The translations under genes were made by a program, and so were the position numbers. From the IMG/VR virus record IMGVR_UViG_3300045988_093645: a DNA stretch of 35,704 bases. One strand, 5' to 3'. Shown piece by piece: positions 1 through 35,704 of this stretch. The stretch's first letter is position 1. Every line of letters begins with the position of its first letter. A model generated the notes under the pieces. The model saw nothing but the letters and a program-made list of their open reading frames with translations, was not told the origin of the DNA and searched no databases. This stretch comes from a virus.

Positions 1-55
1 AACACACATTGCACATTAAATACTATATCCGGTATATGGACGATTTTATAATTCT
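1..55. repeat. Terminal overlap: nt 1-55 are identical to nt 35650-35704 (circular or permuted contig, unique length 35649 bp)
   Basis: Base-by-base comparison of the two window ends. Confidence 0.97.
43..55. repeat. Left copy of the 13-bp target-site duplication ATTTTATAATTCT flanking the IS
   Basis: Identical 13-mer at 1778-1790. The preceding bases differ (g42 vs c1777). Confidence 0.85.
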
Positions 56-1777
56 GCTTGAATGAAAAAGTAAATTCTACATTCTAATATACCTTGATTT
101 TATGCGGGATTTAATTCTATTTTCGGAGATATACAACTTGATTTTTTTAGTATATAATGCTTTTATACGGCATAAACAGCATAGTTTTTTGCATGATAAA
201 AGGACATCTGGAAATAGTGTGCAGGACTAAATTCCACATGTCTGTTGGAAAGACTAAATTCTATGCAATGAAACTTGCCTGTGCCTGTATTGTTATTATT
301 ATTTTATTAATGCTGGTATCAATGTGACTTCATCGGCTGGTATCTCTGCTAATCCTAATGCTTTATGAAGTCTGTTATCCAGCAGGAGACGGGATACTTC
401 ATATGGACTGTGTCCATTGAGGCTGTCCCGTTTTTCGCTGTTGATATGATTTAATAACAGCAGCGTTGTCTTGTCTGTCATTTTTTCAAAGCTTGTTCCT
501 TTTGGAAGGACATACCTTATATATTCATGATTCTTTTCAAGAGCACCTTTTTGATCAGAACGGTTGGGATCACAATAATAAATACGTGTGCGTACTTCTC
601 CATTTTTGCTATATTCCAGACTTTGCCGGTCCTGAAATTCATGTCCGTTGTCCGTAAGTATCACTTCGAAAAGTTTCTGGAACAGTTCAATTCCAAGTAA
701 TTCTGTTAAATGATCAAAAATCCTAGTTACTTCTTTCTGGGTCTGTTCTTCTAAAAGAAACATAAGCATAAGGCTACAGTTTCGAAAGAACATAGTCAGA
801 AAGCAGGGACTGGTACCTTTTGCTCCTTCAACAGTATCCATTTCGACTACATAAACAGATTTGTTCGCTGCGATATATTCCAGAAATTCTTTATAGCTCC
901 TATCTTTTCGGAAACTTCTGTCTTTAAGGCTGGCAGTAGTTTTTCTTTTCCGCTGCTTGTATACCACTTTACGGCGCAGATCTATGTTTCTGGCTTGAAA
1001 AACGCCACGGTCTATGTAAGAATATATGGTTCTTCTGGAACAGGCGATCTCATCAGCATGAGATGCGTAGATGTGGGCAATAGATTGTCCTTTTTTGAGA
1101 AGCGGTGACAACAGGATGTCCAGTTTCTGTATACTTTCCGGTGTCTGATTGATTCCTTCTCTGCTTGTGGTCCTAAGGGCTTCATAGGTGTCCTGGGCGT
1201 ATTTTGAAGAATAAATCTTTTTGTCCATCATGCAATTCGTTTTCTTGCTGCATCCATTGCACACATAAGGCGGTTTATTTAATTTCTCACATTCTCTTGG
1301 TTTATAAAATTTACAGACATCGCTGCATCTGAATTTTCTGCAGAGGACACATTTGCGCCGACATTCATTATCACCGCACATATGCATGACATTGCATATA
1401 TTTGTCCGCGGCTTTGAACTATCATAATTGTTTGCACAGGGAATAGGGGCAAATGCATCTGCGCTTCTTTCCCTGATAATGGAATGACGTCTGATTTCTT
1501 TGGATATGGTACTTGGATCCTTGCTTAATTCTATTGCAATACTTCTAAATGAATCACCGTTATTTAAATGCTGTTCGATTATAATACGTGCAGATAAGTC
1601 AAGATGTTTTTGGTTACCTTTTGGTCTTCCTGTATTCATTTTATCCTCCTTCTGCACAGGCAGGGGATCATCTGCAGTAGTATTTTATAAAAAGAAGAAG
1701 GAAAAATCCATGCAGAAGTAATTTCTACAGGTATAGAATTTACTCTTGCAAGGTAGAATTTAAAAATACATTTAACC
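56..1777 (-). mobile_element. 1722-bp insertion sequence (IS30-family-like) inserted in the DGR reverse transcriptase gene
   Basis: Bounded by the 13-bp direct repeat. Imperfect ~28-bp terminal inverted repeats start exactly at 56 and 1777 (GCTTGAATGAAAAAGTAAATTCTAC vs revcomp GGTTAAATGTATTTTTAAATTCTAC). Deleting 56-1790 restores the RT reading frame. The element is visibly more AT-rich than its flanks and holds the only minus-strand gene. Confidence 0.9.
299..1639 (-). CDS. DDE transposase, IS30-family-like, with a Cys-rich insert between two HTH regions
   Basis: N-terminal HTH (SIAIELSKDPSTISKEIRRH) and a second HTH (SRRTIYSYIDRG). DDE signature VEMDTVEG, LTDNGHEF, DQKGALEKNHEYIRYVLPKG. 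AAGGAGG lies 6 nt upstream of the second ATG (MNTGRPKG), so the start is placed at 1639 rather than 1657. Confidence 0.8.
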   Translation of the reverse strand: MNTGRPKGNQKHLDLSARIIIEQHLNNGDSFRSIAIELSKDPSTISKEIRRHSIIRERSADAFAPIPCANNYDSSKPRTNICNVMHMCGDNECRRKCVLCRKFRCSDVCKFYKPRECEKLNKPPYVCNGCSKKTNCMMDKKIYSSKYAQDTYEALRTTSREGINQTPESIQKLDILLSPLLKKGQSIAHIYASHADEIACSRRTIYSYIDRGVFQARNIDLRRKVVYKQRKRKTTASLKDRSFRKDRSYKEFLEYIAANKSVYVVEMDTVEGAKGTSPCFLTMFFRNCSLMLMFLLEEQTQKEVTRIFDHLTELLGIELFQKLFEVILTDNGHEFQDRQSLEYSKNGEVRTRIYYCDPNRSDQKGALEKNHEYIRYVLPKGTSFEKMTDKTTLLLLNHINSEKRDSLNGHSPYEVSRLLLDNRLHKALGLAEIPADEVTLIPALIK

Positions 1778-1790
1778 ATTTTATAATTCT
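1778..1790. repeat. Right copy of the 13-bp target-site duplication
   Basis: Identical to 43-55. Confidence 0.85.
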
Positions 1791-2157
1791 TTCCCAGGAT
1801 TTAAACCAGTTAAAGGAATGGGAAAAGCGGATTGAAGAATTTTTGGAAGAGGAAATGAAATTGCACATAAACCCTAAAAGCACCATTCTATACGCCGGGA
1901 ACGGTGTGGACTTTTGCGGATATATCCACCACCCAACATATAGGAAAGTGCGTAAGGGGTCCGTCCGGCGGCTGAAAAAGGACGTAAAGCACCTAAAGGC
2001 CGGGGAACTGGACCGGGAAACTTTTGACCGGAAATATCAAAGCCGCCTGGGGCACATGGGGCACGCCGATACCTACCACGTAACAAAGGCCATTGAATAT
2101 GATTTACTGTTTTGGGAATTTGAGCAGACCCAAAGCGGACTTTTGGTTCCGGCGTAA
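1789..2157 (+). pseudogene. C-terminal fragment of the DGR reverse transcriptase (thumb region), separated from the N-terminal part by the IS
   Basis: The frame continues from ...YMDDFIIL (nt 33-55) as LSQDLNQLKEWEKRIEEFLEEEMKLHINPKSTILYAGNGVDFCGY... once the IS is removed. No start codon or RBS of its own at the fragment start. Confidence 0.85.
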
Positions 2158-2192
2158 GTGGGTCAGAATTTCAACACCACGGGGCGTATGAT
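2156..2192 (+). promoter_or_regulatory. Late-module box copy a: AAGTGGGTCAGAAT plus the -10-like TATGAT at a fixed offset, upstream of the lysis cassette
   Basis: The first 22 nt are identical to 20416-20437. The hexamer starts at offset 30 from GTGGGTCAG, as in the other two copies. Confidence 0.55.
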
Positions 2193-2228
2193 AAGCCCAT
2201 GAACATTTGAGGAAAGGAAGATAAAGGA

Positions 2229-2543
2229 ATGGATTTACAGACACTTATTATTGCAATGAGTATTCCGAGCGGCGTAACCGCTTTCTGTTTTTGGATGATT
2301 GAACAGAAAATAAAGAAGCAGCAGACGGAAGCGGAAGAAAAAGAAAAAATCCGTGAAAAAAACGAGGTCCTTATCATAAAAAGCGTCATGGCGTCTATTG
2401 CCCTGGGGGAAGCGGCGGCCACGGCCTTAAAGAATGGACACGCCAACGGAGAGACAGAAGCCGCCCTGGAATATGCCCGTAAGATTAAGCATGAACAAAA
2501 GGACTTCTTAACGGAGCAGGGCATAAAAGGGATTTACGAATAA
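2229..2543 (+). CDS. Small membrane protein of the lysis cassette (N-terminal TM plus charged coiled region); holin-like or holin accessory
   Basis: One hydrophobic N-terminal segment (LIIAMSIPSGVTAFCFWMI). SD GGAAAGGAAG lies 8 nt upstream. Positioned just before the holin and endolysin. Confidence 0.4.
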   Translation: MDLQTLIIAMSIPSGVTAFCFWMIEQKIKKQQTEAEEKEKIREKNEVLIIKSVMASIALGEAAATALKNGHANGETEAALEYARKIKHEQKDFLTEQGIKGIYE

Positions 2544-2598
2544 TCAGAACCAACAAGCCAAGCGGCTTTTGGAAATATAAGAAAGGAGAAAAGACCAC

Positions 2599-2832
2599 AT
2601 GAAAAACATTAACTGGACCAGGAAATTGACAAGCCGGAAAATGTGGACGGCGGTAGCGTCCTTTGTTTCCATGATGATTGTAGCCACCGGGGGAGCAGAG
2701 AACACCGCTACCCAGGTAACGGCCCTTATCATGGCCGGGGCGTCCGTGGTGGCCTACATTATTGGCGAGGGTTTGACAGATGCCGCCAACGTGGAAACCG
2801 AAGTGGAAGTGACAACGGAAGAGGAAGTGTAA
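2599..2832 (+). CDS. Holin (SPP1 / phi LC3-like pattern)
   Basis: 77 aa with N-terminus MKNINWTRKLTSRKMW, two hydrophobic segments and an acidic C-terminus. Sits immediately upstream of the endolysin. SD AAAGGAGA. Confidence 0.55.
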   Translation: MKNINWTRKLTSRKMWTAVASFVSMMIVATGGAENTATQVTALIMAGASVVAYIIGEGLTDAANVETEVEVTTEEEV

Positions 2833-2835
2833 GCC

Positions 2836-4113
2836 ATGGACAAGCAGGAGTTTATTAAAAAGATTGCCGGGTACGTGCAGAAACACGCCCCGGCATACGG
2901 GATTTTGGTACATAGTCCGATTATAGCCCAGGCGATACTTGAAAGCGGTTGGGGAGAAAGCCGCCTGGCCGCCGTGTATCACAATTATTTTGGGCTGAAA
3001 TGTGGGACAAAATGGACCGGGAAAAGCGTAAACCTTTCCACCATGGAAGAATATACGCCGGGAACCCTTACGCAGATTAAGGACAATTTCCGGGTGTATG
3101 ACAACATGGAAGAGGGTGTAAAAGGCTATTTTGAGTTTATCCAGTTATCCAGGTATCAGAATTTACGGGGCATTACGGACCCGGAAACGTACCTTAAAAC
3201 CATTAAGGCGGACGGGTACGCAACCAGTAGCAAGTATGTGGACAATACCATGAGGATTGTTACACAGTACGATTTGCAGCAGTATGATGTGAAAGGAGCC
3301 GGAAGCATGGCAAAATTGGCAAGTGCAGTATTAGCCCAGGCAAGGGCGTGGATTGGCCGAAATGAAGCGGACGGCACCCACAAGGGCATTATTGACGTGT
3401 ACAACGGCCACAAACCATTGGCGAGGGGTTACAAAGTCAAATATACAGACGCCTGGTGTGCCACCTTTGTTTCCGCCGTGGCTATCAAGTGCGGTTTGAC
3501 TGGCATTATACCGACAGAGTGCGGTTGCGGCCAGATGATTGCATTATTCAAGAACCTGGGGGAATGGCAGGAAAGCGACAGCAGGACGCCAAGCCCTGGG
3601 GATATTATTTTTTACGATTGGGACGATACCGGGGCCGGGGATTGCACCGGGAACCCGGACCATGTGGGCATTGTTGAGAGCGTGAGCGGCGGAAAGATTA
3701 CCGTTATCGAGGGCAATAAAAACAATGCCGTAGGCCGCAGGACATTGGCCGTAAATGGCCGCTATATCCGTGGTTATGGCGTGCCGAGATATGACAAAGA
3801 AAACGCCGGGAGCGGGTCCCAGGCCACAAAAAGCGTGGTAGCAGTAGCCAAGGAAGTAATTGCCGGAAAGTGGGGAAACGGAGAGGACAGAAAGAACCGC
3901 CTTACCGCCGCCGGGTACGATTACAAAGCCGTCCAGGACCAGGTAAACGCCTTACTGAAAGGCACCACCGCCGCCACAAAAAGCGTGGCAGCAGTAGCCA
4001 AGGAAGTAATTGCCGGGAAATGGGGAAACGGTAAAGAGAGAAAGAACCGCCTGGAAGCCGCAGGGTATAATTACAATGAGGTCCAGGCAAAGGTCAACGC
4101 TATGTTGAGATAG
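2836..4113 (+). CDS. Endolysin: N-acetylglucosaminidase domain plus CHAP amidase/peptidase domain plus two CW_7 (Cpl-7-type) cell-wall-binding repeats
   Basis: IAQAILESGWGESRLA..YHNYFGLK (glucosaminidase). DAWCATFVS..GDIIFYDWD..PDHVGIVE (CHAP Cys/His). Two copies of KSVxAVAKEVIAGKWGNGxxRKNRLxAAGYxYxxVQ. Confidence 0.9.
   Translation: MDKQEFIKKIAGYVQKHAPAYGILVHSPIIAQAILESGWGESRLAAVYHNYFGLKCGTKWTGKSVNLSTMEEYTPGTLTQIKDNFRVYDNMEEGVKGYFEFIQLSRYQNLRGITDPETYLKTIKADGYATSSKYVDNTMRIVTQYDLQQYDVKGAGSMAKLASAVLAQARAWIGRNEADGTHKGIIDVYNGHKPLARGYKVKYTDAWCATFVSAVAIKCGLTGIIPTECGCGQMIALFKNLGEWQESDSRTPSPGDIIFYDWDDTGAGDCTGNPDHVGIVESVSGGKITVIEGNKNNAVGRRTLAVNGRYIRGYGVPRYDKENAGSGSQATKSVVAVAKEVIAGKWGNGEDRKNRLTAAGYDYKAVQDQVNALLKGTTAATKSVAAVAKEVIAGKWGNGKERKNRLEAAGYNYNEVQAKVNAMLR
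3823..4110 (+). repeat. Two tandem ~150-bp coding repeats (CW_7 motifs) in the endolysin
   Basis: GCCACAAAAAGCGTGG(T/C)AGCAGTAGCCAAGGAAGTAATTGCCGG begins at both 3823 and 3973. Confidence 0.9.
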
Positions 4114-4183
4114 CAACTATCAATACCGCCTTTTGGAATACGTCCGCCAGGGACGTGCAAGGAATTTAATATGTCACGGAGAA

Positions 4184-4216
4184 AGGACACGTCAATAAAA
4201 GGCGTGTCCTATTTTT
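4184..4216 (+). terminator. Rho-independent terminator after the endolysin
   Basis: AGGACACG ... CGTGTCCT stem followed by ATTTTT. Confidence 0.7.
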
Positions 4217-4245
4217 AAAAAAATAAAAATATGTCGTAATATGTA

Positions 4246-4274
4246 TTGACATATGCCGACATATGTTATATAAT
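4246..4274 (+). promoter_or_regulatory. Consensus sigma-A/sigma-70 promoter (TTGACA, 17-nt spacer, TATAAT)
   Basis: TTGACA at 4246-4251 and TATAAT at 4269-4274. Overlapped by phased ATATG(T) repeats. Confidence 0.75.
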
Positions 4275-4332
4275 AAAGACAGTTAAGAGAGATACTTAAC
4301 GAATACATGGGCAAGCATAGAAAGGAGATAAC

Positions 4333-4479
4333 ATGAGCGAGAACATGACAGACAAGCAAATGGAAGTAATCCTTAACCTGGTGGCCGATAAATTCAGTAA
4401 TTGCAAGAACATGGAAGAGGTTGCCAAGGCGGTGCAGGAAGTCAGAGACATGGCAAAAAAAGAAAAGCCTAACGAATAG
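4333..4479 (+). CDS. Small hypothetical protein (48 aa, MSENMTDKQMEVILNLVADKF...)
   Basis: ATG preceded by AAAGGAGA. First ORF downstream of the consensus promoter. Below the cutoff of the ORF track. Confidence 0.45.
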   Translation: MSENMTDKQMEVILNLVADKFSNCKNMEEVAKAVQEVRDMAKKEKPNE

Positions 4480-4601
4480 GCTTTAGGGGTACAGAAAGGG
4501 CGGTGGACTTGCCAAAGCCGCCCAAACTGTAAAATTATTATAAATCATTTGGCAAGAGAAAGGAAGAGGGAATTTGCCGAAATAGGAAGAGAGGTTGGAA
4601 A

Positions 4602-4802
4602 ATGCCAAGAACTAAAACCGGAGAATTTAATCAAATTGCATACCAAAACGAATTTAACAAAAGGAATTATGACCGCATAGAAATAAAGGTGCCAAAAGGT
4701 AAAAAAGCAGTAATTCAAGCGGCGGCAATGGCAGCAGGGCAGAGCGTAAGCGAATTTATCAGCCAGGCCATTGACAAAAGAATGGAAAGCGGCGGACAGT
4801 AG
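4602..4802 (+). CDS. Ribbon-helix-helix (Arc/CopG-like) DNA-binding protein
   Basis: YDRIEIKVPKGKKAVIQAAAMAAGQSVSEFISQAIDKRM fits the beta-strand/helix/helix RHH pattern. SD GGAAGAGAGG. Confidence 0.6.
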   Translation: MPRTKTGEFNQIAYQNEFNKRNYDRIEIKVPKGKKAVIQAAAMAAGQSVSEFISQAIDKRMESGGQ

Positions 4803-4825
4803 AGCCGCCGGGAAAGGATAAGAAT

Positions 4826-5020
4826 ATGAAAACATGGTATTGTGTAACATCTTCATTTGATGATAGGGGCAGAGTGGTGGCTGCTATTACGGCAAGTAAA
4901 GAAGCGAAAACGTGCCCGGAAAGCACATACACAAGCACAAGCCGGAAAGATATTTATAACGATTGGTTTGGAAGCACAGAGGAAGCACAAGCATGGGTGG
5001 AGCAGGCCCGTTGTGCATAA
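4826..5020 (+). CDS. Hypothetical small protein (64 aa)
   Basis: ORF with SD (GGGAAAGGA) and codon usage like its neighbours. Confidence 0.5.
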   Translation: MKTWYCVTSSFDDRGRVVAAITASKEAKTCPESTYTSTSRKDIYNDWFGSTEEAQAWVEQARCA

Positions 5021-5291
5021 GAACAACCGCCAGGGCGGCAGCAAGAGCCGCCCACGGCAATTAAAACGGCCACGCCGACCATGGACGGCGTGAGGGTCCG
5101 AAGCCCCTATAAACAGTTGACGGGTTGCAATGGTGGGCATTGTGGTATTGTTTGACAAGTTTCTGCCAGGGTTTAATGAGAACCGGGCGGCGTGCAGAGG
5201 TTACGGGTTAATGGGTGGCACGCCTGGGAAGCAGGAAGCAGCCCTAACAAAAAAGCAGACCAGGAACCCGGACCCCACAGCACCCTTACCA

Positions 5292-5320
5292 TTGCAATAT
5301 TAGCAGACAAACGATATAAT
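5292..5320 (+). promoter_or_regulatory. Promoter of the 170-aa moron gene (TTGCAA, 17-nt spacer, TATAAT)
   Basis: TTGCAA at 5292-5297 and TATAAT at 5315-5320. Confidence 0.6.
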
Positions 5321-5367
5321 CAGAGAATAGGGAGCGAGAAACCCAACACGAAAGCGAGGAATTTAAC

Positions 5368-5880
5368 ATGGGATTATTTAAAAATCTATTCTCTTCAAAG
5401 AAACCGGAGACGCAGACACCGCCGCCGCAGGTGGAGCCAGTAAAGCCAAAAGGGATTATCAAGACACAACGCCATAAACTGGATAATGTGGAAACTCACA
5501 TGAAAGAAATTATGGAGTTAGCAGAGAAAAACGAGGATTACAAACTTTCAAAAAAAGTACTAATTGAAGAGGGCCGAGAAGATGAAAAAATTTACGAATA
5601 TGAACTTTCCGAAACCGCTACATTTTGTATAGGGGGGGGTGGAGAGATACAAGTATTTGTACGTGATACCCATATTGGCGATATAAAGAAAGGCAGCAGG
5701 GCAAAGGTTAAAAAACTAATTGAAAGCGGAACTATAAAAAGCATTTGTACGGAGATTTCCGGCGGAGATTATAAAAAACTCCACGACACCGGGGACGGCT
5801 ACGTGTTGGACGAATTAGAGGACGCTTTCAGCATTACCATAGAAATCACTTACCGGGAAGCGATTGAAAAAGAGAATTAA
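5368..5880 (+). CDS. Hypothetical protein (170 aa), moron-like unit with its own promoter and terminator
   Basis: Preceded by the GAAAGCGAGGAATTTAACATG cassette. No family confidently recognised. Confidence 0.6.
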   Translation: MGLFKNLFSSKKPETQTPPPQVEPVKPKGIIKTQRHKLDNVETHMKEIMELAEKNEDYKLSKKVLIEEGREDEKIYEYELSETATFCIGGGGEIQVFVRDTHIGDIKKGSRAKVKKLIESGTIKSICTEISGGDYKKLHDTGDGYVLDELEDAFSITIEITYREAIEKEN

Positions 5881-5904
5881 CAACAATAGCAGAAAAAAGG
5901 CGAT

Positions 5905-5938
5905 AAGGCGGCACGGACGTTTCCGTTGCCGTCCTTTT
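5905..5938 (+). terminator. Terminator-like hairpin after the 170-aa gene
   Basis: AAGGCGGCACGG / CCGTTGCCGTCCTT, a 12-bp stem with two bulges, followed by TTTT. Confidence 0.5.
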
Positions 5939-5944
5939 CCGCTA

Positions 5945-6994
5945 ATGGGGGACGATTTCGTGGGAAAACATTTAAGCCAAAATGATAGAATTAAAATGGA
6001 AACTATGCTTAATTCCGGGCACAAAGTAACGGAGATAGCGGAATATTTGCACGTTCACAGAAGCACTATTTACCGGGAAAAGAAAAGGGGAGAGTACACC
6101 CATAGAAATAGCGACTATACCGAGGAAATACGGTATAGCAGCGATTTAGGGCAGAAAACCCACGATTGGAACGCCCAGGGGAAAGGCCGTAGTTTAAAAA
6201 TCGGAAATGACTTACCATTAGCAGAATACATAGAAGAAAAAATTGTAAATGACAAATATAGCCCGGAAGCCGCATTGGCCGCAGTAGCCGAAAGTGGAAT
6301 TGAATTTGAAACCACTATAAGCGTGAGAACGCTATACAGATATATAGACAATGGGATTTTTCTTAAATTAACAAATAAAGATTTACCAGTGAAAGGGAAG
6401 AAAAAGAAACATAATAAGAAAGTAAAAGTGCAGAAGAGAGCCGCCGCCGGGGAAAGCATAGAGAACCGCCCGGACGAAGTAAAAGACCGGGAAATTTTTG
6501 GACACTGGGAAATGGACACGGTAAAGGGAAAGCAGGGAGTAACAAAGTCATGTATGCTTGTACTTACAGAGAGAAAAACAAGAGATGAAATAATAGTGAA
6601 GTTGCCGGACCAAAAGGCGGCCAGTGTAGTAGAAGCCATTGACAAATTAGAAAGAAAATGGGGAGATATGTTCACAAAAGTATTTAGAAGCATTACCGTG
6701 GACAACGGCGTGGAGTTTTCAGACTATGAGGGGTTAGAACGGTCCATATTACATGAGGGAGAAAAAAGGACTTTCCTTTTTTATTGCCACCCATATAGTA
6801 GTTGGGAGAGGGGAACAAACGAGAATAATAACCGACTTATCCGCCGCCACATACCAAAAGGGGAAGATTTTGACGAGAAGCAGGACCGGGACATTGAATA
6901 TATAGAAAATTGGATAAACAACTATCCAAGGGGGATTTTAGGCTTTAAGACATCCGCCCAACTCTTTGAAGAGGAAATAAGAAAACTGGCTTAG
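5945..6994 (+). CDS. IS30-family DDE transposase (or integrase-like protein); no terminal inverted repeats detected around it
   Basis: HTH (KVTEIAEYLHVHRSTIYREKKRG), second HTH (RTLYRYIDNG), catalytic HWEMDTV, TVDNGVEF, SSWERGTNENNNRLIRRHIPKG. The start is placed at MGDDF because the upstream part of the track ORF overlaps the terminator hairpin. GTG at 5960 is an alternative start. Confidence 0.85.
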   Translation: MGDDFVGKHLSQNDRIKMETMLNSGHKVTEIAEYLHVHRSTIYREKKRGEYTHRNSDYTEEIRYSSDLGQKTHDWNAQGKGRSLKIGNDLPLAEYIEEKIVNDKYSPEAALAAVAESGIEFETTISVRTLYRYIDNGIFLKLTNKDLPVKGKKKKHNKKVKVQKRAAAGESIENRPDEVKDREIFGHWEMDTVKGKQGVTKSCMLVLTERKTRDEIIVKLPDQKAASVVEAIDKLERKWGDMFTKVFRSITVDNGVEFSDYEGLERSILHEGEKRTFLFYCHPYSSWERGTNENNNRLIRRHIPKGEDFDEKQDRDIEYIENWINNYPRGILGFKTSAQLFEEEIRKLA

Positions 6995-7024
6995 AAAAAA
7001 TTTCAAAAACTTGTCACAAAACTA

Positions 7025-7054
7025 TTGACAAAATATACAGCTAAGTTGTAAAAT
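7025..7054 (+). promoter_or_regulatory. Candidate promoter (TTGACA, 18-nt spacer, TAAAAT) overlapping the left arm of a terminator
   Basis: TTGACA at 7025-7030 and TAAAAT at 7049-7054. Confidence 0.4.
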
Positions 7055-7097
7055 CAAATGCGACAAGGGTTAATACTCTATCGCATTTGATTTTTTT
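7052..7097 (+). terminator. Rho-independent terminator after the IS30-family gene
   Basis: Perfect 12-bp stem AATCAAATGCGA / TCGCATTTGATT followed by a T-run. Confidence 0.75.
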
Positions 7098-7111
7098 ATA
7101 TAGAAAATCAA

Positions 7112-7153
7112 AGAGTGTAACAAGAGAATGAAACTCTTGTGGCACTCTTTTTT
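7112..7153 (+). terminator. Second terminator or attenuator hairpin upstream of the HTH gene
   Basis: AGAGTGTAACAAGAG / CTCTTGTGGCACTCT (15-bp stem with a 2-nt internal mismatch) followed by TTTTT. Confidence 0.6.
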
Positions 7154-7187
7154 ATTGCGAAGAAAACAGAAAGAAAGGTGGTTGGAC

Positions 7188-7370
7188 ATGAGAAAAGGAG
7201 CGAAGCGGCTTAATTATGCAGATAGGCAGCGGATTGAGAGTATGAAGAAATCCGGGGCAAAGGTTACAGAGATTGCCCAGGCGGTGGGAGTACACCGGGC
7301 CACTATCTACAATGAATTGAAGCGTGGCGGAGAGCCTTACCGTGCAGAAATAGCACAGAGAGCGTTATAA
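7188..7370 (+). CDS. Small HTH protein resembling the N-terminal HTH of IS30-family transposases
   Basis: LNYADRQRIESMKKSGAKVTEIAQAVGVHRATIYNELKRG parallels LSQNDRIKMETMLNSGHKVTEIAEYLHVHRSTIYREKKRG of the 5945-6994 protein. SD AAAGGTGG. The upstream part of the track ORF overlaps the terminator. Confidence 0.6.
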   Translation: MRKGAKRLNYADRQRIESMKKSGAKVTEIAQAVGVHRATIYNELKRGGEPYRAEIAQRAL

Positions 7371-7410
7371 ACGCCGCCCGGCAGCAGGGCAGGAAAGCGA
7401 GGAACTTAAC

Positions 7411-7677
7411 ATGAAGCAGAGAACACTTTACCAGGTGCGAGTTACCCAGGAAATACCGTTTTGTGATTATGACGAGGACGGGGAAGAAACCCAGGTAAGC
7501 AGCGGACGCATAGAAGAGTATGTGGCCGGGAGATTTTCAGCAGAGCATAACGCAAAACTATTTGCGGAAGCATTGGAAAATAAGATTGCAGAGGAAAGCG
7601 GCTATGTGACAAATTGCTTTACACCGAAAGTCTCAATTATAAAAATAACCCAAACGGAAGAGTTGGTGGACGAATAG
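7411..7677 (+). CDS. Hypothetical early protein (88 aa)
   Basis: Preceded by the conserved GAAAGCGAGGAACTTAACATG cassette. Confidence 0.55.
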   Translation: MKQRTLYQVRVTQEIPFCDYDEDGEETQVSSGRIEEYVAGRFSAEHNAKLFAEALENKIAEESGYVTNCFTPKVSIIKITQTEELVDE

Positions 7678-7698
7678 AAAGGGGGCGAGGACTTTAAT

Positions 7699-7899
7699 AT
7701 GAGCAAGTGCATTGTGAAAATTTTAAGGGACGAAACGCCGGGCGGATTGGCGGAGAAAATCAACAAGGAATTAGAAGAAAACACACGGTCATGGGACACG
7801 GTAACGGGTATCAAATACCAGGTGGCAGTAATTCCGATTATGAGAGGGAAAGAAATAGCCGGGTTTAAAACGGAATATTCCGCACTTATACCAGGGTAA
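7699..7899 (+). CDS. Hypothetical early protein (66 aa; loosely Cse60-like pattern)
   Basis: Preceded by the degenerate cassette GGGGGCGAGGACTTTAATATG. Confidence 0.5.
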   Translation: MSKCIVKILRDETPGGLAEKINKELEENTRSWDTVTGIKYQVAVIPIMRGKEIAGFKTEYSALIPG

Positions 7900-7925
7900 T
7901 GTATTTAGAAAGCGAGGAACTTAAC

Positions 7926-8348
7926 ATGGAAAAGATACCGGAATGGATTTATGCACCAACAAACTTTTCCACGGAACTGGAAAAGACATTTGAAGCAGTA
8001 GAAAAAGCCCTGGGCTTTAAACTGTTTATTTGGCAGAAAACATTTATTGCCAACACAACATGTAGACGGAGTGGAAGAACCACGGCAGAAATATTACGGG
8101 CTTTATTGAACGTATCAAAATCGCCCTTAGATTACACCAAACCAGTAGCGGACCACATGGAGCGGTTTTATAGAGAAGAGACACGGGAAATAAAGACAAA
8201 ACTGGACGCCGCCGGAATACCGACAAGGACCGTTTTCTTTTCCTGGCAGGAGAAACAGAAATATTACAGTGAAGCGGAAGCCGGGCAGCAGGAGAAAAAT
8301 ACAATACCGGAATTTATGCCGGAATATGGAAAGAGGATATGGCTATGA
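7926..8348 (+). CDS. Hypothetical early protein (140 aa)
   Basis: The conserved cassette at 7908-7928 places the start at 7926 (MEKIPEW) rather than 7899. Confidence 0.55.
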   Translation: MEKIPEWIYAPTNFSTELEKTFEAVEKALGFKLFIWQKTFIANTTCRRSGRTTAEILRALLNVSKSPLDYTKPVADHMERFYREETREIKTKLDAAGIPTRTVFFSWQEKQKYYSEAEAGQQEKNTIPEFMPEYGKRIWL

Positions 8349-9514
8349 AAACCACGGCAGAAATGACACTGGGAAGTCTTTTTGACGGAATAGCCGGGTT
8401 CCCATTGGCGGCCAGGCGGCAGGGTATCAAAACGGTATGGGTAAGCGAGATAGAGCCGGATTGTATAGACATAGCAAAGCGGCACTTCCCGGAAGCCCTA
8501 CAACTGGGAGACATTACGCAGATAGACGGGGCAAAAATCCCCGTTGTGGATATTATCAGTTTTGGAAGCCCTTGCCAGGATTTGAGCGTTGCCGGAAAAC
8601 AGACGGGGCTTGACGGTTCCCGTTCCGGCTTATTCATGGAAGCCGTGAGAATAACCAGGGAAATGAGGGAAAAGACAAATGGACAATATCCAAAATATAT
8701 CATTTGGGAAAATGTGGCCGGGGCTTTTTCAAGCAATAAAGGCGAGGACTTCCGCCGGGTCCTGGAAGAAATCACACAGAGCAACATTTCAATGCCTAAA
8801 AGTGGGAAATGGGCAACCGCCGGAATGGTTGGAAATGAGGGACCAGGGGGGGACGTTCAGTGTACCGCATGGCGATTACTTGACGCTCAATTTTGGGGAG
8901 TGCCCCAACGTAGAAAACGTATCTACCTTGTCAATGATTTTGGAAACGGACGTGCCGGACAAATACTTTTTGAGTGCGAAAGCGTGTTGGGGTATCATTC
9001 GCAGGGCAGAGACGAGGAACAAGGAAATTCCGGTAATTCTGAAAATAGCCTTACTGGAACGGATTGCAGAGGAATGGCAGAGGACGCAGACGGACAAATG
9101 AAATTAGATTTTGGCCGCACCGCAGACAGAATTTATATAAACGCCAAAACAAGCCCAACGCTTATGTCTCAACACCGCCCGGCGGTAGTGTATGGATATA
9201 CACAAAGCGGTTATGGAGAGTTTAAAGAGGGCGTGGGCACATTGAAAAAGAGCCGAGGGGCAGCAGGGGGCGGAAGCGAAACCATTGCCGTGATAATGGA
9301 ACGGATTGCCGCAGCGGTTAAATACCGGGTCCGCCGCCTTACGCCGCTTGAATGTGAACGCCTGGACGGGTTCCCGGACGAATGGACAAGGTACGGGGCA
9401 AGCGGCAAAGAAATGTCCGACAATGCCCGTTACATGGCACTGGGAAATAGTATAGCGGTTCCATGTGCGGAGCGTGTTTTTATCGGCATAAAGAAAGCAG
9501 AAAGCGAGGAATGA
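8339..9514 (+). CDS. dcm: DNA (cytosine-5)-methyltransferase, orphan
   Basis: Motif I LFDGIAG, motif IV GSPCQDLS, motif VI ENV, motif VIII QRRKRIYLV, motif X GNSIAVP. No adjacent restriction endonuclease. Confidence 0.9.
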   Translation: MAMKTTAEMTLGSLFDGIAGFPLAARRQGIKTVWVSEIEPDCIDIAKRHFPEALQLGDITQIDGAKIPVVDIISFGSPCQDLSVAGKQTGLDGSRSGLFMEAVRITREMREKTNGQYPKYIIWENVAGAFSSNKGEDFRRVLEEITQSNISMPKSGKWATAGMVGNEGPGGDVQCTAWRLLDAQFWGVPQRRKRIYLVNDFGNGRAGQILFECESVLGYHSQGRDEEQGNSGNSENSLTGTDCRGMAEDADGQMKLDFGRTADRIYINAKTSPTLMSQHRPAVVYGYTQSGYGEFKEGVGTLKKSRGAAGGGSETIAVIMERIAAAVKYRVRRLTPLECERLDGFPDEWTRYGASGKEMSDNARYMALGNSIAVPCAERVFIGIKKAESEE

Positions 9515-9517
9515 AGA

Positions 9518-9664
9518 ATGAGAGAAAAAGGGCTTTATTTTGCGGCAAGGGAAGCGGAAGAAATAGGATTTTCTATTGCACTGGTGTACATACCGCAAGA
9601 AAAGGATTTGCAGTTTTCTATTATGTTTGGCAGTTACATGGTTGCTATTGGGTGGACATTTTAA
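9518..9664 (+). CDS. Small hypothetical protein (48 aa, MREKGLYFAAREAEEIGF...)
   Basis: Its ATG sits at the canonical distance from a GAAAGCGAGGAA cassette (9500-9520). Not in the ORF track. Confidence 0.35.
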   Translation: MREKGLYFAAREAEEIGFSIALVYIPQEKDLQFSIMFGSYMVAIGWTF

Positions 9665-9682
9665 AAGAAAGGAAAACAGAGC

Positions 9683-9907
9683 ATGACAAATTTAGAAGTA
9701 TTAGCATTGATTGTAATTTTATTGGTAGTCATAGGCGGCGGAGTGATTTTATACCTGGCACTGGCTGGGTTAGCCATTATCTATTCAATGGGTGCAAATG
9801 AAAGCCCAAAAGGCCGCCGTATCTTCTTTGGCGTCCTGGGTGTGGTTATGATAATTGCCTTTGTGTGTGCTTCCGTTTATTTGCACAAGTACGGGTGGCC
9901 GTTATGA
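9683..9907 (+). CDS. Small membrane protein (two TM segments)
   Basis: Hydrophobic stretches LALIVILLVVIGGGVILYLALAGLAII and VLGVVMIIAFVCASVYL. SD AAAGGAAAA. Confidence 0.5.
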   Translation: MTNLEVLALIVILLVVIGGGVILYLALAGLAIIYSMGANESPKGRRIFFGVLGVVMIIAFVCASVYLHKYGWPL

Positions 9908-10185
9908 AGTTACGGGAATTTTTGACCGTATTTGAACAATCGGACAGATTACGGATTGTAAAGAATGAAAAGGACGTTTATACGGGGTTCCTGGCACTCA
10001 TGGCACACACTGGGGGCGTGGAAGAACTTATGGACGCAGAGGTTAAGCGGTTCAGACCAACGCCGGAAATAAGACATAAGGAATGGCGAAAACGTGGGCT
10101 TATGGCACCGTTGCAACCGCAGGAAACGCCGGAATATTCCTTTTCAGATTTGCAGATGAACCTATACAACACCATTTATTTATAG
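9904..10185 (+). CDS. Hypothetical protein (93 aa)
   Basis: ATGA start/stop overlap with the upstream gene (translational coupling). Confidence 0.45.
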   Translation: MKLREFLTVFEQSDRLRIVKNEKDVYTGFLALMAHTGGVEELMDAEVKRFRPTPEIRHKEWRKRGLMAPLQPQETPEYSFSDLQMNLYNTIYL

Positions 10186-10196
10186 GAGAACGAGAC

Positions 10197-10346
10197 ATGG
10201 CGGACATGACAATAACGGTAAAAATTGAAGATTTGCCGGAATTTAAGGCCAGGCTTGCCAGGATAAAGAAAATTATGCGGCGGCGTGCCTGGGTAAACGG
10301 TCATAGGACCGGGAAAGCGAGGAAAAGCACATGGAAAAGAGCGTAA
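10197..10346 (+). CDS. Small basic hypothetical protein (49 aa)
   Basis: ATG preceded by AGGAGA. Overlaps the next start. Confidence 0.35.
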   Translation: MADMTITVKIEDLPEFKARLARIKKIMRRRAWVNGHRTGKARKSTWKRA

Positions 10347-10639
10347 CACCATTAAACGGAATTGTGGAGCCGGATTTTTTGGAATACCTGGACAAGACAT
10401 TTAAGAGGTGGCAGCAGTTGGCCGCCCAGGGCGTGACACTGGGCAGCCGTGAGATTGCAAAATTGACAGATACCGTATATGGGGCGAAACTTAACGCCCG
10501 TTATGGATTTGAAGCAGTTGCACGCCGGGAACCGGACGAAGAGGGCCAGGACCGTTTTACCCTTATGATTTACAAGAACCGTGAAGCGGTGGAAAATGAC
10601 CCACCACTTTATCATTTCACAACACCAATTCACAGATAA
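10331..10639 (+). CDS. Hypothetical protein (102 aa)
   Basis: Cassette variant GAAAGCGAGGAAAAGCACATG at 10313-10333. Confidence 0.5.
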   Translation: MEKSVTPLNGIVEPDFLEYLDKTFKRWQQLAAQGVTLGSREIAKLTDTVYGAKLNARYGFEAVARREPDEEGQDRFTLMIYKNREAVENDPPLYHFTTPIHR

Positions 10640-10657
10640 GAAAGCGAGGAATTTAAC

Positions 10658-11359
10658 ATGGGATTTATGGACGGATTTACAAGTGACGGAACCGTGGACA
10701 TGAAGCACACGGAATATTACAACCTTATGAAAGAAGCGGCAAAAGCGGAATTGTTGAGCAATGCGGTAAAAGCGGAAGTGCCGGGCTTTTATATCCAGGC
10801 AATGATTACCGGAGAAAAGCCGGAATTTCTTAACGAACTGAAAGCAGAGGAAGAGGACACGGGCTTTCATGCAGAATATGAGCAGATTACCGGGGCGGTT
10901 GTTTCCATATTTGAAGCATGGACGGAAGAAAACGGCGTGGAGAGTGCCGCCGCTTCCTTGCACCGCCTTATTGATACCCTGGAAATAAACCGCATTGACG
11001 AATTAAGGACGATTAAGGGAAACCAGGAAGAATACAGAAAGAAGTTGGAAGCAGCATTTGAAGAAATGAAAAATACCATGGAAGCCATGGTAAAAATGCC
11101 GCCAATTAACGTATGTCTGAATTTTGGAAGTAAAAAAGGCCAGGCGGCAGCAGGAAAACCGGAAGAGGGCAAGCCCCAGAGCCGTGATTGTTGGAGTTGC
11201 CGGACGTGTGGAAATACAAAGCCCGTGAGAATGGACGTGGATAAATGCCGGGAGTGTGAGGACGGGAGTCAATACACGGAAGCGGACACGCCGGACGAGA
11301 AAAGCCACGAAATGGAGAGCGAAGAGGAAAGCGAGGAACCGGACAATGGCAATGAATGA
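10658..11359 (+). CDS. Hypothetical protein with a C-terminal CxxC..CxxC zinc-ribbon-like motif and an acidic tail
   Basis: Conserved cassette at 10640-10660. CWSCRTCGN...CRECEDG. Confidence 0.55.
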   Translation: MGFMDGFTSDGTVDMKHTEYYNLMKEAAKAELLSNAVKAEVPGFYIQAMITGEKPEFLNELKAEEEDTGFHAEYEQITGAVVSIFEAWTEENGVESAAASLHRLIDTLEINRIDELRTIKGNQEEYRKKLEAAFEEMKNTMEAMVKMPPINVCLNFGSKKGQAAAGKPEEGKPQSRDCWSCRTCGNTKPVRMDVDKCRECEDGSQYTEADTPDEKSHEMESEEESEEPDNGNE

Positions 11360-11717
11360 GTTAAGAAAAGAAGTGGAAGCCGCCGCAATGGCGGAATTAA
11401 ACCGGGCAAATGCAAAGTTTCCTTTATTCAATAGCACACATGAGGGTTACGCCGTCATTTTAGAGGAAGCAGAGGAAGCCCAGGAAGCAATGGAAAACGT
11501 AAAAACTTCCCTGGCCGTCCTTTGGGACCGGGTAAAAGGCATAGAAGTGGCGTGCTTCCTGGACGAAGATACCACACCAACGGCAATTTTCCACCAGGCC
11601 ATTGACGCCGCTTGTGAAATGGTGCAGACGGCGGCCATGCTTTTAAAGTATGAAATGAGCATGGGGGCAAAGGCAGAAGAGAAAGGAGAAAACACACATG
11701 GCGATTTATGCGGTTGA
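11346..11717 (+). CDS. Hypothetical all-alpha protein, tentatively MazG-like NTP pyrophosphohydrolase
   Basis: HEGYAVILEEAEEAQEA resembles the EExxE region of MazG-like phage proteins. Cassette variant at 11327-11348. Confidence 0.3.
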   Translation: MAMNELRKEVEAAAMAELNRANAKFPLFNSTHEGYAVILEEAEEAQEAMENVKTSLAVLWDRVKGIEVACFLDEDTTPTAIFHQAIDAACEMVQTAAMLLKYEMSMGAKAEEKGENTHGDLCG

Positions 11718-12060
11718 TTTTGACGGCACACTGGCAGTTACCAGGTTCCCGGAAATCGTGGAGCCGAAACGGAAGATAGTAGCAGCGGTTAAAATGCTCA
11801 AAGCAAACGGCCACAAGGTCATTCTTTGGACGAGCAGGGCAGGGCGTGACCTGGAAGCGGCGGTGGAATGGTGCCACGGCCAGGGCTTAGAGTTTGACGC
11901 CGTGAATGAGCCTTTGCCGGAGCAGGTGGCAAGGTGGGGGAATGACACAAGAAAGGTTTATGCGGATTTTTACATAGATGACAAGGCCATGAGCGTAAGC
12001 GAGTTGGAAGCCATTATGGACAAAGTGGTGGACATTGTGGGAGAGTATGTAAACCAGTAG
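11698..12060 (+). CDS. HAD-superfamily hydrolase-like protein
   Basis: N-terminal DxDxT motif (AVDFDGTLA) and a later acidic pair (YIDDK). Confidence 0.55.
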   Translation: MAIYAVDFDGTLAVTRFPEIVEPKRKIVAAVKMLKANGHKVILWTSRAGRDLEAAVEWCHGQGLEFDAVNEPLPEQVARWGNDTRKVYADFYIDDKAMSVSELEAIMDKVVDIVGEYVNQ

Positions 12061-12076
12061 CAGGAAAGGGGACACC

Positions 12077-12307
12077 ATGATAAAGCGGATAATTGGGGCG
12101 TTATACGGGATTTTTTTAGAAGAACCGTTGGACCGCCTACATAATTGGCAAAAGAGATTTGAAAAAGAATATCTGAACTATTGCCGGACGGGGTGCAAGA
12201 ATTGTTACAAGTGGAATGGCTATTGCAGGAGCCAGGCAAGCGGAACGCCCTATAAGAAATTCCGCCGGAAGTATCACGATATGAGTAAATATCACACGGA
12301 CGCATAA
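12077..12307 (+). CDS. Hypothetical Cys-rich small protein (76 aa)
   Basis: ORF with SD (AGGAAAGGGGA). Confidence 0.4.
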   Translation: MIKRIIGALYGIFLEEPLDRLHNWQKRFEKEYLNYCRTGCKNCYKWNGYCRSQASGTPYKKFRRKYHDMSKYHTDA

Positions 12308-12329
12308 GCAGGAAAGCGAGGAACTCAAT

Positions 12330-12680
12330 ATGGTAGCACAGGCGGAACGGTTAAAAATATCAATCACAGAAGAAAATAGAGCAATTAAAGCCTTGCAGGA
12401 AGCGGCATACATAAAGGGATATATGACCGCAGAGTTGAGGGAGCGGGAAAGGAGAAAGAGAGCGAGAGAACGCAGGAAAAGAAAAAGGTATTTCCTTACC
12501 CAAAAACTCTATGGCGTGGCAATGCTTATTCTTACGGCGGTTTCAGTAAAGTTATTAGAGGGGGATATAACGGCGGCGTTTATCCTGGTTCCAATGGGAA
12601 TAGTGCTGATTACTTCCAAGGAAATGATAATTGTAAATAAATACTTTTGGGAATGCGAGGGAAAAGAATGGTATTTGTAA
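12330..12680 (+). CDS. Hypothetical membrane protein with a basic (RERERRKRARERRKRKR) linker
   Basis: Conserved cassette at 12312-12332. Two hydrophobic segments. Confidence 0.5.
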   Translation: MVAQAERLKISITEENRAIKALQEAAYIKGYMTAELRERERRKRARERRKRKRYFLTQKLYGVAMLILTAVSVKLLEGDITAAFILVPMGIVLITSKEMIIVNKYFWECEGKEWYL

Positions 12681-12970
12681 TCAAGGGAATGAAGTATGAC
12701 ACGGAAAAAATGCGGAAAGTAGCAACCGTGAAGAAATGGTATAGAGAAGATACCTTTTTGAACCGGGCAATGTTTCCAGGCCAGGAAGTAGGGCGGACAC
12801 ATGAATGTGAATTATGGAAGTCTGAAAAAGGAAATTGGCTTTTAACACATGAAATGGATTATAGCAAGAGTATGGGCGAAGCCATAACAGAAGAGGAAGC
12901 CAAGGAACTTTTAATGAGGTATGCAACGCCAATATACGAAAAAATGTTTGGAGAGTTGCCGGAAGCGTAA
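12668..12970 (+). CDS. Hypothetical protein (100 aa)
   Basis: ATG at 12668 preceded by GAGGGAAAAG. Overlaps the upstream gene end. Confidence 0.45.
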   Translation: MVFVIKGMKYDTEKMRKVATVKKWYREDTFLNRAMFPGQEVGRTHECELWKSEKGNWLLTHEMDYSKSMGEAITEEEAKELLMRYATPIYEKMFGELPEA

Positions 12971-13104
12971 AAGGGGCAAAGCGAAACCCGGTTGCAAGGT
13001 GGGGAACCAAAACAACCGGGTTGGAACTTAACACCCATATTATAACACAAGATATAGAGGAAATAAAGCGGTTTTTTCTATATATAGGAAGAAAGGCGGC
13101 AATC

Positions 13105-13218
13105 ATGGCGATAAAGATTATTTTAGCGGCAGCAGGAGCCGCAGCATTGATTTTGACAGCCATGGGCCTTTTTGCTTATGCGGTAGTAGCAAAAGCCTGG
13201 AACGAATTATTTGACTGA
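13105..13218 (+). CDS. Small single-TM peptide (37 aa)
   Basis: MAIKIILAAAGAAALILTAMGLFAYAVV. SD GAAAGG. Confidence 0.3.
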   Translation: MAIKIILAAAGAAALILTAMGLFAYAVVAKAWNELFD

Positions 13219-13361
13219 TTTTTTAGATAGAGCGGCACCGCTTCCCCGTCCTTGTAATGGGTATTAACAAACCGGACACCCTATTGAAATTATTTATATA
13301 GGGCATAAGGGACCCAGGCAGAGGGCAGGGGGAGAGAGGTTTTACATAAAGGTGGGGAACT

Positions 13362-14261
13362 ATGAAAAAAAAACTCTATGACAATTACGATTATGAGGAA
13401 GCATACCAAAAGCAGATAGAGAACCTGGAAGAATGGGAAATGGAAAAGTTAATGAAAGACGGAAAGGTGGAGTGCCTTTATAGGACAACCACAACCAAGT
13501 CCGAGAACATCAAAAGCGGCACCATTCTGTTAGAAGCCCAGGTGTACCCGTCATTTAAGGACAAAAAGGACGTGCCAGTGACAAAGCAGAAAAGGGAAAC
13601 CAGGCCGTCACAGAAGAACCTAAACGACAAGAACGCCCGGCGTTATCTCATACGCCTGGCAAATATCAATTTTGGGAAAGGGGATATTTGGGCCACGTTT
13701 GGGTGGAATGATGATTGTTTGCCGGACAGCGAAGAGAGAGCCAGGAAAGACATACAGAATTTCATCAAGCGGATAAACCGCCGCAGGAAAAAGGCCGGGC
13801 TTGAAAATGCAAAGTATATTTATATCCTGGCAATGGACGGCTACAAAAGGCCGCACTTCCACATTCTGTTATCCGGGGACGGGGTGGACCGGGACGAGTT
13901 AGAAGAATTATGGGGAAAATGTGACAGACCGAACACACGCAGGATAAAACCGGATGACGATTTTTTAATAACTGGCCTTGCCACATACATAACGCAGAAC
14001 CCACACGGGACAAAGCGGTGGTGCCCGTCCAAGAATTTGCAGAAGCCGCCGGAACCAAGCCGCAGTTATTCAAAATTCAGAAAAGCCGGGGTTGAGAGAA
14101 TGGCAAAGGATTTTGAAGAGTTAAAGGCACAAATGGAAAAGGCTTACCCAGGTTATAAATTCCTGGACGCAGAGGTTAAATACAACGGCTACAATGCGGC
14201 GTTTTATATTTACGCCCGTATGGTAAAAGCAGGAGCGAAAGGAGCGAGACAAAGGAAATGA
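13362..14261 (+). CDS. rep: Rolling-circle replication initiator (HUH endonuclease Rep)
   Basis: Motif-1-like WATFGW, HUH motif RPHFHILLSG, Tyr motif GLATYITQNP. Confidence 0.7.
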   Translation: MKKKLYDNYDYEEAYQKQIENLEEWEMEKLMKDGKVECLYRTTTTKSENIKSGTILLEAQVYPSFKDKKDVPVTKQKRETRPSQKNLNDKNARRYLIRLANINFGKGDIWATFGWNDDCLPDSEERARKDIQNFIKRINRRRKKAGLENAKYIYILAMDGYKRPHFHILLSGDGVDRDELEELWGKCDRPNTRRIKPDDDFLITGLATYITQNPHGTKRWCPSKNLQKPPEPSRSYSKFRKAGVERMAKDFEELKAQMEKAYPGYKFLDAEVKYNGYNAAFYIYARMVKAGAKGARQRK

Positions 14262-15061
14262 AAACGGTAGCAATTATTAACTTAAAGGGCGGCGTTGCCA
14301 AGACCACAACCGCCGTGTCCCTTGCGGAATTACTGGCAGAGGGGGACAAGAGAAGAAAACGGCCTGGCAGCAGGGTATTGTTGTTTGATAACGACAAGCA
14401 GGGCAATGCTTCCCGGATTTTCGGAGCATATGAGAGGGAGCAGGAAGCCGGGGCGTGCCGGATTATTAAGACCGGACGAATTGCCGGGAACATCAGAGAC
14501 ACCGAAGTGGAGAACATGGACATTGTGACGTGCAATTATTTCATGGAGTTGGCAGAACTGGAAATAAAAGCCGACACCGTGAACACGCAACATGGGCGTT
14601 ATAAGTCTGCCCTGGGGGAGATAGACGGGAAATATGATTTTTGCATTATCGACAATCCGCCGGATTTGGGCATGAATGTGATAAATGCCATGGTGGCGGC
14701 AGATGAAATAATAATACCCGTATGCCTTGACGCCTATTCACTGGACGGCCTGGAAGAGTTGGTGGAGCAGATAAACCAGATAAGGGCACTCAATCCCAAA
14801 ACCAGGCTTGCCGGGGTCCTCATAACAGACTATGAGAAATCAGACACAAGCGAAGCGGCGGAAAGTTGGATAAGGGCAAAGAGCGGTTGCCCGGTATTCT
14901 CTCAAAAAATCAGACATTCCAAGAAAGCAAAGGACGCCACATTTTACCGTTTAACGCCGTTGCATTATAGCATACGCAGCGGAGCCGCCCAGGATTATAA
15001 AGCATTTGCGGCGGAATATGTGCAGAAATTTGGCGGACCGGCAGCAGGGGAAAGGAGTTAA
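14258..15061 (+). CDS. parA: ParA/Soj-family partition ATPase
   Basis: Deviant Walker A INLKGGVAKTTT. DFCIIDNPP (Walker B-like). Start overlaps the rep stop. Confidence 0.9.
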   Translation: MKTVAIINLKGGVAKTTTAVSLAELLAEGDKRRKRPGSRVLLFDNDKQGNASRIFGAYEREQEAGACRIIKTGRIAGNIRDTEVENMDIVTCNYFMELAELEIKADTVNTQHGRYKSALGEIDGKYDFCIIDNPPDLGMNVINAMVAADEIIIPVCLDAYSLDGLEELVEQINQIRALNPKTRLAGVLITDYEKSDTSEAAESWIRAKSGCPVFSQKIRHSKKAKDATFYRLTPLHYSIRSGAAQDYKAFAAEYVQKFGGPAAGERS

Positions 15062-15065
15062 GGGC

Positions 15066-15986
15066 ATGGCATTTAATATTTTGGACATTATGAACGCAGC
15101 CACAAAGGCGGAAGCAGGACAGAACCGGGATTACCAGGACGTTGTGGTAAATTACCGGGATATTGTGGTTACAAAGCATAACAAGTATAGCATGGACGAG
15201 TTGCAGGAGATAGCAACGGGAATAGAAATGGACGGGTTGCAGCAGCCACTTGTATTAGGCCGTGTAAACGGGGAATATTGGTTGGTTTCCGGCCACCGCC
15301 GCCTGGGCGGTATTAAAATCCTGGTGGCAGAGGGAAAGGCCGGGTTTGAAAATGTGAAATGCCGCTATAAGGACATGACGGAAATAGAATTTAGAATTGC
15401 CCTTTTGGTGGGTAACACATTCAACCGGAAAATGACGGATTACGACCTTATGACCCAGGCAGCAGAGTGGAAAGAGGTATTGACCCAGGCAAGGAAAGAG
15501 GGGCTTTTAATCCTGGAAGCCGGGGAACGGGTCCGGGATTATGTGGCCGCCGTCATGGGGGAAAAGGTGCCGAAGATACGGACCCTTAACACCATTCACG
15601 ACAATGCCACGCCGGAAGTCAAAGAGCAGTTTAAAAACGGCAACCTGGGAATTACGGCGGCCATGGAAGCGGCAAAAGCGGACGAGGGCACCCAAAAGGA
15701 GATTGCCCAGGCAGCAGAGGACAAGGGCGGACTGGGAGCCGAGGAAATAAAAGCCATGGCAGAGGAAAAGAGACACCGAAAGACCAAGGAAGAGGAAACC
15801 AGGGAAGCCAGTGTGTCAGATACCGACACAACCGAGGAAGAAAAGGAAAATGCCAGGAAGTTGCACGCCGTAAAGATGATTGAAAAATATTATACCTGGT
15901 TAAATGACGAGGAAGTGGGAATTTTGGAACGTATGTTGGAAGATTGCAAGCGGCGTAAACGGGAATACGCCATTGAAGAGGGTTAG
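15066..15986 (+). CDS. parB: ParB-like partition / nuclease-domain protein
   Basis: ParB N-terminal box LQQPLVL...WLVSGHRRLGGIK. Immediately follows parA. SD GGAAAGGAG places the start at 15066. Confidence 0.85.
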   Translation: MAFNILDIMNAATKAEAGQNRDYQDVVVNYRDIVVTKHNKYSMDELQEIATGIEMDGLQQPLVLGRVNGEYWLVSGHRRLGGIKILVAEGKAGFENVKCRYKDMTEIEFRIALLVGNTFNRKMTDYDLMTQAAEWKEVLTQARKEGLLILEAGERVRDYVAAVMGEKVPKIRTLNTIHDNATPEVKEQFKNGNLGITAAMEAAKADEGTQKEIAQAAEDKGGLGAEEIKAMAEEKRHRKTKEEETREASVSDTDTTEEEKENARKLHAVKMIEKYYTWLNDEEVGILERMLEDCKRRKREYAIEEG

Positions 15987-15997
15987 GGGGGTTATAC

Positions 15998-16741
15998 ATG
16001 AAATTGCAGAACATGAAGAGAGGGGAAACCACGGAGCAAATAACACTTTTTAACTGGGCAGAGAATAACGCCCATATTTTACCGTGCCTTTCCCTCATGT
16101 ATCACATTCCAAACGAGGGAAAGAGGACAAACGGGGCAGTATTAAAGGCCATGGGTTTAAAGAGCGGCGTGCCGGACGTATGCTTGCCAGTGCCAAGCCA
16201 CAATTTCAATGGCCTTTACCTGGAAATGAAATACGGGCAGAATAAGCCCACGAAAGACCAGGAAGCCTTTATGGCGGCCTTGCGGCAGCAGGGCTATAAA
16301 ACGGCGGTGTGCTATGGAGCGGACGAAGCAAAGGCGGAAATCATGGATTATTTGCAGGACCCGGACAAAATGCCGCTTTCCAAGTGTTTAAATGCCCCAT
16401 GGATTAACGGACGTTGTGACGGTGTGCCAGTGGTGGGGCGTATGTTCAGCCGTGAGCCTTGCCGGAATTGCGAGAAACACGCACCGACAAAGGCGGAAGC
16501 TACATTGGAAGCCAACATGGCAGCAGTTGACGGCACATTTAAAAGGCCGATTATAACGGCTATCGTAAATCTTTCCACCGGGAAGCCGTTAAAAGGGCTT
16601 TCCCTGGGGGAAACCTTAGAAACCATAAACCAAAACCTGGCCCTTTTGGTAAAGGGGCAGCAGTTGACGGTCAAACAATCGGCGGCGGTGCTTACCGTTG
16701 CCATGGAAGCCTATAAACGGGCGGAAAAGAAAGGAGATTAA
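15998..16741 (+). CDS. VRR-NUC domain nuclease with a C-terminal extension
   Basis: HIPNEGKR...GVPDVCLP...LYLEMK...QEAFM pattern typical of VRR-NUC. Confidence 0.7.
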   Translation: MKLQNMKRGETTEQITLFNWAENNAHILPCLSLMYHIPNEGKRTNGAVLKAMGLKSGVPDVCLPVPSHNFNGLYLEMKYGQNKPTKDQEAFMAALRQQGYKTAVCYGADEAKAEIMDYLQDPDKMPLSKCLNAPWINGRCDGVPVVGRMFSREPCRNCEKHAPTKAEATLEANMAAVDGTFKRPIITAIVNLSTGKPLKGLSLGETLETINQNLALLVKGQQLTVKQSAAVLTVAMEAYKRAEKKGD

Positions 16742-16802
16742 GCCATGACAAAAAAAACGGACAGACGGCGGTCATAAGATACCGGAAGAGGATTTAAGGG
16801 AA

Positions 16803-17222
16803 ATGGAGCAGGAAGAGGACCGGGAAATGCCGGACGGAGTGGAGAGCCAAACGGGATATTGCCGTTTTTGCGGCCAGGCCGGAATGGTTCATACATTGAC
16901 CGGGTGGAGCCAGGAAGATGTGGACGAAGCCGTGACGTGCAAGTGTGAGTGTGACGCCGCCAAGAAGTACGCAGAAAGTAAAGAGCGGGTCCAAAAAGCA
17001 AAGAGCCGCATAACGGAACTTTTCGGAAGCACCGCAGAAAGACCCATAGACCAGGATGTAGTTACGGTCATGCTTAACGTGGTGGACGCCATAGAAGCAA
17101 AACACATGAAAGGAATAACCATTGACGTAGGCCAGGGTGTAAAAGCAAAGGTTTCCAAAATGGCGAAAGAAAGCATAAAGGTGGAGAGGTCAGAGACTTC
17201 CAAGAAAATCTATGAAGAGTAA
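16803..17222 (+). CDS. Hypothetical protein with CxxC / CxC cysteine motifs
   Basis: ORF with typical codon usage. YCRFCGQ...CKCECD. Confidence 0.45.
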   Translation: MEQEEDREMPDGVESQTGYCRFCGQAGMVHTLTGWSQEDVDEAVTCKCECDAAKKYAESKERVQKAKSRITELFGSTAERPIDQDVVTVMLNVVDAIEAKHMKGITIDVGQGVKAKVSKMAKESIKVERSETSKKIYEE

Positions 17223-17237
17223 CGGGGGTGCAGAGGA

Positions 17238-17591
17238 TTGGTAAAACTGGACGCCGATATTAAAACGATAGCCCGTAGTATCATACAAGGCAACGAGAAG
17301 AGAAAAAAGAGAATAAAGAACGGCCAGGCAAGTGCCTTTGATTTGCAGGCCGCCCAGGTTGTAGAAAATGCCTTGCGTGGTACGTGTGGGAATATTGAAA
17401 GCGTCCGGGTACGGCGGCAAATGCAGGAGAAGATTTATAAGAGCATTGTTTATAATATGCCTTATGAGTACATAGCAGACGCCTTGTGTGGCCGCCGCCA
17501 ATTCTATGAATACCGCCAGGAATTTATTAAACGGGTAGCGTCCGCCATGGATATGCTACCGGAGCAGAAAGGGCAGGAACATGGGAATTGA
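17238..17591 (+). CDS. Putative late-gene transcriptional activator (RinA/ArpU-like, sigma region-4-like C-terminus)
   Basis: Size, position just upstream of the packaging module, and C-terminal pattern ALCGRRQFYEYRQEFIKRVASAM. TTG start, uncertain. Confidence 0.45.
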   Translation: MVKLDADIKTIARSIIQGNEKRKKRIKNGQASAFDLQAAQVVENALRGTCGNIESVRVRRQMQEKIYKSIVYNMPYEYIADALCGRRQFYEYRQEFIKRVASAMDMLPEQKGQEHGN

Positions 17592-17805
17592 TTTAAGCAG
17601 ATTTAAAGTAGTGCATGGGGACAAAGTATTTAATGCAATAGCACTTATGGAAGTGCATATGCCGGAGAATGTGGAGTGGGATAAAAGGGACATGGTTTTG
17701 AAACCGAAGTTTATTGATATACTGGCAATCAATGAGGACGGTAATATTATTTCAATCCATGATGAAGCGTGGACGTTTCAGTTTATCCCCATTGTGGGGA
17801 AATAA
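17581..17805 (+). CDS. Hypothetical protein (74 aa)
   Basis: ATG overlaps the end of the upstream gene. Confidence 0.45.
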   Translation: MGIDLSRFKVVHGDKVFNAIALMEVHMPENVEWDKRDMVLKPKFIDILAINEDGNIISIHDEAWTFQFIPIVGK

Positions 17806-17829
17806 CCAGGCGGCAGCAGGACACAAAGC

Positions 17830-17866
17830 AAGTGGGTCAGAATGTCAGAGTGTTTTATATTAACAT
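17830..17866 (+). promoter_or_regulatory. Late-module box copy c upstream of HNH and terminase
   Basis: AAGTGGGTCAGAAT plus TAACAT at the same offset as copies a and b. Followed by a 15-bp hairpin (17865-17899). Confidence 0.55.
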
Positions 17867-17928
17867 AGGCTTGTGGGTAGGGTTTACCCATGAGCCTATC
17901 AGCATGAGGGAAAGGACGGTGGCAGCAG

Positions 17929-18330
17929 ATGAAAGAATATGCAAAGGACTTCTACAAGTCAGCAGCATGGAAGAGAGCCAGGCAGACAGTTATTAAACGG
18001 GCCAATGGATTGTGTGAGCGGTGCAGAGCCGCCGGGCTTTATCGTCCCGGTGTGATTGTCCACCACAAGGATTACATTACGCCGGAGAATATCCACAACC
18101 CAGGCGTGACCCTTGACGTGGACAACCTGGAATATCTTTGTGAGGATTGCCATAACAAAGAGCATAAGGCAAAGCCTAACAATCGTTATCGGTTTGACAG
18201 TGACGGAAAATTATTACCGCCAAAAGAAGAAAAGCGGCAGACCACTCCCCCCGGTGGGTTGATTTTGGACACCCCCATAAGAACCGAGGGAGATACTTCA
18301 AAAAAACTCCGCAGGGTCGCACGCATATGA
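17929..18330 (+). CDS. HNH endonuclease (packaging-associated)
   Basis: CERC...HHKDY...NLEYLCEDCHNKEH. Located directly upstream of terS and terL. Confidence 0.85.
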   Translation: MKEYAKDFYKSAAWKRARQTVIKRANGLCERCRAAGLYRPGVIVHHKDYITPENIHNPGVTLDVDNLEYLCEDCHNKEHKAKPNNRYRFDSDGKLLPPKEEKRQTTPPGGLILDTPIRTEGDTSKKLRRVARI

Positions 18331-18343
18331 GGGGGGTCAAAAT

Positions 18344-18733
18344 ATGGCAGAAGAAACAAAAAGTAACGAGAAGAAAGCGAAAAAAAGAACAAATAAACTC
18401 ACAAATGCGAGGATAAAGAAAGAGATAGAATTTCTTACGCCCATGTTTGCCGGAATAGATGACGAGGACAAGAAAAGCCTTGTAAATTCACTTGTTGAGG
18501 AAGCAGCATTTTTAAAAGTGGCTTGCTTCCAGGCGAAAGAAGAATTGAAAAAAGAGGGGCTTACCACGGAAACGGTAAACGCTTCACAGAAATTTGTAAA
18601 AGCCCACCCGTCAGCCACGATTTACGAGAAATATTCACGCCAATATACGGCAATTATTCACACGCTTATTGAGTATTTGCCGCCAAAAGAAAAGAAAAAT
18701 ATAAGCAGACTGGCAGCATTACGGAATGGATAA
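18344..18733 (+). CDS. terS: Terminase small subunit (P27-family-like)
   Basis: Size and position between HNH and terL, with a basic N-terminus. Confidence 0.6.
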   Translation: MAEETKSNEKKAKKRTNKLTNARIKKEIEFLTPMFAGIDDEDKKSLVNSLVEEAAFLKVACFQAKEELKKEGLTTETVNASQKFVKAHPSATIYEKYSRQYTAIIHTLIEYLPPKEKKNISRLAALRNG

Positions 18734-20390
18734 CAATTACATTTTCCAGTATTGGGAAGCCATACAAAACGGCACCGTAACAGTAGGAAAGTGGATAAAG
18801 ACCATTTATGAAATCCTTGTGAATGGTTTAAAAAGTGGCAAATGGGATTTTGACGAGGAAAAGGCCAATAAGGCTATAAACTTCATAGAAAACTTTTGTC
18901 ATCATTCAGAGGGACGAAACGATTTATTAAAACTTGAATTGTGGCAAAAGGCCATAGTTTCGGCCATTTTTGGCATAATGGACAAGCGGACCGGTTATAG
19001 GCAATTCCGGGAAGTTTTCATAGTTGTAGCACGTAAGAACGGTAAAACATTGTTTGCCGCCGCTATTGCGGCATACATGGCATATATAGACGGCGAGTAT
19101 GGGGCAAAGGTCTATTTCCTTGCCCCGAAACTGGACCAGGCGGACCTTGTGTATGACGCCTTTTACCAGATTGTCCAGGCAGATGACGAACTGGACAGTA
19201 TAACCAAGAAACGCCGCAGCGATATTTATATAAAAGAATTTAATACCAGTGTGAAAAAGATAGCCTTTAACTCCAAAAAGTCGGACGGTTTCAACCCTCA
19301 AATGGTTGTCAATGACGAAATGGAAGCATGGCAGGGGGACCAGGGACTAAAGCAGTATGAGGTTATGACTTCCGCACTGGGGGCGAGAAAGCAGCCGCTT
19401 ATTTTATCCATATCAACCGCCGGATATATCAATGACGGTATTTATGATGAACTCATGCGGCGTTCAACGTCATTCTTAAAGGGCAATTCCAAGGAAACAA
19501 GAATATTGCCGTTCCTCTACATGATTGACAATATCGAAGCCTGGGACGATTTAGAGGAATTGAAAAAGAGTAATCCGAACCTGGGCGTGTCAGTATCAGA
19601 GGAATTTTACATAGAGCAGATAGAGATTGCAAAAGCGTCCCTTTCAAAGAAAGTGGAGTTTCTTACAAAGTATTGCAATATCAAGCAAAATTCCAGTGTG
19701 GCGTGGTTGGATTACTGGGACGTTATGAAAGCGGTAAATGAGGACTTACGCCTTACCCTGGAACAATTCCGGGGGTGCTATTGTGTTGGCGGCATAGACC
19801 TTTCCAGGACAACGGACTTAACGGCGGCGTCAATCGTTATTTGGAAGAATGGAAAATGGAATGTGATTACAAAATTCTATATGCCAAAGAAGCGGTATGA
19901 AGTGGCAGTGAATGAGGATAACACGCCGTACAACATATACAAAGAAAAAGGATTTTTGCAAATATCCGGGGAAAACCAGGTGGATTATAAGGACGTGTAT
20001 AACTGGTTCATAGAACTGGTTAAGGTTTACAAAATCCGCCCGTTAAAAATCGGCTATGACCGTTACAGTGCCGGGTATTTGGTGGATGACCTAAAAATGG
20101 CCGGGTTCCAAACAGATGACGTTTACCAGGGCACGAACTTAACGCCAATCCTACACCAGTTTGAGGGGGATTTAAAGGACGGAAAGTATAACCTAGGGGA
20201 CAACACCCTTTTGGCGTCACATCTTCTTAACGTGGCCGTGGAAATCAATATGAATGATAGCCGCATGAAGCCCGTGAAGATTGAAAAGCGTATGAGGATA
20301 GACGGGGCCGTTTCCGTCTTTGACGCTATGACAATGGTATCAAAATACCATAGTGAGATAGGCAAAAAACTTTTGAATGAAGCGGCATAA
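18726..20390 (+). CDS. terL: Terminase large subunit
   Basis: Walker A-like VARKNGKT, Walker B-like MVVNDEMEAW, C-terminal nuclease region. 554 aa. Confidence 0.9.
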   Translation: MDNNYIFQYWEAIQNGTVTVGKWIKTIYEILVNGLKSGKWDFDEEKANKAINFIENFCHHSEGRNDLLKLELWQKAIVSAIFGIMDKRTGYRQFREVFIVVARKNGKTLFAAAIAAYMAYIDGEYGAKVYFLAPKLDQADLVYDAFYQIVQADDELDSITKKRRSDIYIKEFNTSVKKIAFNSKKSDGFNPQMVVNDEMEAWQGDQGLKQYEVMTSALGARKQPLILSISTAGYINDGIYDELMRRSTSFLKGNSKETRILPFLYMIDNIEAWDDLEELKKSNPNLGVSVSEEFYIEQIEIAKASLSKKVEFLTKYCNIKQNSSVAWLDYWDVMKAVNEDLRLTLEQFRGCYCVGGIDLSRTTDLTAASIVIWKNGKWNVITKFYMPKKRYEVAVNEDNTPYNIYKEKGFLQISGENQVDYKDVYNWFIELVKVYKIRPLKIGYDRYSAGYLVDDLKMAGFQTDDVYQGTNLTPILHQFEGDLKDGKYNLGDNTLLASHLLNVAVEINMNDSRMKPVKIEKRMRIDGAVSVFDAMTMVSKYHSEIGKKLLNEAA

Positions 20391-20415
20391 ATGGCCGCCC
20401 GGCAGCAGGGTTTTA

Positions 20416-20452
20416 AAGTGGGTCAGAATTTCAACACGAATAATTTTACAAT
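20416..20452 (+). promoter_or_regulatory. Late-module box copy b upstream of the portal and head genes
   Basis: AAGTGGGTCAGAATTTCAACAC is identical to copy a. TACAAT lies at the same offset. Confidence 0.55.
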
Positions 20453-20486
20453 AGGTCCATGGACGTGTTCCATGGGCTTATTTTTT
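20451..20486 (+). terminator. Terminator-like hairpin whose left arm overlaps the -10-like hexamer of box b
   Basis: ATAGGTCCATGGA / TCCATGGGCTTAT (13 bp including 2 G-U pairs) followed by T6. Confidence 0.5.
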
Positions 20487-21780
20487 GAGGAAAGGGGGTA
20501 ATGATACGGGAATTATAGCAAACGTATTCGGAGCCTTTAAGGCAAAATACAGACCGCTTTTATTGAGCCGTGGGGAGTATGTGCCAACGGGAACCTTACG
20601 GGACAATGATATTGTGGGAGCCATTGCGGACGCCATAGCCAAGAACGTAGGAAAGTTACAACCCCAGGTTGTCCGAAAGGACGAAAAGGGAATGACGATA
20701 AAAAACGATTACCTGGCCCGGATTTTGACCTTGCGGCCATGCCCGGAAATGTCAACGTATGATTTTCTTTACAGAATTGCGGCGGACCTGGTTTATACTT
20801 CCAATTCCTTTTCCGTGATTTTCTACAACGAGGATTTTACAAGGGTACAGAGCATACAACCAATCACTACAAAGAGTTTCCGCATTTTTGAAGATGACAA
20901 GCACCATATCCTTTTCCGCTTCCGGTGGGATTATGACGGGGAAACTTATACGGTGCCTTATCAGAATGTAATACACATAAAGGCAAGATACAATAAAAAA
21001 CGGTTTTTGGGGACTTCCCCGGATATTGAGTTAAAGCGGAGCCTGGACCTTGTGGAAACGTCCGGGGAAATCGTAAAGAACATTGTAAACCGTTCTAACT
21101 CACTGGCCGGGTATCTGAAATACAACAACCTGGCAGATAACGAAGAACTAAAGCAGATTGCCAAGGACTTCCAGGACGCCTATATGGGAGCGGAAAACGC
21201 CGGGGGTATTGCCGCAATAGATAGTACGGTGGAATTTAAAGAGATTGTGCAACGCACGCCAAACGTGCCAGTAAATCAAATTACATTCCTACGTGATAAC
21301 GTCTACCGCTATTACGGAGTAAATGAAAAGGTATTGACTTCCACCCTTTCAGACCAGGAATGGATTAGTTTTTATGAAAACGTGATTGAGCCTATCGCTA
21401 TCCAATTAAGTTATGAGTTTACTTTTAAACTTTTGACGCCAAGGGAAATAGGATACGGGAACAAGATAGAGTTTACGGCCAATCTTTTGCAGTATGCCAC
21501 ATTACAGACACGTGACACAATCGGCGGAAATATGTTTGACCGTGGAGCCATGACAATAAACGAATACCGGGCACTTATGTATTACGGTCCGGTAGATGAC
21601 GGGGACGTGAGAATGGTATCACTCAACTACGTAAAAGCCGGGGACCAAAGCCTTTACCAAGTAGGGCAGGGCGGAGGAAGCAATGACCCACCGCCGGACC
21701 CAGGGACGCAGCAGGACAAACAACGCAGGGCAATGGAAGCCGCCGCACGTGCCTATTTTCAGACTATGAAAGGGGGTTAA
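20485..21780 (+). CDS. Portal protein (HK97 family)
   Basis: Position after terL, size, and portal-like sequence. The start is uncertain: the TTG at 20485 precedes the SD GAGGAAAGGGGG, and the in-frame candidates after the SD are ATT/ATA at 20512/20515. Confidence 0.8.
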   Translation: MRKGGNDTGIIANVFGAFKAKYRPLLLSRGEYVPTGTLRDNDIVGAIADAIAKNVGKLQPQVVRKDEKGMTIKNDYLARILTLRPCPEMSTYDFLYRIAADLVYTSNSFSVIFYNEDFTRVQSIQPITTKSFRIFEDDKHHILFRFRWDYDGETYTVPYQNVIHIKARYNKKRFLGTSPDIELKRSLDLVETSGEIVKNIVNRSNSLAGYLKYNNLADNEELKQIAKDFQDAYMGAENAGGIAAIDSTVEFKEIVQRTPNVPVNQITFLRDNVYRYYGVNEKVLTSTLSDQEWISFYENVIEPIAIQLSYEFTFKLLTPREIGYGNKIEFTANLLQYATLQTRDTIGGNMFDRGAMTINEYRALMYYGPVDDGDVRMVSLNYVKAGDQSLYQVGQGGGSNDPPPDPGTQQDKQRRAMEAAARAYFQTMKGG

Positions 21781-21784
21781 GGAT

Positions 21785-22546
21785 ATGCCGAAAGCACCAA
21801 GCATTTTGAAACTTTGCAAAGACCCGGCAAAGGCCACGGTTGGGAAGTTTTATGAGTTTAAGAACGCAACGGACACAAGCGTGGACCTTTATTTTTACGG
21901 GGACATTGTAAGTGATTGGTGGGGAGCCTGGCAGGAAGAGGACCAGTACCCGGAAGCAATCAAGAATTTCCTGGCAGAAGCCGGGGGAAAAGATTTGAAT
22001 ATCTACATCAATTCCGGCGGCGGTTCCGTATTTGCCGGAATAGCCATTTACAATATGCTGAAACGCTACACAGGAAAGAAAACCGTGTATGTTGACGCCC
22101 TGGCCGGGTCCATTGCTTCCGTAATTGCATTTGCGGACAGCGATATGCCAACAATCCCGTCCAACGCCTATTTGATGATACATAAGCCGTGGGCGGTTTG
22201 TGACGGGAACGCCACGGAGTTGCGGAAAATGGCGGACACCCTGGACGCCGTGGAAAGCGGAATTTGGGCGATTTATGAAGAGCATTTGGCCGAGGGCGTA
22301 ACCATTGAGACAATAAAAGAACTCATGGAAGCGGAAACCTGGTTAAATGGCACCCAGGCCGCCCAGTATTTCCGGGTAAAGGTAGGCGAGGAAAACACCA
22401 TAGCCGCAGCCGTCCAGGACTACACAAAGTTTTATTGCCACAATGTACCGCAAAAACTTCTTTCCGGGGAAAACCACGCAGGGCAGCAGGACCGAGAGAA
22501 GCGAAACAAAATTATTGAACTTACTATGGCACACATGGGCCAGTAA
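21785..22546 (+). CDS. Prohead maturation protease (ClpP-like, S14 family)
   Basis: INSGGGSVFAGIAIYNML...VDALAGSIASVIA...MIHKPW. Confidence 0.85.
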   Translation: MPKAPSILKLCKDPAKATVGKFYEFKNATDTSVDLYFYGDIVSDWWGAWQEEDQYPEAIKNFLAEAGGKDLNIYINSGGGSVFAGIAIYNMLKRYTGKKTVYVDALAGSIASVIAFADSDMPTIPSNAYLMIHKPWAVCDGNATELRKMADTLDAVESGIWAIYEEHLAEGVTIETIKELMEAETWLNGTQAAQYFRVKVGEENTIAAAVQDYTKFYCHNVPQKLLSGENHAGQQDREKRNKIIELTMAHMGQ

Positions 22547-22571
22547 GAAGATATGAAAGGAGATTAGAGAC

Positions 22572-23786
22572 ATGACAAGAGAAGAATTACTGAAAATGTC
22601 CAAAAAGGACCTTAAAAACAGACTGGCCGAACTGGGAAAGAACGCACAGACGCTTTCCGGCCAGGAGTTGACGGACGCCATGGACGAAGCAAGGACCATA
22701 GGCGAGATTTTGGACGAAATCAAAGGCCGGGAAGAACTGGAAGCCGCCGCAAGGGCAGCGGGAGCCGCAGACCCGGACGAGGGAGACGGAGCAGGAGAGG
22801 GCAGCGGAGAGCCGCAGGACCAGGAGAGAGCAAAGAGGGGCAAGACCTTAAAGGACGGGAAAAAGGCGTTTTTTAAGGGCAAGGCACTGGCAGGGATTAA
22901 GAACACCCTTACAACGGCCACGGGCGTAGTAATGCCGAAGCACACAAGCCCGGACATTTCCCCAACGTTCAACAATGTATCTTCCCTCATTGACAGAGTA
23001 AAGACTGTTCCCCTGGTAGGTGGAGAAAGTTATCAGCGTCCCTTTGTGAAGTCCTACGGGGACGGAGCCGGAAGCACCGCAGAAAACGCAGATTACAACA
23101 CGTCCGAACCGGAATTTGGTTATTCCGACATTGTACGTGAGAAAATCACGGCATACGCAGAGGAACCGGAAGAAATGCAGAAATTGACAGACGCCGATTA
23201 TGACGGCGTGGTGGAAGAGAGCGTGACCCGTGCAATTAAGCGTTACGCTTCCCGTCAGATTTTGGTAGGACCCGGCGGAACCGGAAAATTCCGTGGTATT
23301 TTCTTCAATCCGGCAAAGGCGGCGGACGATATTATTGACCGCAACACGGACATTACAACGATTACCGCCATTGCAGACGATACACTGGACGAGATTATTT
23401 ACTCTTTCGGTGGGGACGAAGATGTGGAAGACATTGCCGTGTTAATCCTCAACAAGAAAGACCTTAAAAAGTTTGCAAAGTTGAGGGATAAGCAGGGGCG
23501 TAAAGTCTACACCATTGTGAACCACGGCAACACGGGAACCATTGACGAGGTGCCTTATATCATCAATTCCGCTTGCGGAGAAGTTGGCGGCACCGCAGGA
23601 GCCTATTGCATGGCATACGGCCCGTTGAGCAATTACGAGGTTGCAATCTTTTCCGACATTGACGCACAGAAATCCACAGAATACAAATTCAAGCAGGGAC
23701 AGATTGCCTATAAGGCTTGCGTATTCATGGGCGGCAACGTGGTGGCGAAAAACGGCTTTATCCGTGTGAAGAACGCACAGGCGTAA
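22572..23786 (+). CDS. Major capsid protein (HK97 fold) with an N-terminal delta/scaffold-like coiled region
   Basis: Position after the protease, 404 aa, charged coiled N-terminus followed by a capsid-like body. Confidence 0.8.
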   Translation: MTREELLKMSKKDLKNRLAELGKNAQTLSGQELTDAMDEARTIGEILDEIKGREELEAAARAAGAADPDEGDGAGEGSGEPQDQERAKRGKTLKDGKKAFFKGKALAGIKNTLTTATGVVMPKHTSPDISPTFNNVSSLIDRVKTVPLVGGESYQRPFVKSYGDGAGSTAENADYNTSEPEFGYSDIVREKITAYAEEPEEMQKLTDADYDGVVEESVTRAIKRYASRQILVGPGGTGKFRGIFFNPAKAADDIIDRNTDITTITAIADDTLDEIIYSFGGDEDVEDIAVLILNKKDLKKFAKLRDKQGRKVYTIVNHGNTGTIDEVPYIINSACGEVGGTAGAYCMAYGPLSNYEVAIFSDIDAQKSTEYKFKQGQIAYKACVFMGGNVVAKNGFIRVKNAQA

Positions 23787-23812
23787 GGACGGCATGAGAA
23801 AGGCGGCGGACA

Positions 23813-24124
23813 ATGAATAAAACTGAACTGATAGCGAAAGCAAAGTTGAGGTTGCGTAAAATGTCCGCCGATACCCTGGACGAAGATGTGGAGCAGCTTA
23901 TAAATGTTGCACTGGCAGACCTTAAACGTATCGGCGTACATTCTTCCTACCTGGACCCGAAAAACATCACAGACCCGTTGATTATTGAAGCCGCCCTGGT
24001 GTATGTAAAGGCCAATTTTGGAAACCCGGAGAACCACGGCGAGTTAATGGCGGCGTATGACATGATTTGTACGAAAATCAAAGGGGGCGGCTACCATAGA
24101 AGCAATAGTGACACTGTTAGTTAA
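23813..24124 (+). CDS. Head-tail connector (gp6-like)
   Basis: Size and synteny after the capsid gene. Confidence 0.5.
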   Translation: MNKTELIAKAKLRLRKMSADTLDEDVEQLINVALADLKRIGVHSSYLDPKNITDPLIIEAALVYVKANFGNPENHGELMAAYDMICTKIKGGGYHRSNSDTVS

Positions 24125-24374
24125 AAAAAATCAAACGGAATACCTGGAAAAAGAGGTATTTGCAGAAATCAACCCGGTAGGCCGTGACGAGTTTACGGCA
24201 GCCAGGCAAAAAGGTTATAAAGCGTCCATGATGATTGAAGTATGGGGATTTGAGTATGAGGGTCAGACGGAAATTATGGTGGACGGCAGGAAAATGGCAA
24301 TCTACCGGACGTATGGACCGAAGAACACCGGAAAGGTTGAACTTTATGCCGGGGAAAGGATAGGCAAAAGTTGA
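24108..24374 (+). CDS. Head closure protein
   Basis: Synteny. GTG start overlapping the upstream gene. Confidence 0.45.
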   Translation: MTLLVKKNQTEYLEKEVFAEINPVGRDEFTAARQKGYKASMMIEVWGFEYEGQTEIMVDGRKMAIYRTYGPKNTGKVELYAGERIGKS

Positions 24375-24778
24375 GAACGGACATTGACGGGTTAGACGAA
24401 GCCATAAAGAACGAACTGGAAAATTGGAGCAATGGGGAATTAAGACGTGCGGTAAATGAAAGCCTGGAAGAAACGGCAGCCGCAGCCGCCGAAAGTTTGA
24501 GACGGGGCGGCCCTTACCGGGAAAGAACGGGAAAATATACCAAGGACTGGACGCACGACCAAAGGGGCAGCAGGACAAGCGTTATTACCGGATTAAATGG
24601 GTACAGTGTCTACAACAAAAAACACTATCAGTTGACCCATTTACTGGAAAAAGGGCACCAGTTACGCAAGGGCGGCAGGAAAGTAGGAAATGTAAAGGCG
24701 TTTGAACACATTGCACCAGTAAACGAAACCCTGGGAGATTTGGCCGTTTCAAAAATCCGTCAGAAAGTGAGGGGATAA
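24371..24778 (+). CDS. HK97 gp10-like head-tail joining protein
   Basis: Synteny. TGxYxxxW-like pattern (RTGKYTKDW). Confidence 0.45.
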   Translation: MRTDIDGLDEAIKNELENWSNGELRRAVNESLEETAAAAAESLRRGGPYRERTGKYTKDWTHDQRGSRTSVITGLNGYSVYNKKHYQLTHLLEKGHQLRKGGRKVGNVKAFEHIAPVNETLGDLAVSKIRQKVRG

Positions 24779-24779
24779 C

Positions 24780-25163
24780 ATGACCGTAAATGTAAGCATT
24801 TTGGTGGATAGGGCAAAAGAATTTTCAAAAAAATACGGCGTGCCAATAACTAAAAACCAGTTTGAGGGAACGCTTGATGACCCGGTGCCGGAACTTCCAT
24901 ACATGGTTTGGCTATCTTCACATGAGACGGGAAGAGGGGCGGACGGGTTTAACAACCTAAAAGCACAGGACGTTGACTTTGAACTTTATACACAGCAGGA
25001 CAACCAGGAACGTGAGGACCTGGCAAAAGCATTTGAAGCGGAAGTGTTGCCGGACGTGGAATATGACGTATTGGTGGCACCTATCCCGGACGAGGAATGT
25101 TTCCAAACGGCGTATGAAGTCCGGGGATTATTGACAAAAACGAAAGGAGTAAACAGAGCATGA
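24780..25163 (+). CDS. Tail completion / terminator-like protein
   Basis: Synteny only. Confidence 0.35.
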   Translation: MTVNVSILVDRAKEFSKKYGVPITKNQFEGTLDDPVPELPYMVWLSSHETGRGADGFNNLKAQDVDFELYTQQDNQEREDLAKAFEAEVLPDVEYDVLVAPIPDEECFQTAYEVRGLLTKTKGVNRA

Positions 25164-25726
25164 ACAAAGAAAGCATTGTTTTGGGTTCCGGCGATTTATA
25201 TTGTACCGAGTTTATGGGAACAAATGCGGAGTTGCCGAGCAACGAAGTATTGGAAACCGAGGAAAACCGCCTGGGCCATATCAAAGGCGGTGCAGAAATC
25301 GAGTATGCACCCTCTTTCTACGAAGCCAAGGACGATATGGGCAAAGTTTCCAAAGTTATCCTTACGGAAGAGGAAGCAACATTTAAATCCGGCATTATGA
25401 CATGGTGCGGAGAGACATTGAAAAAGTTGTGTCAGACCGCAAGAGTGACCGAGGACCCGACAAAGAAAATCCGCACTGTAAAAATTGGCGGTGTGGGAAA
25501 TGCGGACGGAAAACGTTATGTTATTCACTTTGTCCATAAGGATAATGTGGACGGAGATATAAGAGTAACCATTGTAGGAAACAACCAGGCCGGATTTACG
25601 ATTGCCTTTGCAAAAGACAGCGAAACGGTCATTGACGCAGAGTTTAAAGCCCAGCCCATGGACAAAGAGGGCACATTGATTACCTACCAGGAAGAAATGG
25701 ACGTTACCGCCGCAAGCGGAGAGTAA
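25160..25726 (+). CDS. Major tail protein
   Basis: Synteny and size. Followed by a terminator and then the two chaperone ORFs. Confidence 0.6.
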   Translation: MNKESIVLGSGDLYCTEFMGTNAELPSNEVLETEENRLGHIKGGAEIEYAPSFYEAKDDMGKVSKVILTEEEATFKSGIMTWCGETLKKLCQTARVTEDPTKKIRTVKIGGVGNADGKRYVIHFVHKDNVDGDIRVTIVGNNQAGFTIAFAKDSETVIDAEFKAQPMDKEGTLITYQEEMDVTAASGE

Positions 25727-25736
25727 GGACAGTAAG

Positions 25737-25772
25737 AGCGGCCAGGGAGCGGAACCCCAGGCCGCTTATTTT
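25737..25772 (+). terminator. Rho-independent terminator or attenuator after the major tail gene
   Basis: AGCGGCC ... GGCCGCT stem followed by TATTTT. Confidence 0.6.
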
Positions 25773-25789
25773 GAAAGGAGAAAAAGACC

Positions 25790-26146
25790 ATGGCAGTAAA
25801 GGAATTTAATTGTAACAAGTTAAAAAGGACGTTCTGGCCTTTTACTTTAAAGGATAAGGTGGACGAAAACGGCAATGTGGTGGAAAAAGGAAAGAAAATT
25901 GTGGTCCGTATGCCGCAGAAGAAAGTTTTTGAAGCAATTAAGGAAATCCCGGACATGGACGAGGACAACGCTACCGCAGAGGACACGGAAGCAATTTACC
26001 GCCTTGTGGCAGCAGTTTTAAACAATAATATGGGAAAGGTTCCGGTAACGGAAGAGGACGTGGCGGACTATGACATTGAAGAGTGTACCGCCATTCTTAA
26101 CGCCTACATGGAATTTGTGAATGAGTTAAAACAGAACCCAAACTAA
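25790..26146 (+). CDS. Tail assembly chaperone (gpG-like)
   Basis: Position between the major tail gene and the tape measure gene. Acidic small protein. Confidence 0.55.
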   Translation: MAVKEFNCNKLKRTFWPFTLKDKVDENGNVVEKGKKIVVRMPQKKVFEAIKEIPDMDEDNATAEDTEAIYRLVAAVLNNNMGKVPVTEEDVADYDIEECTAILNAYMEFVNELKQNPN

Positions 26147-26148
26147 TC

Positions 26149-26424
26149 ATGCCCTTTTATCCACGCCAGGATAAAGGGGACGATATACCCTATACGCTAT
26201 CTACACGCCCGGAAAAACTGGTAATGGATTATTGCCATATCGACATATACGAAGTCCAGGAAATGGAAATAGATGTGTATTTGTTTTTCATGCGTGAAGC
26301 AATGATTTTTGAAAATTCAAAGACGGACGAGGGACGGGAATACCTTAGAAATTGTTGGAGAATGGAGCAGACAAAGCCGGACCGTGAGGGATTGCGGAAG
26401 AATTTTAGAAAGAAAGGGGGTTAA
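26149..26424 (+). CDS. Second tail chaperone ORF (gpT-like), in the -1 frame relative to 25790-26146
   Basis: Synteny. The -1 frame is open from 26125. No SD of its own. Confidence 0.4.
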   Translation: MPFYPRQDKGDDIPYTLSTRPEKLVMDYCHIDIYEVQEMEIDVYLFFMREAMIFENSKTDEGREYLRNCWRMEQTKPDREGLRKNFRKKGG

Positions 26425-26427
26425 GAA

Positions 26428-29400
26428 GTGGCAAATAGCAAAATCAGAGGAATTACTATTGAGATTGGCGGCGATACTACAAAACTGGACAAGGCCCTGG
26501 GAAGCGTTGATAAAAAGGTAAAGGGAACGCAAGTTGAACTTAGAGAAGTAAACAAACTTTTAAAAATCGACCCAACCAACACGGAAATGTTGGCACAAAA
26601 GCAGGCCCTTTTGACAGACGCTATTTCTGAAACCAAGGAAAAACTGGATATTCTGAAAAATGCAGAAAGCCAGGTGCAAGAGCAATTTAAAAAAGGCGAG
26701 GTTTCAGAAGAGCAGTACAAAGCCTTAAAAAGAGAACTGGGAAGAACAGAGGTAGAACTTGCAAATTTAGAGGAAGGGGCCAGGCAGACAGACACGGCCA
26801 TTGAAGAGTTAGGGAAATCTTCCAAACTTTCCGGGGACGAACTGAAAGAAGCAGAGGAAAAGGCCGGAGATTTTAAAGAAACCCTGGGAGATTTGGCCGG
26901 AAAGGCAGAAACGGCAGCCAAAGCCCTGGGGGGCGGTTTTGTTGCCGCCGCTACATATGCCACGAAATTTGAAACAGATTGCGACAAGGCTTTAAATACC
27001 GTTATTACGCAGACGGGGGCGGCAGACACAGAAGTTGAGGGATTGGAAGAAACCCTTTTAAGCATTTATAAAGATAATTTTGGTGAGGACATTAACGACA
27101 TTGCATTAGCAATGTCCGCAGTTAAGCAGCAGACCGGACAGACCGGGAAAGAACTGAAAAACACAACGGAAAACGCTATTTTAATGCGTGATACCTTTGA
27201 TATTGATGTGAACGAAAGCATTAGGGGCGTAAATGCCATGATGAAACAATTCGGCATATCATCAGAGGAAGCATACAACCTTTTAGCCCAGGGGGCACAA
27301 AAGGGATTGAACCAAAACGGAGATTTGGCGGACCAGTTGGCGGAATATTCCGTTTACTATGCAGACATGGGACTGTCAGCAGAGGAAGCATTTAACATGA
27401 TAGCCAACGGAGCCAAAAACGGCACTTTCCAGATAGACTATTTGAATGACGCCGTGAAAGAGTTTGGTATCAGAGCAAAAGACGGAACATCAGACGAAGC
27501 ATTTAAACAGTTGGGCCTTGACGTGGACGATTTAAAAACAAAGTTTGCACAAGGCGGAGAGGGGGCAAAAGAAGCATTTAAAACCGTAAATGAAGCCCTT
27601 TTCTCATGTGATGACGAAGTACAAAGAAACCTTTTGGGTGTGGCAATGTACGGAACCAAGTGGGAAGATTTGGGAGAGGATGCCATACGTGCCTTAGTGG
27701 ACACACAAGGGGAAATATCGGCAACCAATGACGCACTGGGAACGATAAACGAGAATAAATACAATGACCTGGGAAATCAGTTTGAAGAGTTAGGCAGAAA
27801 CCTTAAAACGGACCTTGTAAAGCCGATAGGCGAGGAACTAAAGCCAGTAATAAGTGACGTAATCAAAGAAGTAAAAGGAAAGATACCGGAAGTTAAAACA
27901 CTTGTGCTTGCGGTAGTGAGCAAGGTAAAAGATTTTATTTCTTTTATGTCGAGGAACGGGACACAAATTATTTCTATTATTGCCGGAATTGCCGCCGGAA
28001 TGTTGGCGTGGAATGTGGTAACTATGATACGAGGGTTAGTGGCGGCGATAAAAGAATGGAAAGCAACAACCGAGGGCGTAACCATAGCACAGAAAATTCT
28101 AAATACAGTAATGGCCGCTAATCCGATAGGCATTGTTATAACGGTGGTGGCCGCACTGGTGGCCGCATTAGTAACGCTTTTTGCAACCAACGAAGATTTT
28201 AGAAACAAAGTAATAGCGGTATGGGAAGCAGTAAAAGAAGCGGCGTCAAAAGTTTTCGGTGCAATAGCGGACTTTTTTACCGTTACGATACCAAACGCCT
28301 TTAACGGTTTTATAAATTTCATAAAAAGCAACTGGCAGGCCCTTTTATTATTGATTGTAAACCCGTTTGCCGGGGCTTTTAAACTTCTATATGATAATTG
28401 CGGTGCTTTCCGTGAATTTGTGGACAATTTTGTGCAAAACATCAAACAATTTTTTCAAAATTTGTGGAACGGCATTGTATCCATATTCCAGGGCGTGGGT
28501 CAATGGTTCATTGCGAGATTTACGGAAGCCTATAACGGCGTGACGGGTGTATTTGCGGCAATCGGCCAGTGGTTCGGTGCCCGGTGGCAGGATATAAAGA
28601 ACGCCCTGGCAACGGTGGCGTCCTGGTTCCTCACTATGTTTACCAACGCCTATACCAACGTGAAAAACGTTTTTGCCTTAATCGGCCAGTGGTTCGGCGC
28701 CCGGTGGCAGGATATAAAGAACGCCCTGGCAACGGTGGCGTCCTGGTTCCTCACTATGTTTACCAACGCCTATACCAACGTGAAAAACGTTTTTGCCTTA
28801 ATCGGCCAGTGGTTCGGCGCCCGGTGGCAGGATATAAAGAACGCCCTGGCAACGGTGGCGTCCTGGTTCCTCACTATGTTTACCAACGCCTACACCAATG
28901 TAAAAAATGTTTTCTCTGCAATCGGTTCCTGGTTCGGTGCAAGGTGGACGGAAATAAAAACAGCCCTTTCCGCCGTCCCGTCATGGTTCGGTACGCAGTT
29001 TCAAAACGCATGGACGAATATTAAAAACGCCTTTGCCAATGTGACTTCTTTCTTTTCCGGTTTGTGGGAAAAAATCAAAGGCTGTTTTGTAAATGTGGGC
29101 GTGAAAATCGGTTCGGCGGTTGGGGGCGCTTTTAAATCAGCAATAAACAGTTGCCTTTCTACCATAGAGGGCGTTGTAAATAAGTTTATCGGAATGATAA
29201 ACGGCGTTATTGATGTCATCAACGAGATACCGGGCGTTTCCCTGGGCAAGATAGGCACGCTTTCCTTGCCGAGACTGGCAAAGGGCGGCGTATTGAAAGA
29301 GGGAACCGCCATGGTAGCGGAAGCAGGACCGGAACTTCTTAGCATGGTAAACGGAAAGGCAGTTGTAACGCCGCTTTCCGGCAGTGCAAAGAACCAGGCC

Positions 29401-29541
29401 ATGGAAAACGCAGGAAAAGGCGGCGGCGGGTATGTTCAGAATGTGAACATCACAAGCCCCAAGGCATTAAGCCCGTATGAGATAGCGAGACAGACCAGGT
29501 TACAGACAAGAAGCATGATTTTGGCAGTACAAAGGGGGTAA
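26428..29541 (+). CDS. Tail tape measure protein
   Basis: 1037 aa with a coiled-coil N-terminus, a hydrophobic middle and internal repeats. Position before Dit. Confidence 0.9.
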   Translation: MANSKIRGITIEIGGDTTKLDKALGSVDKKVKGTQVELREVNKLLKIDPTNTEMLAQKQALLTDAISETKEKLDILKNAESQVQEQFKKGEVSEEQYKALKRELGRTEVELANLEEGARQTDTAIEELGKSSKLSGDELKEAEEKAGDFKETLGDLAGKAETAAKALGGGFVAAATYATKFETDCDKALNTVITQTGAADTEVEGLEETLLSIYKDNFGEDINDIALAMSAVKQQTGQTGKELKNTTENAILMRDTFDIDVNESIRGVNAMMKQFGISSEEAYNLLAQGAQKGLNQNGDLADQLAEYSVYYADMGLSAEEAFNMIANGAKNGTFQIDYLNDAVKEFGIRAKDGTSDEAFKQLGLDVDDLKTKFAQGGEGAKEAFKTVNEALFSCDDEVQRNLLGVAMYGTKWEDLGEDAIRALVDTQGEISATNDALGTINENKYNDLGNQFEELGRNLKTDLVKPIGEELKPVISDVIKEVKGKIPEVKTLVLAVVSKVKDFISFMSRNGTQIISIIAGIAAGMLAWNVVTMIRGLVAAIKEWKATTEGVTIAQKILNTVMAANPIGIVITVVAALVAALVTLFATNEDFRNKVIAVWEAVKEAASKVFGAIADFFTVTIPNAFNGFINFIKSNWQALLLLIVNPFAGAFKLLYDNCGAFREFVDNFVQNIKQFFQNLWNGIVSIFQGVGQWFIARFTEAYNGVTGVFAAIGQWFGARWQDIKNALATVASWFLTMFTNAYTNVKNVFALIGQWFGARWQDIKNALATVASWFLTMFTNAYTNVKNVFALIGQWFGARWQDIKNALATVASWFLTMFTNAYTNVKNVFSAIGSWFGARWTEIKTALSAVPSWFGTQFQNAWTNIKNAFANVTSFFSGLWEKIKGCFVNVGVKIGSAVGGAFKSAINSCLSTIEGVVNKFIGMINGVIDVINEIPGVSLGKIGTLSLPRLAKGGVLKEGTAMVAEAGPELLSMVNGKAVVTPLSGSAKNQAMENAGKGGGGYVQNVNITSPKALSPYEIARQTRLQTRSMILAVQRG
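28561..28920 (+). repeat. Three near-identical tandem 120-bp (40-aa) repeats inside the tape measure gene, flanked by diverged copies (28441-28560 and 28921-29040)
   Basis: Copies 1 and 2 differ at one base (28578 T vs 28698 C). Copy 3 is identical to copy 2 until about 28892. Confidence 0.95.
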
Positions 29542-29547
29542 GGGGAA

Positions 29548-30498
29548 ATGTCAGACATTAAAGTGGTTTGCACCAGTGACAAAAACGTGTCCCTTACCTT
29601 TACCTGGGGCGATTTTACACCGTTCCACCTGGTAGACATTGAGGGAATTTACGGCATTGAAAGCAACGTGGTAACGAGTGAGAACACGACCACGGACGGC
29701 AGCACCTACCAGGGAGCCACCGCAAAGGAAAGAAACATTGTCATTACCGTGGAAATGGACGGAAATTATAAAGAAAACCGTAACCTTTTATACCGCACAT
29801 TCCCCATAAAACGGACGGGAACAATGCAGTACATAGAGGACGGAGAAGCCAAGGCCATAGAATATGAGGTTGAAAGCGTCATACCGGGAGCCACAACGGG
29901 CGTGGTGCGTGATTATACCATTTCCCTTAAATGCACGGACCCGTATTTTAAGGACCTGGCAGACATTGAAGTGGTTATGGCGTCATGGGTAAGTGACTTC
30001 TATTTTCCGGCGTGCTTCCCGGAAGAGGGCCGCATATTTGGACACCGTGAAGCGGATTTGGTAAAGGAAATTGAAAACGAGAGCGGAGCGGACAACATAG
30101 GTATTGTGGTTATATTCCGGGCAGACGGAGCCGTGAAGAACCCGGCCATTTACCACACGGAAAGCGGAGAATTTACCAAGGTTGGATATTTGGACAATGA
30201 TTTTATCATGTCATCCGGTCAGTATGTGATTATAAATACCTACACCGGGAAGAAAAACGCCTACCTTTTGGACGGCGTGACCCAGGCGGAGATTGAGAAC
30301 CACAAAGACAATTACGGGGTCATTGACTGGGACACCGTTATTGAAAAATACGGGACGGTAATAAACGAATATCTGGACGAGGACGGGGAATTTATCCAGT
30401 TGCAGGACGGAACCAACACATTGACATACACGGCGGACGAGGGCACCAATTACCTTTCCGTGTCGGTATATTACAGAATTTCATATTTGGGGGTGTGA
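29548..30498 (+). CDS. Distal tail protein (Dit-like)
   Basis: Synteny directly after the tape measure gene, and size. Confidence 0.6.
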   Translation: MSDIKVVCTSDKNVSLTFTWGDFTPFHLVDIEGIYGIESNVVTSENTTTDGSTYQGATAKERNIVITVEMDGNYKENRNLLYRTFPIKRTGTMQYIEDGEAKAIEYEVESVIPGATTGVVRDYTISLKCTDPYFKDLADIEVVMASWVSDFYFPACFPEEGRIFGHREADLVKEIENESGADNIGIVVIFRADGAVKNPAIYHTESGEFTKVGYLDNDFIMSSGQYVIINTYTGKKNAYLLDGVTQAEIENHKDNYGVIDWDTVIEKYGTVINEYLDEDGEFIQLQDGTNTLTYTADEGTNYLSVSVYYRISYLGV

Positions 30499-30500
30499 TT

Positions 30501-31547
30501 ATGGAAATACACGTTTATGACCGGAACCTTAGACGCCTGGGACATATCGAAAATCACACGTCTTTACAGTGGCACCGCAAATATTACGAATGTGGCACGT
30601 TTGAGTTACATTGTCCGGTAACGGCGGAAAATTTACGGCTATTGCAACCGGGGAACATTATAACCAAGGGGGACAACAAGCAGGAAGCCGCCGTGATACG
30701 TGGGGACCAGGCAGAAGAGGAAAGCACCCTGGTAAATGAGATTACCAGGAACGGCTTTTTTCTTCCCGTCTACCTGGGGGACCGGTTGACGGGTCCGCAG
30801 TTTAACTTTAACGGAACCGTGGAAGCGGCCATGCACTACATGATTGGACGCATGGAGCAAATACCGCTTTTACAGATAGGGGCGACGACCGGGGACACCA
30901 CAAAAGTGCAATTCCAGGCAACTTATAAGAATGTCCTGGAATACTTCACAAAGTTGGCGAAGTTTGCAGAAATAGGTTTCCGTATCGTGCCGGACTTCAA
31001 AAAAAAGACCATGACCTTTGAAACTTACAAAGGCGTGGACCGTACCCAGGCACAAGGGGAAAATCCCAGGGTCATATTTTCAGAGAGTTACGACAATCTA
31101 AACCAGGCAAAACATAATTACAGTGACGCAACCTATAAGACCAAGGTAATTGTGGGCGGAGCCGGGGACGGCCTGGCCCGTATCTTTGTAACCGTGGGCG
31201 GCGGAACCGGGTTTGATTTACGGGAAGTGTTTCTGGACGCAAAGGACATAAACAAAGAAGCCCTTACGGACGCCGAGTATTTAGAAGCCCTTAAAACAAG
31301 GGGGCAGGAGTTTCTTAACGAAAACAAGATATTTGAAAACTTTGAAGCGGAAGCGGAAGCAGATGTAAATTTTACCTACGGAAAAGACTATGACCTGGGG
31401 GACGTTGTGACCGTAAAGAAGAAAAAGTGGAACACCGCACAGAACCTTAGAATTACGGAACTTTGCGAGGTTTACGAATATGGGGGTATGTATGTGGTGC
31501 CTACTTTTGGGGACGCCCTACCCACAACAATAAAATGGGACGAATAG
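30501..31547 (+). CDS. Siphovirus Gp37-like tail/baseplate protein
   Basis: N-terminus MEIHVYDRNLRRLGHIENHTSLQWHRKYYECGTFELH is typical of the ReqiPepy6 Gp37-like family. Start set at the ATG just after the Dit stop. Confidence 0.55.
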   Translation: MEIHVYDRNLRRLGHIENHTSLQWHRKYYECGTFELHCPVTAENLRLLQPGNIITKGDNKQEAAVIRGDQAEEESTLVNEITRNGFFLPVYLGDRLTGPQFNFNGTVEAAMHYMIGRMEQIPLLQIGATTGDTTKVQFQATYKNVLEYFTKLAKFAEIGFRIVPDFKKKTMTFETYKGVDRTQAQGENPRVIFSESYDNLNQAKHNYSDATYKTKVIVGGAGDGLARIFVTVGGGTGFDLREVFLDAKDINKEALTDAEYLEALKTRGQEFLNENKIFENFEAEAEADVNFTYGKDYDLGDVVTVKKKKWNTAQNLRITELCEVYEYGGMYVVPTFGDALPTTIKWDE

Positions 31548-31569
31548 AGGAAAGGAGAGGAAAAAGACC

Positions 31570-32631
31570 ATGGCAGTAAGAGGATTTTTTTACAATGCTA
31601 CCAACCTAAATGATAAAGAGCATATGTATAACGGCCAGGACATGAACGAGGACAAAGCCCCGTTCTATAAAGAGGGCGTTGCATACGGTCATTTGCAAGT
31701 GACGGCACCGGGCGGCACCATGGAAGTGACAGTGGACGGCGGAACCCGGACCGGGTACGCATATATCAATTTACATACTATCCACAATACCGCACCGTTG
31801 ACCCTTACATTGAGCCAGGCAAGCGGAACGCTTCCAAGGATTGACCGCATTGTATTAAGGAATGACGAAACCGAAAGAAAGCCGAGTATTTACGTCTTAG
31901 AGGGTGCTTTTTCAAGCAATCCGCAGGCCCCGGAACTGGTTAATAATGATGTTATCCAGGAAAAGAGCCTGGCCCGTGTCTATGTGGCCGCCGGAGCGGT
32001 TGAGATTACCCAGGCAGACATTACAGACGAAAGGCCGGACAAGACGGTTTGCGGCTTTATCGGCTCACAGTTTGAAGAACTGGACTTTTCCCAGTGGTCC
32101 GCCCAGTTTAACAAATGGTTTTCAAGCGAGAAAAAGGCGGTGGAAAAAGACCATGCCGCTTTCATCAAAGAGTACACCGCTATGGTGCAACAGTTTCAAA
32201 CGGAACGGACGGCACAGTGGGACGAATGGTTTGCGGCAAAGCAGGAGCAGCTTGCCGGGGACGTGGCCGGAAAATTGCAGTTGCAAATTGACGGATTAAG
32301 AACCAAGGTTCACAACATGGCCCACAAAGTAAATGTTGACTACTTACTGGAAACAATCCAGGCGGCGGTCACGGTAACGCTCACGAACATTACAACGGGA
32401 ACGGTGCAGACGGCAGCAATCACAGAAAGCGGCATAGGCTTTTACATCACGGAAGCCGGGGACTATACCCTGGAAACCAATATGGAAAGCGTTATGGTAA
32501 CGCCAAAGCGGCTTTCCATAGATTATATGGACCTTATGCACACAACCACGGTTTCCTTGCGTGAGGGCACCAATATGGCCTATATCGGCAATTACATGGG
32601 AACGTATTTATTAAAAGAAAGTGAGGTATAA
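31570..32631 (+). CDS. Tail fibre / baseplate upper (BppU-like) protein with a central coiled coil
   Basis: Synteny. Coiled region QWSAQFNKWFSSEKKAVEKDHAAFIKEY... Confidence 0.4.
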   Translation: MAVRGFFYNATNLNDKEHMYNGQDMNEDKAPFYKEGVAYGHLQVTAPGGTMEVTVDGGTRTGYAYINLHTIHNTAPLTLTLSQASGTLPRIDRIVLRNDETERKPSIYVLEGAFSSNPQAPELVNNDVIQEKSLARVYVAAGAVEITQADITDERPDKTVCGFIGSQFEELDFSQWSAQFNKWFSSEKKAVEKDHAAFIKEYTAMVQQFQTERTAQWDEWFAAKQEQLAGDVAGKLQLQIDGLRTKVHNMAHKVNVDYLLETIQAAVTVTLTNITTGTVQTAAITESGIGFYITEAGDYTLETNMESVMVTPKRLSIDYMDLMHTTTVSLREGTNMAYIGNYMGTYLLKESEV

Positions 32632-32634
32632 CAC

Positions 32635-33132
32635 ATGAAAGGATTTCCTAAAGTAATCAAAACCAAGTCCGACCTGGTAAACACCTTTAAACTGGTGCAG
32701 AAAAAGAAATTGAAAAAGGAAGATTGGTTGGCAGCAGTTGAAAAACTGGAAAATCAGAACTGGATTATGTGCCCGGTCATTGAACTGTCAGAGGACAGAA
32801 AGACGGTAAAAATTATGTTTTGTGCAGAGGTGGCAGCAGGGCAGAAAATCAAGAATGGAGCCGTTTACCCTACCGTCCAGACCGTTGAAACGGTAGAAGT
32901 GGAGAAAGATACCGCCGAAGCGGAAAACGCCGCCACAGAGGGCCAGGAAGCCGCCACAGAGGGCACCACGGCAGCAGGGCAGAACAACACAATTTCTTTT
33001 ACGGTGCTTACCCTTTCAAAAGCCGTAAACATTGGCACGGTAACAATCGGTATTCCGGCAGCGGTTACGTTCTATGACCGTATGGGTATCACGGAAGAGG
33101 AAGTGGAAGAAATGAAAGGAGCGTTGGCATAA
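32635..33132 (+). CDS. Hypothetical tail-associated protein (165 aa)
   Basis: Synteny. Stop overlaps the start of the DGR target gene. Confidence 0.4.
   Translation: MKGFPKVIKTKSDLVNTFKLVQKKKLKKEDWLAAVEKLENQNWIMCPVIELSEDRKTVKIMFCAEVAAGQKIKNGAVYPTVQTVETVEVEKDTAEAENAATEGQEAATEGTTAAGQNNTISFTVLTLSKAVNIGTVTIGIPAAVTFYDRMGITEEEVEEMKGALA

Positions 33133-35704: not shown

Follow-up and report, generated by a model that had tools for sequence, protein, structure and literature searches.

The window, by which the whole analysed stretch of 35,704 nucleotides is meant, is the circular genome of a temperate siphovirus-like phage with an inferred Lachnospiraceae host, and the reverse transcriptase (RT) gene of its DGR carries two lesions. 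In this phage, whose DGR is of the BPP-1 type, the RT would first have been frameshifted by one additional G and would later have been hit by an IS30-family insertion sequence (IS), the insertion being recent and probably polymorphic; we assign a probability of roughly 85% to this reading. The case is real, recent, and ordinary, namely a second hit on a dead gene.

The contig is circular, with a 55-bp terminal overlap (positions 1-55 are the same as positions 35650-35704) and a unique length of 35,649 bp, so that the RT gene spans the contig ends. The overlap stops exactly at the final base of the left target-site duplication of the IS. Terminase, portal, major head protein, tape measure, and endolysin are encoded in the genome. 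An RT of 98% identity is found within a 197-kb contig of a Lachnospiraceae MAG, from which it follows that the phage is temperate and that its host range overlaps that of the IS. The clusters of intact RTs contain thousands of member sequences, which is indicative of a common gut phage family, in which the frameshifted allele is a rare one. A second IS30-like gene, kept in relatives, is located at positions 5864-6994. It was considered as a second IS and rejected as such; no flanking inverted repeats were found around it and, given its conservation in relatives, it more probably encodes an integration enzyme of the phage itself.

The first lesion of the RT is a run of five G residues (G5) at positions 35587-35591 on the plus strand, with one G more than the GGGG (G4) of close relatives. 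Translation from the ATG at 35018 yields an N-terminal fragment of 207 amino acids (35018-35641, plus strand), which is truncated by the +1 frameshift, runs to ...GIPVGEPYKPVICQCVRQPPG, terminates at the stop codon at 35639-35641, and does not include the YMDD motif. The middle part of the RT, NLTSQLFANVYG...YMDDFIIL (35592-35704, plus strand), is read in a frame that differs from that of the start codon; YMDD itself is located at 35682-35693, corresponding to positions 33-44, on the same strand. From there the frame reads FIILLE into the IS, meets a TGA at 63-65, and resumes as LSQDLNQ at 1789, as had been stated in the preliminary description and is confirmed by translation. The C-terminal part, LSQDLNQLKEW...LVPA followed by a stop (1789-2157, plus strand), is parted from YMDD by the IS, which splits the RT four codons past this motif.

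Among the close relatives L001-L029, G4 is present in the 11 in which the site was read, and in 12 of 12 closest relatives the RT is in one uninterrupted frame through the site of the G-run. The frame break of the window lies 98 nt upstream of the IS insertion. As the YMDD segment is out of frame with the start codon, excision of the IS alone leaves a frameshifted gene, and deletion of 56-1790 does not rebuild an uninterrupted RT, contrary to what had been proposed at the outset. If one G is removed in addition to the excised IS, a clean ORF of 350 amino acids is obtained; the reconstructed protein matches RVT_1 (2.6e-17) and is 98-99% identical to the intact RTs found in the same cassette of relatives. 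The corrected RT shows a single private substitution, which is synonymous, and it follows that both lesions are young. An intact RT frame, which is needed for an active DGR, is absent from the window, where the frameshift is accompanied by an IS between YMDD and the C-terminal third. Judged by the truncation before YMDD, RT function would already have been lost in the G5 state, and nothing points to a functional split RT.

The order of the two lesions is given by contigs that carry the frameshift and lack the IS. When ENA and Logan assemblies were queried with the exact protein, which was the only way in which the G5 allele was recovered, at least 13 contigs of different samples proved to encode the identical 207-amino acid truncated product; in IMG/VR and in JGI metagenomes, exact searches for the sequence around G5 found nothing. 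Positions 29018-35704 of the window (6687 nt) recur with 100% identity in the IS-free contig L216 (ENA ERZ28576554, HMP sample SAMN00083300), which then continues directly into 1791-1832. L216 has G5 and the same template repeat (TR) and variable region (VR) of the DGR as the window, including a non-adenine change. Since G5 is present in this otherwise identical contig without the IS, the frameshift came first, and the IS hit an already broken gene. The opposite order would be less simple, because the IS would then have to be excised precisely, with the loss of one copy of the target-site duplication as well. An order leading from G4 to G5 and then to the IS can thus be inferred by parsimony.

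The preliminary description had the IS knock out the DGR. According to such a scenario, a working RT was inactivated by the IS, and precise removal of the latter would restore it. This would agree with the splitting of the RT shortly after its YMDD motif, with a frame that is continuous after excision from the G-run onward, and with the 10 adenine-specific substitutions in the VR, by which the DGR is recognized as once active. The scenario is nonetheless very improbable, because the frame of the start codon is already broken upstream by the additional G, which IS-free contigs also carry, among them L216 with its identical VR; moreover, all of the further G5 contigs listed among the at least 13 (10 of 10) are without the IS. 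Statements that an IS has knocked out a given gene hence call for a check of the whole ORF.

At least three RT haplotypes carry G5, and for each of them there is a near-identical G4 twin. G5 could be recurrent or could have been transferred by recombination, and arguments from a simple lineage thereby lose a little of their weight. G4 and G5 haplotypes do not differ in the tract around the G-run, so that a single origin followed by recombination is indistinguishable from recurrent mutation. The complete identity of L216 and the window is independent of these lineage arguments.

The DGR cassette starts with the target gene (33132-34232, plus strand), the product of which matches the second domain of Mtd (3e-32) and an FGE-sulfatase/C-type-lectin-like domain (1.1e-07). 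The VR (128 bp, 34096-34223, plus strand) is located at the 3' end of this gene and ends 9 nt before its stop codon. It is followed by the accessory variability determinant Avd (34286-34684, plus strand; bAvd, 1e-23) and by the TR (128 bp, 34723-34850, plus strand). TR and VR differ at 11 positions, 10 of which are at TR adenines, while the remaining one is a synonymous C-to-A change at 34199. These adenine-specific mismatches imply that the DGR has homed in the past, and the A-derived substitutions originally reported for the VR are thereby confirmed. Relatives all have differing VRs, with changes mostly at adenines, and each G4 relative has a VR of its own. The C-to-A change at 34199 was considered as drift after freezing of the DGR; this was rejected, because relatives with intact RT show 0-4 non-adenine mismatches.

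The earlier view of a recently active DGR that is now frozen can be upheld in part. Past homing and the lack of an intact RT speak in its favor, while the VRs shared by G5 contigs do not prove freezing. There are two pairs of G5 contigs with a common VR, namely the window with L216 and L214 with L215, and the members of either pair are identical elsewhere, too. With zero divergence elsewhere the comparison is underpowered, and it was rejected as proof of freezing. An exact look-up of the target protein of the window gave no record, although L216 encodes this protein; the result was treated as an index gap.

If the RT were still alive in the G5 state, either by a +1 slip on GGG-G or by an RT provided in trans by a co-resident phage, the IS would be the final lesion. 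For BPP-1, trans-complementation of the DGR RT is established. From the sequence, a tRNA-Gly shifted downstream by one base on GGGGG could again pair perfectly, and the occurrence of G5 on several haplotypes with different VRs would be in line with such activity. That indels can be corrected during translation is known in general terms (PMC5009743). However, the codon after the slip site is GAA, which is not known as a stimulatory context, and the near-identical G4 twin of each G5 haplotype allows the differing VRs to be explained by independent origins or by recombination. Furthermore, in the two G5 contig pairs whose flanks show zero divergence, the VRs are identical, too, and many other RT alleles of the phage family are plain loss-of-function alleles. 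Persisting RT activity is therefore judged about as improbable as the inactivation of a working RT by the IS.

The IS comprises 1722 bp (56-1777, minus strand), as supported by a profile match and by the same ends at other loci. Its presence in the DGR RT and its AT-rich nature, both part of the preliminary description, are borne out by the empty site in relatives and by a GC content of 37.4% versus 46.8% for the rest of the window. The terminal inverted repeats, at positions 56-80 (transposase-distal end, GCTTGAATGAAAAAGTAAATTCTAC, kept in L083, L084, and L203) and 1753-1777 (transposase-proximal end, reverse complement GGTTAAATGTATTTTTAAATTCTAC, paired with the other end), are imperfect, as had been noted, with 18 of 25 terminal bases agreeing between the two ends. 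The single ORF in the 1722 bp encodes, on the minus strand, a transposase of 446 amino acids counted from the ATG (299-1639). It scores 111.5 bits (cutoff 80, E 5.8e-32) against NCBIfam NF033563, the transpos_IS30 equivalog, and contains the Pfam domain PF13936, HTH_38, at amino acids 16-58 of the 452-amino acid ORF (1.4e-11). The minus-strand transposase had been called a DDE enzyme; its membership in the IS30 family is given by the profile, while the DDE assignment is by motif inspection. Candidate residues are D268 (EMDTV), D330 (TDNGHEF), and E368 (ALEKNHE), which align with the phage's own IS30-like protein; a Pfam rve search of the transposase did not reach E 0.01. The spacings between these motif-inspected residues are 61 and 37, the apparent D-to-E spacing of 37 being four above that of the canonical DD(33)E. 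Transposase relatives at 40-46% identity are labelled by PGAP as "IS30 family transposase".

Based on the profile, the HTH_38 domain, the single ORF between inverted repeats, and the mobility of the element, 56-1777 belongs to the IS30 family. In common with this family, of which IS30 of E. coli is the prototype, it has a single transposase, putatively of the DDE type, HTH_38, imperfect inverted repeats of about 25 bp, and multiple copies in hosts. Classic members have a length of about 1.0-1.25 kb, whereas 56-1777 is longer, and its transposase differs from the classic ones by an additional Cys-rich segment (12 Cys, amino acids 68-136), located after the HTH and ahead of the catalytic core. 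The target-site duplication typical of IS30 is 2-3 bp, while that of 56-1777 is 13 bp. For other members of the family, duplications far longer than the typical one have been described, that is, 16-26 bp for IS1630 (PMC3317919) and 19-29 bp for ISMfau-2 (PMC11062135), and the length of 13 bp is therefore no bar to IS30 membership. As with these two elements, the duplication made by 56-1777 exceeds the usual 2-3 bp by far; unlike in the Mycoplasma elements, where the length is variable, the duplication is near-fixed at 13 bp (13-16 bp in relatives).

The target-site duplication is formed by the 13-mer ATTTTATAATTCT at positions 43-55 (left) and, as a perfect match, at 1778-1790 (right), with a third copy due to the contig overlap. 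At the empty site of L002, L216, and L218 the 13-mer is present as a single copy. The perfect direct repeat had been reported before and is confirmed, a match of this 13-mer having a chance expectation of 0.00 in shuffles.

Copies of the same IS were found elsewhere, including matches in host genomes of Blautia and Ruminococcus sp. A stand-alone contig of Blautia intestinihominis (L081), which has a length of exactly 1722 bp, matches IS positions 1-1722 with 98.7% identity, and fragments of the same IS with high coverage occur in Blautia wexlerae. Ruminococcus sp. AM22-13 (L083) contains a complete embedded copy with identical termini, GGTTAAATG...CATTCAAGC, which is bordered by another 13-bp direct repeat, TCTAACTCATCAC. 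A metagenome contig from ENA (L203) has the same IS ends together with the 13-bp repeat TACTGCTTATAAA. The three different 13-mers flanking the element at these three loci (window, L083, and L203) show that the same element is mobile. The exact transposase protein is contained in 155 blocks of public assemblies. Neither among PLSDB plasmids nor among INPHARED phages did megablast find a match to the IS. IS relatives at 55-63% protein identity have 13-16-bp repeats beside conserved termini; they include elements of Kineothrix, Lachnospiraceae AC2029, and Butyrivibrio. With 13 bp at independent insertions and 13-16 bp in relatives, a duplication of about 13 bp is the transposition habit of this clade, and the 13 bp in the window, previously noted as long for the family, are in keeping with it and no anomaly. 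The recognition of a Lachnospiraceae clade of IS30 elements with a length of about 1.7 kb, a Cys-rich insert, and duplications of about 13 bp may help IS annotation, and the length of the duplication may also help the duplication-based detection of insertions in gut metagenomes.

The empty allele was sought among 276 RT relatives that were retrieved from IMG/VR with the reconstructed RT. L002 equals the excised window over 80 nt across the junction, with the 13-mer occurring once; L216 and L218 are also identical across the junction and have one 13-mer. In L005, colinearity with the excised window extends across 8.9 kb, at 98.4%. Thus, an empty-site allele is obtainable from public assemblies when reads are absent. 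For the filled junction, no exact match was found in IMG/VR, searched with both junctions, or in GTDB genomes and JGI metagenomes, searched with the left junction only, so that the IS-bearing allele rests on one contig.

An assembly chimera, in which the IS would be absent from the phage and the phage ends would have been joined through a repeat of the host genome, had been a concern from the beginning. Joins of this kind via the same IS do occur. The contigs L204, L206, L211, and L212 run through it with mismatched flanks and without a duplication, and they have flanks in common in varied combinations; these contigs look like repeat-induced joins or recombinants. The window is set apart from this class by its perfect duplication, which also answers the concern. 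Its two flanks are adjacent bases of one and the same gene that overlap by exactly 13 bp, which is the length duplicated at independent insertions and is not expected by chance. Moreover, an overlap of 13 bp is far too short to mislead an assembly at k=55, and the IS ends match those of other copies to the base. A chimera is accordingly extremely improbable, more so than any other alternative considered here. Taking together the duplication, the family-typical ends, and the empty site in relatives, the insertion can be regarded as a true transposition into the DGR RT instead of a misassembly.

The contig ends bear on the age of the insertion. L216 ends exactly at the 55-mer 1778-1832, which is the first 55-mer on the right side that is common to the filled and the empty allele. 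At both of its ends, the window has the 55-mer finishing at base 55, which is the last common one on the left. These mirror-image ends would be branching vertices of a k=55 de Bruijn graph, an interpretation that draws on the behavior of assemblers, and they suggest that both alleles were present. A break caused by the multiplicity of the IS alone would be located 55 nt inside the IS. As an otherwise identical IS-free contig exists as well, the insertion is very recent, with filled and empty alleles probably coexisting in one sample.

For the two events, the following course is the most probable. In the first step, slippage in the GGGG run would add one G and truncate the RT at 207 amino acids, before YMDD. 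In the second step, the 1722-bp IS30-family element, which is multi-copy in Blautia-like hosts, would transpose into the dead RT, most likely while the phage was a prophage. By a staggered cut, the IS would make its usual 13-bp duplication, ATTTTATAATTCT. This is transposition of the ordinary sort, by either cut-and-paste or copy-out, in which the target is cut with a stagger of 13 bp.

The DGR of the window has the same parts in the same order as that of BPP-1 (Mtd/Avd/TR/Brt), beginning with a target gene that combines the second domain of Mtd, a C-type-lectin-like fold, and a 3'-terminal VR, and continuing with bAvd, the TR, and an RT of the YMDD type. Further likeness is seen in the adenine-specific mismatches and in a GC-rich hairpin, with GAAA as its loop, which closely follows the VR of the window. 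In contrast to BPP-1, the RT is doubly disrupted, by frameshift and IS, and the presumed host is a Gram-positive member of the gut Lachnospiraceae and not Bordetella. An IS30-family element annotated in a phage or prophage is likewise represented by IS983 of the Lactococcus prophage bIL311, which is, however, a different IS (26% protein identity) with a different target. Unlike in bIL311, the gene interrupted in the window belongs to a DGR and is accessory, and a circular assembly of the phage genome is still obtained. The literature searched did not yield a description of an IS within a DGR RT; this absence is no proof of novelty.

Broken RT alleles are numerous in the phage family. The P0102 RT has a deletion of 45 amino acids by which YMDD is removed, W239 is changed to a stop in three divergent RT lineages, and R304 is changed to a stop in the RT of L004. 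In addition, a 4-nt insertion is found in the RT of L030, and a C5 frameshift adjoins the IS target in an RT of the family. Decay of the RT is hence commonplace in the family, and the IS is one more lesion. That switching off of the DGR is recurrent and possibly selected in this family, with the G4/G5 run serving as a low-rate off switch that is reversible in principle, is a rather doubtful idea, albeit less improbable than the alternatives discussed above. If it were true, G5 would freeze a successful receptor-binding variant, and the IS would turn a reversible into an irreversible off state. The many independent RT inactivations in a common gut-phage DGR family bear on the question of how often DGRs are on in nature.

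The additional G at window 35587-35591 (column 570 of the alignment of the diversity-generating retroelement reverse transcriptase, RT) is found on at least three RT haplotypes when contigs L213-L222 from public assemblies are compared with L001-L076, and every haplotype carrying five G is paired with a near-identical twin carrying four. Its presence on several haplotypes is due either to slippage that recurred or to recombination over short tracts, alternatives that are indistinguishable here.

Other loss-of-function alleles of the RT are found among relatives. In the three divergent lineages L223, L225, and L226, whose RTs are 99%, 83%, and 89% identical to that of the window, respectively, the codon for Trp-239 (window equivalent 1819-1821) is replaced by the stop codons TGA, TAG, and TGA, respectively, while the remaining RT ORF is intact and in frame. 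A C5 frameshift is present in L224 (protein P0064) right after FIILS, beside the target of the insertion sequence (IS), at about window equivalent 1792-1795; L004 contains a stop at R304 (codon 304), and L030 a 4-nt insertion at about codon 109. On either side of the YMDD region lies a 12-nt near-identical direct repeat (window 8-19, ATTGCACATTAA, and 1860-1871, ATTGCACATAAA), and the RT protein P0102 has an in-frame deletion of 45 amino acids, precisely the one that recombination between these two copies would produce. The related RT of Acetatifactor aquisgranensis is distributed over two high-coverage contigs, L137 and L138, covering the overlapping residues 1-190 and 166-350; this could be due to an assembly break or to a further disruption within the RT.

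At the right-hand junction of the IS, a promoter-like site on the plus strand (window 1759-1787) faces what remains of the RT as well as the lysis genes, with the -35 element (TTTAAA or TTAAAA) located in the IS end and the -10 element (TATAAT) within the duplicated target; this putative promoter was recognized solely by its match to the consensus. Subterminal copies of the motif TAAATTC(T/C)A occur at either end of the IS, at window 71, 228, and 255 on the plus strand and at 1734 and 1754 on the complement, the copies at one end being oriented opposite to those at the other. They may be multiple transposase-binding sites.

In the metagenome contigs running through the IS (L204-L212), flanks from different loci are often joined without a target duplication, and a related IS30-like element of 437 amino acids frequently adjoins the IS (L205, L206, L207, L209, and L210). 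These contigs are IS pile-ups and probably chimeric joins. The phage itself carries a second IS30-family transposase gene on the plus strand (window 5864-6994; NF033563 match, 237 bits), the product of which is 32% identical to the IS transposase. Inverted repeats flanking this gene were looked for and not found, and it is kept at the equivalent position in the relatives L213 and L214; it may encode a phage integration enzyme rather than belong to an IS.

Two further G runs, G8 at window 5632-5639 inside the plus-strand ORF 5368-5880 and G7 at 8846-8852 inside the plus-strand methyltransferase ORF 8339-9514, are possible slippage-prone tracts. In phage BPP-1, a stem-loop downstream of the variable region aids homing. 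A similar, putative GC-rich hairpin (GGGGTGGGC GAAA GCCCAACCCC) can be read at window 34240-34262, starting 8 nt past the stop codon of the retroelement's target gene.
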